Positions 1 to 64,000 of a DNA stretch of 64,000 nucleotides are shown piece by piece. The position numbers and the translations under genes are program-made. Source of the DNA: Spirochaetia bacterium. Lineage in GTDB: Bacteria > Spirochaetota > Spirochaetia > UBA9216. How positions within the stretch are numbered: position 1 is the stretch's first letter; every line of letters starts with the position of its first letter. The stretch is from assembly GCA_965140585.1 (NCBI GenBank), contig OZ223269.1, positions 128,001 to 192,000 on the forward strand, in the 5' to 3' direction. The notes below the pieces were generated by a model, which was given only the letters and a program-made list of their open reading frames with translations, did not search any database and was not told the origin of the DNA.

Positions 1-223
1 CAAGAACGTACCTGATGTCAAACCCGGATAAATCTTCGATGGATTTTTTCAGCGTATCAGCATCCCTAAGATCTGTGACTGTGACTGAAGCTCCGTGTGA
101 GGCAAAAAATCGTGCCGAAGAACTTCCGCCGCCGTGCAGTCCAAGCCCCATGACGGTTACTTTGAGATCTTTAAGATTTTTACCGTTGATGCTGTAGTTA
201 AATTCCCGGTTTTCCGACTTCAA
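1..223 (-). CDS. murD: UDP-N-acetylmuramoyl-L-alanine--D-glutamate ligase, N-terminal part (runs off the window)
   Basis: Manual translation from TTG 223 (AGGAG upstream) gives MKSENREFNYSINGKNLKDLKVTVMGLGLHGGGSSSARFFASHGASVTVTDLR, a typical spirochaete MurD N-terminus. Not in the ORF track. Confidence 0.85.
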   Translation of the reverse strand, partial: MKSENREFNYSINGKNLKDLKVTVMGLGLHGGGSSSARFFASHGASVTVTDLRDADTLKKSIEDLSGFDIRYVL

Positions 224-1154
224 AAAGGTACTCCTTCATATCCGATTCATTCAGATACGGACTGATTGTATGCGAAGTCCAAATCTTTGTCCATTCTTCG
301 GGTACCTTGCTTCTGATTGATTTATAGATGTCCGAGTTCTTTTCAAAATTATTAATTTTAAAATACTGTTCAATCTGAAGGCTGTCTGGTTCGATCAGGT
401 CCGAGAATCGGATGAAAAGCGGAAGAAGCTTCTTACGGCCTTCAGGAGACAGTTCAGGCGGGGACAGGCAGACAGTATTAAAGTCGCAGCGGATAGGATA
501 GTATGGATAAATTCTTTTGCCCTCAGGCATAAGCACGGAACTAAGCAGCTTTGTTACCTCGTGGTCAATCCATTGTCCGCTTTTATCATAGCCTTTTTTT
601 GATTCACCGGCCCATGTGGAGCGGAACATCCGTTTGATATTTATCATATTGAAGCCGGGCTCTGTTTCGGGTTTTTCTACAGGTATAATGAGGCTTTCGA
701 AAAATAGCTTCCGGGTTGAGTATGCCTCTGTTTTATCGTTGGTTCCCGGAACTGTTATTTTAGCATCAGAATAATGGATATTAAGATCCGGTCTAAAAAG
801 ATAAAGATAATATTTCTGCTCTAATTCGATAAGCTGTATAAAGCAGGGTCTCAGGATCTCCGCCGGATCGAAATAGTATGAAGTTCCCTTAAAAACCTGT
901 GGAAAGATTCCCGACAGATTGTTCACCAGACTCCTGAGGGCTTCTATATATTCTTTACCCGGATCAGGTTCTCCCGGATCATGATGAATTTTAAATGCCG
1001 GAACAGTAAATTCTTCTTCTGTTTTGAGAAAAGCTTCTTCATTCTGATTGAAATGCTTTGTGTAAACGCCTTTCTGCCCATTGAGGCTAATGAGTATTTC
1101 GGTAATACCGGGATCGGTAATATTAAAGCTTAAGCTGCTTACTAACTTTTCCAT
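198..1154 (-). CDS. hypothetical protein, 318 aa
   Basis: Long ORF overlapping the murD start, with TTGAAA-17-TATAGT upstream. No recognisable motif. Confidence 0.75.
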   Translation of the reverse strand: MEKLVSSLSFNITDPGITEILISLNGQKGVYTKHFNQNEEAFLKTEEEFTVPAFKIHHDPGEPDPGKEYIEALRSLVNNLSGIFPQVFKGTSYYFDPAEILRPCFIQLIELEQKYYLYLFRPDLNIHYSDAKITVPGTNDKTEAYSTRKLFFESLIIPVEKPETEPGFNMINIKRMFRSTWAGESKKGYDKSGQWIDHEVTKLLSSVLMPEGKRIYPYYPIRCDFNTVCLSPPELSPEGRKKLLPLFIRFSDLIEPDSLQIEQYFKINNFEKNSDIYKSIRSKVPEEWTKIWTSHTISPYLNESDMKEYLFEVGKPGI

Positions 1155-1333
1155 TTGTCATTAAAAACTATACAACCTTAACCCTGTGTTTTCAAGGAAA
1201 AAGCCCTATACTGAGGCTGACCTGCATATAATATTTGGATTAGATTAAACCCTGCTTAATAAGGACTTGAAAACTTTATCGAGTTCTGGCATAATCAGGT
1301 ACTAATTTGTAAATCATTATTAAGGAGCTTACA

Positions 1334-1423
1334 GTGCCCTGCGGACGTAAAAGAAAAAGGCATAAGATAGCCACACATAAAAGAAAGAAAAAGCTGAGAA
1401 AGAACAGACACAAGAAAAAATAA
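1334..1423 (+). CDS. small ribosomal protein bS22 (AURKAIP1/COX24 family), 29 aa
   Basis: GTG start after AAGGAG gives MPCGRKRKRHKIATHKRKKKLRKNRHKKK*, the bS22 pattern of spirochaetes and Bacteroidota. Promoter TTGAAA-17-CATAAT at 1268-1296. Too short for the ORF track. Confidence 0.9.
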   Translation: MPCGRKRKRHKIATHKRKKKLRKNRHKKK

Positions 1424-1516
1424 TTAGGATGATGTTCAATTCTTTTTATGTACTTGGTTGACATCTAAAGTTTTGGATATTATTATTCTGGCATAATCAT
1501 TATTGGAGGGACTTAA

Positions 1517-1687
1517 ATGGCCTACAAGATTACTGAAGAATGCACAAATTGCGGCGCCTGCGAAGCAGAATGCCCGATGGAAGCAATCAGCGAAAAAGAT
1601 GGTTTAAGATGGATTGATCCGGAAACATGTACCAGCTGTGGCGCATGTGCCGATGTTTGTCCTGTTGACGCTATTCTTGCTGACTAA
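1517..1687 (+). CDS. fdx: 2x[4Fe-4S] clostridial-type ferredoxin, 56 aa
   Basis: [20 protein letters not shown]...[19 protein letters not shown] has two CxxCxxCxxxCP motifs. GGAGG RBS and TTGACA-17-TATTAT promoter. Not in the ORF track. Confidence 0.95.
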
Positions 1688-1721
1688 TTTTTATCATGCC
1701 GTTTTTACGGCTTTTTAAACA

Positions 1722-1750
1722 GAAGGACTGTTAGATACAGTCCTTTTTTT
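1722..1750 (+). terminator. intrinsic terminator
   Basis: AAGGACTG/CAGTCCTT hairpin followed by a T run, between convergent genes. Confidence 0.8.
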
Positions 1751-1756
1751 ATATTC

Positions 1757-2650
1757 CTATCTTCCTGCAGCCTTCCTGCCTGAAAATATTCTTTCAAAAA
1801 TCAGTGAACATCCCCCTGTCAGAATAAGGTAAATCACTGTGATTACTATCCATATTTCAAAGGTTGCATATGTGGATGCCATTACCTGAAGCCCCTGAAA
1901 TGTAAGTTCAGGTATGGAAATGACTGATACTATTGCTGAATCTTTAATCGTTGAAATAAACTGTCCTGAGAGAGGAGGCAGCATTTGAGTTACGGCCTGG
2001 GGCAGTATGATGTGTCTGAGCCTGGACAGAGGAGACATTCCCAGAGCTTTTGCAGCCTCAATCTGTCCCTTGGGAACCGATTCAATACCGGCTCTGATAA
2101 TCTCGGTGATGTAGGCTCCTTCATAGATGGCAAGACTGAGCGCTGCAGAGAAGAATTCGTTTAAAAGCGAAGGTTTTATAAAAATTATCGTTATTAGTTT
2201 TATCACCCCGGGATCTGCTGCTTTTAGTACTTTCTCAATACCAAGATTGTCAAGAATCTGACTGCTGAAGAAAAAATAGAATATGAATACAAGCACAATA
2301 GGGGGGATGTTGCGGACGAAGCCTACATAGATATGTCTGATTATTCTTCCGAAAAGATTTTTTCCTGAGCCGGCTATCCCGAATACGGTTCCTATTAGAA
2401 GGCCGGAGATGATTCCCCATATACTGAGTTTAACAGTTAGAATAAGGCCCTGGAGAATTACAGCCGGAATAAGCCTTCCCGTTTCCGGATTGATTTTTAG
2501 AATATATTTTGGAATGATATCCCATGCCCATTCGTATCTGAGATTAAGCCTGATCCTTAAAAATATAAAAACAAGGCCTGAAATAATCAGGCCCGTCAGA
2601 ATAAAATCAAGCGGTTTTATTTTGTACTTTTTAACCGGATGATGTCTCAA
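1757..2650 (-). CDS. polar amino acid ABC transporter permease
   Basis: RNIP motif, EIIRAGIESVPKGQIEAAKALGM EAA loop, IKDSA. Confidence 0.9.
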   Translation of the reverse strand: MRHHPVKKYKIKPLDFILTGLIISGLVFIFLRIRLNLRYEWAWDIIPKYILKINPETGRLIPAVILQGLILTVKLSIWGIISGLLIGTVFGIAGSGKNLFGRIIRHIYVGFVRNIPPIVLVFIFYFFFSSQILDNLGIEKVLKAADPGVIKLITIIFIKPSLLNEFFSAALSLAIYEGAYITEIIRAGIESVPKGQIEAAKALGMSPLSRLRHIILPQAVTQMLPPLSGQFISTIKDSAIVSVISIPELTFQGLQVMASTYATFEIWIVITVIYLILTGGCSLIFERIFSGRKAAGR

Positions 2651-2655
2651 TAGAT

Positions 2656-3516
2656 TTATTCCGCTGAAACATCAACCTGGTCGGCCCATTCGTCCGACAT
2701 GAACCAGTATCTGTAGCGTTCATCAAGAAAACCATCCGCCCATTTAAGTGCAATCCAGTTATTCAGGAAGTTCATGAAATCATGCTCTCCCTTGCGAACG
2801 GCAAAGGCTATGGGTTCGTTTCTGAAGATTTCAGGGTCAATAGGGATATACAGTTTATCCGGATACTTCTCTGCCTGAAGCTGAGGAAAAGGAAAGGCTG
2901 ATACCCAGGCGTCAACTCTGCCGTTAATTAGCTCCTGAATGCCCTGGGGTTCATCATCAAACATCCTTAACTGAGCTTTAGGCATGAACTGTTTTGCAGC
3001 TGTGGCTCCGGTGCTTCCTGTTCTGACAGCTATGACAATATCACCGTTATTGAAATCATCGAGCGAAGTTAGTCCACCGGCGGTTTCAAGGTTAGCCACA
3101 ATGGATTGTCCGCTGTATTCGTATGCATCGGTAAAGTTTACTGATATATTTCTTTCCGGTGTAACCGACATGCCGCCAATTATTATGTCAAATTTACCTG
3201 TGAGCAGAGCGGGGATTATTCCCGACCACTTTGTCTGTATGAACTCAATCTCTACACCAATATCTTCAGCCAGTTTATTGGCTACATCCACCTCAAAACC
3301 TACAAGCTCACCGCTTTTGTTCAGCATTGCCCAGGGCACAAAGGTTGAAAGTCCCACTTTAAGAGTTCCGTCCCTGAGGATTTGTTCAAGCTGGTCGGTT
3401 TGTTCTGCTGAAGCTGTGCCTGGGCCGTCCCCTGAATTCTTTGAGCAGCCTGAAAAAATAATCACTACAGCGAAAAGAAGCAGTAACGGAAGTGTTTTAA
3501 ATTTCTGAATTTTCAT
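2656..3516 (-). CDS. polar amino acid ABC transporter substrate-binding lipoprotein (SBP_bac_3)
   Basis: Lipobox FSGC, GFEVDVA, GMSVTPER. Confidence 0.9.
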   Translation of the reverse strand: MKIQKFKTLPLLLLFAVVIIFSGCSKNSGDGPGTASAEQTDQLEQILRDGTLKVGLSTFVPWAMLNKSGELVGFEVDVANKLAEDIGVEIEFIQTKWSGIIPALLTGKFDIIIGGMSVTPERNISVNFTDAYEYSGQSIVANLETAGGLTSLDDFNNGDIVIAVRTGSTGATAAKQFMPKAQLRMFDDEPQGIQELINGRVDAWVSAFPFPQLQAEKYPDKLYIPIDPEIFRNEPIAFAVRKGEHDFMNFLNNWIALKWADGFLDERYRYWFMSDEWADQVDVSAE

Positions 3517-4325
3517 TTAAATCCTCCAATTTGTTTTTCGAACTTTTTCAATAAGAGCGTAAGCCCTGTATTCAATATAAGATATCCGGCGGCTACAGTA
3601 AACCAAATCTCAAAAGTGAGGAATGTTTCTGCTATTATCACCTGTCCCTGCATTGTAAGTTCGTATATTGCTATCGTTGAAACCAGTGCCGAATCTTTAA
3701 TAAGCGAAATGAGCTGCCCGGCAATTACAGGCATGATTTTAGGAATAGTCTGGGGCAGAATTATATATCGATAGACCGATGTCTTTGTCATTGCCAGGCT
3801 GTACCCGGCTTCCCACTGCCCTTTTTCAACAGCCAGTATTCCGGAGCGGATGATTTCGGATGTGTAGGCGCCTTCAAACAGGCTGAGTGTCAAAACTGCA
3901 GTGAAGATACGATCCATTCCGAGAACCGGGGCTACAACAAAATACATCATAAAAAGCTGAATCAGAAGCGGAGTGTTCCTGACAGCCTCGATGTAGATTC
4001 TTGAACTTATTCGAGCTGTAAAGGAATCGGAAAGCCGGAAAAGTGCTGAAATAAAACCGAATATCACAGCAAGAACAAGCGATGATGCAGATATCAATAT
4101 GGTGATGGCCAGTCCCTGCAGCAGAGGCCCGGCATGTATACCTGAACTGTCAGTTTTAATTAGGTAATCATCGATCCTGTACCACTGCCATCTGTAATTA
4201 AGATTATTTATTCCCGGCAGCAGGATGAAAATGAGCAGTGCGCTTAAAATAATAAAGACTGACGCTGAATAGAGATCGGGATGTTCTGACTTGAATTTCT
4301 GTACAAGGCTTAGAATTCTTCTCAA
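3513..4325 (-). CDS. polar amino acid ABC transporter permease
   Basis: RNTPLLIQ, SEIIRSGI..V.KGQWEA, LIKDSAL. Confidence 0.9.
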   Translation of the reverse strand: MRRILSLVQKFKSEHPDLYSASVFIILSALLIFILLPGINNLNYRWQWYRIDDYLIKTDSSGIHAGPLLQGLAITILISASSLVLAVIFGFISALFRLSDSFTARISSRIYIEAVRNTPLLIQLFMMYFVVAPVLGMDRIFTAVLTLSLFEGAYTSEIIRSGILAVEKGQWEAGYSLAMTKTSVYRYIILPQTIPKIMPVIAGQLISLIKDSALVSTIAIYELTMQGQVIIAETFLTFEIWFTVAAGYLILNTGLTLLLKKFEKQIGGFK

Positions 4326-5179
4326 ATTTTCAGTTCTCCGGGCTTAAGACTGTCAAGCGGACCCCGGTAAGGATGCTCTTTACCCGTCCCGCCGGGCACA
4401 AAACCCTGTCCCCTGTACATGATAGCATGATCGGGACAGAAATTGTAGCATCGAAGGCAGAGAATGCATCTGCCGCTGAATTCAGGAAATTTATCATGGC
4501 CGTCCATTGAAATGTTATCTGCGGGGCACAGCCGGACGCACTTGCCACATTTTCTGCAGCTTACGGTATCTATGCTTAAATCATCTCTAAGGCCTTCATA
4601 CATCTTTCTGAAGGGCTTTCTCTGCATATTCCCCATCATCCTCCAGAACTTTCCCTTCCCTTGAATAAAGGCTGTCCCTGAAGAAATCAGTCCGGATATA
4701 ATGCGGATGCGTTTTCCGGTTTTTCTCAGCCTGTTTGAGATCTTTTCAGGGATGTTTGTATATGGAAGAGGAATCCCTGTTACTGAAATATTGTTCGGCA
4801 TTCGCAGATGAAAAGCCCATTTGAAATTGTAGCCCTTCCCGGTGATCCGCTCATTTTCAAGCCATGCTCCATCTCCGGAAAATATAAGCTGTGTACAGAA
4901 TATACCGAAGGCTTGTTTGTTCCCATCTGTCGCAACCCCTGCTTTCGGGAGTTGCTCAATAAAGTCTTTAATGATTTGCGGTCTGTCTGAGCCGTAGACC
5001 GGGTATCCGAGCAGGATAATATCACTTACTGATAGAGCGGTATCTATCAGTTCTGCCTTGTTCTCAACAGAAAGAATCAGGCATTTATGTCCTTTTAATT
5101 CCAGCTCTTTACCTATCTGTTTTGCCGCCCACCATGTGTTTCCTGTACCTGAGAAGTAAATAATCGTTATTTCAGCCAA
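4322..5179 (-). CDS. EFR1-family flavodoxin-ferredoxin fusion
   Basis: N-terminal YFSGTGNT and GYPVY; C-terminal CRKCGKCVRLCP and CILCLRCYNFCP. Confidence 0.85.
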   Translation of the reverse strand: MAEITIIYFSGTGNTWWAAKQIGKELELKGHKCLILSVENKAELIDTALSVSDIILLGYPVYGSDRPQIIKDFIEQLPKAGVATDGNKQAFGIFCTQLIFSGDGAWLENERITGKGYNFKWAFHLRMPNNISVTGIPLPYTNIPEKISNRLRKTGKRIRIISGLISSGTAFIQGKGKFWRMMGNMQRKPFRKMYEGLRDDLSIDTVSCRKCGKCVRLCPADNISMDGHDKFPEFSGRCILCLRCYNFCPDHAIMYRGQGFVPGGTGKEHPYRGPLDSLKPGELKI

Positions 5180-5274
5180 AAGAACTCCTTCTAATCAAAA
5201 ATGAACATATGTCTAAGTTTACCATGAGAGCCAGATCTATTATAATTACTGTTGAAGAATAATTGGGAGATTTT

Positions 5275-6711
5275 ATGAAAAAACAGACAAAGATAGTGGC
5301 TACTGTTTCAGACAGACACTGTGATGTGGATTTTATCAAAGAGCTTGTAGATCGTGGAGTTGATGTATTCAGGCTTAATACCGCACACCAGAGCCCTGAA
5401 GACTCAATGAAAGTAATTAAGAATATCCGTGCCGTTTCGGAGTTTGCGGGAATTCTAATCGATACAAAAGGCCCCGAAGTAAGGACTGCCGGAATAGGGG
5501 ATGACGGAATTAATGTTGAAACAGGTGATACCGTTTTGTTTGCTCCTGAAAACTGGGTTTCCACGTCCGGAAATGCGTATCCTGTTATTTCAGTATCCTA
5601 CAGCCATGTATCCGAGGATATTCCGGCAGGAGCAACAATACTAATCGATGACGGAGATATTCTATTTACGGTGAAAGCTGTCGGCGACGGATTCATTACT
5701 GCAGTGGCAGGCAACAGAGGCACAGTAAAAAACCGCAAGAGTGTTAATATTCCAGGTGTACATCTTAATCTGCCGTCGCTTACAGATAAGGATCGGGCAT
5801 TTGTGCGTTTTGCAGCAGAAAACGGGATTGATTTCATTGCTCACTCTTTTGTAAGAAACGCGGGTGATATTGATGAAATAGCTAAAATCCTTCGGGAGAC
5901 TGATTCCAATGTTAAAATCATTGCAAAAATCGAAAACCGGGAAGGTGTCGATAATGCTGTTGAAATTATTGAAGCATGTCACGGGCTGATGGTAGCCAGG
6001 GGCGATTTAGGTATTGAAATTCCAGCTGAGGAAGTACCCCCGATTCAGAAGCGGCTGATAAAGATCTGCGTAAAAAGAGCCAAGCCTGTTATTACAGCGA
6101 CACAGATGCTTCAGTCCATGATTGAAAATCCGCGTCCGACCAGAGCGGAAGTCAGCGATATAGCCAATGCTGTTCTTGACGGAACATCAGCACTTATGCT
6201 CAGCGGTGAGACTGCTTACGGTAAGTACCCGCTTGAGAGTGTAGCTACAATGGCAAGGGTTGCAAAAGCTGCCGAAGAATACCGCAAGGACATCTGGAAG
6301 CATGATCTTGTGGGACAAGGCGGTGAAGTTCGGAAATTCCTGGCCAAAAGTGCAATTCAGGCTTCAGATAGACTTCCGATCAAGGCCATAATAGTTCACA
6401 CCTATTCAGGGCTCACTGCACGTCTTCTATCCTCCTTTCGGGGTAAGATTCCAATCTTTGTCAGATGCCATGAAATGCGTGTTGCAAGGGAACTTTCTCT
6501 TTCATACGGACTGTATCCCAAGCTGATGGAACTTCCTGCAAATACCGATCAGCTTATATCAAAAGCGGTTCGAAGCCTTGTACTGAATGACCTGGTTAAG
6601 CCTGATGATCTTGTGCTTGTACTAGCAGGTTCGCCGCCGAAAATAAGCAATGAGTCAAATCTGATTGAGATAAATACTGTTTCCAAGTTTATGATTGAAG
6701 CGGAAAAGTAA
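5275..6711 (+). CDS. pyk: pyruvate kinase
   Basis: TKIVAT, DTKGPEVR, MVARGDLG, TATQML, MLSGETA. ATG 5275 follows GGAG. Confidence 0.97.
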   Translation: MKKQTKIVATVSDRHCDVDFIKELVDRGVDVFRLNTAHQSPEDSMKVIKNIRAVSEFAGILIDTKGPEVRTAGIGDDGINVETGDTVLFAPENWVSTSGNAYPVISVSYSHVSEDIPAGATILIDDGDILFTVKAVGDGFITAVAGNRGTVKNRKSVNIPGVHLNLPSLTDKDRAFVRFAAENGIDFIAHSFVRNAGDIDEIAKILRETDSNVKIIAKIENREGVDNAVEIIEACHGLMVARGDLGIEIPAEEVPPIQKRLIKICVKRAKPVITATQMLQSMIENPRPTRAEVSDIANAVLDGTSALMLSGETAYGKYPLESVATMARVAKAAEEYRKDIWKHDLVGQGGEVRKFLAKSAIQASDRLPIKAIIVHTYSGLTARLLSSFRGKIPIFVRCHEMRVARELSLSYGLYPKLMELPANTDQLISKAVRSLVLNDLVKPDDLVLVLAGSPPKISNESNLIEINTVSKFMIEAEK

Positions 6712-6812
6712 AATATCAACTTACCATTAATATGCGGGATACCCGGAAATTATTTACAGTTTAAGTTTTTCCGGTTATCCTGAACTCAACCCTAATCTTA
6801 CAGGATACAAAT

Positions 6813-8672
6813 TTGTCCCGGACCAGGATTATCGATTCTATCAGACATAATTTTACGTTGAGACTCCTGTTTATTATTTTCTGTATTATCCTTATAGGCT
6901 TTGCCGCAATCGAGATTTCACTGAAGATGATAATTACACGCGATCTGCTTGATGAGAAAGAAAGACTGCTGTTCGGTCTGACCCATCAGCTTGATCATGC
7001 CCTTGAAGGTACATACTCGGATATACTTCAGGAGGCAGGAGCTCAGGATTCTGCGCGTGGTGAAAAAATAAAAATTCTCAATGAGCGGCTTGCTCCGATC
7101 ACCGATTTTGTAGCCTCGGGTATTGAAGGAGTAGGTGTCGGATACTACAGCAGGGAGCTTGATGCGATCATCACCTACGGACCGAGTTCCGATTTTCAGC
7201 ATACGGTAGGACAGCCGATTTTTGAGGGGCATCAGGGCTATGAAGTGATGGAACTTGGAGAACCCATAGTCCAGGAAGGAGAACTGGTAAGGGGTAAGAT
7301 TCTCAACTGTATGATTCCCATCATCAGAAGCGGGGCTGTTATCGGCTACATCTGGGCAAATGAGACCATGTCTGATATATCGATGCAGATGAACAGAATT
7401 CTTAATCAGGTCTTTCTGCTCATAATTCTTATTTTTTTTATTATCTATCTTGCCGTAGTTGCCATTACCAGAGGCTTTATAGGTCAGATTGATATAATCC
7501 GTGACGGTATCCAGCAGGTTATTACGCAGCCGATGTACCGGCTTCCTGAGATTCACGGTGAACTTAATATAATCGTTCAGAAAGTAAATGAGCTTTCCAA
7601 CAGTGTTGCATACTTCAAATCATATAACCGCTATGTTCTGGACAGTGTTGTGAACGGTGTTCTGGCTCTTACCGAATCCGGCACCATCGCTCTGGTTAAT
7701 CCTTCATTCAGGATGCTTTTTGATGTCGGTAGTAATGAAATTGTCGGCGAAGATATGAATAAAATTTTCATGGATCCTCTTCTGTCTCTTTTAAGAGAGG
7801 GGCTGAACTCCGGTTCAGGTTTGTCCAACAGGATTCTGGCTGATAAAGAACGCATTATGGAGGTTTCCAGCAATGCGATAAGAAGTGATCTCGCCGAGCG
7901 CCTTGGAGTAGTTTTTGTTTTCAGGGATGTTACGATAGTCAGGCAGTATGAACGTCAACTGAAAGAGAATGAAAGAATGGCGGCTCTGGGAGAGATGGGG
8001 CTTAATGTCGCCCATGAGATTAAAAATCCGCTCACGGCTGTTAAAGGATTTATCCAGCTGATTCAGAAGCGCGAGCTTCCTGAAGAGCGGCGCGAGTACT
8101 TCTTTTCACTGATAAACGAGGAACTGCAGAGGGTAAACGGTCTTCTGAATGAAATGCTCATTTACGGCGGGCGTTTTAGACTTCAGCCTGAAACTGTCAG
8201 CATTACCGGACTTCTTCAGGAGCTGCTGATAATTTACCGGAGTGTTTATCAGGATATAGATTTCACCTCGGATACCGGCCCTTCCTCTGAATGTTTTATC
8301 CGCATTGATAAGAATAAAATCACGCAGCTGCTGGATAACCTGGTGAAAAACAGTGTTGATGCCATAAGAGGAAACGGCAGTGAAAAGACAGAGAACCCCG
8401 GCCTGATTGAAATTGCTCTAGTCAGCGGTGATGAGGATGTCTGTATAAGAATAAGGGACAATGGTCCGGGTATTGCAGCTGATAAGCTTGCAAAAATATT
8501 CACTCCTTTTTTTACAACAAAACCTGAGGGATCCGGTTTCGGGCTTTCTCTCTGTGCCGAGATAATGGAAAAACATCGCGGTAGCATAACCGCAGACTCT
8601 GTTCCCGGTGAATATACTGAATTTACGGTTACATTCAACCGGAAAATACTGGAGACAATAGATGAAACATAA
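6813..8672 (+). CDS. atoS: AtoS-like sensor histidine kinase (periplasmic sensor, PAS, HisKA, HATPase)
   Basis: Sensor segment LNERLAPIT...GVGYYSRELDAIITYGPS resembles E. coli AtoS. AHEIKNPL H-box, DNGPGI, GSGFGL. Adjacent to ato genes. Confidence 0.85.
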   Translation: MSRTRIIDSIRHNFTLRLLFIIFCIILIGFAAIEISLKMIITRDLLDEKERLLFGLTHQLDHALEGTYSDILQEAGAQDSARGEKIKILNERLAPITDFVASGIEGVGVGYYSRELDAIITYGPSSDFQHTVGQPIFEGHQGYEVMELGEPIVQEGELVRGKILNCMIPIIRSGAVIGYIWANETMSDISMQMNRILNQVFLLIILIFFIIYLAVVAITRGFIGQIDIIRDGIQQVITQPMYRLPEIHGELNIIVQKVNELSNSVAYFKSYNRYVLDSVVNGVLALTESGTIALVNPSFRMLFDVGSNEIVGEDMNKIFMDPLLSLLREGLNSGSGLSNRILADKERIMEVSSNAIRSDLAERLGVVFVFRDVTIVRQYERQLKENERMAALGEMGLNVAHEIKNPLTAVKGFIQLIQKRELPEERREYFFSLINEELQRVNGLLNEMLIYGGRFRLQPETVSITGLLQELLIIYRSVYQDIDFTSDTGPSSECFIRIDKNKITQLLDNLVKNSVDAIRGNGSEKTENPGLIEIALVSGDEDVCIRIRDNGPGIAADKLAKIFTPFFTTKPEGSGFGLSLCAEIMEKHRGSITADSVPGEYTEFTVTFNRKILETIDET

Positions 8673-10002
8673 GCTGCTTATCGTTGATGATGAGAAGAAT
8701 GTAAGGGTTTTTCTTTCAGAACTTTTCAGAACCGACAGATTCGAAGTTGAAACAGCAGCAAACGGAGCCGAGGCTGTTGATGCTGCCAGAGATTTTCAGC
8801 CGGATGTAATCATTCTTGATCTTAAGCTTCCAGATGCAAACGGGGCTGATCTTATTGTTCCTCTTAAAAAGCTGTCTGAAGGTGTTGAGATAATCATAAT
8901 AACAGCACTCGGCACAATCGATAATGCTGTATCAACAATTAAATCAGGCGCTTATGATTTTATAACTAAACCGTTCGATGTGGACAGCATAACCATTGCA
9001 GTGGATCGCTGCCTGGAGTTCCGGGAAGTCAACAGGGAAAATATGATTCTTAAAAGGATGCAGCAGGAGTGCAACTACTTTCAGGAATTCATAGGTGAAA
9101 GCCCTGAAATAAAGACTATAAAAGCGCGGATTTTCAAGCTTGCAGATACCGATGTACCGGTTCTGATAACCGGAGAAACCGGCACCGGCAAAAATATCCT
9201 TGCCCATCAGATCCATCATACTTTAAATGCATCGACCTCTCCGCTTGTTTATGTAAACTGTGCAACGCTTTCAGAAACTCTTTTTGAATCTGAATTATTC
9301 GGGCACGAGAAAGGAGCTTTTACCGGGGCTGTTGAAAGTAAATCAGGACGGGTGGAAGATGCTGACGGCGGCACATTGATACTGGATGAAATATCCGAGA
9401 TTCCAATTAATATTCAGGCCAAGCTTTTAAGTTTTCTGCAGGATAAGAGTTTTTACCGTGTCGGGGGCAGGCATCAGAAAAGTGTTCAGGTTAGGATCAT
9501 TGCCCTGACAAACCGGAAATTGGAAGATGAAATTGAGAAAGGAACTTTTCGAAAGGACCTTTTTTACAGACTGAATGTAATCAAATTCGACATCCCTCCG
9601 TTAAGAGAGCGGGCCGTAGATATTCCGCTTCTTGCTTCTCATTTCATGAAGATGTTTAATGCAAGATACGGCGAGCGCTCAGCCTGGCTGAATAAAGAGC
9701 AGATGCTGCAGCTTCAGCGCTGCAGCTGGCCGGGAAACACCAGAGAACTTAAGAATATTCTGGAGCAGGCATACATCTACAGTGAAAACGGTGAGATGAA
9801 GCTCGAGAATATTGAAGAAGGCAATTCTGATAAAATAAATTGCTCAGGCGACCTGAAGTTTCAGATGGATGCTTATGAGAAAAAACTGATACTGCAGGCG
9901 CTGTCTGAAAACGGCGGAAACAGGGCTATGACTGCTGAGGCGCTTGGGATAAGCATCCGGACACTGCATTACCGGCTCAATTACTATGATATTCAGGATT
10001 AG
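8662..10002 (+). CDS. atoC: sigma54-dependent response regulator (AtoC/NtrC family)
   Basis: Receiver domain, GETGTGK, GAFTGA, WPGNTREL, Fis-type HTH. Confidence 0.9.
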   Translation: MKHKLLIVDDEKNVRVFLSELFRTDRFEVETAANGAEAVDAARDFQPDVIILDLKLPDANGADLIVPLKKLSEGVEIIIITALGTIDNAVSTIKSGAYDFITKPFDVDSITIAVDRCLEFREVNRENMILKRMQQECNYFQEFIGESPEIKTIKARIFKLADTDVPVLITGETGTGKNILAHQIHHTLNASTSPLVYVNCATLSETLFESELFGHEKGAFTGAVESKSGRVEDADGGTLILDEISEIPINIQAKLLSFLQDKSFYRVGGRHQKSVQVRIIALTNRKLEDEIEKGTFRKDLFYRLNVIKFDIPPLRERAVDIPLLASHFMKMFNARYGERSAWLNKEQMLQLQRCSWPGNTRELKNILEQAYIYSENGEMKLENIEEGNSDKINCSGDLKFQMDAYEKKLILQALSENGGNRAMTAEALGISIRTLHYRLNYYDIQD

Positions 10003-10004
10003 CA

Positions 10005-10075
10005 TCTGCAGGAATTTGCAGACATGATGAAAGAGTTTGCAGATTAAGCTGCAGATTATGCAGCGCCTCCTGCAA
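10005..10075 (+). promoter_or_regulatory. probable AtoC upstream activator sites
   Basis: Six TGCA elements, including the near-palindromes TCTGCAGGAATTTGCAGA and CTGCAGATTATGCAG, about 90-150 bp upstream of the sigma54 promoter. Confidence 0.6.
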
Positions 10076-10157
10076 AGCTGGAATACGCCGTCGCTGTAAC
10101 TAACTGTCCTACAATGAAATAATAAAAATAAATAAAAAATTATCAAAAACTCTAAAT

Positions 10158-10175
10158 CTGGCATCAAAAATGCAT
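10158..10175 (+). promoter_or_regulatory. sigma54 (-24/-12) promoter of the ato operon
   Basis: CTGGCATCAAAAATGCAT fits GG-N10-GC, with an A-rich tract upstream. Confidence 0.85.
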
Positions 10176-10208
10176 ATATAGGGCACAAATCATTATTGGA
10201 GGTATCAA

Positions 10209-11543
10209 ATGATACGTGTCTTAGGGAATTTTTTCGCAAAAGTAGCCCGAAGGTGGCTTCCTGATGCATTCCTGTTTGCTTTGATTCTTTCTTTTATTGT
10301 ATTCATACTGGGTATGGTAGTTGAAGGTCAGAGTTTTATAGCAATGACAGGTTACTTTGGCGGAGGAATGTGGGCATTTCTTGCTTTCTCAATGCAGATG
10401 GCCCTTATTATTGTAACCGGAAGCGCAATGGCACAGTCAAAGCCGGTTCATAAGTTCTTGAAAAGTATAGCAAAGCTTGCCAAGACTCCTACACAGGCTA
10501 TCGTTCTTGTTTCTTTTGTAGCTGCTATCTGCTGCTGGTTGAACTGGGGTTTCGGTCTCATTATCGGTGCTCTTCTTGCAAAGGAACTTGCAAAGAATGT
10601 ACGCGGTCTTCATTACCCGCTTCTCGTTGCTGCTGCATACAGCGGATTCGTAGTCTGGCACGCAGGTCTTTCAGGGTCTATTCCCCTGAAAATTGCAGGA
10701 GCTGATTCCATTATGCAGAAATTTGCAGATGGCGCCATTGTACCCGCTTCCGAAACAATTTTCTCAGTTCAGAACCTGATACTTGTTGCTATTCTGGTTA
10801 TTACAATGCCGCTTATTAACCGCTTTATGCACCCCAAGAAAAAGGATGAGATTTTTGAGGTTGCCCCGAATCTGTTTGAAGATGAAGAAGAGGTAGAGGT
10901 TATTAAGGATAAAAAGGACATGACTCCTGCTGAAAAGCTTGAGAATAACATGATTCTTTCAATTATCATCGGTGCTATTGGTCTTGTTTACATTGTTTAC
11001 TATTTTGCAAAGGGTGGTGGAATCTCTCTTGATATCGTTAACTTTATCTTCCTCATCGTAGGTATCCTGCTTCACAAGACTCCGATTAGATATGTACGTG
11101 CTGTAGTTGAGGCTACAAAGGGTGTGGGCGGAGTTGTTCTGCAGTTCCCCTTCTATGCAGGTATCATGGGTATGATGATTAACAGCGGTCTTGCAAGCAC
11201 CTTCTCACAGGGCTTTGTAAATATCTCAAACGATACAACATTTCCGTTTTTTACCTTCCTTTCTGCCGGAGTTGTTAACTTTTTTGTTCCTTCAGGCGGC
11301 GGTCAGTGGGGTGTTCAGGGTCCTATTATGATTCCTGCGGCAAAACAGCTTGGTGTTTCATTTGCATCAACTTCAATGGCGGTAGCCTGGGGTGATGCCT
11401 GGACCAACATGATTCAGCCTTTCTGGGCTCTCCCTCTGCTCGGTGTAGCCAAGCTTAATATCAGGGATATCATGGGCTATACAACCGTGATACTTCTCTA
11501 TACGGGAATTGTAATTTCACTTTTCATGTTGTTTGCATTTTAG
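10209..11543 (+). CDS. atoE: short-chain fatty acid transporter
   Basis: Multi-TM protein with PDAFLFA, FSMQMAL, PSGGGQW, WGDAWTNMIQPFWALP. Confidence 0.92.
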   Translation: MIRVLGNFFAKVARRWLPDAFLFALILSFIVFILGMVVEGQSFIAMTGYFGGGMWAFLAFSMQMALIIVTGSAMAQSKPVHKFLKSIAKLAKTPTQAIVLVSFVAAICCWLNWGFGLIIGALLAKELAKNVRGLHYPLLVAAAYSGFVVWHAGLSGSIPLKIAGADSIMQKFADGAIVPASETIFSVQNLILVAILVITMPLINRFMHPKKKDEIFEVAPNLFEDEEEVEVIKDKKDMTPAEKLENNMILSIIIGAIGLVYIVYYFAKGGGISLDIVNFIFLIVGILLHKTPIRYVRAVVEATKGVGGVVLQFPFYAGIMGMMINSGLASTFSQGFVNISNDTTFPFFTFLSAGVVNFFVPSGGGQWGVQGPIMIPAAKQLGVSFASTSMAVAWGDAWTNMIQPFWALPLLGVAKLNIRDIMGYTTVILLYTGIVISLFMLFAF

Positions 11544-11552
11544 AGGATTTGA

Positions 11553-12731
11553 ATGAAAGATGTATTTCTAGTTGACGGCGGACGAACCGCCGTCGGTTCT
11601 TTCAGCGGAAGCCTGTCAGCCGTTAACCCGGCTGACACCGCTGCAACTGTAATTAAGGCACTGCTCGATCGTCAGGACCTTAAACCGGAAGACGTTGATG
11701 AGGTAGTACTCGGCTGCGTTCTTCAAACTGCACTTGGCCAGAATATCAGCCGTCAGGCTCTGATAAAGTCCGGAATCCCGGTGGAGAAAACCGCATATAC
11801 AATAAATATGGTCTGCGGTTCCGGCCTCCGGAGTATCATGCTGGCATCACAGAGCGTAATGTGCGGTGATGCTGATATGATAATAGCCGGCGGTACAGAG
11901 AATATGTCCATGGCGCCATATGCACTACCCGGAGCAAGAAATGGTTACCGGATGGGCGACAATAAAATTGTTGATACTATGGTACATGACGGATTATGGG
12001 ATATTTTCAATAATTACCATATGGGAATAACTGCAGAGAATCTTGCTGAAAAATACAGCATAAGCCGTGATGAGCAGGATGCATTTGCTGCTGCTTCCCA
12101 GAATAAGGCAGAGGCTGCAAGAAACGCTGGAAAATTTAAGGATGAAATAATTCCTGTTGTGATTCCCCAGCGAAAGGGTGAACCGGTAATTTTTGAAAAC
12201 GATGAGTTTATCCGTGACGGAGTAACTGCCGAATCTCTAGGCAAACTTAAACCTGCCTTTAAAAAGGACGGTACCGTAACAGCAGGAAATGCTTCAGGAA
12301 TAAACGACGGAGCAGCCGGGTTTATTGTGGCGTCAGGTGATTTTGTTAAAGAAAGAAAACTGCAGCCGCTTGCAAGGGTCGTATCATACGGTTATGCAGG
12401 AGTAGATCCTTCAATAATGGGTTTCGGTCCGGTTGATGCGGTAAAAACCGCACTGAAGAAGGCCGGCTGGAGTGTTTCGGATCTTCAGCTTGTTGAAGCC
12501 AACGAGGCTTTCGCAGCTCAGGCGATATCGGTAAACAAGGCTCTCGGCTGGGATACCTCCATTGTAAACGTGAACGGCGGTGCTATTGCGATAGGCCATC
12601 CAATAGGTGCCAGCGGTACCAGAATCCTTACTACTCTGGTTTATGAAATGAAAAAGCGGAATCTCAGTAAGGGGCTTGCAACACTCTGTATCGGAGGCGG
12701 AATGGGTGCCGCACTCTGCGTAGAGATGTAA
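11553..12731 (+). CDS. atoB: acetyl-CoA acetyltransferase (thiolase)
   Basis: [28 protein letters not shown]. Confidence 0.95.
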
Positions 12732-12743
12732 GGAGAGACGGTT

Positions 12744-13418
12744 ATGGTAGAAAAGCAGATTTTAACTGCGGCTGAAGCCGTCAAACTGATTCCGGACAAT
12801 GCAGTTATTATGGTCGGCGGCTTCATGGGCTGTGGCTCACCGCCGAAGCTTCTTGAGGAATTGAAAGCCTCTGGAAGAAAAAACTTCACAATGGTGGGAA
12901 ACGATTGCGGCTGGCATAATGAGGCTGCAGGTAAAATAGAAGGCGTTGCTATAAATGTAGCTGAGAAGCAGTTCTCTAAAGTTATAGCAACTCATATTGG
13001 ACTGAATGCCGAAGTCCAGCGGCAGATGATAGCCGGAGAAACCGAGGTTGAGCTTATTCCCCAGGGTACTCTTGCCGAGCAGATAAGAGCTGCAGGCTGC
13101 GGTCTTGGAGGAATCCTTACGCCTACCGGAGTAGGTACCGAGGTTGAGGAAGGAAAGACTGTCCATGAAATCAACGGTGTAAAGTACCTGATTGAGAAGG
13201 CTCTTAAAGGTGATGTGGCTTTAATCCGTGCTGCAAAGGCTGATAAAGCCGGTAACCTGGTTTACTCAAAATCAGCCCGCAATTTCAATCCGCTAATGGC
13301 TATGGCATGCGACCTTGTTATTGTAGAAGCTGATGAAATAGTTGAGATTGGCGAACTGGATCCTGAAGTTGTTGTTACTCCTTCTGTATTCGTAAAAGTA
13401 CTGGTGAAAGGAGCATAA
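12744..13418 (+). CDS. atoD: acetoacetate CoA-transferase subunit alpha
   Basis: MVGGFMGCGSP, PQGTLAEQIRAAG, ARNFNP. Confidence 0.92.
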   Translation: MVEKQILTAAEAVKLIPDNAVIMVGGFMGCGSPPKLLEELKASGRKNFTMVGNDCGWHNEAAGKIEGVAINVAEKQFSKVIATHIGLNAEVQRQMIAGETEVELIPQGTLAEQIRAAGCGLGGILTPTGVGTEVEEGKTVHEINGVKYLIEKALKGDVALIRAAKADKAGNLVYSKSARNFNPLMAMACDLVIVEADEIVEIGELDPEVVVTPSVFVKVLVKGA

Positions 13419-13420
13419 CG

Positions 13421-14086
13421 ATGGAATATAAGCCGAATAAGAATATTATTGCAAAAAGAATTGCACGGTTTTTCAGCTCCGGAGATGTAGTTAACCTTGG
13501 AATCGGTCTGCCGACACTTGTTGGAAATTATGTTCCGGATGATGTTGATGTTACACTTCAGTCAGAGAACGGTTTTCTCGGACTTGGACCAGCACCGGAA
13601 GCGGGGCAGGAAATCCCCTTTCTTGAGAATGCCGGCGGAATGCCTGTTACAATGCTGAGTGGAGGCTGCTACTTTGATTCAGCCACTTCTTTCGGAATTA
13701 TCCGCGGCGGACATGTTGATTATACGGTTCTGGGTGTGCTTCAGGTCGATCAGAACGGAAACCTTGCTAACTACAAGATTCCGGGAAAGATGGTTCCCGG
13801 CATGGGTGGTGCAATGGATCTTACAGTAGGCGCCAAGGTGGTTATATGCGCCGGTGTTCATTTTGAAAAAAACGGAGGGTCAAAGCTCCTTCGTCAATGT
13901 ACGCTTCCTCTTACTGCGGTCGGGCAGGTTGACTATCTTGTGACCGATGTCGGAGTTTTTAAGATAAAAGACGAAAAATTTATTATGCAGGAAGTTTTTG
14001 CGCCGTATACGGCAGAATTTGTATTGGAAAATACAGAAGCAGATGTAGTAAAGGCGCCTGATTTTAAGATTGTCGAGATTGAATAA
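13421..14086 (+). CDS. atoA: acetoacetate CoA-transferase subunit beta
   Basis: VNLGIGLPT, LQSENG, GMGGAMDL. Confidence 0.92.
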   Translation: MEYKPNKNIIAKRIARFFSSGDVVNLGIGLPTLVGNYVPDDVDVTLQSENGFLGLGPAPEAGQEIPFLENAGGMPVTMLSGGCYFDSATSFGIIRGGHVDYTVLGVLQVDQNGNLANYKIPGKMVPGMGGAMDLTVGAKVVICAGVHFEKNGGSKLLRQCTLPLTAVGQVDYLVTDVGVFKIKDEKFIMQEVFAPYTAEFVLENTEADVVKAPDFKIVEIE

Positions 14087-14129
14087 ATCTCTCCTTTTAT
14101 ACTCCTCAAATTTGCTGCTTCCCCTGACA

Positions 14130-15645
14130 TTATAGGTCACAGGGGAGCAGCATTCTTTTTATCAGCTCTACAATATCTTTGAGTGCTGTATCGGTGTTTC
14201 CGGTCTGCATTTTGCTTGAACCCTGAATTACATTTGAAGAAACAGTTTCAAGTTCAGAGATCGCATCGTTAAGTTTTTCAGAAAACTCTACAACTGTTTT
14301 GGTGAAGCTGCTCATGTTCTCAACAGCCTTCTGTACATCTGTAACATGAAGATCGATCTGCTGAAATGAAGACTGAACGGTCTTTGACTCTTCACCTACA
14401 TTTTCTATGTTACCGAGAACCTGATTCAGATTATGTCCAATGCTTTTTGACTGTTCTGATGCAGTCTCTGCAAGTTTTCTGATTTCATCCGCTACAACGG
14501 CAAAGCCCTTTCCTGCCTCTCCGGCATGTGCTGCTTCAATTGCGGCATTCATGGCAAGCAGATTCGTCTGGCTTGCAACTGAGGCTATCATGGTGTTGGC
14601 TTCTACAAGATGGCTTGAATCCTCATTTATGGTATTCACAAGATTCTGCATGGTCTGGATTCTTCTGTTTCAATCCTGAGAGACACTTACGAGTGATTCA
14701 GATTTCTCAAGGCCCTGTTTTGATAAATCAGTCAGCTGTGAGTTGAATATCAGAAGCTCCCTCAGAGCATCGGACGATAACTGCAGTATGCTGCGCTGCT
14801 GACCGATGCTGTCGTTCAGGGAGTCGATATTTCTGGCCAGCTCTTCCACTGATGCGGTTGTTTCTGCAACACTTGATGCATGAGCGGACATTTCCTCGTT
14901 AGTTTCACTGAGGTTCTCTCTAATCTGAACGACTGCAGAGGCAATACCTGAAACTATTCCGCCAAGTTCCTGTTTATTGTCTGAAAGTACGTTTATGGTA
15001 TTGAGGATGTTTCTGAATCCGCTGTTAAGTTTTGCGAACAGAGAGTTTGCCATCAGTGCTACAAGACTTATTTCGTCAGTTGAATGAGCCGGAACCGATA
15101 CTGTAAAATCACCCGAAACACCCACTTCAAAGGTTGTCACCATGGTTCTAAGTGGGCTTACTATGTTGTTCATAACCAGACCGAGCATAATGAATATGAA
15201 CACAATCGCGGTTCCCCCTGCACTGATAAAAAGTACGGGAATACTGACCGGCAGTGTTTTCCCAAGTTCAAAAAGTGCTATTGATGAAATCGTTGCTATC
15301 ATAATAAACATCAGGATTGTTCCAATAAAAGATGCCAGGATAACAAGGTAAAGTTTGATTTTGATAGTTAAAATACTTGATTTCATCCCACGAGGGATCC
15401 CGGTCTCTGTACTTCCGGGCAAACAATTGTACGGGTACAATTGCCATTACGACTCCGATAAGTATTGTAGAAAGTGTTAAAAGAGTTGAGAGCGGGGCTG
15501 TTAAAAGAAGCTTTAGTTCATTCATAGTCATGTAGCCGCTTAATACAGTAAAAGATGCCAGCAAAAGCGGTGACAAAACTGGGCATGAGAGGAATACCAG
15601 GAGTCCTCGAGTTGTTAATTTTTTAACATAATTCCGGTTCAGCAC
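14130..15645 (-). pseudogene. methyl-accepting chemotaxis protein pseudogene
   Basis: Three pieces: TM segment 15645-15268, frameshifted TM/HAMP part 15440-14670, in-frame TGA at 14670-14672, then the signalling hairpin [35 protein letters not shown]. The C-terminus looks shortened. Confidence 0.8.
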
Positions 15646-15727
15646 AGAATTCTCCTTTATAATTAATACTTTGGTTTATTATCGGTAAAAACTTGATTTT
15701 GAGGTATTTGAACTTATGATTAATCTT

Positions 15728-17342
15728 ATGAGAAAGATAAGCTTAAAATAATGTTTTTACTGATCTGCTGATCTGCTGATCTGCTGATCTGCTGTCTGCA
15801 GGTCTTATTCTGGGTGCGGTTGCCGTTATGCAGATAAATGCTATGGGAAGAGCTAATCTGGAAGCTCTTGAGCAGAAGCTTCGTGATGATTATGACCTTA
15901 TGCTTAAAAATCAGATAGAGTCGGCAGTTTCGATAGTTGAAGCCATATATGAAAAGCTCAATGAATTAGGTGAAGAAAGAGCCTATACTGAAGCTGCGGA
16001 CGTGATCCGTTCAATAAGTTATGGTGAAAGCGGATATGTCTTTGTTTATGATTCTGCAGGAACAACTGTTGTTCTTCTCGGGAATGATCTTGAAGGGACG
16101 AACAGATGGGATCTGAAGGACGCATTCGGTAACTATATAATTCGTGATATTGTAAATGCGGCATAAAACGGTGACGGCTTCAGTACCTACTATTATCCAA
16201 AGCCCGGAGAGACCGAAGCTCTTCCAAAACGGGCTTATAATCAGTACTTTGCACCTTATGACTGGACTCTGGGCACCGGAAACTATATTGACGACATAGA
16301 TAAGGTTATTAAGGAAGAGGAAGAAAATATAGCGACTGTCATTTTTAATATTATACGGATCATTCTTATTATCGATGCAGGTATCATCCTTGTATCAATA
16401 TTTATTGCCTGGCTGATTGGAAAGCGTATTTCGCGACCGCTTGAAATTCTTGTCGAAAAGGTAAGTCTCATTGCCGACGGCAATCTTGATGTTGTATTTG
16501 ATATTAAGAGCAAGGACGAAACCCGGACCCTCTCTGATGCCCTTGGCAGAATGGAAATCCAGCTGAACAGGATAATCACAAATATTATTGAAATCACTCT
16601 GAAGATAAACAGTAGTGCTCAGCAGGTCGCAGAATCTGCCGCGCAGGTAGCCTCGGGTTCTTCAGAACAGGCGGCTAATGCTGAGGAAATCTCTGCGTCA
16701 ATGGAACAGCTTGTTTCAAACATCCATCAGAATACAGATAATTCACGTGAATCAAACAAAATAGTAGGCAAGGCTGCTGAGGAAGCTGATGCAGGCGGAC
16801 ATGCCGTAGAGGCTTCTGTTGAGATGATGACCCTGATAGCCGGAAAGATTAAGGTAATTGAAGAAATTGCAAGGAACACTAACCTTCTTGCTTTAAATGC
16901 TTCAATAGAAGCAGCCAGAGCAGGAGAGGCTGGAAAAGGCTTTTCGGTTGTCGCAACAGAGGTTAGCAAGCTTGCATCAAGCAGTCAGAGTGCCGCAGGA
17001 GAGATAACCTCATTATCCGGAGAAAGCGTAGGCAAGGCCAACGAGACTATGAGAATCATTCAGGAGATGATTCCCGCGATACGCAAGTCTGCGGATATTG
17101 CTGCTGAGATTATGGCCGGTTCAGAAGAACAGGCAAAGGGTGCAGAACAGGTAAATACCGCCCTCATGCAGATGGATGATGTCATACAGGCAAATGCCGC
17201 TGCGAGTGAGGAAATAGCATCAATGGCTGAAGAGCTGCGACGCAATTCCGATGATCTTAATGAAGCCGTAGGGTTCTTTAAAACTTCTGATTCATACGTT
17301 GAAACAGAAACAAATCATAAGAGTATGAAATACCTGGAATAG
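15728..17342 (+). pseudogene. Cache-domain methyl-accepting chemotaxis protein pseudogene
   Basis: N-terminus broken by an early stop and a tandem repeat. TAA at 16164-16166 interrupts a Cache domain that continues in frame ([15 protein letters not shown]...[12 protein letters not shown]) into HAMP and the MCP signal domain. Confidence 0.85.
15760..15791 (+). repeat. tandem repeat (CTGATCTG)x4
   Basis: Directly visible in the sequence. Confidence 0.95.
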
Positions 17343-17460
17343 CTCCGGGTATTTAAACTTCAGTCCCTCTGGCTTTATATTGACTACATAATAAAACTGT
17401 AGTACTTTATGTATACTTAATAAGCTTAAATATAATTAAATTCAATAACAGAGGTTTTTT

Positions 17461-18543
17461 ATGGCAAACAATTACAAGATTGCGGTGCTTCCCGGCGACG
17501 GTACAGGCCCGGAAGTAGTTGAACAGGGTGTAAAGGTTCTTAAGGCTGCTTCATCTAAATTCGGCTTTTCACTTGATTTGAAGGAATTCGACTGGGGCGG
17601 GGACAGGTACCTCAAAACCGGAAATGTTCTTCCTGATGATGCTGCCGAGCAGCTTAAGGGATTTGATTCAATTTACCTCGGTGCTATCGGGCATCCTGAT
17701 GTAAAGCCGGGTATTCTTGAGAAGGGTATTCTTCTTAAACTCAGATTCGACCTCGATCAGTATATCAATCTCAGACCTGTAAAGCTTTATCCCGGTGTTG
17801 AAACACCGCTTAAAGATAAGGGTCCCAAGGAAATCGACTACGTAGTTGTCCGTGAAAACACCGGAGGTATCTACACCGGAACAGGCGGATTCTCAATGAA
17901 AGGGACTGCCCATGAAGTTGCAACACAGAGCATGGTTTACAGCAGACACCAGGTTGAAAGATGTCTCAGGTATGCCTTTGAATATGCAAGAAACCACGGA
18001 AAGAAAGCCCGGGGCGTAGGTGAAAACAATACACTCGGTCTTGTCGGAAAAACCAATGTTTTGACATATGTATTCGACCTCTGGGAAAGAGCTTTCCATG
18101 AAATCGGTGAGGCAGAATTTCCGGATGTCAAGAGAGAGTACTACCACGTAGATGCTACATGTATGTGGATGGTTAAGAGCCCGGAATGGTTTGATGTTCT
18201 TGTAACCAGCAATATGTTCGGCGATATCATTACTGACCTTGGCGCAATAACACAGGGCGGGATGGGCGTTGCAGCCGGCGGTAACATCAATCCTGAAGGC
18301 GTTTCAATGTTCGAACCAATCGGCGGTTCAGCACCCAAGTACACCGGACAGGGAATCATCAACCCGCTTGCTTCCATAGTTGCAGGTTCTATGATGCTTC
18401 AGACTCTCGGTGAGCAGGAAGCTGCTGACAAGATTGAGAAGGCTGTTATGACAGCAACAGGTTCAAAACTTAAGAGCCTTTCAGCCGGTAAAATGGGTTA
18501 CTCAACCAGTGAGGTTGGTGATCTCATCGTTGACCTTCTTTAA
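17461..18543 (+). CDS. leuB: 3-isopropylmalate dehydrogenase
   Basis: PGDGTGPEV, NLRP, VRENT, NMFGDIITD, FEPIGGSAP. Substrate assignment within the family is inferred. Confidence 0.85.
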   Translation: MANNYKIAVLPGDGTGPEVVEQGVKVLKAASSKFGFSLDLKEFDWGGDRYLKTGNVLPDDAAEQLKGFDSIYLGAIGHPDVKPGILEKGILLKLRFDLDQYINLRPVKLYPGVETPLKDKGPKEIDYVVVRENTGGIYTGTGGFSMKGTAHEVATQSMVYSRHQVERCLRYAFEYARNHGKKARGVGENNTLGLVGKTNVLTYVFDLWERAFHEIGEAEFPDVKREYYHVDATCMWMVKSPEWFDVLVTSNMFGDIITDLGAITQGGMGVAAGGNINPEGVSMFEPIGGSAPKYTGQGIINPLASIVAGSMMLQTLGEQEAADKIEKAVMTATGSKLKSLSAGKMGYSTSEVGDLIVDLL

Positions 18544-18562
18544 TTTTAACAAAAGAGATTCA

Positions 18563-18601
18563 GGAGGCTGGCCGGGTATACCCAGTCAGCCTCTTTTTTT
18601 T
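18563..18601 (+). terminator. intrinsic terminator after leuB
   Basis: GAGGCTGGCCGGG/CCCAGTCAGCCTC hairpin followed by T8. Confidence 0.85.
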
Positions 18602-18728
18602 ACATAAATTAATTTCCGGTTTCCCTGGTTTCAGGACTCTGTCATCATTCTGATATCAGAGATGACTATATTGCCTGCTGAAATTAAAAAGTGTAATATT
18701 CAAATACAAAACTTTGAGGTATTCCTGA

Positions 18729-18776
18729 ATGGAATGCTCTCACAAATCGGCCATACGGGATTTTCCGGGGGTTTAA
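18729..18776 (+). other. candidate leader peptide (uORF) MECSHKSAIRDFPGV
   Basis: GAGGT SD 8 nt before the ATG, inside a structured 5' leader of about 240 nt. Confidence 0.35.
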
Positions 18777-18945
18777 TTCATCAGGAGGATACAGTTAAAA
18801 CATACTAGTTAATTCGAACTATGTTTTCTGTATTTACCGGTTAAACTTTAGAGTCCCAGTAATTTCAATACTTCAAATCAAAATAAAATACAGATTTTCA
18901 GAATACATAGTTCATCACTGACAACAAATTACTAAGGAGTCAAAG

Positions 18946-20166
18946 ATGAAAAAACTATTAATACTCGGAACAGGTGCTCAGGGAAGTACCGTAGCAAAGA
19001 GGATGGATGAAGAGCCTGCAGTAGGTGAAATAATATGTGCCGATTACGATCTGCATGCTGTCAATGATCTGGTTGCAGGCCTGAAGAAGGGAAAGCCGCT
19101 TCAGATTGATGCTTCGAAAAAAGAAAATATTATAGAAGCTGCAAGGGGAGTGGATCTTCTTGTCAATGCACTGCCGATGGCGTTCGGCCGTATTGTCCTT
19201 GAGGCGGCTCTGGAAGCAGAGGTAAACTACCAGGATTTTGCAGCTGCCGATACCCCTGACATCGACTGGGTTGAAGGCATCAGGCAGATGCTCAGTGAAA
19301 CCTCTGATAAGTTCAGGTCTGTAGGTAAAACCGCACTTATAAGCACAGGCTCGGCGCCCGGAATCATCTGTGTCGCCGCCAGAGATGCAGTAAGGGAGCT
19401 GGACAGCTGTGAGACAATCAATATGTATGTGTGGGAAGGCGTCAAATCAAAAAGATTTCTGCCTTTCTGGTGGTCTCCGGTTGTTGCCTATGCTGACATG
19501 TCAGATGATGCTTTTCCCTGCATAGACGGTGAAATAACTGCCGCAGCACCCTTCAGCATGTATGAATACAAGAAATTCCGGGGAATGGACCGCGAAATCA
19601 TGCATGTTGAACATGCCCATGATGAGACAGTCCTTATGGGAATTAACTCGGGAAAATACTTCAAAGGGGTTAAAAACGTATACTTTAAATACGGTGGCTA
19701 CGGTATCGATTTTGCCGAACCCCTGTACAAGATGGGACTGCTTTCCGAAAAACCAGTCGAGGTTGACGGTCAGATGGTAATTCCCCGGAATCTGCTGTTG
19801 AAAATGACCCCTCCTGCACCCAAGTATCATGATGAAATCAAGGCTATTTTGGATGAAGGGCTGATCGATGATTCCGGAGCTATGCTCATTGAAGCAATCG
19901 GAATGAAAGACGGTAAAAAAGTCATGGTTGAAAGTTATGTTAATTCACTGGGCTGTGCAGACGCTTTTGAAAAATCCGGACTGACCGGAGAAACCTATTT
20001 TACCGGTCAGGGCGGTGCACTTTTTACGAAGCTTTTTGTAAATGATAAAATTTATCAGAAGGGCCTGATTTCATCAGATATGATGGAATATGACCAAGTT
20101 GATTATTATCTTTCTGAAGCCGCTAAACTTGATATAACAATCGATAAACAGGTAATAGAGCTTTAA
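18946..20166 (+). CDS. saccharopine dehydrogenase / carboxy(nor)spermidine dehydrogenase family oxidoreductase
   Basis: ILGTGAQG Rossmann motif, NYQD, GSAPG, HDE. Confidence 0.8.
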   Translation: MKKLLILGTGAQGSTVAKRMDEEPAVGEIICADYDLHAVNDLVAGLKKGKPLQIDASKKENIIEAARGVDLLVNALPMAFGRIVLEAALEAEVNYQDFAAADTPDIDWVEGIRQMLSETSDKFRSVGKTALISTGSAPGIICVAARDAVRELDSCETINMYVWEGVKSKRFLPFWWSPVVAYADMSDDAFPCIDGEITAAAPFSMYEYKKFRGMDREIMHVEHAHDETVLMGINSGKYFKGVKNVYFKYGGYGIDFAEPLYKMGLLSEKPVEVDGQMVIPRNLLLKMTPPAPKYHDEIKAILDEGLIDDSGAMLIEAIGMKDGKKVMVESYVNSLGCADAFEKSGLTGETYFTGQGGALFTKLFVNDKIYQKGLISSDMMEYDQVDYYLSEAAKLDITIDKQVIEL

Positions 20167-20185
20167 CCGGAATATTGGCATTGAA

Positions 20186-20214
20186 TTGACACTAAGTATT
20201 TATGTTCATATAAT
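20186..20214 (+). promoter_or_regulatory. consensus sigma70 promoter, probably leaderless transcript
   Basis: TTGACA-17-TATAAT with the ATG 7 nt after the -10. Confidence 0.8.
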
Positions 20215-20221
20215 TCAGTGA

Positions 20222-21979
20222 ATGCCTGCAAGAAAAACTATCAGCATGGAGCGAAACTCCATGCTTTTGTTCAGATTTACCCTGGTTCTTCTCGTTATCA
20301 ATGTACTTGCTTTCTCTGCAATCGGTTTCTCTTTTTTCAGGAACCTGCGTGTTGAGAAAGCCTCAGCTCAGCTTTATAAGGATATTAACAGCCTTGTTGT
20401 GCAAGTGATGTCTGATAAGGCTGATCGTTCAGCCGGCGCAGAATATAAGTACAGGCAGATTTTGGAAGATCTTAAAAAAAACCGCTGGATTTTAAGGCTG
20501 AAAACTCTTTTCCCCGCACCGGAATATCAAAACACTGATGAAAACGAAGAATACAGGGCTGTTATCAGAGAATATGCAACTGCGGCCCGAACTCTTATAA
20601 ATAAAATCACCAGGCGCTCCTACTATATAATAAGTCTTATGATTTTTATATCATGTATCGCCTCTGCCGGTATTCTTGCAAACATGATCAGATGGCGCCG
20701 GCATCAGCTTGTTTTTACACGTGAACTTCATTCCGGATTCAACCGGCTTGAGATGATTCTTAAATACCAGAATCCGCCTTGCATGGATAAGGTTGAATAC
20801 AGGATTAATGAAATTGATGAGCTGAATGCGGTTATAGAACGTATAAGTTCCGATGAATACTATAACAGGGAAGTTCGTGAGGCTACGGTCTCCGGTAACC
20901 TGAATAACTTTCTCGATGATGTATTTGAAAAGCTTGGAAAGCGGATGAGCTGTGACAGGGTTGCTATTGCATTTCTTGATTCTTCAGAGAATCTGATAGC
21001 TGAAACTGCAGTTGCGTCTTATACTAGGATGTCACTGGAACCGGGATTCCGGGAAAATATCAATGACTCATCTCTTCCTGATTTATTAAAAACCGGAAAA
21101 CCTCGGATTATAAATGACCTTCCGACATACGCCAGGGATAGAAAAATTTCAGAAGCAACTGCGAAAATTCTTCATGAGGGCATAAAATCAAGTATGACGA
21201 TTCCAATGTTTTTCGGCAAAAAGTGCCTGGGATTTTTCTTTGTTTCAAGTTTGAATTTAAATGCTTATAATGATGAAACTCTTAATTATACGGTCAGGCT
21301 TGTGAACCTCATAAAGCAGAATCTGTATATTGAATTCCTGCTTCAGGAAATCATTTCCGAAATTACCAATGCCTTTGTTACTCTGATGCATGAAAAAGAT
21401 AATGAAACATCAAATCACATAATCAGAATGTCAGAGTATTCCTATATGATAGCCAGATCTTATCATGAACATATAAAACCCCTGTCTCCCCGGTTTATGC
21501 GTGAGATTCGCTGGTTTTCACCGCTGCATGATATAGGAAAAGTCGGAATTCCCGATGCAATCCTTTTAAAGGAAGGGCCGCTGGATGATTCAGAGATGAC
21601 TGTGATGAAAAGCCATGTCAATATTGGCATGCGTGTAATGGATAAGATGAACAGCAATCTGCTTAATGTGGCCAGTTTTCCGCTTATGCAGACTGCTATC
21701 GAAATTATTTCCGGTCATCATGAAAAATTTGACGGTTCCGGCTATCCTTTCGGCCTTGAAGGCCGGGATATTCCGCTTGCCGGAAGAATTGTTGCAATTG
21801 CCGATGTATTCGATGCCCTGACTTCAAAAAGACCATATAAGGCCGCCTTCAGCATCGAAAAGTCAGTCAGCATTATTGAAGAAGAAATGGGAGCTAACTT
21901 TGATCCTAACTTGATAGAAGCTTTCAAGCTCTGTATGCATGACATCAGACAGATCTATGAGAAGTTCAAGGAAGTCTGA
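20222..21979 (+). CDS. membrane-bound GAF + HD-GYP cyclic-di-nucleotide phosphodiesterase
   Basis: Two TM helices, GAF region, LHDIGK, HHEKFDGSGYP, ADVFDAL. Confidence 0.9.
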   Translation: MPARKTISMERNSMLLFRFTLVLLVINVLAFSAIGFSFFRNLRVEKASAQLYKDINSLVVQVMSDKADRSAGAEYKYRQILEDLKKNRWILRLKTLFPAPEYQNTDENEEYRAVIREYATAARTLINKITRRSYYIISLMIFISCIASAGILANMIRWRRHQLVFTRELHSGFNRLEMILKYQNPPCMDKVEYRINEIDELNAVIERISSDEYYNREVREATVSGNLNNFLDDVFEKLGKRMSCDRVAIAFLDSSENLIAETAVASYTRMSLEPGFRENINDSSLPDLLKTGKPRIINDLPTYARDRKISEATAKILHEGIKSSMTIPMFFGKKCLGFFFVSSLNLNAYNDETLNYTVRLVNLIKQNLYIEFLLQEIISEITNAFVTLMHEKDNETSNHIIRMSEYSYMIARSYHEHIKPLSPRFMREIRWFSPLHDIGKVGIPDAILLKEGPLDDSEMTVMKSHVNIGMRVMDKMNSNLLNVASFPLMQTAIEIISGHHEKFDGSGYPFGLEGRDIPLAGRIVAIADVFDALTSKRPYKAAFSIEKSVSIIEEEMGANFDPNLIEAFKLCMHDIRQIYEKFKEV

Positions 21980-22665
21980 TGGATGATCGTGCGGGACGAA
22001 TTCTTGTACAGTCAGGACTGTTTTCCGGAATTACGCTTGATGTGCTCGATGATCTTTTTAAGAATATTCCGTTTAAAATCTGCCGCTATGATAACAACTC
22101 AATAATCCAGCTGCGCGGTGATCTTGTTGAAGATCTTCGAATAATTATGTCAGGGGAGCTTTCCGCGGAAATCCACGGTGCCGGCGGTAAAAATTTACTT
22201 GTTGAGACCCTTGGTCCCTCATCTGCAATAGCTTCCGGAATTCTATTTTCAGAAGATAATCGTCTGCCTGTAACCCTTGTTGCAAAAAGTGATGTTGAAA
22301 TTTTCTGCATCGGTAAAAAAGAGGTCATTGGACTCTGTCAGAGTTCGGCTGTTTTTATGCAGAATTTTCTTGCTGATATGGGAAGCCGAATCAGTTTTCT
22401 TGCAGAGAAGATCCGGCTGCTGCAGTTCAGTACTATAAGACAGAAAATATGCGGGTATATACTTGGACTGTCAGTAGAACGCGGGAAGGAGCTGGTTAAG
22501 CTGGGCTACAACCGTGAAAAACTCGCTGAACTGATGAGTGTCGCCAGGCCCAGTCTGTCACGCGAATTTTCAAATCTGGTTTCAAGGGGTATCATATCCG
22601 TAGAAGGCTCTGAGGTTAGAATACTGGACAGAGCTGCTATCGAAGAAATAATGGTCGAAGATTAG
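21979..22665 (+). CDS. hcpR: Crp/Fnr-family regulator, probably HcpR
   Basis: cNMP-binding fold plus HTH with VARPSLSRE; close to hcp. Confidence 0.75.
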   Translation: MDDRAGRILVQSGLFSGITLDVLDDLFKNIPFKICRYDNNSIIQLRGDLVEDLRIIMSGELSAEIHGAGGKNLLVETLGPSSAIASGILFSEDNRLPVTLVAKSDVEIFCIGKKEVIGLCQSSAVFMQNFLADMGSRISFLAEKIRLLQFSTIRQKICGYILGLSVERGKELVKLGYNREKLAELMSVARPSLSREFSNLVSRGIISVEGSEVRILDRAAIEEIMVED

Positions 22666-23129
22666 TGGAAGAGTTAAAAGTCGTTTATACCGATGTAGTA
22701 AATCCGGATTTTATAAATTTATGCCGTCTGCTTGATTCAGATCTTGATGAACTGGTCGGAGGACATGTTCAGCGTGAGCAGTATGTACAATACAATCAGC
22801 TTGATGATATCCATGATGTTATAGTTATTTACGCTGATGATACTCCTTCAGCCTGCGGTGCATTCAAGCAATATGATGAGGTTTCTGCAGAGATTAAAAG
22901 AGTGTATGTTAAACCCGGGCAAAGGGGTCGAGGATTAGCGGTTCGTCTGATGTCGGAGCTTGAGCAGAAAGCGGCTTTAAAGGGTTATACCCGCCTGATT
23001 CTTGAGACAGGAGCACCGCTTAAAGCTGCGATGAAGCTGTATCTGAGGCTTGGGTATTCTGTAATTGAAAACTACGGTCAGTACCGGGATATGCCGGAAT
23101 CTATCTGTATGGCTAAAAACATCCAATGA
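22665..23129 (+). CDS. GNAT N-acetyltransferase
   Basis: AEIKRVYV, RGRGLA, LETG...A..LY..LGY. Confidence 0.88.
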   Translation: MEELKVVYTDVVNPDFINLCRLLDSDLDELVGGHVQREQYVQYNQLDDIHDVIVIYADDTPSACGAFKQYDEVSAEIKRVYVKPGQRGRGLAVRLMSELEQKAALKGYTRLILETGAPLKAAMKLYLRLGYSVIENYGQYRDMPESICMAKNIQ

Positions 23130-23201
23130 ATTAAATGCTGCTGATAAAAAAACCCCAAGGCCTGAACCCCGGGGGATAATATCTGCTGTAAGTATGACTG
23201 C

Positions 23202-24830
23202 TTATGCTCCCATAAACATCTTTATATCATCCTCAACTTCACCTATTCCGGCAATACCGAAATTCTCAATAAGAACATTAGCCACATTCGGGCTGAGGAA
23301 GGCGGGGAGAGTCGGGCCGAGATGAATGTTTTTAACACCAAGGTAGAGAAGAGCCAGAAGCACTATTACAGCCTTCTGCTCATACCAGGCAATGTTGTAG
23401 GAGATAGGCAGGTCATTGATGTCGTTAAGTTCAAACACTTCTTTAAGCTTAAGCGCAATCACCGCCAGTGAGTAGGAATCGTTGCACTGTCCTGCATCCA
23501 GAACCCTTGGTATTCCGCCGATATCTCCGAGTGCGAGTTTATTGTACCGGTACTTTGCGCAGCCGGCTGTAAGTATAACAGTATCCTGCGGAAGCTGCTG
23601 TGCAAAATCGGAGTAGTAGTCGCGGCTCTTCATCCGGCCGTCGCAACCAGCCATTACAAAAAACTGCTTTATTGCCCCGCTTTTTACTGCATCTACAACC
23701 TTGTCTGCAAGCGCCAGTACCTGCGCGTGTGCGAATCCGCCTACAATCTCACCCTCTTCAATCTGAACGGGAGCCTGACATTTTTTCGCATGCTCAATCA
23801 CTGCCGAGAAGTCCTTCTCTCCGGCCTTACCTTTAATATGCTTTACGCCTTCAAAGCCTGCTGCTCCGGTGGTGTATACCCTGTCTTTATAGGAATCTTT
23901 AGGCGGTGTAATACAGTTTGTTGTAAAAATAATCGGGCCGTTGAAAGATTCAAACTCAGTATTCTGCTTCCACCATGCATTACCGTAATTGCCCACAAAG
24001 TGGCTGTATTTCTTGAAGGCCGGGTAGTAGTTTGCCGGAAGCATTTCACTGTGGGTGTATACATCTACTCCGGTCCCTTCGGTCTGAGCCAGAAGCTGTT
24101 CCATATCCTTCAGATCATGTCCTGAAATCAGGATTCCCGGGTTTGAACCGGTACCGATGTTGACCTTTGTGATTTCGGGATTACCGTATAACTCAGTGTT
24201 GGCCTTATCAAGCAGAGCCATCACATCTACACCATTCTTTCCGCATTCGAGAACCAGTGCAGTCAGTTCATCTGCACTCAGATTATCGTTTACAGTTGCA
24301 GCAAGCCCCTTGTAGAGGAAAGAAAATACAGAATCATTAAAATATCCCAGGTTTGCCGCATGCTCGGCATATGCAGCCATACCCTTGAGTCCGTAAACCA
24401 GCAGCTCACGAAGTGAACGTACATCCTCATTTTCTGTAGCCAATACTCCTACAGTTGCTGCTTTTATTTCGTATTCAGCCTCCGTTTTAGGGCTCCATAC
24501 TGCGCAATCGGGAAGGCTTCCATCAACTGTTACCCTTGACTTGAGGCTGTCCCTGATAGCAAGCGCTTCCTTCACGGCTTTTACGAACACAGCCTTGTCA
24601 AAATTGGCATTGGTTATTGTCTTAAAAAGGCTGTCGTACATGAATTTATCAGTTGCAGCATCGGTTACGCTGTTATCGCCTGCTTTCTCTGCATAGAAGG
24701 CAATTCCCTTAAGTGTAAAAATAAGCAGGTCCTGCATATTGGCAACATCGTCGCTCTTACCGCATACTCCCTTAACTGTACATCCGGTTCCTTTTGCGGC
24801 TTCCTGACACTGAAAACAAAACATCGACAT
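23202..24830 (-). CDS. hcp: hybrid cluster protein (hydroxylamine/NO reductase)
   Basis: MFCFQCQE...C...GVCGK, SGHDL, GCDG, AGCAK, GQCND, WYEQKA. Confidence 0.97.
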
Positions 24831-24896
24831 ATAAAACTCCTTTGTTGTCTCTTAAAAAGTATACAGGTACTCTAATACCGGAATTGAGTTAATGCT

Positions 24897-24910
24897 GTAA
24901 CATATGTTAC
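24897..24910. promoter_or_regulatory. HcpR-type operator GTAAC-N4-GTTAC
   Basis: Perfect palindrome GTAACATATGTTAC 66 bp upstream of hcp; matches the motif known for clostridial/Treponema HcpR. Confidence 0.8.
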
Positions 24911-24961
24911 GAAATTAAAAAATAATGGTCGAATTTTTCATAAAGTGGCATATTATAACTG

Positions 24962-25609
24962 ATGAAAAAGAAGCCTGTTTTTACTTTATTATCAGTTTGC
25001 TGCCTTCTTATGCAGTCCTGTCTGACTTTCGCAGGAGATGGAACAATGAATGTGCCCTATTATGTTCAGGGAAAGGATGCCTCCTGGGCTGATGAAAAGC
25101 TTGGGAATAAATCGGAGTTCACAATCAGAACTCACGGCTGCGCCCTTACTTCAATTGCGATGATAGCTTCATACCACACAAAGAAGAACTATAATCCGTC
25201 CAAAATGAATGACTGGCTTAAGGCTAATAACGGCTTTGATGATGCCTGGGAAGGCGGTAAATACGTCGGTGAGGTTCAGCTGCGCTGGCCGGCAATGACA
25301 GCTTTCGATGACGGCTGGGTTTATACCCGCTTTGACTGGAGCGCGCTTCCGGCAGATCTTGTCCTGATCGAATACTATCTTGATAAGAGAATCCCGGTTA
25401 TTGCCGAAGTTCTCTACAAGGGGGCGCCTCATTATGTAGTTCTTACAGGATATGGAGAGAACGGGTTTGAAATGAATGATCCTGAATTTCCTGATGAACA
25501 TATATTTAATAATCAGTATAATATCTCAGACAAATGGGGTTCCGGGCCGGCAAGAAACATCTACGGTATACGAATCCTTTACCCGGGAGATTTAAATGGC
25601 AAAGGTTAA
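24962..25609 (+). CDS. exported C39-like (papain-fold) peptidase
   Basis: Signal peptide, Q...GCALTS, HYVV, NDP (Cys-His-Asp). Confidence 0.8.
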   Translation: MKKKPVFTLLSVCCLLMQSCLTFAGDGTMNVPYYVQGKDASWADEKLGNKSEFTIRTHGCALTSIAMIASYHTKKNYNPSKMNDWLKANNGFDDAWEGGKYVGEVQLRWPAMTAFDDGWVYTRFDWSALPADLVLIEYYLDKRIPVIAEVLYKGAPHYVVLTGYGENGFEMNDPEFPDEHIFNNQYNISDKWGSGPARNIYGIRILYPGDLNGKG

Positions 25610-25841
25610 ACTGATTGCGGACCTGAATAATGCTACAGAGGCTGAGCTGGTCGCAAATATACTTAAAACTGAAGAAATACCCTATAATATAAAAAGCAAC
25701 GAAACAACAGCCTATGACGGGCTTTTTACTCTTGAACACGGCTGGGGTAGTATTGAGGCGCCCGAAGAGTATGAGACTCAGATACTTCAGATTCTGGCTG
25801 ATTTCAGGGAAGGGCAGTTCGAAGAGGATGGAAGTGAATAG
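25596..25841 (+). CDS. small DUF2007-like protein
   Basis: EAELVANILKTEEIPY...G.IEAPEEY...ILQIL pattern; overlaps the upstream stop. Confidence 0.65.
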   Translation: MAKVKLIADLNNATEAELVANILKTEEIPYNIKSNETTAYDGLFTLEHGWGSIEAPEEYETQILQILADFREGQFEEDGSE

Positions 25842-25972
25842 TAGCCGCGATTCGTCGCATACATCCAGTTCTTCCAGATAATCATCAGCAGACTTCAATT
25901 GTTGCAGCAAAAACCGGATAAACATATAAAAAATTAATGTCTGATCACTTTAAATAGTACATAATTAAGTTA

Positions 25973-26974
25973 ATGAAAACTTTCGGAACGTATTTCCATC
26001 CTGAAACCTGTATGACAATAAAACCGATGAACGAGATTGAATTCATTGGTCAGTCGCTTGATTATTATGAAGAGGTCCGGGCAGGGATAAGAAAAGAACT
26101 GAGGGTCCCAGAACTGCCTCTGAACCGGGTTGAGTTTGATGAGTTTAAGTCGGTTCATGGCAAAGAATATCTTGATGCAATCAAAGCCTTTGCAGGCGGT
26201 GATGAACAGGCCGATCTCACTATAAGCGCTGAATGTTTCAATCTGCCTCTTGCCCTTCCCGGTTTTGAATACGGTCTCGGCGGTCTTTATTCGGCAGTTG
26301 ATCTGATGAAAAGGGGAGTTCTGGACCGCGCATACTGTTTTACCCAGCCAAGTCATCATTCATTTCCATCCAGTGGGCATGGCTACTGTCTGCTGAATTC
26401 CATGGCAGCTGCGGCACTGTATGCGCAGAAATCCGGATTCAGGAAAATCCTTATCATTGACTGGGATTTTCATCATGGAGACGGAACCCAGACAATATTT
26501 GAGAATGACAGTTCGGTTTACATCATAGAGATTCACAGCGCAATAGACCTGTACATGAGTATGGTTAAATCAATAGAGCTCGGAACTACTGTCTATTCAT
26601 CCTCAGTAGGCCACTGCAGTATTCCGGTTCTCGATGAAAACTATACCGATGAGTTTTTTCATGATGAACTCGGGCTGAAGGGTGATGTCTTCAGGGCTGA
26701 GAATGTTATGATGCAGTTCCGTCTTGCACTTGAAAATCTTCCGTTCACACCGGATATGATCTTTGTCTTCGACGGACATGACGGACATACCCTTGACTGC
26801 GGGAAGTATGTGACCAAGTTTGAGTATGAGGATTTTGCCATGATGACAAGGGCTGTCATTGAAATTTCAAATAAATACAATGCTCCGGTTATTTCCCTGC
26901 CCGGAGGCGGATATGAGCTTGATATAACTGTAAACTCAGCGGCTGCTCATATGAGCGAGCTGTTTCTAAGCTGA
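25973..26974 (+). CDS. Zn-dependent histone-deacetylase-family hydrolase
   Basis: PSHH, GYCLLN, DWDFHHGDGT, DGHDGH, GGGY. Confidence 0.9.
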   Translation: MKTFGTYFHPETCMTIKPMNEIEFIGQSLDYYEEVRAGIRKELRVPELPLNRVEFDEFKSVHGKEYLDAIKAFAGGDEQADLTISAECFNLPLALPGFEYGLGGLYSAVDLMKRGVLDRAYCFTQPSHHSFPSSGHGYCLLNSMAAAALYAQKSGFRKILIIDWDFHHGDGTQTIFENDSSVYIIEIHSAIDLYMSMVKSIELGTTVYSSSVGHCSIPVLDENYTDEFFHDELGLKGDVFRAENVMMQFRLALENLPFTPDMIFVFDGHDGHTLDCGKYVTKFEYEDFAMMTRAVIEISNKYNAPVISLPGGGYELDITVNSAAAHMSELFLS

Positions 26975-26976
26975 AA

Positions 26977-28044
26977 ATGACTGATAAAGAACTTTATAAA
27001 AAAATCAGAGGATGCATCTTTGGTGCTGTAATCGGTGACGCGATAGGTGAGAATTTCGGAGCAAGGGACAAAGATTATATTGAAACCGAACTCCAAAAGT
27101 CCGCCGTCATACGCTATACCGATGATTCGCTGATGAGTTTCGGCATATGTCAGCAGCTGATTGTGCATGGTGAGATCAGGGTTGAACAGCTTTCGGATAT
27201 CTTCATGTATGATCATCTTGCAAATCTCGATCGGGCATATGGGACAGGAGCCTATTTCCTTTTCAATATCCGAAAGGATACAGCGGGCGTGTCCTCAAAG
27301 AGGCTGAACCGCTTTGTCAGCGAGCTTCTCTACAAAAACAGCCGCGGTTCAATGGGCAACGGCGCCTGCATGCGTACCTCTCCAATCGGGCTGTGGTTCT
27401 GCGATAGACCCCGGCTTATAAAAAAGAATGCCGTAAAATCAGCCCGAACAACCCACATCCATCCGCTGGGCGTTGATTCAGCTGTAATTATGGCAAAGGC
27501 TGCAGCGCTTGCTTTAGATGCTGATAAAATCAGTAACGATGATTTCATAGCTGAACTGCTAAAAGTATCTTCAACTGGAGCGTTCAGGGGAGCGCTTAAA
27601 AAAATAAGAACACTGCTTAACATCGGGGCTGATTCGGACGAATGCATGAACTCCTTTCTTCGTAATGAGACGGCAGTTGAATCGCTTCCTTTTTCAATTC
27701 TAACTTTTTTAAGAAACAAGGATTCTTTTGAAGACTGCCTTTATGAAGCAGTTGGCGCAGGCGGAGATACTGATACAATTTCATCCATGGCATGCGCCCT
27801 GAGCGGTGCTTCTCTGGGAATAGAAGGAATTCCGGAGAGGCTTTTATCCGTGATTGAAAACTATGATTACATTGAAAAATTAATTGATTACTTTATACGG
27901 GCACGAAGCGAAGAGGATGTTAAACAGGATTTTCTTGATATGAAAGATGAAACTTTCCCGGGGGCTCTGCTTGAGGAGAATGATAAAGTGTCTTTCAAAA
28001 ATATTGATAAACTCCCCATTGTCAGGGCTATGAAGGAATTGTGA
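26977..28044 (+). CDS. ADP-ribosylglycohydrolase (DraG/ARH family)
   Basis: IGDAIG, YTDDS, GNGACMR, GGDTDT. Confidence 0.92.
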   Translation: MTDKELYKKIRGCIFGAVIGDAIGENFGARDKDYIETELQKSAVIRYTDDSLMSFGICQQLIVHGEIRVEQLSDIFMYDHLANLDRAYGTGAYFLFNIRKDTAGVSSKRLNRFVSELLYKNSRGSMGNGACMRTSPIGLWFCDRPRLIKKNAVKSARTTHIHPLGVDSAVIMAKAAALALDADKISNDDFIAELLKVSSTGAFRGALKKIRTLLNIGADSDECMNSFLRNETAVESLPFSILTFLRNKDSFEDCLYEAVGAGGDTDTISSMACALSGASLGIEGIPERLLSVIENYDYIEKLIDYFIRARSEEDVKQDFLDMKDETFPGALLEENDKVSFKNIDKLPIVRAMKEL

Positions 28045-28064
28045 TGAAAGGAGAATTATAAGCC

Positions 28065-29156
28065 TTGAATTTTTTAGAACCGAAATTTCTTGAAATACTA
28101 AGAACCCCTGAGATAAAGAATGTGCTGCTTGTCGGTTGCGGTGGAGGCTTTGATTTCATTCACGGGATGTTGCTTTATCCTGCGCTGATGGAGCTGAACA
28201 AGAATGTTGTGATAGGAAGCTATTCATTCGGACTGACTGATAAGATCAATTGTGAAACGGTGAATATTCCCGGTATAAATGACATTGAAATCAAACTTTG
28301 TACAGGCTCAATTATACCGGATCCTCATTATGCTCCCGAGATAAATGTCTGCAGATATCTTGATGCTGTCTACCCGGAAACCTCACACTCTGTCTACGCC
28401 TATTATGCCAGAGACTTTAATGTCGGAAAACTGAAAAGACTGTATGAATATATATGTAAGAAGCATTCCATCGACTGTATTATTGCAATTGATGGAGGTT
28501 CCGATTCTCTGATGACTGGTGATGAAGCCGGTCTTGGAGACGTTATCGAGGATCTTGTATCGGTCACTGCCATATCACTGCTGTCCTGTGATATACCTAA
28601 ACTCCTTTTCACAGTCGGACTGGGAGCTGACAGATTCAACGATGTTTCTGACGCCTCCGCGCTTCGTGCAGTAAGTGAACTGCAGCGGACCGGCGGATAT
28701 CTGGGCTCACTGGGACTTGATAAATCGGCAGCTTCCTTTATTTTTTATAAAAACTGTATTGAGTATATCTATGATAAGCAGACGTTCAGATCCACGGTTG
28801 CAGGCTTTATTCTTGGAAGTATTGAAGGATACTACGGAAATGAAGAGGTTCCTGTATATCTGAACCGTAAATTTAAATCCAAAGATAAGTTTGCCTTCTG
28901 GCCGGTTATGGGATTTCTGTTTGCCTTTGATATTGTGAAAGTAGCAGAACGTTCCCATCTTCCAGAAGTAATCAGAAACTGCTCTTCTGTCCCTCATACC
29001 TGGAAGGCTGTTACCACATTCAGGAAGAGTATCAGCGAAAGAATCCGAATGATAGAAAACCTGCCCCAGTATGAAGATATGCGTGCCGTGGAGCGGTATA
29101 ATTTTACGACCGGTTCACTTGAAGGGGGAGTCTATGACGAACTGCCTGAACTGTGA
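28065..29156 (+). CDS. DUF1152-family protein
   Basis: GCGGGFD and IDGGSDSLMTGDEAGLGDVIED; TTG start after AGGAG. Confidence 0.75.
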   Translation: MNFLEPKFLEILRTPEIKNVLLVGCGGGFDFIHGMLLYPALMELNKNVVIGSYSFGLTDKINCETVNIPGINDIEIKLCTGSIIPDPHYAPEINVCRYLDAVYPETSHSVYAYYARDFNVGKLKRLYEYICKKHSIDCIIAIDGGSDSLMTGDEAGLGDVIEDLVSVTAISLLSCDIPKLLFTVGLGADRFNDVSDASALRAVSELQRTGGYLGSLGLDKSAASFIFYKNCIEYIYDKQTFRSTVAGFILGSIEGYYGNEEVPVYLNRKFKSKDKFAFWPVMGFLFAFDIVKVAERSHLPEVIRNCSSVPHTWKAVTTFRKSISERIRMIENLPQYEDMRAVERYNFTTGSLEGGVYDELPEL

Positions 29157-29174
29157 AAAAACTGCATATTTTAT

Positions 29175-29226
29175 TTGAAAAAAATCATATTCAGGTATAA
29201 ACTTATCTAAGTGTGAATAACACACT
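29175..29226 (+). promoter_or_regulatory. sigma70 promoter followed by an NrtR-type operator
   Basis: TTGAAA-17-TAAACT at 29175-29203, then the palindrome AGTGTGAATAACACACT at 29210-29226 with a GT-N7-AC core. Confidence 0.7.
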
Positions 29227-29266
29227 AAGAAGGCCGCTATAACATTATTTAAAAAAGGAGCCTCTA

Positions 29267-30766
29267 TTGAAAACTTTCAGCTATAAAATAATCTGGGAAG
29301 GCGATACGAAATTTCCTGTAAAACAGGTGAGTTTTCAGAAGATCAATTACAGATTTACTCAGGTTCCGGCAGGAGCGGATGTCAGAATCTTCGACGCCCG
29401 CAGATGGGACAAATACTGCGATGCTCAGGATTTCTACCGAAAAATGTCGATCCCGTCACTTGTAATTGTTCCTGATGAGCTTGAGTCTGTATGGCTGCGG
29501 AAACTGCTGCCGGAAGACAGCGTTGTACTTTCCTCATCCTTTGACGAAAACTTTACACTGCATCTAGTAAGATTCTGTATAAACACTCATGCAAGACAGC
29601 GGTCGCTAAAAATGTCGCTTACAGATCCGTTAACAGGACTTCTTCCACGGAGTGAAATTTCAAGACGTCTCAGGTTCGAACTGTTTATGAATGAATCTGA
29701 GAAACCTGTTTCACTTATGATGATGGATATAGATAATTTTAAAATAATCAATGACACCTTCGGTTTTCAAAACGGAGACAGGCTGCTTCGAAGGATTGCT
29801 GGTATTCTCCGGAACTGCATGACCGGTGAAAACGGGATCTGCCGCATGGGCGGTGATGAATTTGCAGTTGTAAGCAGAATGAACAGACAGCAGGCTGCAG
29901 GAGCTGCTGATTTTATCCGTAGAGAGGTTGAGCAGCTTGATATTAAGGATTTAATCTCCGGAGTTGAAATTAAAGGTGATTTTTCTGTTTCAATTAGTAT
30001 TGGAATCTGTGTTGCCGATACACCTATGGACAGTGAGGAGATGTTCAACGAGGCTGACAGCGCCCTGTACATGGCAAAGGGTGCAGGACGCAACAGGGTG
30101 GAAGTTGCCGGCGGAACCGATAATCCTGAATCAGACCCGGCGGATGTTATGATAAAATACTTTGAAAACAGGGTTAAAGTTCTTACAGACAGGCTTACTG
30201 CGGCGCTATCATCCAGCAGCCGGAAGTTCGTTAGCAGTATGGCGCAGCAGGCGGATACCGACGGACTGACAGCTCTCTTTGACCGCGGATATTTCAACCG
30301 CAGGATGAAGCGTGAGTTTGACAGGGCCAGGGAATACAAACATCCTCTATCACTTATCTTTGTTGATATAGATTTCTTCGGTCAGGTCAACAAGACCTAC
30401 GGATGGCCGACCGGTGACCGGGCTCTTCAGCATGTGGCTGAAGTAATTAAGGGCTCTGTCCGTACAGTGGACTGGGTTGCCAGATACGGCGGTGAAGAAA
30501 TGTGTGTTGTACTGCCTGATACAAATGAGGATGAAGCAAATGAGGTCGCCGAGCGTATATGGATAAATGCGGGCGAGGCACAGATTAATGCCTACGACGG
30601 CAGCCGTTTTACAATAACCCTCAGTGTCGGTGTAGCGGAGTTATCGCATAAGGATGATCAGCTTATTGACTTTATTCAGAGAACAAGCGAACGTACTAGA
30701 TGCGCTAAGGAAAACGGCAGAAACCAAATCTGCCAGAAGGACAGGATTACAGATGTACCAGTATAA
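29267..30766 (+). CDS. diguanylate cyclase with two GGDEF domains
   Basis: TDPLTGL...RMGGDEF and TDGLTAL...RTVD...RYGGEEM. Confidence 0.9.
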   Translation: MKTFSYKIIWEGDTKFPVKQVSFQKINYRFTQVPAGADVRIFDARRWDKYCDAQDFYRKMSIPSLVIVPDELESVWLRKLLPEDSVVLSSSFDENFTLHLVRFCINTHARQRSLKMSLTDPLTGLLPRSEISRRLRFELFMNESEKPVSLMMMDIDNFKIINDTFGFQNGDRLLRRIAGILRNCMTGENGICRMGGDEFAVVSRMNRQQAAGAADFIRREVEQLDIKDLISGVEIKGDFSVSISIGICVADTPMDSEEMFNEADSALYMAKGAGRNRVEVAGGTDNPESDPADVMIKYFENRVKVLTDRLTAALSSSSRKFVSSMAQQADTDGLTALFDRGYFNRRMKREFDRAREYKHPLSLIFVDIDFFGQVNKTYGWPTGDRALQHVAEVIKGSVRTVDWVARYGGEEMCVVLPDTNEDEANEVAERIWINAGEAQINAYDGSRFTITLSVGVAELSHKDDQLIDFIQRTSERTRCAKENGRNQICQKDRITDVPV

Positions 30767-31445
30767 ATACCCGCATCCGGCAGTTACAGTAGACTGCGTG
30801 GTTTTCGGACTCGATGATAATGAACTTAAGGTTCTGCTGATAAAAAGGCTTCTTGAACCTTTTAAAGACAGCTGGGTTATTCCCGGAGGATTTGTTGGTA
30901 TTGATGAGGATATCCCTGATGCCGCCAAAAGAGAGCTGCGCGAAGAGACAGGTGTTGAAAACATCTACCTTGAAGAGTTCGGTTCATACGGCAGACCCGG
31001 TAGAGATCCCAGGGAACGGGTGATAACTATTGCTTACTTCGCAATCGTCAATCTTTTCGACCATTCAGTAAAGGCTGATACTGATGCAAGTGAGGCTGCC
31101 TGGTTTCCTGTCTCTCAACTTCCACGAACTGCTTTTGATCACGGACAGATTCTAGCTGATGCTCTTTCAAAGCTTCAGCAGAAGGTAAAGCGTCAGCCTC
31201 TTGTATTTGAGTTTCTTCCGGAAGAGTTTACCCTAAGGCAGGTCCAGCATCTGTATGAACTGATACTCGGGACAGTACTTGACCGCAGGAATTTTCAGAA
31301 GAAGCTTCACAAAACAGGAATGCTTATTCCGCTTGAACGCTTTGAACAGGATGTCTCCCATCGTGCGGCAAGGTTTTACCGTTTTGATTATGAAACCTGG
31401 GAGACCCGTAAAGATGATGGATTTCAGGCGATGACAAATTGTTGA
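30753..31445 (+). CDS. nrtR: NrtR-family Nudix-wHTH regulator
   Basis: VTVDCVVF, intact Nudix box GFVGIDEDIPDAAKRELREETG, RDPRERVITIAY, FDH, C-terminal LPEEFTL...YE.IL...DRRNF. Start re-assigned to ATG 30753. Confidence 0.88.
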   Translation: MYQYKYPHPAVTVDCVVFGLDDNELKVLLIKRLLEPFKDSWVIPGGFVGIDEDIPDAAKRELREETGVENIYLEEFGSYGRPGRDPRERVITIAYFAIVNLFDHSVKADTDASEAAWFPVSQLPRTAFDHGQILADALSKLQQKVKRQPLVFEFLPEEFTLRQVQHLYELILGTVLDRRNFQKKLHKTGMLIPLERFEQDVSHRAARFYRFDYETWETRKDDGFQAMTNC

Positions 31446-31453
31446 AGTATGTA

Positions 31454-31696
31454 TGACTACTGATGATATAAAAATCCAGATATTCGGGCAGGATGAGCTG
31501 GTTAAGCATCTGTGACAGGGGAAATCTGTGTATTCCCACTGTATATCGATCACCAACCCTGAATGCAGGTCTCCCGGTGACCCGTGCTGCAGGACGCCGC
31601 CGGCTTTCTGATAGGCATCCGGCGTAATGCCATGCCGCTGAAAAGATCCGTTCTTCTGTTTGATGAGGTGCCGGGCTCAAATCCTTCCGAATTATA
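31454..31696 (+). pseudogene. degraded gene remnant, possibly a protein-tyrosine-phosphatase-like protein
   Basis: MTTDDIKIQIFGQDELVKHL*QGKSVYSHCISITNP..., then in another frame IRRNAMPLKRSVLLFDEVPGSN. Contains stops and a frameshift. Confidence 0.4.
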
Positions 31697-31757
31697 AAAA
31701 TACAATGTTTCGGGAAATGATGAAGGCAATGAGAGCAGAAATGTAATCCGGTTCATT

Positions 31758-31791
31758 AAAAAAGGCTGCTCCGGAAATTCGGAAGCAGCCT
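31758..31791 (-). terminator. intrinsic terminator, possibly bidirectional
   Basis: AGGCTGCT...AGCAGCCT hairpin with an A run on its left. Confidence 0.75.
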
Positions 31792-31816
31792 GTAATGTAA
31801 TCTATTGAAATATTAA

Positions 31817-32218
31817 TCAGTCTGCTGCTGTGAAAACAGTCTCATTCCCGTCAGAATCGGTAAAGGTTATGGCGTCATAAATAACAAGATATTTGCCTTT
31901 CTCCACTGTTAATTCTGAAGTATTTCCTTCAGACGGGAAAAGAGCGAGTGACAGCCATGCTGCATTAATCTGAATTTCAGTCAGAGCTGTCTGAACAAGA
32001 TTATCTGCCTGGTCCACTCCTGTTAATGTTATAGTACTCCCGTCCAGGGTATAACTACCTGTACGTGTAGAGAAGACTGTTGTAGAATCCCAGGTTCCGG
32101 TCATTTCAGCTGTGTAACTTTCTTCATCAGTAAAAGTAAGTTCATAATCAACATTGACTACTGTGGTTCCTGCAGCATATGCCTCGTACATCTCCGCACT
32201 TTTCCATGACTCTGCCAT
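31817..32218 (-). CDS. hypothetical acidic, Thr-rich beta-strand protein
   Basis: 133-aa ORF with TGSYTLDGSTITLTG, a lipoprotein/lipocalin-like pattern; terminator downstream; no signal peptide visible. Confidence 0.65.
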   Translation of the reverse strand: MAESWKSAEMYEAYAAGTTVVNVDYELTFTDEESYTAEMTGTWDSTTVFSTRTGSYTLDGSTITLTGVDQADNLVQTALTEIQINAAWLSLALFPSEGNTSELTVEKGKYLVIYDAITFTDSDGNETVFTAAD

Positions 32219-32428
32219 AGACTGTAATATAAACTGTTTATTTTATCAAAAAAAAAATCGATTATATTTATCTATTCGCACAGATATCTTTGACTGCTGC
32301 ATTTTTTGGATGTATAAGAGGTATTGCCATTAAGTTGAATTAATTCAGAAAATATGCGAATATTCCCTCAAAATAATGATTTACATCTAAGCTTTAATAC
32401 GGCTTACGGATTCATAAGGAGACTTTAA

Positions 32429-34201
32429 ATGCGATTCTCACAGATATTCGGACATACACTTAAGGAAGCGCCTTCAGATGCTCAGGCGGTCTCTCATCAG
32501 TATTTAATCCGCGGAGGCTACATACACCAGGTTGCCGCCGGACTATTTTCATATCTGCCTCTCGCAAGAAGAGTTCTCAATAAAATTGAAAGAATAATGC
32601 ATGATGAAATGGCAAAGATCGGCGGGCAGGAGATAACAATGCCTGTTGTTCTTCCTGCAGATATGTGGAAGGATTCAGGCCGATGGTATCAGATCGGCTC
32701 GGAGATGACCCGCCTTAAGGACAGAAAAGACCATGATATGGTGCTCGCAATGACTCACGAGGAAGCCCTCTGTGATCTTGCTAAAAAATATATACGTTCA
32801 TACAAGGAAATGCCGTCACTTGTTTATCACATCCAGACCAAATGGCGTGATGACCCCAGACCCCGTGCCGGACTTATTCGTGTGCGTGAGTTCAAGATGA
32901 AGGACTCCTACAGTATGGATACCAGCTGGGAAGGTCTTGATAAGCAGTACAGAGCCCACTACCAGGCTTATTTTGATATTTTCCGCCGATGCGGGCTTGA
33001 TGCCATTGCGGTTAAATCTGATACCGGAATGATGGGCGGAAAGATTGCCCACGAGTTTATGTATCTTACCCCTATTGGTGAGGATACAATTATCTACTGT
33101 GACAGCTGCGGCTATAATTCAAACCGCCAGGTTGCCGAGTTTGCAAAAGATAAACCTGAACAGGAAGCTTTGGCTGAAACAGAAAAGGTTGAAACTCCGG
33201 ACTGTAAGACCATCGCGGATCTTGCAGCTTTTCTGAAAATCCCCGAGTCAAAGACCGCAAAGGCCGTGTTTATGGTTGCGACCGTGATGGAAGACAATGA
33301 GGAAAAGGAACAGTTTGTTCTGGCGGTTCTCCGCGGTGACATGGAACTCAACGAAACAAAGCTTGCCAATGCCGTACAGGCAAAAGACCTCAGGCCTGCC
33401 CATGAGGATGAAATTAAGCAGCGAGGTTCAGTTCCCGGATACGGCTCACCAATCGGCGTGAAAGACGCTCTGGTCGTCGTTGACGATCTTGTAGCTGAGT
33501 CTCCTAACCTTGTTGCGGGCGCTAATGAGGAAGGATATCATCTTCTCAATGTGAATTGCGGACGCGACTATAAGGCTGACATTGTTACTGATATAGCTGC
33601 TGCAGATAAGGGCCATAAGTGTATCGAATGCGGTGCGGTCCTCAAAGCCGAGAAAGCTGTAGAGGTTGGAAATATCTTTAAGCTCGGAACAAGGTATTCC
33701 GAATCAATGGGATGTCTCTACCAGGACCAGAATGGAGAACTGCAGCCGATAATAATGGGTTCCTACGGAATAGGAGTAGGGCGGCTTCTAAGCTGTGTGG
33801 TTGAGCAGCATCATGATGATCACGGAATCATCTGGCCGGTAAGTATTGCCCCCTTCCAGGTGCATGTAGTTCTTCTTCATGACAGAAAGGGAACCGAAGC
33901 TCAGGATGTTGCAGAAAAACTTTATGAAGATCTGCAAGCCGCCGGAATTGAGGTTCTGTTTGATGACAGACAGGAAAGCCCCGGGAGCAAGTTTAATGAT
34001 GCTGATCTTATCGGTATTCCGCTTAGAATTACTGTAGGCCGCAGAGCTCTTGAAAAAGGCGGACTGGAGTTTAAATACAGACAGGGCGGAGATGCCGAGA
34101 TAGTTCCCCTGGCGGATATCATTACAAAATGCAAATCTGCAGTTGCCGAACTTGAAAACGGAATCAAAGACTCTATTATCAAGGTAGAATATAAGGACTG
34201 A
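32429..34201 (+). CDS. proS: proline--tRNA ligase (with editing domain)
   Basis: THEE, KWRDDPRPRAGLIRVREF, EVGNIFKLG, GSYGIGVGR. Confidence 0.97.
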   Translation: MRFSQIFGHTLKEAPSDAQAVSHQYLIRGGYIHQVAAGLFSYLPLARRVLNKIERIMHDEMAKIGGQEITMPVVLPADMWKDSGRWYQIGSEMTRLKDRKDHDMVLAMTHEEALCDLAKKYIRSYKEMPSLVYHIQTKWRDDPRPRAGLIRVREFKMKDSYSMDTSWEGLDKQYRAHYQAYFDIFRRCGLDAIAVKSDTGMMGGKIAHEFMYLTPIGEDTIIYCDSCGYNSNRQVAEFAKDKPEQEALAETEKVETPDCKTIADLAAFLKIPESKTAKAVFMVATVMEDNEEKEQFVLAVLRGDMELNETKLANAVQAKDLRPAHEDEIKQRGSVPGYGSPIGVKDALVVVDDLVAESPNLVAGANEEGYHLLNVNCGRDYKADIVTDIAAADKGHKCIECGAVLKAEKAVEVGNIFKLGTRYSESMGCLYQDQNGELQPIIMGSYGIGVGRLLSCVVEQHHDDHGIIWPVSIAPFQVHVVLLHDRKGTEAQDVAEKLYEDLQAAGIEVLFDDRQESPGSKFNDADLIGIPLRITVGRRALEKGGLEFKYRQGGDAEIVPLADIITKCKSAVAELENGIKDSIIKVEYKD

Positions 34202-34229
34202 CCGGACTAATCAGAAAGGTGACCGACGG

Positions 34230-35357
34230 TCAGAATAAATCATCCCAGATGATGCCCTGACCGTTGCCGACACCTCTTTTAACCTTCTTTCCGATAAGCA
34301 TATCGTAATATTCAGGCCCGAGTCCGGGTCTGAGAACTTTTTCTGTTCTAAGAATAACCATATTATCAGGTCCCAGAACCTCACCGCGTTTCAACTTTCT
34401 ACCAGCGTGGATGGAGCGGTTTGTTGTTGTATAGTTTGCTTCTTCAGAGGGGGCAAGATGCTTTATACCGTCGCCGCTGACTTCTTCAACCAGATCTTTT
34501 CCAAACCGGTCACATAGAAAAGTGTACGCCGCATCAGATTCCGGCATGAGATTTTCAACTTCCCTGACTGCATCAGTCATCTGCCGGAACGTTTCAGGAA
34601 CCAGAGCTATTGGATCATCGAGACCTTTTCCCTCTTTTGAAAGGGTGAAATGCTTTTCTATTGCAACCGCTCCGAAATAAGTCGCTATGGACGGCACTAT
34701 TAAAGGATTAGTGCTGTGATCCGAGATCCCCACCGGAATGCCGAGTATTGCATTGAGATTTTTTATGAGCCTAACGTTGTATTCAATTTCAGGTGCTGGG
34801 TAGGATGTTATGCAGTGAAGAAGTATTGTCCTTTCAATACCGCTGATAAGCAGAGCTTTTTCAATATCTCCGAGTGTCGAAACACCCGAGGAAAGAAGCA
34901 TCAGTTCGTCGCCTGCTGCGGCTTCCCTTATGAGTGGAAAGTGATTAAGCTCGGGTGAGGCTATCTTGATAATACTGCAGCCGATTTCACGCATCAGTGC
35001 AAGGCTTCTTGTCCCGAAAGGCGAGGCACAGAACAGAAGGCCCTTTTTCTCGGCTCTTTCTTTCATCTTTAAAAAGAAATCTTTTCCCTGTTCAAGGCTC
35101 CGGAATACATCAAAAAGGGGTGTACTTCCTCCGGGGAGGGGCACATAGCCAGTATCCGGATGTATTATCTCATCAGCAAATATTATCTGTGTTTTAAGGC
35201 AGTCAGCACCAGATTCAGCTGCTGCATCTACAAGCTCCAGAGCTTTGGACAGATCACCGTTATGTGCTGATCCTGTTTCGGCAATTATGAGAACATTATC
35301 CGGCAGCGCGGCCGGTATTTCTGATTTAGTTTCCGCCGTTGTTTTCTGTTTTTTCAT
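34230..35357 (-). CDS. NeuB/SpsE-family nonulosonate synthase with SAF domain
   Basis: IIAETGSAHNGD, KIASPE, LHCITSYP, SDH, IEKHFTL. Confidence 0.88.
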   Translation of the reverse strand: MKKQKTTAETKSEIPAALPDNVLIIAETGSAHNGDLSKALELVDAAAESGADCLKTQIIFADEIIHPDTGYVPLPGGSTPLFDVFRSLEQGKDFFLKMKERAEKKGLLFCASPFGTRSLALMREIGCSIIKIASPELNHFPLIREAAAGDELMLLSSGVSTLGDIEKALLISGIERTILLHCITSYPAPEIEYNVRLIKNLNAILGIPVGISDHSTNPLIVPSIATYFGAVAIEKHFTLSKEGKGLDDPIALVPETFRQMTDAVREVENLMPESDAAYTFLCDRFGKDLVEEVSGDGIKHLAPSEEANYTTTNRSIHAGRKLKRGEVLGPDNMVILRTEKVLRPGLGPEYYDMLIGKKVKRGVGNGQGIIWDDLF

Positions 35358-36765
35358 CCATTAACCTGAACTTAAGCTCAGCTAGATTATCGGACAAAGA
35401 TACCTTATAAATGTGCGGATTTATTAATCTTTTGAAAGTTCTGTCCAGAAATTTAAGATCTTTTATCACTTTTTCCCGAATTTCAGGAAGTTCGGGATTT
35501 TTCAGGCATACTCTGCCGTTTTCAAGCCGCTTTTTGAGCATTGGCACAATTGACCCGTAATCAGCCACAGTCATCGATTTATACCGGTACATAGGGTGGT
35601 TAAAACGGTATTTTCTGTCATCCGAGATATCCTCTTCATGCAGACTTATCAGGTCGGCAATGGGGACATTTCGTTTATCATAAAACCGGTAAAGCTGTTT
35701 TATTCCGGGATTTGTCGTTTTTTCAGGATTATTTGAAAGCTTGATCGTCGGGATAAGTTCTCCATGCTGTTCTCTGGCAACAAGTTTATAGACACCGGTT
35801 AGAGATGAATCTTCGCCTCCGGTTACTAGCTGGGTTCCGACTCCCCATGAATTGATGGGGGCACCGTTTGTTACAAGTTCACGGACTATGTGTTCATTAA
35901 GATCATTTGAAACTGCGATTATTGCATCCTTCAGTCCGGCAGCATCAAGTTTTTCACGGACACGTTCACTAAGGTACTGAAGGTCTCCGCTGTCCAGGCG
36001 GACTCCGAAGTTTTTACCCTGATCCTGAAGTTCTTTTCCGACAATGATTGCGTTTTCTATACCGCTTCCTAAAGTGTCATAGGTATCAATCAGAAGAATT
36101 ACCTTATTAGGATACAGCTCAGCGTAGGCCCTGAAGGCTTCAAGTTCAGATTCGAATGCCATTACCCAGGAATGAGCCATGGTGCCGGTTACTGGAATTC
36201 CGTACTGTCTGCCGGCGAAGGTGTTTGATGTAGCAGTTGCTCCGCCTATAAAAGCCGCCCTTGCCGCTGATAATGAACCGTCCACACCCTGAGCGCGTCT
36301 GAGTCCGAATTCCATTATATTCCCTCCGCCGCTGGCGTTGTAAATCCTGGAACTCTTTGTTGCGATAAGGGTTTGAAAATTAACCGTGTTGAGAAGCATG
36401 CTTTCAATAAGCTGGGCCTCTATAAGGTTTGCCCGTACCGATATAAGCGGTTCATTGGGAAATACTATGGAGCCTTCATCAACTGCTGAAAGCTCACCTG
36501 TGAATCTGAAGTCCTTCAGAAAGTACAGAAAATCCTCGCCGAAGGTTCCCAGGGTTCTGAGGTATTCGATATCGTGTTTTGAGAATTGAAGTGAAGCAAG
36601 CCTGTCAACCAGATTACCAAGTCCGGCAAAAACCGAATACCCGCCCTGAAAAGGATTTTTTCTGAAAAACATCTCGAAGGCGACCTGCGGATTTCTATCC
36701 TGCAGGAAGTACCCCTGCATCATTGTCAGCTCATAAAGGTCGGTTAACAGGGCTGATTTATACAT
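35326..36765 (-). CDS. pncB: nicotinate phosphoribosyltransferase
   Basis: LLTDLYELTM, EFGLRRAQ, GTMAHSW, DTYD, VRLDSGD. Confidence 0.95.
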   Translation of the reverse strand: MYKSALLTDLYELTMMQGYFLQDRNPQVAFEMFFRKNPFQGGYSVFAGLGNLVDRLASLQFSKHDIEYLRTLGTFGEDFLYFLKDFRFTGELSAVDEGSIVFPNEPLISVRANLIEAQLIESMLLNTVNFQTLIATKSSRIYNASGGGNIMEFGLRRAQGVDGSLSAARAAFIGGATATSNTFAGRQYGIPVTGTMAHSWVMAFESELEAFRAYAELYPNKVILLIDTYDTLGSGIENAIIVGKELQDQGKNFGVRLDSGDLQYLSERVREKLDAAGLKDAIIAVSNDLNEHIVRELVTNGAPINSWGVGTQLVTGGEDSSLTGVYKLVAREQHGELIPTIKLSNNPEKTTNPGIKQLYRFYDKRNVPIADLISLHEEDISDDRKYRFNHPMYRYKSMTVADYGSIVPMLKKRLENGRVCLKNPELPEIREKVIKDLKFLDRTFKRLINPHIYKVSLSDNLAELKFRLMDEKTENNGGN

Positions 36766-38039
36766 TATTTCCTGCTTATCTTATCAAAACCGGTATAAGG
36801 CACAAGTTTTTCAGGAATTCTGATTGAACCGTCTTCCTGCTGGAAGTTTTCAAGGATGGCTACTATGGCTCTTGAGACGGCAATAGCTGTTCCGTTGAGC
36901 ATATGAACATGTTTGTTTTTGTCTCCGTCCCTGTAGCGTATACCGAGCCTTCTTGCCTGGTAATCGGTACAGTTTGAAGTACTTGTAACCTCTCCCCATT
37001 CTCCGTCTTCACCACGGCCGGGCATCCATGCTTCAAGGTCGTATTTCCTGTAGGCAGGTGCTCCAAGGTCTCCGGTACATGTATCTACAACCCGGAATGG
37101 AATCTCAAGGCTGCTGAATATTTCTTCTTCAATGGCTCGCAGTTCCTGATGGTACTGTTCTGATTCTTCAGGTTTACAGAAGATGAACATCTCAACCTTT
37201 GAAAACTGGTGTACCCTGTACAGTCCCTTTGAATACTGTCCGGCACCGCCTGCTTCACGTCTGAAACAGTGCGATAAACCCGCCATTTTAATGGGCATTT
37301 TTTCAGTATCGAGGATTTCGTTGGAGTAGTATCCTCCGAGTGTAATTTCGGCTGTACCGACAAGACAGGTCCCTGTTCCTTCAAGGTTATATATATTTGA
37401 TTCTGCACCTCTGGGGTTGAATCCGATACCTTCAAGGACTTCCTCTTTGGCTATATCCGGAGTGATAGTAGGTGTAAATCCTTTTTTAACAAGGATATCG
37501 AGTGCATACCTGCTGAGGGCAAGTTCAAGCATTACTGCTTCATTCTTAAGGTAGTAGAATTTAGGTCCGGTTACCTTGGCTGCAGTATCGAAATCGATAA
37601 GATCAAGTTCCGCACCTATTTCAACATGATCTTTCGGTTTGAAACTGAATTGCGGAACAGTTCCAACACGCTTGATTTCAAGGTTGTCCTTATCTTCCTT
37701 ACCAACCGGAGCATCAGGATGAGCCATGTTCGGAACTTTGGCTGCTTCAGTGTTAAGTTCAGTTTCAACAGAACCAAGCTCGCCTTCAACAGATGCAATC
37801 TGTTCCTTAAGCTTCTTACCTTCTTCAATAAGGGTATTCCGCTCATTCTGCTCAAGTTTGCCCTTCATCTTTTTAGCGTTTTCATTACGCTGCTGTCTGA
37901 GGGTGTCTGCCTCAATGATCAGCTGATTCCGGCGGTCATATAATTCAATAACGCGGTCAACATCCACTTCCATAAAGCGGTTTTTTACGTTCGCCTTTAC
38001 CGCGTCGGCGTTTTCTTTGATAAATCGTAAGTCCAGCAT
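36765..38039 (-). CDS. serS: serine--tRNA ligase
   Basis: MLD..., GTAE, FRREAG, RVHQFSKVE, SNCTDYQARRL, LNGT. Confidence 0.97.
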   Translation of the reverse strand: MLDLRFIKENADAVKANVKNRFMEVDVDRVIELYDRRNQLIIEADTLRQQRNENAKKMKGKLEQNERNTLIEEGKKLKEQIASVEGELGSVETELNTEAAKVPNMAHPDAPVGKEDKDNLEIKRVGTVPQFSFKPKDHVEIGAELDLIDFDTAAKVTGPKFYYLKNEAVMLELALSRYALDILVKKGFTPTITPDIAKEEVLEGIGFNPRGAESNIYNLEGTGTCLVGTAEITLGGYYSNEILDTEKMPIKMAGLSHCFRREAGGAGQYSKGLYRVHQFSKVEMFIFCKPEESEQYHQELRAIEEEIFSSLEIPFRVVDTCTGDLGAPAYRKYDLEAWMPGRGEDGEWGEVTSTSNCTDYQARRLGIRYRDGDKNKHVHMLNGTAIAVSRAIVAILENFQQEDGSIRIPEKLVPYTGFDKISRK

Positions 38040-38058
38040 GCATAAGAGGATACAGATC

Positions 38059-38071
38059 TAATGTCTGACAG
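38059..38071 (+). repeat. 13-bp direct repeat, copy 1 (TAATGTCTGACAG)
   Basis: Identical copy at 40441-40453. Confidence 0.85.
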
Positions 38072-38113
38072 TCAAGATAGCATGATTGCATATTATCAAG
38101 TCTGCAGGCTTGA

Positions 38114-38146
38114 TGTTGATAAAAGCAACAGTTGACAATAGCAACT
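38114..38146. promoter_or_regulatory. tandem palindromic operators GTTG-N7-CAAC over the -35 of marR-hgcAB
   Basis: TGTTGATAAAAGCAACA at 38114-38130 and AGTTGACAATAGCAACT at 38130-38146; TTGACA at 38132. Confidence 0.75.
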
Positions 38147-38167
38147 AAAAGTGCATATATGAAATCC

Positions 38168-38632
38168 ATGGAATCAAATTATGATATCAGAGCTTTCAGA
38201 CACGATTTGAGACGTCTTGAACGTTTTCTTGTAACAAATCTGAAGAGTAATTCAAGCTGCTGCGGTGTAACTTTCAACGAATGCCATATTCTTCTAAGGG
38301 TTGAAGAGGCAGGTGACATTACAATTTCGGATATTGTTGATTATCTTGGAGTAGATAAATCGGTGGTTTCAAGAACTGTTGATGCGCTTGTAAAGAAAAA
38401 CTGGCTTTTAAGAAATGAATCCATCTCTGACAGAAGAACAAGCACCGTTTCTCTTAGTGATGATGGAAAGATTTTTCTGAAAGGATTGAACAGTCAGTGT
38501 GACGATTTTTACATGCCGGTACTTGAAAATATCTCATCTGATAAATTAATTACTGTTATCGATGCCGTAGCAGCACTTTGTGATGCCTTTGAGTCTGCTG
38601 AAATCGACAGGAGCTGCACATGCCGGAAGTAA
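38168..38632 (+). CDS. Cys-rich MarR-family regulator
   Basis: SSCCGVTFNECH, HTH LGVDKSVVSRTVDALV, DRR wing, C-terminal CTC. Start taken at ATG 38168 (or 38159); the TTG used by the ORF track is the -35 box. Confidence 0.88.
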   Translation: MESNYDIRAFRHDLRRLERFLVTNLKSNSSCCGVTFNECHILLRVEEAGDITISDIVDYLGVDKSVVSRTVDALVKKNWLLRNESISDRRTSTVSLSDDGKIFLKGLNSQCDDFYMPVLENISSDKLITVIDAVAALCDAFESAEIDRSCTCRK

Positions 38633-39615
38633 TACAAATCAGCAGTGATATAACTGCTGGAGATATCATCGACAGAATCAGATACCGTCTTGGCATCGGA
38701 AGAATGAAACTGAAGGTTGAGCCCGGGCTGTATTCTCTTAACAAGCCGGATGAGACCTCTCCTGTACTTGTGACTGCCAATCTTAAAGTTCCCCTTGATA
38801 TTCTACGGAAAAACTTAAAAGAGAGGGCTGCATGGATTCTTGTTCTTGATACGATGGGAGTCAACGTCTGGTGTGCTGCAGGAAAGGGCACCTTCGGAAC
38901 CGAAGAATTGATTCACAGGGTTCAGACAGCAGGATTGAAAGAGTTTGTGAAACATAAAAAACTTATAGTGCCTCAGCTCGGTGCACCTGGGGTGAAGGCT
39001 GTTGCCGTTCAGCGTACTACAGGCTTTCGGGTTTTCTTCGGGCCGGTTGCAGCAGCGGATCTGCCGGCTTACCTTGATAATAGTTTAAAGTGTGACGCGG
39101 ATATGCGCCTTAAAAAGTTCCCCTTATCAGAACGGGCTGAACTGGTACCGCTTCAGCTGATTCAGAGCTGGAAGATATTTCTCGGCGTTGCAGCACTTGT
39201 GCTGCTAAGAGAAGCTGCGTCAAAGGGGATTACAGGCATTAATCCTTCGGCAGTGATCATACCGGCACTGATAACAGTAATCTCAGGTGCCGTTCTTACT
39301 CCACTGCTGCTGCCTATTCTGCCCGGAAGAGCATTTTCTGTAAAAGGGGCAGTATCCGGATTTGTAGTCTCTCTGGCTGTTTTCGGTTTCCTTCCTTCAG
39401 AGCTGAGCATTCCTGCGATTATGCAGAATATTGTACTGGCTGCAGCCGGTTCATCGTTTATCGGGATGTGGTTTACAGGCTCATCAACCTTCACATCATT
39501 GTCAGGGGTTAAAAAGGAAATGAAAATTGCTGTGCCTGTTCAAATTACTTTTGCCGGACTGTCCCTGGTTCTGGGGATACTTCCGTCAATACTGCAGAAG
39601 GCGGGTATTTTATGA
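38620..39615 (+). CDS. hgcA: mercury methylation corrinoid protein HgcA
   Basis: Diagnostic cap-helix NVWCAAGK (GVNVWCAAGKGTFG), PQLGAPGV, C-terminal TM helices, FTGSSTFTSLSGVKKEM. Confidence 0.95.
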   Translation: MPEVIQISSDITAGDIIDRIRYRLGIGRMKLKVEPGLYSLNKPDETSPVLVTANLKVPLDILRKNLKERAAWILVLDTMGVNVWCAAGKGTFGTEELIHRVQTAGLKEFVKHKKLIVPQLGAPGVKAVAVQRTTGFRVFFGPVAAADLPAYLDNSLKCDADMRLKKFPLSERAELVPLQLIQSWKIFLGVAALVLLREAASKGITGINPSAVIIPALITVISGAVLTPLLLPILPGRAFSVKGAVSGFVVSLAVFGFLPSELSIPAIMQNIVLAAAGSSFIGMWFTGSSTFTSLSGVKKEMKIAVPVQITFAGLSLVLGILPSILQKAGIL

Positions 39616-39920
39616 AATATTTAAGAAATACAGCAACTATCAAAATCGATTTGCAGAAGTGCACCGGATGTTTAATGTGCATAGAGGTTTGTCCTCATGC
39701 TGTTTTTACAGAGGATGGAAGAAAGGTACGTATCAATGATTCAGATTCCTGTATGGAATGCGGAGCCTGTGTTCTCAACTGTTCGTTCAAGGCTCTTTCG
39801 GTCGATAAGGGGGTCGGATGTGCCGAAGCAGTGTTAAACAGCATGATTAAAGGCGGCGAACCATCATGTGACTGCGGGCCATCCTGCAGCGGTGAAGGTG
39901 GAAAATCTTCCTGCTGCTGA
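39612..39920 (+). CDS. hgcB: mercury methylation ferredoxin HgcB
   Basis: CTGCLMCIEVCPH, CMECGAC, GVGCA and terminal CC; ATGA overlap with hgcA. Confidence 0.95.
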   Translation: MKYLRNTATIKIDLQKCTGCLMCIEVCPHAVFTEDGRKVRINDSDSCMECGACVLNCSFKALSVDKGVGCAEAVLNSMIKGGEPSCDCGPSCSGEGGKSSCC

Positions 39921-39922
39921 TA

Positions 39923-40363
39923 TTATTCAGCTGCAGGAAGGCTGCCTGGAAGCTGTTCGATCCAGGCCTTTATTTCATCTCTTACCCTTCGGTAATGTGA
40001 GATGGCTTCTTCTTCGGTTTTGGCAGTTTTAGCCAGGGCAGGCGGATCGTCAAAGCCTGCATGAACACGGGTTGTTTTTCCGGGAAAGTATGGGCAGGTC
40101 TCGGCTGCATGTCCGCAGACTGTTACAACATAGTCGAAACTCTGACCGGCTTCTATCATCTCATTAACATTCTTGCTTTTGTGGCCTGATATGTCGATTC
40201 CTGCCTCACCCATCACCTTTACAGCATTGGGGTTTAATCCGTGTGTTTCTATTCCGGCTGAATAGACTTCAAAAATATCTCCCTTAAGAGCTTTGCACCA
40301 GCCTTCGGCCATCTGGCTCCTGCAGGAATTTCCTGTACATAGAAAAAGGATGCTTTTCTTCAT
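39923..40363 (-). CDS. arsC: arsenate reductase (thioredoxin-type, LMW-PTP fold)
   Basis: [17 protein letters not shown]...CP, FDDP, VRDEI. Confidence 0.92.
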
Positions 40364-40440
40364 AATTTACTCCGTACCAAACATAACTTTATCTGAGCGT
40401 AAAAGTCAATTATTGAGATGTTAGAACTGTGTTAGGATTT

Positions 40441-40453
40441 TAATGTCTGACAG
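40441..40453 (+). repeat. 13-bp direct repeat, copy 2 (TAATGTCTGACAG)
   Basis: Identical to 38059-38071. Confidence 0.85.
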
Positions 40454-40475
40454 ATAGAAGTTAATATGATAATCT

Positions 40476-40955
40476 TTGTATATGTCTGATTCAGATAACA
40501 ACAGACCAAGCCTGAATGCTGTAATAGAAAGCCTCGGGCTTGAACCACTGCCTGTTGAAGGCGGGTACTTCAGAAGTACCTACCTGACACAGAACTCTTC
40601 GGCAATTTATTACCTCATTACACCCGATTCCTGGTCGGCCTTTCACAGGCTCAGCTCGGATGAGGTGTGGCATTTTTATGCAGGAGACCCTGCAAGGCAG
40701 CTGCAGATATTTCCGGATAGAAGTCATAAAATATTCAGAATCGGGCGGAATTTCAGTGAAGGCGAGGTTCCCCAGCTGCTCAGTCCTGCAGGAGTATGGC
40801 AGTCAACACGTCTGGAAGCTGAGGGTAAATGGGCTCTTTTCGGTACGACAATGGCGCCTCCCTATTCGAATGAACAATACGATCACGGTGAACAGAATAC
40901 TCTTTCATCGATGTACCCGGAGCTATCTGATATTATCCGTGAATTTTTGGAATAA
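40476..40955 (+). CDS. cupin_5 (DUF985) protein
   Basis: EGGYFR, SAIYYL, FHRL.SDEVWHFYAG, PAGVWQ. Confidence 0.88.
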   Translation: MYMSDSDNNRPSLNAVIESLGLEPLPVEGGYFRSTYLTQNSSAIYYLITPDSWSAFHRLSSDEVWHFYAGDPARQLQIFPDRSHKIFRIGRNFSEGEVPQLLSPAGVWQSTRLEAEGKWALFGTTMAPPYSNEQYDHGEQNTLSSMYPELSDIIREFLE

Positions 40956-40969
40956 GCAGCGGTAAAAAC

Positions 40970-41788
40970 TTGGAGTTAACCATGTCGGAAAAAATGCACA
41001 GTCTCAAAGGCAGAATTGCTGTAGTCACAGGAGGTGCGGTTAACATCGGCAGAGCCGTAAGCAGTAAGCTTGCATATTCCGGAGCATCCGTGGCTGTGGT
41101 ATATAATTCGAGTGCACAGTCTGCTGATAAGCTGGTATCCGAACTGAAGGCCGGAGGCTGTACTGCAGAAGCTTTTAAAGCCGATATAAGCAATGAAGTT
41201 CAGGTGGTAAAGCTGTTTGAAAAGATAAGCGATGATCCTGATTTCGGCAGCGTTGATATACTTGTGAATAATTCCGGGGTTCTGAGTGTTTTGCCCCAGG
41301 AAGAATTAAGTGCAGAGGAGTGGGACAGGGTTTTTGCGGTAAATACACGGGGGTTGTTTCTATGCTCACGTGAAGCTGCCAGGCTTATGAAAATCAATAA
41401 CAGAACAAACTCTCCTCAGAGAGGTTCAATTATTAATATTGCGAGTATCAACGCGCTTCATCCCGGATTCGGTAATACTGCTCATTATGATGCCGCAAAG
41501 GGCGCTGTAGCTGCTTACACAGCATCTCTGGCTGCCGAGCTGGGCCCTTTCGGTATCAGGGTTAATGCTGTGGCTCCGGGGCTTGTTGAATCGGAGACTC
41601 TGAGAGCGGGGGCTCCGGAACTCGCAGAAATGGTTGAAGTCCGTAATCCTCTCAAATGTGCTGACGAAAGTTCCCGGCTGGTGACCGGCGAAGATATTGC
41701 CTCAACAGTGCTGTTTCTGGCCTCCGAAGCTTCTGCAAGCATTACAGGAGGCATTATTACAGTTGACCGGGGTTATCTGCTAAGTTGA
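40970..41788 (+). CDS. short-chain dehydrogenase/reductase
   Basis: TGGAVNIG, NNSG, YDAAK, RVNAVAPG. Confidence 0.92.
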   Translation: MELTMSEKMHSLKGRIAVVTGGAVNIGRAVSSKLAYSGASVAVVYNSSAQSADKLVSELKAGGCTAEAFKADISNEVQVVKLFEKISDDPDFGSVDILVNNSGVLSVLPQEELSAEEWDRVFAVNTRGLFLCSREAARLMKINNRTNSPQRGSIINIASINALHPGFGNTAHYDAAKGAVAAYTASLAAELGPFGIRVNAVAPGLVESETLRAGAPELAEMVEVRNPLKCADESSRLVTGEDIASTVLFLASEASASITGGIITVDRGYLLS

Positions 41789-42837
41789 GCAGTATGTCTT
41801 TTCATATGATCAATCAGGACCAGAGCGGCCATTGACTCAACAACCGGAACGATTCGCGGGGTAAGGCAGGGGTCATGTCTTCCTGTTGTGATAATTTCAG
41901 TCTCCTCGCCGTCAAGTCCGATGGTCTGCTGCGGATGTTCGATTGATGATGTCGGCTTAACTGCAATCCTGAAAATAATATCATTACCTGTTGTAATGCC
42001 GCCGAGTATTCCCCCGGCATTATTGGTTTTAAACCCTTCTTTATCCATCCAGTCGTTATGTTCGCTGCCGAGCATCTTTGCAGCGGCAAAACCCGCCCCG
42101 AACTCGATACCCTTAACACCGCCTAGGGACATCACCGCCTTTGAAAGTTCGGCGTCAATTTTGTCAAAAACAGGCTCTCCCAGTCCGGCGGGAACTCCTG
42201 TAATTACACATTCAACAATACCTCCGGTACTGTCTCCCTTCTCGGCAAGTTCAGTTATCTTCTGGGTCATCTTCCAGGCAGCGGCCGCATCTGCAGCTCT
42301 TACCGGGTTCTCTTCAATAATGGACAGGTCAATGCTTTCGCACCTTATGCCGGCAACCTCAAGTGTGTAGGCTGTAATTTTAATACCATGTTCGGCCAGC
42401 ATTTTCTTTGCTACGGCACCTGCTGCAACGCGGCCTGCGGTCTCCCTCCCCGAGGCGCGCCCGCTCCCCCTGAAGTCGCGGATTCCATATTTCTGCTGGT
42501 ATGTATAGTCGGCATGACCCGGGCGGTAGAAATCCTTGATGTTGGAATAAGCCTCGGGGTTTGCGTCCTTGTTATAGAGAATAACTGTAAGCGGTGTTCC
42601 GGTTGTTTTGCCTTCAAACATTCCGGATACAATGGCCACCGTGTCGCTTTCCTTTCGGGGAGTGGTTACCGCTGACTGTCCGGGCTTCCGGCGATCCATT
42701 TCCTTCTGGATGTCCGCCTCGGTCAGTTCAATACCGGGAGTCACCCCGTCAATTATCACGCCTACGGCAATTCCGTGAGACTCTCCGAAAGTTGTTATTC
42801 TGAAATTCTGACCAAAACTGCTACCTGGCATATCCAT
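41773..42837 (-). CDS. aroC: chorismate synthase
   Basis: FGESHG, RPGHAD, RASGRETA, KPTSSI, GRHDPC. Confidence 0.97.
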   Translation of the reverse strand: MDMPGSSFGQNFRITTFGESHGIAVGVIIDGVTPGIELTEADIQKEMDRRKPGQSAVTTPRKESDTVAIVSGMFEGKTTGTPLTVILYNKDANPEAYSNIKDFYRPGHADYTYQQKYGIRDFRGSGRASGRETAGRVAAGAVAKKMLAEHGIKITAYTLEVAGIRCESIDLSIIEENPVRAADAAAAWKMTQKITELAEKGDSTGGIVECVITGVPAGLGEPVFDKIDAELSKAVMSLGGVKGIEFGAGFAAAKMLGSEHNDWMDKEGFKTNNAGGILGGITTGNDIIFRIAVKPTSSIEHPQQTIGLDGEETEIITTGRHDPCLTPRIVPVVESMAALVLIDHMKRHTAQLSR

Positions 42838-43372
42838 GCTCCTTTAAACTCTCAATAATATCATCGGCTATATCTTCCGGATGCCGTTCTTCCGCATTGA
42901 TTCTTATCTGACACAGGCTGTGATAAACAGCCGTTCGCTCATCATACAGTTTGCTGAAATGATCTTCCGGATTCTCCGGATCCAGAAACGCTGGAATACC
43001 GCCTGCGAGTATTCTCTGTAGAAGAACTTCTTTCTTTTCATCTATGCAGATAAAGACAAATTCATCTTTAAATATTTTTACTGCTTCTTCATTTGCGCAT
43101 AATCCGCCGCCGGCAGCGGCTATAAGGACTTGTTTCCTGTTTACAAGAAACTCTGCTGCACCGGCTTCATGTTTCTTGAAGTTTTCCGGAGCCTCTCTGT
43201 ATATCTCACGGAAGGTTTTGCGGTTTCCGGTGTTTTCGAAATAAAGTTCCTCAATGAGATCATCGATATCGAGAAACCTGATTCCTGTCATCCTGGACAG
43301 TGTTTTTCCGATTGTTGTTTTTCCGCTGTGCTTCATTCCTGTAATCAGCAGCGGTTTGAATAGCTTCAGCAT
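42821..43372 (-). CDS. aroK: shikimate kinase
   Basis: GMKHSGKTT, DID, GGG; upstream of aroC. Confidence 0.88.
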   Translation of the reverse strand: MLKLFKPLLITGMKHSGKTTIGKTLSRMTGIRFLDIDDLIEELYFENTGNRKTFREIYREAPENFKKHEAGAAEFLVNRKQVLIAAAGGGLCANEEAVKIFKDEFVFICIDEKKEVLLQRILAGGIPAFLDPENPEDHFSKLYDERTAVYHSLCQIRINAEERHPEDIADDIIESLKEHGYAR

Positions 43373-43493
43373 CTACCTACAATAAACAAAGCAACCTTAC
43401 CGGTCAAGGCATCCCTGAGCAGAAATTATGTTTGTAATTAACAGCTGAAGCGCCCGCTCCCGGGTGTTGAAAAACCTGTCCAAAAAGTAAATA

Positions 43494-44885
43494 ATGCAGC
43501 TTATGAATGAAGGATTCAGAATAGAAAAAGACTCCATGGGAGAAGTAAGAATAAAATCCGACAGGTGGTGGGGAGCTCAGACTCAACGTGCAGTTGAAAA
43601 TTTTACAGTCTCCGAATACCGTATTCCGGAATCTTATCTTTCGGCTCTTGCGCTTATAAAAAGGGCTGCGGCATCTGTAAACTGCAGTCTTGGACTGGTT
43701 AACGAGGAAGTTAGAGATCTTATTATGAGGGCAGCCTCAAGAATAGAGAAGGGCGAGTTCAGCTCTGAATTTCCTCTTGATGTATTTCAGACCGGCTCGG
43801 GTACCTCCTGGAACATGAATATAAATGAGGTTATAGCTAATATCTCCAATGCAGAGGCCGGTACGGGAATCGGAAGTAAGGCTCCTGTTCATCCCAATGA
43901 TCACGTGAACCGCGGACAGTCGTCGAATGATGTAATTCCTACTGCTATGAATATTGCTGCCCGGCTTGCAGCCTCCAATCTTGAAAAATCACTTATAATA
44001 CTTGCATCCGCTTTGGAAGCAAAGGCTGAGGAGTTTGCAGCAGTTCCGAAACTCGGGAGAACTCATCTTCAGGATGCCGTCCCTATGACTCTCGGGCAGG
44101 AATTTTCAGCCTATGCGGTTCAGGTTCGAAAGGGTTCTGCCAGACTCAGAAATACGTTCAGCAATCTTGAAGAGCTTGCGGTCGGCGGAACGGCGCTGGG
44201 TACTGGTATTAACACCCACCCCGATTTCGGAAAGAATGTTGCAGCCTTTGCAGAAGCAGAAACTGGTGTGCCGTTCAGACAGGCTGAAAACCTGTTTGAA
44301 GCAATAGCCGCCCGTGATTCAATGCTTGAGCTTATGGGTGCTGTAAACAGTATCGGTGTAAGTTTGATGAAAATAGCTCAGGATTTGCGTATTCTTGCAA
44401 GCGGGCCCAGGGGAGCGCTAGGGGAGATTGTTCTTCCGTCATTACAGCCCGGGTCTTCGATAATGCCCGGGAAAGTTAATCCGGTAATTCCCGAGATGGT
44501 AATTCAGGCTGCGGCTCATATAAGCGGCAAATACACATCAGTCACTCTTGCCTGCCAGAATTCACCGCTTGAACTTAATATCATGCAGCCGCTGCTGGTT
44601 CATGAAATACTTTCTTCAATTGATCTTCTTGACCGGGTCAGCGTTAGCTTTGCAGAAAAATGCATCAGCGGAATAGAAGCTGATGAGCAGCGCTGCCGTG
44701 ATTTTATCGAGTGGAGCCTTGCTGTGGTCACTCCGCTTGCTATAGAAATAGGCTACGATAAAGCTGCCGCAATTGCCTACCGCGCGTACAAGGAAAAACG
44801 CAAGGTTAAGGATGTCGCAGCAGAAGAAGGGATTCTAAGTCCCGAAAAGCTTGAGAGTGTGTTCGATATCGATTCGATGATCTGA
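43494..44885 (+). CDS. fumC: class II fumarate hydratase
   Basis: WGAQTQRA, QTGSGT, GRTHLQDA, GSSIMPGKVNP. Confidence 0.92.
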   Translation: MQLMNEGFRIEKDSMGEVRIKSDRWWGAQTQRAVENFTVSEYRIPESYLSALALIKRAAASVNCSLGLVNEEVRDLIMRAASRIEKGEFSSEFPLDVFQTGSGTSWNMNINEVIANISNAEAGTGIGSKAPVHPNDHVNRGQSSNDVIPTAMNIAARLAASNLEKSLIILASALEAKAEEFAAVPKLGRTHLQDAVPMTLGQEFSAYAVQVRKGSARLRNTFSNLEELAVGGTALGTGINTHPDFGKNVAAFAEAETGVPFRQAENLFEAIAARDSMLELMGAVNSIGVSLMKIAQDLRILASGPRGALGEIVLPSLQPGSSIMPGKVNPVIPEMVIQAAAHISGKYTSVTLACQNSPLELNIMQPLLVHEILSSIDLLDRVSVSFAEKCISGIEADEQRCRDFIEWSLAVVTPLAIEIGYDKAAAIAYRAYKEKRKVKDVAAEEGILSPEKLESVFDIDSMI

Positions 44886-44889
44886 GGCC

Positions 44890-45993
44890 TTATTCCTTCC
44901 TGTAGGGGTGGGGGTATACAGGACCCACCCTGAGGGCCGGAAGTTCAAGCGGATCTGAGGGTTTGATTTTAATATGATCCGTTTTTCGGGGCGGACAGCA
45001 TGATTTTCGTACTACCAGATCAGTATCCATCATAATCTTTTCTTTAGCCCTTGTAGGATCCTCAATTACCTTAACCAGCAGTTCAACAGCCATGTTTCCG
45101 ATCTCTTCAAGCGGCTGTTTCATGGTTGTAAGCGGAGGTGTAAGAAATTCCGAGTAGGTAATATTATTGTATCCGAAGACTGAAAGATCCTGAGGTATAC
45201 GGAGCCCGGCTTCAAATGCCGCATTCATCAGGCCCAGAGCCATATGGTCATTGGCACAGAATACGGCAGTAGGCTGGTGTTCCAGGCCCATGAAGTATTT
45301 AAAGGCTTTTTTACCGCTCTCCGGCTGCCAGTCTCCATAATAAATAAGCCTTTTATCAACAGGCAGAGTATTCTTCTCAATGGCTTCAAGGTAGCCGCTT
45401 ATTCGATCACGTCCGCAAATCAGAGTAGTGCTTCCGGTTACCATCCCTATTCGCTTATGGCCCAGGCTTATCAGATAGTCAATTGCAGAAAGCGCACCCT
45501 TATGATTGTTGGCGTCAATGTAGTTAATATCAAGCTCGTCATCACGTCCGTATACAACTACAGATGGTACATTATCAGTAACAAGTTTCCTCAATAGCCA
45601 CTGGTCAACTGACGGCGCAAGAACAATAACTCCGTCAACCTTTCTCTCCAGGTAAAGCTGTGAATAATCTGATGCTGTCTTTATGGCACTTGGAAGTTTG
45701 AATACCAGATGGTATCCCATTCTGTCGATATTTCTTTCCAGGCTTGTAATAAGATCAAGAAAATAGGGAGCAACAGTCATAAACTCGGCGTGAGGTATAA
45801 TGATACCTATTCCGTCAGTCTTGTTGTTGTTAAGAGCTCTTGCCGCTGCGTTGGGATAGTAACCAAGCTCTTCAATGGCTTTAAGGACCCTGCGTCGGGT
45901 ATCTTCCTTAACATTGTCCTTACCGTTAATGACTCTTGATACAGTCATGAAGGAGACATTTGCAAGTTTTGCTACATCGGATTGCGAAGGCAT
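44890..45993 (-). CDS. LacI-family regulator
   Basis: DVAKLANVSFMTVSRVIN, YYPN, sugar-binding domain; divergent from the hexokinase. Confidence 0.92.
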   Translation of the reverse strand: MPSQSDVAKLANVSFMTVSRVINGKDNVKEDTRRRVLKAIEELGYYPNAAARALNNNKTDGIGIIIPHAEFMTVAPYFLDLITSLERNIDRMGYHLVFKLPSAIKTASDYSQLYLERKVDGVIVLAPSVDQWLLRKLVTDNVPSVVVYGRDDELDINYIDANNHKGALSAIDYLISLGHKRIGMVTGSTTLICGRDRISGYLEAIEKNTLPVDKRLIYYGDWQPESGKKAFKYFMGLEHQPTAVFCANDHMALGLMNAAFEAGLRIPQDLSVFGYNNITYSEFLTPPLTTMKQPLEEIGNMAVELLVKVIEDPTRAKEKIMMDTDLVVRKSCCPPRKTDHIKIKPSDPLELPALRVGPVYPHPYRKE

Positions 45994-46057
45994 TATGTCT
46001 GATCTACCCTTTTCATTTTATTTTAATTTAATGTATTATACTTGAAAAGGTGGTTAA

Positions 46058-47332
46058 ATGAAAGATAATCTAATCAAGGCCGAAAAAATTTTATCAAAAC
46101 ACGGACTCTCCACAGAGTTTTATGACTTTGATAAATGTACGGATGATTTTCTTGCAGAGATGGAAAAGGGCTTAAGCAGTTCATCCTCCCTTCCCATGAT
46201 TCCGACTTATATAGAATCCTCAGGGGAACTTCCCCTTGATAAAAGTGTGCTTGTCCTTGATGCGGGAGGAACAAATTTCAGAGCCGCCCTGGTTAAATTC
46301 GATTCCGGTAAAAATGCTGTAATAAGTGATTTCAAAAAGAGAAGCATGCCCGGAATAGAGCGAGAGCTTTCAAAGTCTGATTTTTTCGGTGAAATAGCTG
46401 ATTTTATACTGGATCTTGCTCCAAAAGCTGCCAAGATCGGCTTCTGCTTCAGTTATGCCATGGAAAAAACTCCGGAAAGGGATGGAAGACTTCTTAAATT
46501 CAGTAAAGAAATCAAAGCACCTGAAGTTGAAGGCTGCCTTGTGGGCAGAGGCATTCTTGAAGCGTTAGCGGAACGCGGTGTAACAAATATTGAAAAGATT
46601 ATCCTTTTAAATGATACAGTAGCCACAATGCTGGCTGGGAAATCGGCAGCAGGTTCAGAAAACTATAATTCATTTATAGGTCTGATAGTTGGAACCGGAA
46701 TAAATGCCTGTTATCAGGAGAAGAATTCCAACATTTTAAAGGTGCCGGGTTTGCCGCAGGCTGAAAAGCAGATTATTAATATGGAATCAGGCTCATATCA
46801 TGAAGCGCCTTCAACAGATATTGATGCAGCATTCAGAGCTACTACAGTAGACCCGGCCATCTATCACTATGAAAAGATGATCTCCGGTGCCTATCTTGGA
46901 CCTCTATGCAGTTTTACCCTTAAAGCAGCAGCGGCAGAAGGCGTGTTTGAGGCTGAAATTAAAAATATGGACGGAGCCGATTTGAGCAGGTTTATGGACG
47001 GTGATGATTCAGCGGCAATTGAAGCTGGTTCTGCTGATAGTTCAGCGGCTGAAGCTTCAAGATTAGTATGTAATTCGATAATTGAAAGGGCTGCTCTTTT
47101 AACTGCTGTAAAGCTGACCGCAGTTGCTGTGAAATCTGAAAGCGGGCTCAGTCCCGAGCATCCCGTCTGTATATGCCCGGACGGCTCTACTTTCTGGATG
47201 CTCAGCGGTTTCAGGGGAAGGGTAGAGAAATACCTTAAAGCGGAATTTTCAAAACGCGGACTTCATTTTGTGATTAAAAAGGTTGATAATGCCCCGGTAA
47301 TAGGTGCTGCCGTAGCCGGACTTACTAATTAA
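46058..47332 (+). CDS. hexokinase (eukaryote-type family)
   Basis: LPMIPT, LDAGGTNFR, GFCFSY, LNDTVAT, GTGINACY, EKMISGAYLG. Confidence 0.9.
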   Translation: MKDNLIKAEKILSKHGLSTEFYDFDKCTDDFLAEMEKGLSSSSSLPMIPTYIESSGELPLDKSVLVLDAGGTNFRAALVKFDSGKNAVISDFKKRSMPGIERELSKSDFFGEIADFILDLAPKAAKIGFCFSYAMEKTPERDGRLLKFSKEIKAPEVEGCLVGRGILEALAERGVTNIEKIILLNDTVATMLAGKSAAGSENYNSFIGLIVGTGINACYQEKNSNILKVPGLPQAEKQIINMESGSYHEAPSTDIDAAFRATTVDPAIYHYEKMISGAYLGPLCSFTLKAAAAEGVFEAEIKNMDGADLSRFMDGDDSAAIEAGSADSSAAEASRLVCNSIIERAALLTAVKLTAVAVKSESGLSPEHPVCICPDGSTFWMLSGFRGRVEKYLKAEFSKRGLHFVIKKVDNAPVIGAAVAGLTN

Positions 47333-47347
47333 TCCGCTTAGTTCCTG

Positions 47348-49429
47348 TTACGTCCAGTTTTTGGATTCAAGAGGTATGGGTTTTGATATCTCGTAACCCT
47401 GGGCGTAGTCTACCTTCAATTCACTAAGCATGTTGATTATTGTTGAATTGCTTACGAATTCGGCGATTGTTTTCTTTCCCATGATATGGCCCATAGTGTT
47501 AATAGCCTCAACCATCGCTTTGTTTACACTGTCCTCATGCATATTCCGTACAAATACACCGTCAATTTTAAGATAATCGACCGGAAGGTTTTTAAGGTAA
47601 TTAAACGAAGAGAAACCGCTGCCGAAATCATCGAGGGCGAACGAACAGCCTGTCTGCTTTAAATCGTTTATGAACTCATGGGCTGAAGACATGTTGCTGA
47701 TGGTGGCTGTTTCGGTTATTTCGAAACAGAAATGCTTCGGAGAAATTCCTGAATCCCTGAACTGTTCCTTAATAAAACCAAGTATGCTGTCGTCAGTCAT
47801 GGACTGTGCTGAAAGGTTTACAGAAAACTGCTGAATATGTTTCAGCCTTCCATGCTTCATGTTTTCACGGAACAGGCGAATAGATTCGGAAATTACCCAT
47901 CTGTCAATCTGGGCCATCATGTTATAACGTTCCGCAGCAGGAATAAAATCAGCCGGCATTACAATCTGGCCTTCCTCATTTCTCATTCTGATAAGAATTT
48001 CACCCTTGCTGGGGGTATCTGGACTGCTGTTAAGAGGTCTGATTTCCTGGATGTACAGTTCAAATCTGTTCTTATCAAGAGCCCTTGAGAGTTTAGATAC
48101 CCATTCCATTTCTCCACGGCGCTTCTGAAACTGGTTCTCCATCTCGTTATAGATTTTGATCCTGTTTCCGCCTTCTTCCTTGGCTACAAAACAGGCATCG
48201 TCCACTTCCGCGAGCAGTACTGAGACTGATTTTTCCGTACCTTCAAGAAAAGCTATTCCAATGCTTGTGTCATACGGAAAAACCTTTTCTTCCCATTCGA
48301 GTCTAAGAGTGTGAAATTGATTATGAAGCATCGTTGCTTTTGCGACAATGTCATCTCTATCGGAACCGTTAAGGATAAGTCCGAACTGGTCTCCTCCAAG
48401 TCTTGCGCTATGCTCAGAGGTTTCAGAATGTTCTTTTATGATGTTGGCAACATTGACCAGCATGGTATCAGCGGTAGTATGTCCGCAGGTATCATTGATT
48501 ATTTTAAACCTGTCCATGTCAATGAAAAGAAGGGCATTTGCCTCCTGCATTGATTCACTTTCGGTGAGCAATGATTCCAGTTTAAGTGAAAAACTGTCTC
48601 TGTTGGAAAGCCCTGTCAGGTTGTCATGACTTGTGTGATAGGCTATGGCCTCGGAAAGCTTCTTTACTGTAGTCATATCCCTGATCGCAAGTACCAGCCC
48701 TTCAAAATTGCCGGGTTTGTCCATGATTGCTGCAAGGCTGCCTTCCACCTGAAGTTTTTCACCGTGATTGTTTGAAAGATAGCAGTTTTTAAAGGTAAAG
48801 GGTCGTCTGCGGATGATCATCTCGTCACTTTCTGGAAGGTTTACAACAGGACTGTCCGACTGATTCATATCCTCAAGCAGAATGATCTCATTCAGGCTTT
48901 TTCCGATAACATACTTCTCTTCCCATCCGGTAATCTTCTCGGCCACAGGGTTGATAAGTATGATGCTGTTTTCCTTGTCGGTCGCGATGATCCCATCGGC
49001 TATTGAATGAAGAATGGCTGTAGACCATCTCTGCTGCTTTTTAAGTTCCTGATCGACACGGTACTTGTATAGAGCAATATCGATGGTTGTGTAAAGTTCT
49101 TTATCCTTAAAAGGCTTAAGTATATAGCCCGAGGGTTCTGCAATTTTTGCACGCTCTATAATCTCCTGATTGGAAAACGCTGTAAGAAAAATTACAGGAA
49201 TAGCAAACCGGGTTTTTATGATCTTTGCAGTTTCAATACCGTCAATATCTCCAATAATATGAATATCCATCAGGATGATATCAGGAGAATGACGTTCGAC
49301 CATATCTATGGCATGATCAGCTGTTGCGGAAATGGCAACAACGGTATAACCATAACGTTCCAGTCGGCGCTGCAAATCAATAGCAATTATTCTTTCGTCT
49401 TCGACGATGAGTATCTTCTCACCTTTCAT
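47348..49429 (-). CDS. REC-PAS-GGDEF-EAL c-di-GMP enzyme
   Basis: Receiver, PAS, variant GGDQF, EIL, EITE, DDFGSG. Confidence 0.92.
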   Translation of the reverse strand: MKGEKILIVEDERIIAIDLQRRLERYGYTVVAISATADHAIDMVERHSPDIILMDIHIIGDIDGIETAKIIKTRFAIPVIFLTAFSNQEIIERAKIAEPSGYILKPFKDKELYTTIDIALYKYRVDQELKKQQRWSTAILHSIADGIIATDKENSIILINPVAEKITGWEEKYVIGKSLNEIILLEDMNQSDSPVVNLPESDEMIIRRRPFTFKNCYLSNNHGEKLQVEGSLAAIMDKPGNFEGLVLAIRDMTTVKKLSEAIAYHTSHDNLTGLSNRDSFSLKLESLLTESESMQEANALLFIDMDRFKIINDTCGHTTADTMLVNVANIIKEHSETSEHSARLGGDQFGLILNGSDRDDIVAKATMLHNQFHTLRLEWEEKVFPYDTSIGIAFLEGTEKSVSVLLAEVDDACFVAKEEGGNRIKIYNEMENQFQKRRGEMEWVSKLSRALDKNRFELYIQEIRPLNSSPDTPSKGEILIRMRNEEGQIVMPADFIPAAERYNMMAQIDRWVISESIRLFRENMKHGRLKHIQQFSVNLSAQSMTDDSILGFIKEQFRDSGISPKHFCFEITETATISNMSSAHEFINDLKQTGCSFALDDFGSGFSSFNYLKNLPVDYLKIDGVFVRNMHEDSVNKAMVEAINTMGHIMGKKTIAEFVSNSTIINMLSELKVDYAQGYEISKPIPLESKNWT

Positions 49430-49497
49430 AAGTTGACCATACCAATAACAATGATATAAACTTTATGTTGAAAATGCAATGATTTTTTGGAATTCTT

Positions 49498-50640
49498 ATG
49501 GCCAGTCTATTTTTTGAAAACCCTATTCCCCAAACCGACCTTACAAAGCGTCTTCATGCCAGAGATCGAGATCTTCGATCGGCATATTTCCGTGATACCA
49601 CGGCAATTATTCACAGTTATCCATTCAGAAGGCTGAAGCACAAAACCCAGGTATTCTTTTCTCCCCATAACGATCATATATGTACCCGAATAGAGCATGT
49701 GATGCATGTAGCCTCGGTTGCTGCAACAATCTGCAGAGCTCTGGATCTTGATGCTGATCTTGCCTGGGCAATCGGTCTTGGGCATGATCTTGGACATACT
49801 CCCTTCGGGCATGTCGGAGAGACCATTCTTTCAGATCTGATGAAGGAGAAAGGCGGATTCAAGCATGAGATATATTCACTGCGGGTTGTAGACCATCTTG
49901 CAGGTTATGGAAAGGGCCTGAACCTTACCTACGCGGTCAGAGACGGCATTTTAAACCACTGCGGTGAAAAATTCGAGCAGTCAATGGTTCCTGATTTTAC
50001 TGTCAAAAATCTGTCAGAGATTAAAACCCGTGAGAATTATCCTGCATCCTGGGAAGGCGTTGTGGTGCGTATGTCGGATAAGATAGCCTATATGGGCCGT
50101 GATCTTGAAGATGCAATGCACCTGAAGATTATTAGCCAGGAAGATATTCCTGAAGATGTTACAAGGGTGCTCGGCAACAGCAACAGCGAGATTATCAACT
50201 CGATGGTAAATGATCTTATTGCTACTTCTCTGGAAACCGGCCGGATCGGCTTTTCTGATGACATTTTCAAGGCAATGCTTGTTCTTGTCGAGTTCAACTA
50301 CCGCAGAATCTATAAGAATCCTCTGCTTTCCACATATCACGGTTACTTTGAAAGGATGCTGAAGGTCCTGTTTGAATATCTGACTGACCTGTTCGAGAAC
50401 GGCGGTGAGAATACAGGGCATTACCGTTCTGAAAATAATTTTCTGGCAGCCCGATTCGGAGATTACTACCGGAAGATGAAAGACTTCTATCAGGAAGTCG
50501 ATGGTAATATGGATATGATTGTCTATGATTATATAGCCGGAATGTCAGATGATTATGCCATCAGCTGTGTGAATGAAATAATGGTGCCCAGGAAGTTTGA
50601 ATATCAGTTCACAGAGTTTCTTCTGCAGGAAGACTATTAG
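49498..50640 (+). CDS. dgt: dGTP triphosphohydrolase-like HD protein
   Basis: FRRLKHKTQVF, TRIEH, GHDLGHTPFGH, DYIAGMSD. Confidence 0.88.
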   Translation: MASLFFENPIPQTDLTKRLHARDRDLRSAYFRDTTAIIHSYPFRRLKHKTQVFFSPHNDHICTRIEHVMHVASVAATICRALDLDADLAWAIGLGHDLGHTPFGHVGETILSDLMKEKGGFKHEIYSLRVVDHLAGYGKGLNLTYAVRDGILNHCGEKFEQSMVPDFTVKNLSEIKTRENYPASWEGVVVRMSDKIAYMGRDLEDAMHLKIISQEDIPEDVTRVLGNSNSEIINSMVNDLIATSLETGRIGFSDDIFKAMLVLVEFNYRRIYKNPLLSTYHGYFERMLKVLFEYLTDLFENGGENTGHYRSENNFLAARFGDYYRKMKDFYQEVDGNMDMIVYDYIAGMSDDYAISCVNEIMVPRKFEYQFTEFLLQEDY

Positions 50641-51338
50641 TTGTTGTATTTTACCATGCAGTTGATTCCTGCCTCTTCTACGATAGTTTTCAGCCGGTCA
50701 AGATATACAGCATCTGCAGCATTCAGCCTGGAATAGTCCGGATCAAGAGTGTTCCCGGGTCTGAACCCCTGAATTACAAAATTCTCCTCACCGTTAAGAA
50801 GTTTTACAATTTCTCTGATATCGTCTGAAGTGACAAGCTCCGGTACTGCTGTGGTTCTGAAGTGATGGGCAATTCCGGAGTTTTTGATTATTCCGATTGA
50901 TTCAAGAATCCTGTCCTTGATCTCATTCCTGCTGCCCGTATAGCCCATAACAGCATAGCGTGACGGGGCTGTTTTGATATCCATGGCAATGTAGTCGGCC
51001 TTAAGTGTTTTAAGCTTGTCAGGAAGTGCCCCGTTTGTATCCACTTTAACCTTGTAGCCGAGGGAATGCAGTTCCTCTATCATTTCATCAAGATCGCTGT
51101 GAATCATCGGTTCCCCGCCTGATATACAGACGCCTCCGAGAAGTCCCTGGCGTTTTTTAAGGTATTCGATTATTTCAGACCAGGTAAGAAGGCCTTCTCT
51201 GTCATCTCCGCAGACAAGGCCCGGATTATGACAGTAGGGGCATCTCATATTGCATCCCCGGGTAAAGACTGTTGCTGCAACCTTTCCCGGGTAATCAAGA
51301 AGTGTAGTCCGGGTAAGCCCGAACAGTTTTTCCTGCAT
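50637..51338 (-). CDS. nrdG: anaerobic ribonucleotide reductase activase (radical SAM)
   Basis: DYPGK, GCNMRCPYCHN, SGGEP, DTNG. Confidence 0.92.
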   Translation of the reverse strand: MQEKLFGLTRTTLLDYPGKVAATVFTRGCNMRCPYCHNPGLVCGDDREGLLTWSEIIEYLKKRQGLLGGVCISGGEPMIHSDLDEMIEELHSLGYKVKVDTNGALPDKLKTLKADYIAMDIKTAPSRYAVMGYTGSRNEIKDRILESIGIIKNSGIAHHFRTTAVPELVTSDDIREIVKLLNGEENFVIQGFRPGNTLDPDYSRLNAADAVYLDRLKTIVEEAGINCMVKYNN

Positions 51339-51341
51339 TTT

Positions 51342-51869
51342 TTAAACTAAAACTTCAGTAAAAAGTGACTTCAGTGAATCAACACTTGTGGCTCTGTAGA
51401 GCTCATTTCCGGATTCATCGATGAAGACAACAGTAGGTGATACAAAAATTCTGTATTTTCCTGCCAGTTCAAATCCTGATTTTTCATCTACATTAACTGT
51501 TTTTCCATTCATGTAGAAACCCTCAAGCCAGTTCTTTACGGGCGGACAGTTGGGACATGTAGTCCTGTAAAAGTAAATATATGAAGAAGGCTGAACTGAT
51601 GTTTCCTGCTGAAGGAAAGATGCGGGGCTCTGATCAGTGTATGTAGCAGTGCTGATAGCGGTTCCGGCGGCTTCTCTCACAGAAGGCTTGTCGGGCTGGG
51701 AAAAAAGTGTTCTGTGGTTGTACTCGTCTCTTTTACCCTTGTTCCAGTTCCTTACAGACCGGTAGTACCCTACAATCCTGGTATACACTTCGGTTTCGGT
51801 TCCCTTAACGGTCTGAAGCTTGTCCTTCAGTGTTCTGATTTCTTTTTCAATAGTCTCAATAGTTTTCAT
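51342..51869 (-). CDS. stand-alone NrdD glycyl-radical domain fused to a thioredoxin/glutaredoxin-like domain, 175 aa
   Basis: Own GGGAG RBS and ATG at 51869; EVYTRIVGYYRSVRNWNKGK Gly-radical loop; CPNC and a VSPT cis-Pro-like motif. Confidence 0.9.
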   Translation of the reverse strand: MKTIETIEKEIRTLKDKLQTVKGTETEVYTRIVGYYRSVRNWNKGKRDEYNHRTLFSQPDKPSVREAAGTAISTATYTDQSPASFLQQETSVQPSSYIYFYRTTCPNCPPVKNWLEGFYMNGKTVNVDEKSGFELAGKYRIFVSPTVVFIDESGNELYRATSVDSLKSLFTEVLV

Positions 51870-51882
51870 AATGTTCTCCCAG

Positions 51883-53997
51883 TTATCTGTTTTCTGCTCC
51901 CAAGAGCGATGATTTTTCTTTCTCAAGCTGTTCAATATTCTTTGCAATTTCCGCTTTTTCCTCATCAGCGCATTTCGGACAGTTGAAATGTTCGCCGTTA
52001 AGGTAGCCGTGCTTCGGACATACCGAAAATGTCGGTGATATTGTGAAGTAGGGCAGGTGGTAGTTGCTTGCGATACCTCTCACAAGGTTCATGCATGATT
52101 CCCAGTCATCAATTGCTTCACCGAGGAATCCGTGGAAAACCGTTCCTCCGGTATACTTAATCTGAAGTTCATCTTGCAGATCGAGTGCTTCAAAGATGTC
52201 GGTTGTAAAATCGACCGGAAGCTGTGAAGAATTGGTGTAGTATGGGTCGTCTGTACCTGCAGTGATGATATCCGGGTATCTCTGCTTGTCATGTTTTGCA
52301 AGACGGTAGCTTGTACTTTCAGCCGGTGTAGCTTCGAGGTTGTAGAGATCGCCTGTTTTTTCCTGATAATCAGCAAGTCTGTCTCTCATGAAATCAAGGA
52401 CCTCAAGTGCAAACTCTTTGCCCTCGGTATCAAGAATATCCTTCCCCATGAAGTTAAGCAGACACTCGTTCATTCCGCAGATACCGATTGTTGAGAAATG
52501 GTTGTTAAGATGTGACAGATAACGCTTTGTATAGGGAAAGAGTCCCGAATCCATCAGTCTGTTTACAACTTTTCTTTTCATTGAAAGCGATTCCGCGGCA
52601 AGATCCATAAGGTGGGCAAGTCTGCTGAAGAAATCGTTTCTTGAATTGGAGAGATATCCTATTTTCGGCAGGTTAATAGTGACAACACCTATCGATCCTG
52701 TGAACTCGTCTGAGCCGAAAAGGCCGCCGCCTCTTTTTCGAAGTTCTCTCTTGTCAAGCTGAAGTCTGCAGCACATTGAACGTACATCACCGGGGTTGAG
52801 ATCTGAATTGATAAAATTCTGAAAGTAGGGCGTACCGTATTTTGCAGTCATTTCAAACAGAAGTTTGGCATTAGGTGATGTCCAGTTGAAATTCTTTGTT
52901 ATGTTGTACGTAGGAATGGGGTATTGGAATCCGCGTCCGTTTGCATCACCGGTAATCATAAGCTCAATGAATGCCTTGTTGATTATATCCATTTCATCCT
53001 GACAGTCGCCGTAGGTGAAATCCATTTCCTTTCCGCCTACGATTGCAGGTTTATCCTTCAGATCGTCGGGTACTATCCAGTCGAGTGTGATGTTTGTAAA
53101 AGGTGCCTGACTTCCCCATCTTGAAGGTGTATTAACTCCGAAGATAAAGCTCTGAAGACCCTGTTTTACTTCCTTGTGTGACAGCTCATCAGCCTTTACA
53201 AAGGGCGCAAGATATGTGTCGAAGCTTGAAAGTGCCTGAGCTCCGGCCCATTCGTTCTGCATGATTCCGAGGAAATTTACTATCTGCTGAATCAGTGTTG
53301 AAAGGTGGGCTGCCGGCAGCGATGTGATCTTGTCCGGTACTCCGCCGAGTCCTTCCTGTATAAGCTGTCTGAGCGACCATCCGGCACAGTAGCCTGAAAA
53401 CATGGATAAATCATGAATATGAAAATCCGCGTTTCTGTGTGCTTCGGCTACTTCTTCCCTGTAGATATTTTTCAGCCAGTAGTTTGCTGTAATTGTACCG
53501 GAGTTATGCAGAATCAGGCCTCCCAGTGAGAAGTTGACGTTTGCGTTTTCATTTACACGCCAGTCAGACTGCTGCAGGTAGCCGTCCATGGTGTTGTTGA
53601 TGTCGAGCATGAGTTTCCTGGTGTCACGGATAACTTCATGTCTGGCACGATAGATTATGTATGCCTTTGCAATATCAACCTGTCCTGATTCAACAAGAAT
53701 GTGCTCTACTATATCCTGAATCTCTTCGATTGCAGGCGCAGAATTTGGGTGTCGTCCCTTCATGAATGATTTTAGCGCTGTTTCAACCCGGCAGGTCAGA
53801 TCTTCCACCAACTCAGGATTTTCAGATTCCTGAGCTGCAGAGACAGCCCTTCCGATTGCGCTTGCGATTTTCCATCTGTCATACTGTTCAATTTTTCCGT
53901 CGCGTTTGACTATTCGCCTTATTACCGCTTCAATTGCAGGCTTGTGTTCAACGCCAAGGAAATCTTTCCAGTCGTTTTCATTTTTACTGAAATCCAA
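51883..53997 (-). CDS. nrdD: class III ribonucleoside-triphosphate reductase catalytic subunit, lacking the Gly-radical loop
   Basis: ATP-cone IVKRDG, HIHDL, GYCAG, RSMCCRL, EATPAES, YYTNS, CPKH...CPKC; no RxxGY at the C-terminus. Confidence 0.95.
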   Translation of the reverse strand: MDFSKNENDWKDFLGVEHKPAIEAVIRRIVKRDGKIEQYDRWKIASAIGRAVSAAQESENPELVEDLTCRVETALKSFMKGRHPNSAPAIEEIQDIVEHILVESGQVDIAKAYIIYRARHEVIRDTRKLMLDINNTMDGYLQQSDWRVNENANVNFSLGGLILHNSGTITANYWLKNIYREEVAEAHRNADFHIHDLSMFSGYCAGWSLRQLIQEGLGGVPDKITSLPAAHLSTLIQQIVNFLGIMQNEWAGAQALSSFDTYLAPFVKADELSHKEVKQGLQSFIFGVNTPSRWGSQAPFTNITLDWIVPDDLKDKPAIVGGKEMDFTYGDCQDEMDIINKAFIELMITGDANGRGFQYPIPTYNITKNFNWTSPNAKLLFEMTAKYGTPYFQNFINSDLNPGDVRSMCCRLQLDKRELRKRGGGLFGSDEFTGSIGVVTINLPKIGYLSNSRNDFFSRLAHLMDLAAESLSMKRKVVNRLMDSGLFPYTKRYLSHLNNHFSTIGICGMNECLLNFMGKDILDTEGKEFALEVLDFMRDRLADYQEKTGDLYNLEATPAESTSYRLAKHDKQRYPDIITAGTDDPYYTNSSQLPVDFTTDIFEALDLQDELQIKYTGGTVFHGFLGEAIDDWESCMNLVRGIASNYHLPYFTISPTFSVCPKHGYLNGEHFNCPKCADEEKAEIAKNIEQLEKEKSSLLGAENR

Positions 53998-54012
53998 TTC
54001 TCCCCCCCGAGT

Positions 54013-54468
54013 TTAGAATTTTAACTTTTTAATTTCATCGACAAACTGCTGAACATCGGCATATTTCCGGTACACTGATGCAAACCTTACATAGGCAACG
54101 CTGTCTATATTGTAGAGTTTTTCCAGTGCAAGTTCTCCGAGTGCTTCAGCTGAAACCTCATGGCTGCTTTTACCCAGCATATAGGCTTCGTCTTCTATCG
54201 ATGTCAGTATTTCTGCAACAGTTTCTGCAGGAACAGGACGTTTTTCCAGAGAGCGTTCCAGACCTCTTGCTATCTTGCTGATATCAAAGGGTTCCCTGAC
54301 TCCGCTCCTTTTAATAACCATCAGCGGCTGTTCCTCGATCCGTTCGTAGGAGGTGAACCTGTATGAACATGACAGACACTCGCGCCTTCTTCGGATTGAA
54401 TTGGCCGTTGCTGACTGTCTTGATTCCAGAACTCTGTCGTTATCTTCTCCGCATCGCGGACATCTCAT
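54013..54468 (-). CDS. nrdR: transcriptional repressor NrdR
   Basis: MRCPRC...ESR...IRRRREC..C..RFTSYE, AYVRFASVY. Confidence 0.97.
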   Translation of the reverse strand: MRCPRCGEDNDRVLESRQSATANSIRRRRECLSCSYRFTSYERIEEQPLMVIKRSGVREPFDISKIARGLERSLEKRPVPAETVAEILTSIEDEAYMLGKSSHEVSAEALGELALEKLYNIDSVAYVRFASVYRKYADVQQFVDEIKKLKF

Positions 54469-54521
54469 TTAAAAATCCTGATCTTTAATAGTACTGTCTG
54501 TTATTATTATCGGAATTTTGT

Positions 54522-54580
54522 CCACTATATATAGTGCGTTATCCAATAGTCTGCCAATTTTATCACGCTATATATTGGGT
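54522..54580. promoter_or_regulatory. two NrdR boxes
   Basis: CCACTATATATAGTGC at 54522-54537 and ACGCTATATATTGGGT at 54565-54580 match acaCwAtATaTwGtgt. Confidence 0.85.
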
Positions 54581-54647
54581 GGCAATAGAAATTGTTAAGA
54601 AAATATTAATATATTGTTTGAATTTTAAGAGGGTGTATAAACACTTG

Positions 54648-55355
54648 TTAGTCTGTAAAATCAGAGTCGGAAACAGCGATGGTTCCGGTTGTTGTGAGGT
54701 TGCCGAATATATGAACTATACCTTCGAATACTGTAGTGTATGATACGGATCCGCTGTCCTCGGCTGTTACAGTTGCAGAAAGCCTGTAGTCTGTACCGCT
54801 GTCCCCGGTATAAGTCATTGTGTAGGGAGCAGTTATTATCGATCCCTCTATAAGGGTTGTCGGGCTTGTAAGGCCCTTGTATAGGCTCCAGCTTACACTG
54901 CTTATGCTTAGTGCTGAAGTAACTGCTGATGTATCAAGGCTGATGCTGATATCGCCGATCGTGCTTAGCAGGTCAAGCGTTATGCTTTGCTCGGATGTGG
55001 TCCCGGCGACAACATCCACAGATATCTCCGCAGATTCGGCTACTATTGTATCATCTTCAAGTTCAGCACTTACCTGAATCACCCAGGTACCGTGGCTCAG
55101 AAGAAGCGCTCCTGATGTTCCGGTAAATATCTGATCCTCTTCGGAGACGGCTTCTCCGTTGAAAGAAATAAATGAAACCCTGTACTGCGATATTGCAAGC
55201 TCAGGAGAAATAGTAGCAAATCGGGAAGTCTCACCTGTGTCAACTATGAAATCAAGGCCTATGCCTCCGGGCAGGGCGGATTCACCGCCCATGCATGAGG
55301 CTGAAATAAATATCGTCAATATAATTAGTACTGTGGCCGCAGTTCGTTTAATCAT
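54648..55355 (-). CDS. Ser/Thr-rich putative lipoprotein
   Basis: Signal peptide ending ISASC; beta-rich, acidic sequence. Confidence 0.75.
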   Translation of the reverse strand: MIKRTAATVLIILTIFISASCMGGESALPGGIGLDFIVDTGETSRFATISPELAISQYRVSFISFNGEAVSEEDQIFTGTSGALLLSHGTWVIQVSAELEDDTIVAESAEISVDVVAGTTSEQSITLDLLSTIGDISISLDTSAVTSALSISSVSWSLYKGLTSPTTLIEGSIITAPYTMTYTGDSGTDYRLSATVTAEDSGSVSYTTVFEGIVHIFGNLTTTGTIAVSDSDFTD

Positions 55356-55385
55356 AGCTAAAACAGTTTCTCTAATTACGCTCTG

Positions 55386-56426
55386 CTAGTCAACCACAAT
55401 AAACCTTAGAGTGTCAGAATAGTAGCTGCCGTCGCTCTGTACGTAGACTGTTAGATGATATACGCCGGGAGTCAGTGCTGTAGTATCGATAGTAGTATTG
55501 TTAGTGCCGTCGCTTGCTGACAGATCAAAACCGGTCAGTGACCATATATAATCAGTATATCCACTCTGAACATATGCATTGAAAGTATCAGTGTCGTTAT
55601 CGTAGATCTCATCATCTGGAAGTGCGGTGCTTCCATCTGAGGTGAAGTTTATAGTCTCATCAGCCGGGGTAATAACAGTTAGTGTGATTTCCACGGTGCC
55701 TGTTGTGTCTCCGATGAAGTCTTCATAATCATAGGTTATTGTGCCTGAAGTTACAATATTGTCACGTACCTGGACAGAGACCGGAACAGATAGAACCCCT
55801 GCAGAATGGGTAAGATTGACGGTGAACTGGTAATCACCCGAGGTTATACCGTTTGAATCTAAACCCAGATTGGTATAGGTTACACTTCCGGAACCAATTC
55901 CGGATGTGATAAGTGTTCCGTTTGTTTCTTCTGTACCGGTTGACGTATAGATGAGTGAAGCGGTGGCTGTAATAACTGTTATTCCTGAACTCGCCCAGCT
56001 TACAGTAAGTGAATCAATAAAGCCGGTACTGGATGAGGTTGCAGCAAGTGTTGCAGAAGCTGATGTTGTACTGCCGGTGGTTATGGTGAATGATGCAATT
56101 GTTCCGGAGACTATTGCAACTCCGGCAGCAGTGGGATCCGCATCATAACCTGTCACTGTAGCAGCGTATGAGCCTGGCAGCATTTCTATTCCTGAAGCCG
56201 CTTCAGCTGTTGTGTAGGTGTGAGTGAAATCTTCAGTTCCGGTAAAGACAATAGTTAAATAGGCAACATCTCCCTCAGTAAGTCCATATAAAAGAGTTGT
56301 GCCGCGACTGTTTGAATAATCAAGGTTAAGTTCTAATGTGCCAAGCACTGAAGCCGGCGCTTCAAGAAAACAGGACGAAAGGAATACTATTGTAATAACA
56401 ACGATGATAGATAGTTTTTTTAACAT
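55386..56426 (-). CDS. Thr-rich putative surface lipoprotein (Ig-like domains)
   Basis: MLKKL...FLSSC lipobox; PGSYAATVTGY and PGVYHLTV strands. Confidence 0.78.
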   Translation of the reverse strand: MLKKLSIIVVITIVFLSSCFLEAPASVLGTLELNLDYSNSRGTTLLYGLTEGDVAYLTIVFTGTEDFTHTYTTAEAASGIEMLPGSYAATVTGYDADPTAAGVAIVSGTIASFTITTGSTTSASATLAATSSSTGFIDSLTVSWASSGITVITATASLIYTSTGTEETNGTLITSGIGSGSVTYTNLGLDSNGITSGDYQFTVNLTHSAGVLSVPVSVQVRDNIVTSGTITYDYEDFIGDTTGTVEITLTVITPADETINFTSDGSTALPDDEIYDNDTDTFNAYVQSGYTDYIWSLTGFDLSASDGTNNTTIDTTALTPGVYHLTVYVQSDGSYYSDTLRFIVVD

Positions 56427-56529
56427 GATAAGCCCCCCCTGACTTAGTTTTGATAACAAATAGTATATACCCGGGCAGTGGAGATCAGAAGTATGAGAAT
56501 GAAAGTTTAGATTAAAATACTACTAAAGT

Positions 56530-58161
56530 TTATGCCAATCTAGTAGCAGCCTTCTCAAAGGCTGATGATGCCGGCCGGAAGGGGAATCCCACAATAACTC
56601 CGAGACCGCTGTTTACTGTATTATGAAGAAAGGTTGAGAGCAGTTTCAGGTAAACATCCTTCTTTATACCGCTGCTGTCTCTGAATAGAAGGCCTGCAGT
56701 TCCGAAAGTTTCGACAATGGCTGCTGTCTGTTTGAGAATAACCGGAAACAGGGTATTAAGCAGTTTGATGTATGAGCTTTTATAGCTTTTCTCTTCGTTT
56801 ATAAGCTGAAGAATCTGGCTGTGTTTGTCACGGACGGTTTCGCCTCTGGAATTTTTGCGGTTCGGAATAAAACCGGTGATGATTCCGGCAACTGTTGGTG
56901 ATGAGAGCAGTTTCAGAAGTGAAAAATCAAAGAGCAGAAGGCCTGCTGTGTTTACTATATATGCGCTGTGATTATTCCGCTCATCGTGGAGCCTGGCAAG
57001 CAGTATACTTATTCTTCGATCCACGGCTTTCAGTGCCGAGCTGCTGTTTCCGCTGTAAAACAGACGGTTTTCATTACCCAGACCATCCATGGTCTTCCTC
57101 ACCAGCCCTGCAGTGTTGACCAGGTCGGACATCAGCCCGTCTTCAGAAGTGCGTTTTAGCAGATCTGTCACCGCAGCCCGTTCTCCTTCGGTGAATAGAT
57201 TTATTCCGCCTTCACGGACTGAATTCATGTAGTCACCGGCCGCGGAGCTGAGAACCTTTGTTTCAAGGATTACGTATATATATTCCGAAAGCTTTGCATA
57301 GTATTTCTCTATATCGCTGATGTATGGATTCAGATGGATGAAATGCTTTATAAGTGAACCCGCCTGTGCCGGGAGTTCTGCCGAATAACTAATCTCGTTG
57401 ATTCTTTCCTCCATCAGAAAATCGATCCTTTCACTCATCTGAGCCAGGATGTTTACTGTCAGGGAGGGAGTACTCTGCAGAAGATCCATTGCAGGGTCAT
57501 TCGGGATGAACGCTATATCATTCATTGTAACAGAGTCAAAATCAAAACGATCCTCTTCTGCAACATTGCGGTTATAGTTGCCCGGCAAATCCCCCGGGTC
57601 AAATCCTGCGGTTGTTATACCGCTGTACTTGTTGTGCCAGAGCAGATACTCAATCTCTATACCGCTTTCAACAGCCTTTTTAATATAAGCGCCTGATGCA
57701 GCATGAGATGTCGGTTCATCATTGGTTACGACAATGAGCTTTCTGCTGTGCTTAAGGAAAACAAGGTTTTCCTCATAGAGACTTCCAGCGGGAAGGTCCA
57801 GAATAAGTCTGTCGTATTTGCGTTCAAGAGTTTCTGTGATTTCAAGAAAATTATTATAGAATTCACCGCCGGCTTTTTCGGCTTTACTGTCCGGAAAGAT
57901 AAGATCCAGATTTGGAAGGACATTTATACTGATTCGATCTGAACCGGATTTCTTAAGTACTGCCTCTGATTCATGAATATCCAGCAGGGTGGCTATATCA
58001 GAAAGCGGATCAAGATCAAGCAGTGCGGTCTTCTTTCCGGAACGGGCAAAAAAGACGGCCAGGTTTACACAGGTGGTTGTTTTTCCGACCCCGCCCTTAC
58101 CTGAAGCTACAGCAATTGTTTTTTCTTTAAGTATATCCGCATCTGTTTTTATCTTTTCCAT
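56530..58161 (-). CDS. MinD/FlhG/ParA-type ATPase with a long C-terminal extension
   Basis: [30 protein letters not shown]. Confidence 0.85.
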
Positions 58162-58224
58162 AATTCTTTATCGGAAAAGAAAACCGCTTTTTAGAGTGCG
58201 GGTTTTGGATTATAATAACAAAAT

Positions 58225-59391
58225 ATGAAATCATTACCCGGAAAGATCCTTCTGATGTTAATTTTCCCTTCTGCGCTGCTGTTTGCGGCTCCTGATTATG
58301 TTTCTGTGTACAAATCAGCCTCCGAGGCGATGCTTGGGCGGGCTTCTTCAAGAGCCTCCGTTATAAGCGTACCCCTGAATGATTTCGACAGGTCTGAAAC
58401 CCTGCCTGTAAATGGTGAAGATGGTATCAGCACATGTGTCATGATAGATGCCTCTGTAAAGGATGCTGTGGAAGTACTGCTTGAAAAGCGTGATTTTATT
58501 CTTATCGAAGGTTCAGTCATTTCCAGAGAGGCTTCAGGTGATGACTACATATATACCTTTACCTGGGATCAATACGGATTCTCTGTAAAGTTCGGCTTTG
58601 AGCATAATCTCGAAATAATTGAACCGGTGATTAATACCGCATACCCGGATAACTCATATCTTTCCGGGGCTGTTCTCCGGGACTTTTCAGATAACTACAG
58701 TCTGAAAATTTATGAGGCTGAGGATGTTCTGAAACCCTATGACGGCAAGCCGGATTTTATCGAAGCAATGCTTTCGGCAACCGTAATAGGAAGCACCTTC
58801 CAGCCCATGCTTGGTGTGCGTGACGGTCTTGGGGTGCTTAACCAGCTTGGACTTGCGGTATCCAGTTCAGGTGTTCTTGAACATCCTGAACTTTACGAGT
58901 ACAGGAAGTTCCGTCAGGCGGGTGATGAAATATATTCCTTTATTTATCGTATTATGGGCATGGAGGGTGATTTTATAACCAATCTTTTCAATACTGTAAC
59001 CGGAATATCTCTGAAAGAACCCGACGATGGTATTGTAATGCTTCCGGAAGACTTCTATGTTCTCCGTAAGGGGGACAATACTGATTATTCAATGTTTTTC
59101 TATGATATTTTAAAACGTGCCGGTTATGAAGTTAAATTTATAGTCATTGACCCGGGTGAAGAGTCCGGAGCCTTGTACAGCACTGTTTTCTTCCTGGAAG
59201 AGGGGGGGGAGCAATGGGGCCGGATAGACAGCTATAGTCTTGACCGGTATTTCGCTGAACGCTGGAAAAGGCTTCCCGCACTTGTCTTCAGTTCAACAGT
59301 CCGCTATTTTGAGCCTGATACGGATAGAATTTTCCAAAGCGGTATGATTGAGCTTCCTCCCCCGTCCCAGTGGCATACAGCCCTTTACTGA
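58225..59391 (+). CDS. exported hypothetical protein with a degenerate transglutaminase-like segment
   Basis: Signal peptide; RKGDNTDYSMFF; TATAAT 8 nt before the ATG. Confidence 0.65.
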   Translation: MKSLPGKILLMLIFPSALLFAAPDYVSVYKSASEAMLGRASSRASVISVPLNDFDRSETLPVNGEDGISTCVMIDASVKDAVEVLLEKRDFILIEGSVISREASGDDYIYTFTWDQYGFSVKFGFEHNLEIIEPVINTAYPDNSYLSGAVLRDFSDNYSLKIYEAEDVLKPYDGKPDFIEAMLSATVIGSTFQPMLGVRDGLGVLNQLGLAVSSSGVLEHPELYEYRKFRQAGDEIYSFIYRIMGMEGDFITNLFNTVTGISLKEPDDGIVMLPEDFYVLRKGDNTDYSMFFYDILKRAGYEVKFIVIDPGEESGALYSTVFFLEEGGEQWGRIDSYSLDRYFAERWKRLPALVFSSTVRYFEPDTDRIFQSGMIELPPPSQWHTALY

Positions 59392-59399
59392 GGCAGTTC

Positions 59400-60284
59400 A
59401 TGGATCAGTATTCTCTTAACCTGTTTTTAACACTTGCAGAAACCCTCCATTTCGGAAGGACAAGCCAGATCTGCAATATAAGCCGATCGGCGCTCAGCCG
59501 CCAGATTCAGCGGATTGAAGATGAACTGGGACAGCAGCTTTTTGAACGTGACAACCGTGCTGTAACCATGACGCCTGCAGGACGCCGCTTCGCGGAATAT
59601 GCTGCCGGGGTCACAGGAATGTGGCGGGAGCTGAAAGAAGATCTTCTTGAGGAAAAGACCGTACTTAAAGGAGAGCTTAGTCTCTACTGCTCAGTAACTG
59701 CATGCTACAGCATTCTTCCTGATGTTCTTGCCGTTCTTCGCAGAAGATATCCTGAAATTCATATCCGGGTAAAGACCGGAGAAGCTTCTATGGCTGTTCA
59801 GAACGTGATGGACGGAAGGGCCGATATTGCAATTGCCGCAAAACCTGACAGACTGTCGCAGAATATCGGCTTTACGGAAATACGTAAAACGCCTCTCGTG
59901 TTTATAGTCCCTGCTGAGAACTGGACTTACAGCGGTATGACCTTTGAAGACATTCCCTGGGAAGATGTCCCGATGATTCTGCCCGAAAGAGAACTTGCAA
60001 GAACGAGGGTTGAAAAATGGTTTCGCAGCAGAGGCATAAAACCCAATATTTACGCTCAGGTTTCGGGTAATGAGGCCATCCTGGCTATGGTCAGTCTGGG
60101 ATATGGTGCCGGGGTTGTTCCAGAGCTTGTTGTGGAAAAACGGCCGTTTGAAGTAAATGTAGACACAATAGAAATAAAACCGCCGCTGGAACCCTATTCT
60201 GTAGGAATATGTGTTCTGCAGCGGCGGCTTGGTTCACCCCTTCTCAGGGCGTTCTGGGACTGTTTCAGTCCTTTTTCAGAGTAA
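59400..60284 (+). CDS. ilvY: LysR-family regulator, IlvY-like
   Basis: LHFGRTS...SALSRQIQRIE, GELSLYCSVTACYS, YAQVSGNEAILAMVSLG. Confidence 0.8.
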   Translation: MDQYSLNLFLTLAETLHFGRTSQICNISRSALSRQIQRIEDELGQQLFERDNRAVTMTPAGRRFAEYAAGVTGMWRELKEDLLEEKTVLKGELSLYCSVTACYSILPDVLAVLRRRYPEIHIRVKTGEASMAVQNVMDGRADIAIAAKPDRLSQNIGFTEIRKTPLVFIVPAENWTYSGMTFEDIPWEDVPMILPERELARTRVEKWFRSRGIKPNIYAQVSGNEAILAMVSLGYGAGVVPELVVEKRPFEVNVDTIEIKPPLEPYSVGICVLQRRLGSPLLRAFWDCFSPFSE

Positions 60285-62256
60285 CTCCTGCCAATTCATG
60301 GAACTCTTTTGATGAAATAGTCTCAACGTCAAGAAGCCTTACTGAAATCTTTTCCAGTACATCCTTTTTCTCCTGAAGCAAATTCAGGATTTTCTTATAG
60401 CGACCATTGATAATCTTTGCAATCTCATCATCAACATACTGCTGAGTAGTCTCGGAATATTCCCGCTGATTCATCATTGATTCCTGACCAAGGAAGGTAG
60501 CCCCCCTCTTGGTCAGAACAACGTTTTCAAAGCGGTCGCTCATCCCGTATTCGGTAATAAGGCTGCGGGCAATATCAGTTGCCCTTGTAATATCGTTGGC
60601 TGCGCCTGTAGAGACCTCACCGAAGGTTATCTGTTCGGCTGCTCGTCCGCCCAGAAGAACATCAATCTTTCCAAGAAGCTCTTCCTTAGTCATAAGAAAG
60701 CGATCTTCAGTAGGCGTCTGAAGGGTGTAGCCCAAAGCTCCAATTCCGCGAGGAATGATGGTAATCTTCTGCACCGGGTCGGAACCGGGTGTAAATGCCG
60801 CTGTAAGGGCGTGCCCGGTCTCATGATAGGCTACAATTTTACGCTCATGCGGATTTATCCTCTTGCTCTTCTTCTGCAGCCCGGCAATTGTTTTCTCGAT
60901 AGCCTCTTCAAGGTCTTTCTGACCTACTTTCTTTCTTCCTGCTCTGACTGCAAGAAGTGCGCTTTCATTTATGATATTTGCAAGGTCGGCTCCTACAAAA
61001 CCGGAGGTAGACTTTGCTATCTCGTGAAGGTCGACGTCCTTGTCCATCTTTACATCTTTTGCGTGTATATTGAGGATTGCCTCACGTCCGGTTAAATCAG
61101 GTTTGTCAACTACAACCTGCCGGTCAAAGCGGCCCGGACGCAGAAGGGCTGCATCAAGTACTTCGGGTCTGTTGGTCGCTCCGAGAATTATTACTCCCGA
61201 TTTTGCACTGAATCCGTCCATTTCAACCAGCAGCTGGTTGAGTGTCTGTTCCCGCTCATCGTTTCCGGAGGCGACATTCAGTCGGCTTTTTCCGATTGCA
61301 TCAAGTTCGTCAATAAAAATTATACAGGGAGCTTTCTCCCTTGCCTGCTTGAACAGGTCACGCACGCGTGCAGCACCCACACCTACGAACATTTCAACAA
61401 AGTCGGCTCCGCTTATCCTGAAGAAGGGGACTTCAGCCGCACCGGCAACAGCCCTTGCAAGAAGAGTTTTACCGGTACCCGGAGAACCTACCAGCAGAAC
61501 TCCCTTGGGAATTTTTCCGCCGATATCAGTATACTTCTTCGGATTTTTCAGGAAATCTACGATCTCCTCCAGCTCTTCCTTTGCTTCATCGGCTCCGGCG
61601 ACATCATCAAATGTTGTTCCGGTGTCGCCTTCCGCAATAAGCTTTGCGTTATTCTTCCCGAAACTCATGACTCCCGAGCCGGGATTCCCTATCTTGCTGA
61701 ACATTGCCCGCCAGATAATGATTATAAATACGAATGGGATTATCCAGCTGAAAAGCATGCTGATAATATTGCCGGTCCTTTCAGAGTTTGCGCTGTAGCT
61801 CACTCCCTTGCTGTCCAGCAGTTCTATAAATCCGGGATCATCGACAGGTACGGTCTTGTAAATTCCAGTATTTGCTCCTCCTGTGAGGCTGTTGTACATG
61901 GAATTCGTTGTTGCAGGCGTTGTATCTGTGCTGGTATAGCCTGTGTAGTAATCGGTACCCATTGTCACACGGGTGATTTCATTGGATTCAATTTTGCTTT
62001 TAAATTCGCTGAAGGTTATTACCTCCGAGGTATTGCTTGTGAAAAATGAATTTATGAGCATCATCAGCACTATTGCTGCAACAAAATACCAGATTGAAAA
62101 ATGAAACTGGCCCTTGGTAAATTTAAAAAATGAAGGTTCGTGATGCGGACCGCCTTTCTTGTCGCAGTCGTCGTTCCAGCATCCTTTTTCCTTGTCCTTA
62201 TCTTTTTTTTTATCGGACATATTTATCCTGTCCTCTTTTTCTTCTTCTGAACTCAT
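60265..62256 (-). CDS. ftsH: ATP-dependent zinc metalloprotease FtsH
   Basis: Two TM helices, [27 protein letters not shown]. Confidence 0.97.
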
Positions 62257-62317
62257 TTACTGCTCCTATATAGTAAAAATATACATGAACAGTTCCAAAG
62301 TAAAGGAAAGAAGGGGA

Positions 62318-63568
62318 TCAGGATTGAAAAAAATCGGCTGCCTGGCTCATTGTCTGTTGAAAACTGAAGTTTACTGCCTCTTTATCATCCATGGTAAGCG
62401 GAAAAGGGTCTTCATGCCTGTACTCAAACGGGAAATCTGTTTGAATGAAATTTATTCCTATATCGGCGTTTTCTCCGTTGAGAGTCTGTGCAGTAATATC
62501 CGGCGGAAAAACCCTGTCTTTCAGCAGGCAGAGGCCTTTTATCTGTTTTGAAACCTTTTTAAGGGCTTCTTCCCTGAAACTCTGCATTCGATCAAAGAAG
62601 AGAAAGCTCTTGAAACATCTGGTCTCCTGATTATCCAGTGAGAAAATATTCTGCTGCTGTCTGCTGAAATCGAAAACAGAGGAGAAAAGTGTTTTAAGCC
62701 ATCTGAACAGTTCCCGGTATGCTTCTCCGTCAATTATAGTTTTGGATACCGGATTGGCAGTATCAAGTGCAGCTCCTCCGCAGAACATAAACAGTTTTGA
62801 TTCGTCAAAAAAATTTCTGCTGTTTCCGGTAATCAGTACCTCCGAAAGTGATGCGCCTATTGAATATGAGAAAATATCGGGCACCGCGTTTCTGTTAATA
62901 AAGGGGTAGGCTCCCTGTCTGATATCATCAATGAGTTCTATAATGTCATAGTATGTGTTCATCCCTGCAGAGAAGAAGCGGTGAGGGGCAAACTGAATTC
63001 TGTGGCTGAGAGCGGCATTTATGAAGCTTGTTTCATTTTCGAGCGGTACTATCTTCTTTCTTTCGTCGGCGACATGGTGCATCTCCCTCGGTTTTGCCCA
63101 CACTTCGGGTGCTCTGTCCATATGGAAGGCTATCGGGAACATCAGTACCGGATGTCCGGTCTGCTCTGCCAGGCTAAAGGCCCAGGGGAGGTATTTTGTC
63201 CACATTTTTTCATTTAAACCATGAAGCAGAATTATAAATCTGCTTCCGTCGCATTTCTCGGGTTTAAAGACGGGAATCCTGAACCTGCTGTTTTCCTCTA
63301 TGGCTGAATCAGGTTTTTCAAGATTGTTGAATATCAGTTCATTGCTGTAGCGGTTATTGCTGCAATAGTAGCGGAGAAGGGAATTAAATGAACTGTTGTT
63401 CTCTGTGTAATCATTATTTTCAGGGTAAACCCAGGTTGCAGAACTTTTAAAGGGGAGACTGAGAAATTCCATGGGGATATGTCCGTCAAGTTTTATGTGT
63501 GACTTTCCTGAATTTACAGAAAAGTTTTTTGTGAGGCTGATAAAATCATTATTATAATCAGTTTTCAT
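62318..63568 (-). CDS. DUF6051-like alpha/beta-hydrolase-fold protein
   Basis: ILLHGLNE, FPIAFHM, FSYSIG, FCGG, HEDPFP. Confidence 0.7.
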   Translation of the reverse strand: MKTDYNNDFISLTKNFSVNSGKSHIKLDGHIPMEFLSLPFKSSATWVYPENNDYTENNSSFNSLLRYYCSNNRYSNELIFNNLEKPDSAIEENSRFRIPVFKPEKCDGSRFIILLHGLNEKMWTKYLPWAFSLAEQTGHPVLMFPIAFHMDRAPEVWAKPREMHHVADERKKIVPLENETSFINAALSHRIQFAPHRFFSAGMNTYYDIIELIDDIRQGAYPFINRNAVPDIFSYSIGASLSEVLITGNSRNFFDESKLFMFCGGAALDTANPVSKTIIDGEAYRELFRWLKTLFSSVFDFSRQQQNIFSLDNQETRCFKSFLFFDRMQSFREEALKKVSKQIKGLCLLKDRVFPPDITAQTLNGENADIGINFIQTDFPFEYRHEDPFPLTMDDKEAVNFSFQQTMSQAADFFQS

Positions 63569-64000
63569 TGTTTTCCTCTGATTTATTTTTTTTTACGGTA
63601 CTGTTTTTGAGCAGAGTAATCTGTTTTGATTTTTTGCGTAGTAGATCCTCCCAGCGCTTTATTCCTTTTTTAAGTTCATCAGTCTTTATAAAGAGTCTGC
63701 TTATTTCCTCTTCCATCAATAAAAGTCGCTCATTCTTTTCGTTAGAGCTGTACGAATCTGTTCCGTTTTCTATCGCAATAAAATCTCTGAAGTAGTCGGA
63801 TATATCTTTGATTTCATCCAGACTGTAGCCGAAGAGCTGAAGATCCCGGATAAGACTGCACAGGAAAACATAATAATCCCTGTACATTCGAAAACCGCCG
63901 CGGCTTCTTAGATCGGGTGCTATTATCCCCTTTTCCTCCCAGTGCTTCAGGGTCCGGGGACTTATTCCGGTTTTTTCTGATAATGTTCCGACAGTGAGAT
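63558..64000 (-). CDS. MerR-family transcriptional regulator (5' end outside the window)
   Basis: The frame extends upstream of the track ORF: LTVGTLSEKTGISPRTLKHWEEKGIIAPDLRSRGGFRMY...LQLFGYSLDEI. Confidence 0.85.
   Translation of the reverse strand, partial: LTVGTLSEKTGISPRTLKHWEEKGIIAPDLRSRGGFRMYRDYYVFLCSLIRDLQLFGYSLDEIKDISDYFRDFIAIENGTDSYSSNEKNERLLLMEEEISRLFIKTDELKKGIKRWEDLLRKKSKQITLLKNSTVKKNKSEENNEN

Follow-up and report, generated by a model that had tools for sequence, protein, structure and literature searches.

What controls the expression of hgcAB, and what purpose HgcAB serves, are open questions in mercury biogeochemistry, with arsenic implicated in the single case that has been tested (ArsR2 of ND132). 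The locus described here bears on both: within a 64,000-nucleotide stretch of a Spirochaetia bacterium genome (the window; contig OZ223269.1, positions 128,001 to 192,000), an hgcAB pair follows a gene for a cysteine-bearing MarR-type regulator and faces a gene for an arsenate reductase. Its features, in window coordinates, are as follows.

Operator box 1, 38115-38129, no strand assigned: GTTGATAAAAGCAAC, a GTTG-N7-CAAC dyad.
Operator box 2, 38131-38145, no strand assigned: GTTGACAATAGCAAC, 16 bp past box 1.
Candidate -10 region, 38155-38161, plus strand: ATATAT/TATATG, proposed from sequence only.
marR, 38168-38632, plus strand: 154 aa from ATG 38168, a cysteine-bearing MarR of the MarR_ars type.
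hgcA, 38620-39615, plus strand: 331 aa, corrinoid protein with Cys85 in NVWCAAGK and a hydrophobic C-terminal half.
hgcB, 39612-39920, plus strand: 102 aa, ferredoxin with two [4Fe-4S] clusters and a C-terminal CC.
Hairpin, 39906-39941, no strand assigned: lies across the hgcB and arsC stop codons, candidate bidirectional terminator.
arsC, 39923-40363, minus strand: arsenate reductase of the low-molecular-weight phosphatase (thioredoxin-coupled) type, convergent with hgcB.

HgcA is recognized by a cap-helix N(V/I)WCA(A/G)GK motif with a cobalt-ligating cysteine, followed by a membrane domain. The protein in the window has NVWCAAGK at residues 82-89 and hydrophobic stretches within residues 178-331, and the HMM check proposed in an earlier, sequence-only reading of this DNA gave a full-length match to the NCBIfam equivalog NF040863 (381.1 bits, cut-off 275), covering positions 1-322 of the 325 in the profile. 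HgcB scored 112.2 bits against its equivalog NF040864 (cut-off 99) and carries CTGCLMCIEVC from residue 17, CMECGACVLNC from residue 47, Cys70, and CC at 101-102. With both proteins above curated cut-offs and their motifs verified, the earlier claim that the pair is intact is borne out by comparison; the pair is genuine, and the organism is a candidate mercury methylator. The overlaps read previously were also found in the sequence: marR, hgcA and hgcB lie on the same strand, sharing 13 nt (38620-38632) and then 4 nt (39612-39615), and an AGGAG stands 7 nt 5' of the hgcA ATG, inside marR.

The marR open reading frame encodes 166 aa from TTG 38132 to 38632, with a further alternative start at ATG 38159. 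The true start is probably ATG 38168, because TTG 38132 is part of an operator box and the sister genome has ATT where the window has ATG 38159. Counted from ATG 38168, cysteines occupy positions 31, 32, 39, 111, 138, 150 and 152 and the protein ends in CTCRK, which places in the sequence the CC, the additional cysteines and the terminal CTC noticed earlier. MarR proteins are homodimers, and this one matched Pfam PF01047 with 49.5 bits (cut-off 24.6) and, weakly, the NCBIfam Zn-dependent AdcR family (E 4.9e-4). An AF2 model (pLDDT 90; six helices and a beta wing), read at the level of secondary structure only, puts CCG in the loop that joins alpha1 to alpha2, CH at the opening of alpha2, and C150 and C152 in the tail. 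The closest solved structures were generic MarR proteins (2eth and 3s2w), and the search yielded no structural template for the sensor site, the best three structure alignments all beginning past the CCG motif.

Focusing on how far this kind of MarR is linked to hgcAB, we collected 288 relatives from genome contigs with the pattern CCG[VL][TS]x[NSA][EQ]CH and used the best 80 (the first set). In these 80, which are distributed over many phyla, hgcA lies directly 3' of marR in 74 loci and is followed by hgcB in 73, with a marR-to-hgcA gap of about 40-290 nt in most related loci; one of the remaining contigs ends just past marR and five have another downstream gene, one of them arsM (317 bits, cut-off 263). 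No variation occurs at C31, C32, G33, C39 or H40, and almost none at C150, in 77 aligned relatives that had been picked by the CCG/CH motif itself. Outside the selection pattern, at least one cysteine occurs in the last 30 aa of 75 of the best 80 relatives, and 63 have CC or CxC there.

The linkage is as tight closer to home. Among 41 relatives, strong MarR profile matches (188-218 bits) were obtained in five genomes, all of which carry hgcA, and the runner-up scored 72 bits. Across 401 Spirochaetota genomes, HgcA was above cut-off in 78 and the MarR was matched at E <= 1e-25 in 29; 28 of these 29 matches are in hgcA-positive genomes, and all 28 stand immediately 5' of hgcA on the same strand. 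Within Spirochaetota, this MarR type is tied almost exclusively to hgcAB. The synteny survey that the sequence-only reading had proposed has thus been run on both sets of genomes, and its idea that a MarR rather than an ArsR heads hgcAB is upheld by comparison, the regulator being a member of a cysteine-based MarR family. For MarR-less spirochaete hgcAB loci, five of the seven examined have ArsR-like genes or arsR plus acr3.

Upstream of marR, the best 80 of the 288 related loci share a likely operator. GTTG-N7-CAAC dyads with at most one mismatch occur within 150 nt 5' of marR in 50 of them, exact dyads reach 2.1 per kb upstream of marR versus 0.002 per kb in the remainder of these loci, and operator-like boxes showed no enrichment beyond the marR upstream region. 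Neighboring boxes are spaced 16 bp in 16 of 17 pairs across related loci, and hgc-linked boxes have the consensus GTTGTATAATACAAC, ars-linked ones GTTGCAAAATACAAC. The pair before marR is the sole tandem operator in the whole 4.85-Mb genome, where single exact boxes number 56 versus roughly 74 expected by chance. A TTGACA hexamer resembling a -35 element (38132-38137) lies within box 2, with the imperfect candidate -10 region 17-18 nt past it, and the sister genome reads TTGACA-N18-TATATT; a consensus promoter scan of the window did not call a TTGACA-based marR promoter. Judging from the sister genome, the marR mRNA would be leaderless or nearly so.

What such a regulator might sense is suggested by its kin. 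A second set, drawn with a helix-turn-helix pattern that carried no cysteine criterion (best 80 of 247 matches), contained arsM as the downstream gene in 40 loci, arsN1 in 12 and arsN2 in three (55 with arsM or arsN), against hgcA in 12, another methyltransferase in three, and other genes or none in 10. CCG..CH was present in 56 of these 80 MarRs, with CC..CH variants among the others, and an exact operator box in 60 of the 80 loci. Deinococcus plasmid MarRs encoded between arsN1 and arsN2 have cysteine positions and boxes in common with the window MarR at 26.8-29.1% identity (E 1e-12 to 4e-11), with Q in place of H40 and, in one, a single cysteine for the pair; they match the genus and gene context of a MarR_ars member listed in Yu 2021. 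The sensor motif, the C-terminal cysteine and the operator are common to MarRs that head hgcAB, arsM, arsN and ars operons. The window MarR belongs to a large subfamily with three features in common: CCG-x5-CH in the loop that precedes the DNA-binding domain, a cysteine or cysteine pair at the C-terminal end, and tandem GTTG-N7-CAAC dyads at 16 bp.

A MarR tree of 154 rows requires at least four changes between hgc and ars contexts, three of them forced by starred branches. A tree rooted on the Deinococcus sequences sets the first-set hgcAB-linked MarRs behind a branch of 1.16 (SH-aLRT 100), apart from two ars-linked rows. The effector may have changed along this long branch.

The founding member of MarR_ars, AdMarR_ars from Achromobacter deleyi As-55, is a repressor that leaves DNA with As(III) or Sb(III) and whose Cys36, Cys37 and Cys157 are conserved and required (Yu 2021, bioRxiv 10.1101/2021.08.12.456183). 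The earlier reading had noted that there are cysteine-containing MarRs that control arsenic genes, and the cysteine layout of this tested example matches ours, as judged from the published cysteine positions: a vicinal pair about 30-37 residues in plus a C-terminal cysteine, 36/37/157 there and C31/C32/C150-152 here. The three conserved cysteines by which the preprint defines the subfamily (a pair before the wHTH and one near the C-terminus) are all present in the window MarR, whereas its gene heads hgcAB instead of lying in an ars operon or island with arsV, arsN or arsP. Relatives of the window MarR do head arsM, arsN1 and arsN2, and an arsN context is among those that define the subfamily in Yu 2021. 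AdMarR_ars is an autorepressor, as we propose for the window MarR. In contrast, the window MarR heads hgcAB, and the available text of the preprint contains no occurrence of hgc, mercury or arsM; likewise C39 with H40 and the GTTG-N7-CAAC tandem operator are absent from its description, and palindrome and inverted repeat do not occur in that text.

For hgcAB itself, the closest precedent is Pseudodesulfovibrio mercurii ND132, where an ArsR2 gene lies directly 5' of hgcAB and is co-transcribed with it, hgcAB transcription rises with arsenic, and mutating hgcAB heightens sensitivity to As(V) (Gionfriddo, 10.1101/2022.10.17.512643). As in our locus, a cysteine-bearing, metalloid-type repressor gene stands directly upstream of hgcAB; unlike the window MarR, ArsR2 belongs to the unrelated ArsR/SmtB family and has a four-cysteine site. 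That study, which searched reference genomes of Desulfovibrio and Pseudodesulfovibrio, found ArsR2 homologs in hgc-positive Desulfovibrionaceae alone, whereas the window-type MarR extends over many phyla. Parts of our finding are already in print, to judge from the available texts of two papers. McDaniel 2020 (PMC7438021) reported a 'putative transcriptional regulator' immediately 5' of hgcAB in 112 genomes, with arsC or acr3 flanking hgcAB; this is probably the same family, because the underlying model drew on permafrost MAGs including Myxococcales and one of our related loci is a Myxococcales 'fen' MAG with marR-hgcAB, though the portion available gives no family name, cysteine motif, operator or MarR_ars link. 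Zhang 2023 (PMC10349881) named a MarR-family regulator before hgcA in two isolates, in one sentence and without analysis, and is alone in naming a MarR there in the literature searched for a link between MarR_ars and hgcAB. In a 2025 paper the 'alternative regulatory mechanisms' are still called unknown.

The best reading of the locus, to which we give a probability of about 0.6, is a metalloid-released autorepressor of marR-hgcAB, in which we infer repression, co-transcription and ligand alike. The proposal of the sequence-only reading, that a thiol-reactive metalloid or metal de-represses hgcAB through the MarR, is supported in part. The three genes would be transcribed as a single unit under repression by the protein encoded first in it: a MarR dimer would bind the two adjacent dyads (38115-38145), which overlap the TTGACA element just 5' of the likely leaderless marR start. 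C31 and C32 in the alpha1-alpha2 loop, C39 with H40 in the first turn of alpha2, and C150 and C152 would together make a thiolate sensor, and a trivalent metalloid bound there would take the repressor off DNA and allow hgcAB to be expressed. Arsenic-like metalloids are likely inducers because MarR relatives with the same sensor motif and site mostly head arsenic genes, and our best guesses for the ligand are As(III), Sb(III) or methylarsenite. Other soft metals, among them Hg(II) and Cd(II), would likewise bind to a tri-thiolate site.

The alternative that survives best, still an unlikely one, is that the MarR is a sensor for Hg(II) or some different soft metal, so that hgcAB would be switched on by its own substrate, like a detoxification system. 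The site is rich in thiolates, the CC/CxC tail of the MarR resembles the C-terminal CC of HgcB, and the hgcAB-linked MarRs form a strongly supported clade on a long branch that leaves scope for a new effector. However, the arsM- and arsN-linked relatives have the same sensor motif and operator half-sites, and the switches between ars and hgc targets, at least three or four, are simpler with a constant signal. Among strains studied to date, hgcAB is not known to be induced by mercury. In addition, the tested relative AdMarR_ars answers As(III) as well as Sb(III), and Hg(II) is unmentioned in the available text of the Yu 2021 preprint.

We regard as improbable a redox switch, in which the CC pair and a C-terminal cysteine would form a disulfide as in two-cysteine MarRs of the OhrR type and hgcAB would answer oxidants or electrophiles. 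Oxidation sensing is frequent among cysteine-based MarRs, the host is probably an anaerobe, and Cu(II) drives the oxidation of Cys80 in E. coli MarR (cited in the introduction of Yu 2021), yet the neighbors of the family are arsM, arsN, arsR, acr3 and hgcAB rather than peroxidases or thiol-repair genes, and the tested member is released by metalloids (Yu 2021).

Distinctly improbable, too, is a structural role, with the Cys3-His set (C31/C32, C39, H40, plus the tail) holding a structural or cofactor Zn or Fe-S and the effector being, for example, S-adenosylhomocysteine (SAH) or a corrinoid-related metabolite. H40 beside C39 is invariant in hgc- and arsM-linked members, the weak AdcR match (E 4.9e-4) is to a Zn-dependent family, and the ArsR-like hgcAB regulator of ND132 is reported to respond to SAH as well; the arsN-linked Deinococcus members, with Q for H40 and in one case a single cysteine, argue against such a site. 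The cysteines are more likely sensory than structural because AdMarR_ars carrying C36S, C37S or C157S remains active in the reporter while ceasing to respond to As(III) (Yu 2021). That the MarR is merely a neighbor, with hgcAB constitutive from its own promoter, has very little probability: an internal promoter could fit into the gap of about 40-290 nt found in most related loci, but the window has a 13-nt overlap with AGGAG inside marR, all 28 MarR matches in hgcA-positive Spirochaetota genomes (of 401) adjoin hgcA, and operator-like boxes are not enriched outside the marR upstream region.

Beyond hgcB, thioredoxin-coupled ArsC enzymes are characterized by a CX5R P-loop with the nucleophilic cysteine and a cysteine pair downstream. 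The window protein has CTGNSCR at residue 9 and CX6C at 83-90, matched Pfam LMWPc with 73.4 bits (cut-off 23.2), scored 163.3 bits against TIGR02691 (pI258 type), just below the cut-off of 174.3, and is the sole ArsC homolog in the genome by tblastn. The arsC stop codon starts 2 nt past that of hgcB, as had been read earlier; the accompanying claim that no terminator lies between the genes is right for the 2-nt gap alone, since a strong hairpin, with a 6-nt loop and one mismatch in its 14-bp stem, spans both stops. Its folding energy is -29.4 kcal/mol on the plus strand (z -3.7) and -27.3 kcal/mol on the minus strand (z -5.0), where AUUUU follows, and it is identical in the sister genome; from its sequence it is a candidate bidirectional terminator.

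Membership of arsC in the MarR regulon was considered and rejected: the genome-wide operator scan found no MarR operator at arsC, and the lone tandem site precedes marR. An arsC lies within 3 kb in just 10 of the best 80 of 288 related loci. We take it as a convergent gene that is probably transcribed separately, with a putative role at most in marR-hgcAB. No canonical ars operon was found elsewhere in the genome in searches that included ArsC, Acr3 and ArsB; the best Acr3 match scored 87 bits (cut-off 283), and the sole ArsB-Pfam permease is about 1 Mb distant.

A further, tentative step, which we consider rather doubtful, is that hgcAB is routinely an output of arsenic-type metalloid sensing, and that the native job of HgcAB is anoxic metalloid handling, to which mercury methylation is incidental. 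We raise it because a cysteine-sensor MarR and its operator appear to have been rewired between arsM/arsN and hgcAB at least three to four times, and because regulators of ArsR type, or acr3, accompany hgcAB in spirochaete loci that lack the MarR. If true, the native role might be, for example, corrinoid-dependent methylation of As(III) or Sb(III), or a protective one while As(V) is being reduced, and exposure to arsenic or antimony rather than to mercury would set the capacity to form methylmercury in many sediments.

For the family as a whole, this locus and its relatives add a second, unrelated sensor family of arsenic type (MarR_ars-like, by its presumed ligand) that heads hgcAB across many phyla and elsewhere heads genes for arsenic methylation and resistance. 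These hgcAB regulators come with a defined cysteine site, a defined operator of 31 bp and six candidate ligand residues, and a CCG-x5-CH MarR beside hgcA may serve as a sequence marker to predict methylators in metagenomes that would be metalloid-inducible.

The window lies on contig C6 of a Spirochaetota genome (G000; 4.85 Mb, 98.5% complete) and carries a four-gene locus with the following features, numbered by window position:

36765-38039, minus strand: serS, left flank of the locus
38115-38129, upstream of marR: predicted operator box 1, dyad GTTGATAAAAGCAAC
38131-38145, upstream of marR: predicted operator box 2, dyad GTTGACAATAGCAAC, 16 bp from box 1
TTG 38132 to 38632, plus strand: ORF of the MarR-family gene (Pfam MarR 49.5 bits, cut-off 24.6)
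38620-39615, plus strand: hgcA (NCBIfam equivalog 381.1 bits, cut-off 275)
39612-39920, plus strand: hgcB (NCBIfam 112.2 bits, cut-off 99)
39923-40363, minus strand: arsC, reductase of the low-molecular-weight-phosphatase type (LMWPc 73.4 bits)
40476-40955: DUF985 cupin gene, right flank of the locus

Both HgcA and HgcB are intact, as the sequence-only reading had concluded: each exceeds its NCBIfam cut-off with the residue motifs in place, namely NVWCAAGK at residues 82-89 of HgcA, whose C-terminal half is hydrophobic, and two CX2CX2CX3C motifs plus a C-terminal CC in HgcB. The overlaps described there between marR and hgcA (13 nt) and between hgcA and hgcB (4 nt) likewise hold, as does the 2-nt gap between hgcB and arsC, and AGGAG occurs within marR 7 nt upstream of the hgcA ATG. 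In ArsC, CX5R is found at residue 9 and the CX6C pair spans 83-90; the protein falls slightly below the TIGR02691 cut-off (163.3 versus 174.3 bits). The marR start is probably ATG 38168, giving a 154-aa protein, because TTG 38132 falls within an operator box and ATG 38159 is ATT in the sister genome, where 38168 is retained. A TTGACA inside box 2 is followed 17-18 nt on by a TA-rich hexamer and, a further 7-8 nt on, by ATG 38168, which suggests a leaderless marR mRNA; the sister genome has a better promoter (TTGACA-N18-TATATT), and a consensus scan of the window did not call a TTGACA-based one.

It had also been stated that no terminator separates hgcB from arsC; the 2-nt gap is indeed too small for one, but a strong hairpin covers both stop codons. 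Its core (39906-39941), a 14-bp stem with one mismatch and a 6-nt loop placed exactly on the hgcB and arsC stops, reaches -29.4 kcal/mol on the plus strand (z -3.7; equalled by 0 of 200 shuffles) and -27.3 kcal/mol on the minus strand (z -5.0), where AUUUU comes next. The same hairpin, identical, is present in the sister genome. It is a candidate bidirectional terminator, centred on the gap with both arms coding, and the stem therefore constrains the final codons of hgcB and arsC alike.

A search with MarR alone, at one genome per species, returned five relatives, with hgcAB after every one. Among 41 relatives, the MarR profile scored 188-218 bits in five genomes only (second-tier best, 72 bits), all within the nine having HgcA above cut-off. 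Across 401 Spirochaetota genomes, which are related to one another so that the counts are not independent events, HgcA was over cut-off in 78 and the MarR (E <= 1e-25) was present in 29, 28 of them hgcA-positive; in 28 of 28, judged by eye from coordinates, it stood directly upstream of hgcA on the same contig and strand. The lone exception (G265) has a single-Cys variant adjoining an unrelated gene. This MarR type is tied nearly exclusively to hgcAB in Spirochaetota, and occurs in about 36% (28 out of 78) of the sampled hgcA-positive spirochaete genomes. Seven MarR-less hgcAB loci had an ArsR-like gene after hgcB (2) or before hgcA (2), arsR and acr3 before hgcA (1), an ambiguous small gene (1) or none (1). 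In one Spirochaetota locus (L107, genome G119), acr3 is followed directly by hgcA with arsR divergent; in two others (L103, L104) the ArsR-like gene after hgcB encodes a C-terminal CC, and HgcA carries a Cys-bearing N-terminal extension of ~70 aa.

Alignment of nine spirochaete MarRs revealed an invariant C-C-G-x5-C-H ahead of the DNA-binding domain; at the C-terminus they share CC or CxC. Used as a search pattern, the Cys motif gave 298 stretches with 288 relatives, and the best 80 of these 288 (the first set) came from Spirochaetota, Verrucomicrobiota, Myxococcota, Bacillota, Chloroflexota, Acidobacteriota, Calditrichota, KSB1, 'delta proteobacteria' and one Bathyarchaeota MAG. While the N-terminal motif is present in all 80 by construction, the C-terminal cysteines lay outside the selection: 75 had at least one among the last 30 residues, and 63 had CC or CxC. 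In 73 of these best 80 loci hgcA and hgcB are directly 3′ of marR; one more has hgcA interrupted by the contig end (L049), and in another the contig stops 84 nt past marR (L022). The other five have a different gene there. In L091, from Clostridia, it is arsM (NF008823 317 bits versus 263); in L096, a Bacillota MAG, a methyltransferase with arsR and acr3 behind it; in an Anaeromyxobacter (L067), an unrelated gene; and in two Chloroflexota (L078, L095), a 900-aa LuxR/MalT-like regulator, neither hgcAB nor ars, preceded by the Cys-motif MarR and tandem operator, which could form a regulatory cascade. In the sole archaeal record among the 80 (L035, the Bathyarchaeota MAG), hgcA matches in three pieces in differing frames, owing to a frameshift in the gene or a fault in the assembly.

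An AlphaFold2 model of MarR from 77 aligned sequences, excluding L018, L035, L040 and L087 (near-copy of the window, mis-called ends, duplicate), had a mean pLDDT of 90. It places C31/C32/G33 in the loop joining helix 1 (residues 7-28) and helix 2 (36-48), C39/H40 in the first turn of helix 2, and C150/C152 in a flexible tail past helix 6 (127-147).

Within 150 nt upstream of marR, 50 of the 80 first-set loci have a GTTG-N7-CAAC box when one mismatch is allowed, and 21 have an exact one; the density of exact boxes is 2.1 per kb in this upstream interval versus 0.002 per kb elsewhere in the 80 loci. Neighbouring boxes are spaced by 16 bp in 16 of 17 pairs and by 32 bp in the remaining one. Single exact boxes number 56 across the 4.85-Mb genome, roughly chance level, and the tandem pair occurs only once, in the window; the predicted regulon is therefore marR-hgcAB alone. 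We rejected arsC as a member, as the sole tandem operator precedes marR.

As the sequence-only reading had noted, Cys-containing MarRs that control arsenic genes exist, and one such protein is AdMarR_ars of Achromobacter deleyi As-55, an As(III)/Sb(III)-released repressor. According to that preprint (Yu et al. 2021, 10.1101/2021.08.12.456183), it acts as a repressor of arsV and of itself, binds both promoters, and requires conserved Cys36, Cys37 and Cys157; by published positions, the window MarR shares this layout in C31, C32 and C150/152. Its top plasmid matches include two Deinococcus genes sited between arsN1 and arsN2, the same genus and gene context as one MarR_ars member listed by Yu et al. 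2021; the C(C)G...C positions and C-terminal Cys recur in both, each with two GTTG-N7-CAAC boxes. A second set, the best 80 of 247 relatives retrieved by a helix-turn-helix pattern with no Cys selection, had directly 3′ of marR arsM (40), arsN1 (12), arsN2 (3), hgcA (12), another methyltransferase (3) or other/none (10). CCG..CH was present in 56 of these 80, with CC..CH variants in most others; 60 had an exact box, a count that rises to 73 when one mismatch is allowed. For 76 hgc-linked boxes the consensus reads GTTGTATAATACAAC, and for 65 ars-linked boxes GTTGCAAAATACAAC, with agreement at the free inner positions too. Three arsM-linked MarRs from Clostridia / Christensenella (L168, L183, L189) retain the CC pair, as well as CCxxC at the C-terminus, while the C-H pair becomes N-R, natural variants that bear on the need for C39/H40.

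On a FastTree phylogeny of 154 MarRs (3 rows removed for length or stop), heading hgcAB (82 rows) versus arsM/arsN (57 rows) cannot be explained with fewer than 4 changes, of which well-supported branches force 3. These changes, with the common motif and boxes, indicate that sensor and operator are shared and that the target was swapped several times. In a smaller, Deinococcus-rooted IQ-TREE phylogeny, 72 hgc-linked and 4 'other' first-set rows form one clade, parted from two ars-linked rows by a long branch (1.16, SH-aLRT 100); the ligand may have changed in this old, distinct main clade.

The observed gene order, families, sensor-residue and operator conservation, and near-exclusive linkage are consistent with the following model. 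By occupying the two dyads at its own promoter, a MarR dimer would block marR-hgcA-hgcB transcription, until a trivalent metalloid bridging C31/C32, C39 and/or the tail cysteines released it; hgcA and hgcB translation would be coupled via the overlaps, and the hairpin would terminate both convergent transcripts. That MarR autorepresses the operon through the boxes is very probable, and we give sensing of an As(III)-type metalloid a probability of about 0.6. Sensing of Hg(II) or another soft metal by the same protein is unlikely; that the conserved cysteines form a redox switch is more doubtful, and a Cys/His site holding a structural or cofactor metal, with something else as effector, slightly more so. 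With hgcAB so regularly behind it, MarR is most improbably a mere neighbour. Every feature from which the sequence-only reading proposed metalloid or metal de-repression through MarR is present, and that interpretation appears largely right, if unproven.

Of the best 80 first-set loci, 10, all from Spirochaetota, have an ArsC homologue no more than 3 kb away; in 8 of these it is convergent and comes right after hgcB. On an HgcA tree (73 rows), arsC adjacency implies a minimum of 5 changes (4 forced), and 0 of 500 shuffles need so few; the association is therefore recurrent rather than a one-off. In the window's lineage, only the sister genome has it, and the next relative (L019) does not. The window arsC is the sole ArsC homologue found in G000, where no Acr3 over cut-off was found (best 87 versus 283 bits) and one ArsB-Pfam permease lies ~1 Mb distant. 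An ArsM-like methyltransferase below cut-off (NF008823 199.7 bits versus 263) is on another contig (C7), in a stretch at ~348969-351541 (L099 2470-5041) where a generic 135-aa MarR overlaps it as a second 'MarR + methyltransferase' pair and a radical SAM/SPASM maturase-like gene follows. Elsewhere, tblastn gave the order hgcA, Acr3-like gene, hgcB behind marR in a Bacillota MAG (L170), where an arsenite-efflux-type gene seems inserted between the two, and in L163 marR-hgcAB is preceded by acr3 and arsC and followed by arsN1. The Gionfriddo preprint (10.1101/2022.10.17.512643) reports that an hgcAB mutant of Pseudodesulfovibrio mercurii ND132 is more sensitive to As(V) and not to As(III), which would fit a reductase neighbour of hgcAB, only as a parallel.

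The presence of hgcAB in Spirochaetota is already known. McDaniel 2020 (PMC7438021) describes a conserved unnamed regulator ahead of hgcAB in 112 genomes with arsC/acr3 flanks, including arsC adjoining hgcAB; Zhang 2023 (PMC10349881) a MarR-family gene preceding hgcA in two isolates; and the Gionfriddo preprint (10.1101/2022.10.17.512643) an arsenic-responsive hgcAB regulator of ArsR type. In the article text compared, we found no statement that the hgcAB regulator is of MarR_ars type, nor its CCG-x5-CH and C-terminal Cys signature, the tandem operator of the hgcAB-linked MarR, or the interchange of hgcAB with arsM and arsN behind it. The window locus is one more case of a widespread marR-hgcAB arrangement, itself a new form of an already described theme, a metalloid repressor joined to hgcAB.

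Follow-up and report, generated by a model that had tools for sequence, protein, structure and literature searches.

The window, that is, the whole 64,000-nt stretch of DNA that was analysed, carries on its minus strand an apparent gene cluster in the order nrdR, nrdD, a small gene and nrdG, with nrdR as the first gene. All features described for this locus were located, at the coordinates listed in Table 1. A weak promoter-like site lies upstream of nrdR (54585 to 54557); the scan for promoters and terminators that detected it returned site numbers close to those in shuffled sequence. The spacer between nrdD and the small gene reads CTGGGAGAACATT and contains GGGAG. A 207-aa frame for the small gene, starting from an ATG at 51965 inside nrdD, appears in the mechanically generated list of open reading frames; the 175-aa start was preferred because both the ribosome-binding site and the relatives support it. 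Directly downstream follows nrdG, in a position kept in every relative locus with enough flanking sequence. A preliminary description of the locus had given the 13-nt gap with its GGGAG ribosome-binding site, a gene encoding a radical loop, a linker and a CPNC motif, and then nrdG, and this arrangement was recovered in full.

Table 1. Features of the nrdR-nrdD-small gene-nrdG cluster (positions in the window; residue numbers refer to the encoded protein).
Feature	Position	Strand	Evidence or remark
nrdR, 151 aa	54013..54468	-	TIGR00244, 176 bits (cut-off 124.65); Pfam Zn_ribbon_NrdR and ATP-cone
nrdD, large subunit, 704 aa	51883..53997	-	TTG start; TAA stop at 51885-51883
ATP-cone, aa 28-121	53635..53916	-	PF03477, E 9e-18
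GYCAG, aa 202-206, with beta-A cysteine C204	53380..53394	-	C204 aligns with the T. maritima NrdD cysteine; hardly varies in alignment A1
Finger loop SMCCRL, aa 407-412	52762..52779	-	Aligned with the T. maritima CCR loop
E555 codon	52333..52335	-	Aligned to T. maritima E495; nearly invariant in A1
Metal site CPKH-x9-CPKC, aa 660-676, three Cys and one His	51970..52020	-	Motif search
NrdD C-terminal tail, aa 677-704, helix-like	51886..51969	-	In all split relatives; missing from unsplit forms
Intergenic spacer, 13 nt, with GGGAG ribosome-binding site	51870..51882	-	
Small subunit gene, 175 aa and stop	51342..51869	-	ATG at 51869
N-terminal helix, aa 1-23	51801..51869	-	AlphaFold2 helix at residues 4-20; conserved hydrophobic spacing in alignment A2
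Glycyl-radical loop module, aa 24-56	51702..51800	-	Matches the end of the NRDD profile
Variable linker, aa 57-96	51582..51701	-	Length and sequence vary across A2
Thioredoxin-fold domain, aa 97-175	51345..51581	-	CPNC at 51546-51557 (aa 105-108); cis-Pro motif SPTV at 51429-51440 (aa 144-147)
nrdG, activase, 233 aa	50637..51338	-	TIGR02495 (NrdG2), 178 bits (cut-off 131); Radical_SAM match

NrdD has the barrel of the class III ribonucleotide reductase (RNR) catalytic subunit, scoring above the family cut-offs, and its activase is encoded nearby. The Pfam family NRDD (PF13597) matches residues 150-685 to profile positions 1-536 of 562 (593 bits; cut-off 26.2), and NCBIfam NF006126 matches over profile positions 3-662 of 684 (1105 bits; cut-off 548). 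The closest solved structures are 8p23 (1.2e-40) and 4coi/4u3e (about 4e-38). Both the beta-A cysteine (C204) and the finger-loop cysteines (C409/C410) are present; in alignment A1, M408, C409, C410 and R411 are nearly invariant, as are C660 and C673 of the metal site. A motif search of the 704-aa protein found no Gly-radical motif after the metal site. NrdD has no glycyl-radical loop in cis, and profile positions 532-562 are matched by the product of the next gene. Beyond these two genes, a search with the NRDD profile gave no further match in the genome. The anatomy given in the preliminary description, a 704-aa NrdD with ATP-cone, GYCAG, SMCCRL and CPKH...CPKC that ends without a Gly-radical motif, thus agrees with these results at every point.

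In the small protein, residues 25-56 correspond to the final 31 positions of the NRDD profile (532-562 of 562; E 9.7e-8, 31.6 bits against a cut-off of 26.2). The loop motif is RIVGYY, with G34 (codon 51768-51770) as the putative radical glycine. Among 38 sequences (alignment A2), 17 columns are invariant between G23 and R53, and an AlphaFold2 model places the beta-hairpin of the loop at residues 29-32 and 35-38. In the same model, pLDDT falls below 50 in the linker (residues 71-90). The only Pfam families found on the small protein are NRDD, Thioredoxin_2 and Glutaredoxin, single-sequence matches to redoxin families falling below the gathering score. Membership of PF01228, the glycyl-radical domain of pyruvate formate-lyase (PFL) to which GrcA/YfiD belongs, was rejected, as the Pfam scan gives NRDD instead. 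Nor does the partner keep a radical loop of its own, as it would for a GrcA-type protein: NrdD is loopless and the genome holds no other NRDD match. Since the large subunit is itself loopless, the small protein has to be seen as an obligate subunit and not as a spare. Profile searches gave no NCBIfam or Pfam model that names such small proteins, which in their sources are variously labelled NrdD, glutaredoxin, thioredoxin or hypothetical.

The C-terminal part of the small protein has the features of a thioredoxin-fold oxidoreductase, namely a CxxC where helix 1 begins, a loop with cis-Pro and the fold core. CPxC and cis-Pro are conserved in at least 90% of the 38 sequences. The A2 profile matches 1a8l (7.5e-10), 1j08, 1fo5, 7c10 and the NrdH structure 1h75. 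The modelled core has the order beta-alpha-beta-alpha-beta-beta-alpha (AlphaFold2; pLDDT 83-91), and a Foldseek search with this model returned 104 PDB matches at E<=1e-3, the top-ranked ones being thioredoxins.

The small protein was matched in 30 of 41 related genomes. In 27 of these it is a separate frame after nrdD, with the redoxin present in 26, so the two-gene split that the preliminary description proposed to look for in relatives does recur there. At the level of the phylum, 201 of 401 sampled genomes gave a match, and 1684 database proteins of 96-307 aa match the small protein (E<=1e-3). Oral and gut Treponema names are found among the source labels of the matching proteins. The order nrdD-small gene-nrdG was found in 20 of 20 loci examined; one locus, L012, comes without nrdD flank. 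The split is old and conserved, and far broader than one genome.

Taken alone, a stop inside a normally single gene might mean that the sequence is wrong, that a nonsense mutation has recently occurred or that the gene has become a pseudogene. Nothing beyond that bare fact speaks for such an artefact, which we consider extremely improbable. Wherever nrdD flank is available, in 19 loci (this one and those of 18 relatives), a stop closes nrdD and the small gene begins at a start codon of its own. TAA, TGA and TAG all serve as stops, the two genes lie between -8 and +117 nt apart, and each of the three possible frame relations is represented; sequencing error or conserved recoding is excluded because stops, spacings and frames vary between relatives. 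Contigs from two other studies span the junction without an indel there (X2, with 71 differences, and X3, with 217 differences and no gaps), which answers with contigs the junction check that had been proposed with reads. A further contig (X1) is identical and may be the source of the sequence. Synonymous sites are saturated (pS about 0.79), whereas pN stays at 0.10 in helix and loop and reaches 0.29 in the linker and 0.21 in the redoxin, as estimated over 10 pairs drawn from five genomes in a single genus; only pN against pS is usable, and not dN/dS, because synonymous sites are saturated in most pairs. The small gene is under purifying selection. Taken together with the 1684 proteins of the same architecture, the relatives, the variety of junctions, the bridging contigs and the selection refute an assembly error or a recent lesion.

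Programmed frameshifting or readthrough to a single chain was ruled out by the variable frame (0, 1 or 2), spacing and stop and by the separate ATG in each case. In two loci of a shorter, mini type, the small gene lies in frame after a TAA and has a strong ribosome-binding site and an ATG. A split intein was rejected on size alone, the flanking segments being about 25 residues each, and neither protein carries a Pfam intein family.

The genome also encodes a class I/II-type RNR (PF02867). Six of ten related genomes checked likewise have PF02867, and the remaining four carry a second, unsplit NrdD. Among the genomes checked, none was found with the split enzyme as its sole RNR. An argument from essentiality therefore fails: activity of the split enzyme is not forced, because no genome was found that relies on it alone.

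A model of the complex between NrdD and the small subunit, which had been suggested in the preliminary description, is compatible with assembly (ipSAE 0.78, 0.78 and 0.76, against 0.00 for the best of three controls), although the high score may partly reflect memory because a similar NrdD assembly has already been solved in cis. Among solved complexes, 58 of 80 attain the mark used for ipSAE, as do 2 of 110 mismatched pairs. At least 74% of contacts are common to the runs, and the partner has a pLDDT of 67. In the model, NrdD residues 676-699 touch small-subunit residues 2-18 with a periodicity of 3-4 residues, and the radical loop is seated inside the barrel. No confident contact is named for small-subunit residues 59-175, the redoxin part, which says nothing for or against docking of that part.

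The reading we favour, with a probability of roughly 0.7 for the explanation as a whole, is that of a functional two-subunit class III RNR in which the radical loop acts in trans, the tethered redoxin serves as reductant and the small subunit is replaceable. The 704-aa NrdD would contribute the allosteric cone, the barrel, the thiyl-radical finger loop and the metal ribbon, and the 175-aa protein would provide the glycyl-radical loop in trans. As modelled, the small subunit would be held in three ways, by a strand onto the metal ribbon, by the loop in the barrel and by an antiparallel helix pair; this pair, formed by the C-terminal helix of NrdD and the N-terminal helix of the small subunit, would zip the two proteins together over the break. 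With S-adenosylmethionine, NrdG would install the radical on G34, so that radical formation is expected on the small subunit. A disordered linker of 25-55 residues would tether the thioredoxin-fold CPNC domain, which would re-reduce the active-site disulfide (C204 with C409 or C410) after each turnover. Thioredoxin reductase or some comparable donor would then restore the domain to its reduced state; the genome encodes a thioredoxin reductase, with a score above its cut-off. Cleavage by O2 at the radical glycine would destroy the small subunit alone, which could then be replaced; that O2 would sacrifice only an exchangeable part is plausible, GrcA serving only as an analogy.

Of the earlier proposal of a two-subunit RNR whose small subunit supplies both radical and dithiol, the split structure is borne out by conservation and selection, and the model is compatible with it; the redoxin as turnover reductant is a role that we infer. 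Split and redoxin occur independently, since Gly-only small subunits and unsplit NrdD-redoxin fusions both exist. The naturally fused forms are 807-892 aa long. One genome (G039) encodes a 71-aa Gly-only small subunit, and Gly-only frames are present in all nine genomes of genus g36; the redoxin is dispensable for the split.

Thiol chemistry is possible as judged from the residues present, which include C204, M408-C409-C410-R411 and E555. The adjacent finger-loop cysteines and the glutamate at the position of T. maritima E495 are those of the thiol-dependent NrdD subtype; in the accessible text of PMC9669993, E495 is the proposed proton donor in thiol-dependent NrdDs. The thioredoxin-only subclades have CC without a preceding Met, and the nearly invariant M408 places the present NrdD outside them. 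According to the same accessible text, Burnim et al. (2022) regard the combination of MCCR and glutamate as compatible with either reductant, MCCR being the majority group (PMC9669993). The preliminary description had held that a CC finger loop means a redoxin and not formate; the CC is there, but the claim of exclusivity was too strong, as the retained Met and E555 fit either reductant.

The redoxin need not be the reductant, because the finger loop keeps the formate-associated Met. The two-subunit enzyme might thus be real while the fused redoxin serves activation or maintenance, reducing cysteines of the ribbon or radical domain for NrdG, and formate is the turnover reductant. Besides the Met, this explanation can call on six PFL-like glycyl-radical enzymes in the genome as possible formate sources, and the E. 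coli NrdD is reported to need thioredoxin for activation via its C-terminal cysteines. We consider it unlikely, however, as the double Cys and the Glu of thiol turnover are both present and conserved and the metal site has three Cys only.

In unsplit relatives, CPxCG is followed after four residues by EVYTRIVGYY, and both helices that flank the break are missing. These helices exist only in split forms, exactly at the break. Such a placement would be expected if a helical hairpin had been inserted between ribbon and loop and a break inside it was tolerated, making the split selectively neutral, without gain from repair or exchange. Split and unsplit forms are, moreover, mixed within one clade of the NrdD tree, whose backbone support of 81-84 leaves the order of fusion and split undecided (quick method; 66 rows, of which five representative rows are long-branched and six are untrimmed, without trimming anchor), and some genomes hold an unsplit NrdD next to a split one. 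Against neutrality stands a mini small subunit of 55-65 aa that lacks the helices and occurs in Leptospirales, Thermodesulfobacteriota and other phyla; the break is where it is in Spirochaetia, but the NrdD clade is a different one. Some genomes have extra unlinked copies of the mini protein, and in candidate-phyla bacteria stand-alone ribbon-plus-loop proteins adjoin intact NrdDs. Because split and stand-alone forms recur, an advantage of the split is suggested, and we regard the neutral explanation as rather doubtful, though it keeps some weight.

Beyond the favoured two-subunit reading, we tentatively suggest, at somewhat less than even odds, that class III RNRs have repeatedly evolved a detachable radical cartridge, in three versions, namely the small subunit with zipper and redoxin of Spirochaetia, the mini subunit, and the stand-alone ribbon-plus-loop protein of candidate-phyla bacteria. 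An RNR hit by O2 might be re-armed by swapping it, and the Spirochaetia cartridge might also deliver the dithiol. Outside the formate lyases, no earlier spare-part or exchange system for a glycyl-radical enzyme would be known; a 2026 review, in its accessible text, names these lyases as the sole class of glycyl-radical enzyme for which spare parts are known (PMC13450708). If the suggestion is true, aerotolerant anaerobes could re-arm O2-damaged RNR by exchanging a small protein.

Glycyl-radical enzymes are defined by a radical glycine on the catalytic chain, and class III RNR, the O2-sensitive enzyme that supplies DNA precursors under anoxia, is in textbooks a single chain, while in class I a separate subunit holds the radical. 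This contrast would be blurred by a conserved class III enzyme whose radical sits on a small subunit apart. The split enzyme would also offer a natural system for the exit and re-entry of the radical domain from the barrel during activation by NrdG, and a means to study repair of an O2-damaged enzyme by subunit exchange and access of a thiol reductant to the class III active site. For annotation, the small subunits are unnamed by family models and variously labelled, and they would be dropped by profile-coverage filters. A RefSeq survey, in its accessible text, gives one grx::nrdD fusion and accepted only matches that cover 90% or more of the RNR profile (PMC6187632); small subunits would have been missed because this rule excludes them. 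A full-text literature search found no published class III RNR with its radical loop on a separate protein, while supplementary tables, such as Table S1 of PMC6187632, which lists Grx-RNR fusions, may hold cases. No such enzyme is described in the accessible text of PMC9669993, PMC6187632, PMC13450708, PMC2795772, PMC11226230, PMC4390871 and PMC3653736.

With canonical class III NrdD and NrdG (phage T4, E. coli, Thermotoga maritima, Prevotella copri; structures 1h78, 4coi/4u3e and 8p23), the present system shares the barrel, ATP-cone, finger loop, metal ribbon, loop sequence and adjacent radical-SAM activase; here, however, a second polypeptide carries the loop, the break is flanked by two additional helices and a redoxin is appended. 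The class II RNR of Pseudomonas aeruginosa is split as NrdJa/NrdJb. Phage nrdD genes are interrupted by introns or homing endonucleases, with 6 nrdD cases in 128 phage genomes in the accessible part of PMC3653736. All of these encode an RNR catalytic chain in two pieces; the phage breaks come from mobile elements, and neither there nor for NrdJa/NrdJb do the sources, as far as accessible, describe a separated radical loop or a redoxin. The thioredoxin-dependent NrdDs of Neisseria bacilliformis and T. maritima share the finger-loop double Cys and the Glu at the E495 position, to judge from the accessible text of PMC9669993, but here the Met before CC is kept, so that formate use is possible, and the redoxin is tethered where theirs is free. 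GrcA/YfiD of pyruvate formate-lyase is, like the present protein, a small stand-alone glycyl-radical-loop protein that inserts into a large partner, the insertion being modelled here. The earlier comparison with GrcA/YfiD therefore holds as an analogy, but neither as homology, the small protein being an NrdD tail matched by NRDD and not by PF01228, nor as a spare, its loopless partner making it obligate. In Facklamia ignava, a glutaredoxin fused to NrdB of a class I RNR was shown to act as RNR reductant, according to the accessible text of PMC6187632. Both systems fuse a redoxin to the radical-holding subunit; there the fusion is N-terminal, and the RNR class and the type of radical are different.

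The radical loop of this class III ribonucleotide reductase (RNR) was found to be encoded apart from its catalytic chain, within four consecutive genes (see table). The Pfam NRDD profile matched NrdD residues 150-685 over profile positions 1-536 of 562 only, following an ATP-cone at residues 28-121 (Pfam), and NCBIfam model NF006126 scored 1105 bits (cut-off 548). The motifs GYCAG (202-206), finger loop SMCCRL (407-412) and metal site CPKH..CPKC (660-676) were located, after which 28 further residues preceded the TAA stop. Following a 13-nt spacer, GGGAG included, the next gene encodes the small subunit, residues 25-56 of which matched NRDD positions 532-562 (31.6 bits, cut-off 26.2); it carries the radical motif RIVGYY at residues 31-36 and CPNC at residues 105-108. 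A profile search of the own genome gave no further NRDD match. Since the NrdD match ends at position 536, the loop lies on the next gene and the genome holds no other NRDD match, the preliminary description of a NrdD without radical loop, complemented by a gene supplying loop and CPNC domain, was correct in every detail. A convergent gene of the dGTP triphosphohydrolase family (TIGR01353, 172 bits, cut-off 152) overlaps the end of nrdG by four bases; a dNTP-degrading enzyme thus adjoins the dNTP-making operon.

Coordinates of the nrd genes and the adjoining gene in the window
Feature	Coordinates	Strand	Remark
nrdR	54468..54013	minus	first of four consecutive genes
nrdD	53997..51883	minus	second of four; TAA stop
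small gene	51869..51342	minus	third of four; 175 aa
nrdG	51338..50637	minus	last of four
dGTP triphosphohydrolase-family gene	49498..50640	plus	

The small protein was matched in 30 of 41 related genomes. The two-gene split was present there: a separate small frame directly followed nrdD in 27 of the 30, and the radical loop lay within a long NrdD frame in three. The order nrdD-small gene-nrdG was kept in all 20 first loci save L012, which has no nrdD flank. At all 19 loci with such a flank (the window's own and 18 from relatives) a stop was followed by a separate start, with TAA, TGA or TAG as stop, spacings ranging between an overlap of 8 nt and a gap of 117 nt, and all three frame relations between the genes. 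Logan contigs from two other studies, X2 (71 differences) and X3 (217 differences, no gaps), spanned the junction with no indel there; contig X1 was identical and may be the source. A sequencing artefact was rejected, because relatives share the split with varied stops, spacings and frames, and X2 and X3 bridge the junction. In the shared protein collection, 1684 proteins of 96-307 aa matched the small protein at E≤1e-3, with source names including Treponema, Marispirochaeta and Spirochaetales. Their labels differed (NrdD, glutaredoxin, thioredoxin or hypothetical), and neither NCBIfam nor Pfam offers a model that names these small proteins.

Alignment of 38 small subunits revealed 17 invariant columns in block G23-R53 and CPxC and PTV cis-proline motifs kept in at least 90% of sequences, while residues 57-96 varied in length and sequence. 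Synonymous sites were saturated across five genomes from a single genus (pS ~0.79), with pN at 0.10 in helix and loop, 0.29 in the linker and 0.21 in the redoxin. The AlphaFold2 model (mean pLDDT 76.6) comprised a helix (residues 4-20), a hairpin (29-32/35-38) with G34 at its tip, a segment with pLDDT <50 (71-90) and a beta-alpha-beta-alpha-beta-beta-alpha domain (pLDDT 83-91). Foldseek returned 104 PDB matches at E≤1e-3, top-ranked among them thioredoxins. The alignment profile matched Pyrococcus protein disulfide oxidoreductase 1a8l (7.5e-10), 1j08 and Methanocaldococcus thioredoxin 1fo5; its match to NrdH 1h75 was weaker.

A search for longer proteins gave 48 matches, 24 of them of 807-923 aa; those inspected were unsplit NrdDs with a C-terminal redoxin. 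There are also plain unsplit relatives, 711 aa long, one of which is labelled Rectinema. Only G and four residues separate the second CPxC from EVYTRIVGYY in the unsplit sequences that were read. In every split NrdD read, ~25-30 helix-like residues extend the tail past the metal site, and in every small protein read from these split forms ~22 helix-like residues precede the same EVYTR motif. Among the sequences read, the two predicted helices flanking the break occur in split forms only. One unsplit NrdD (L046, G028:C122) carries the radical motif VVGCL, with cysteine after the glycine where others have tyrosine or phenylalanine.

A model of the complex was built on the NrdD and small-subunit alignments and gave ipSAE values of 0.78, 0.78 and 0.76 (best of three controls 0.00); 58 of 80 solved complexes attained the same mark, as did 2 of 110 mismatched pairs. 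The runs had 74% or more of their contacts in common, with a partner pLDDT of 67. In the confident contacts, small-subunit residues 2-18 were placed against NrdD 676-699 with a spacing of 3-4 residues, residues 24-30 against ribbon strands 656-660 and 669-673, and residues 31-37 and 43-58 against barrel segments. This result may echo the solved NrdD structures, which have the loop in cis. It indicates that the pieces can be arranged as in an ordinary NrdD, with the extra helices modelled as a pair, which is compatible with assembly, not proof of binding.

Split and redoxin are separable. Within the class, genome G039 encodes a 71-aa small subunit of helix and loop without redoxin, the same kind of match was obtained in 9/9 genomes of genus g36 (frames of 105-148 aa), and 176 proteins of 30-95 aa matched, one labelled Treponema pedis. 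A helix-less (mini) type was found in other classes of the phylum: a NrdD ~50% identical to the window's, with a different tail and no loop, is followed by a 52-66-aa gene encoding just the loop, with neither helix nor redoxin; nrdG comes next. Mini-type loci were L048, L049, L053 and L055-L060 (other classes, same phylum) and L062-L074, L077, L105, L118, L123 and L124 (genome contigs). Mini copies away from any nrdD were also seen (L050 and L051 in G240; L052 and L054 in G197; L061 in G054), G197 having three copies and G240 four matches; genes around them encode, among others, a TonB-dependent receptor, a radical-SAM protein, GmrSD nuclease, DUF7666 and TrbI conjugation protein.

From a scan of species-representative genomes 80 loci were kept, 30 of which had the loop in a frame <150 aa (one cut by a contig end). 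A NrdD without loop adjoined 15 of these, including records titled Leptospirales/Leptospiraceae, Thermodesulfatator autotrophicus S606 (a cultured organism), Thermodesulfobacteriota, candidate division TA06, Fermentibacteria, Syntrophotalea and Desulfuromonadaceae; at a further 11 the locus contained no NrdD. In the remaining four (Moranbacteria, Paceibacterota, Minisyncoccales and one unnamed bacterium) an intact NrdD adjoined a small frame of four-cysteine ribbon and loop. At these loci (L081, L093, L107 and L125; candidate-phyla bacteria) the NrdD with its own loop directly precedes a 95-97-aa frame of ribbon and second loop, which looks like a true spare part for class III RNR.

An NrdD tree of 66 rows grouped every helix-type split form in one clade (SH-aLRT 99), together with 15 unsplit forms with redoxin and 4 plain forms. 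The mini type formed two supported clades within the sister group, among unsplit forms. Tree placement and the differing anatomy of the two types suggest that the split arose at least twice; the tree does not order fusion and split.

No genome with the split enzyme as only RNR was found among the own and related genomes checked. The second RNR of the own genome is a PF02867 match (746-aa frame, G000:C6:1139890-1141293, outside the window). Four genomes of genus g41, same class (G277, G232, G339, G312), have no PF02867 RNR and two NrdDs each, one unsplit (723-746 aa) and one split with a redoxin-bearing small subunit.

Gene anatomy, conservation in relatives and the junction support the proposed two-piece architecture. 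By analogy, and given the recurrence of the split, the small subunit may act as a spare part; a repair role and a reductant role of the redoxin are inferences. Full-text literature searches turned up no account of a class III RNR whose radical loop sits on a separate protein. The split NrdD represents a variant of a known enzyme class with wide taxonomic reach. [quoted passage not shown] A 2018 RefSeq survey of redoxin-RNR fusions, which applied a 90% profile-coverage filter, lists one grx::nrdD fusion (PMC6187632), and mobile elements are on record as interrupting nrdD in phages (PMC3653736).

C204, the M408-C409-C410-R411 loop and E555 were nearly invariant in the NrdD alignment, and C204, finger loop and E555 align with the beta-A cysteine, CCR loop and E495 of T. 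maritima. Burnim et al. (2022; PMC9669993) report that thioredoxin reduces a disulfide formed in the SCCR enzyme of N. bacilliformis, that this glutamate was proposed as essential for formate-independent reduction, and that 83% of double-cysteine enzymes retain the methionine and seem equipped to use either reductant. The window's NrdD belongs to this methionine-keeping group. The own genome encodes a thioredoxin reductase scoring above its cut-off and six PFL-like enzymes, possible formate suppliers. Because a thioredoxin-fold domain is covalently tethered, thiol-dependent turnover would be the more parsimonious interpretation. The nearest precedent is NrdB of Facklamia ignava, in which a glutaredoxin fused to the radical-bearing subunit was shown to act as RNR reductant (PMC6187632).
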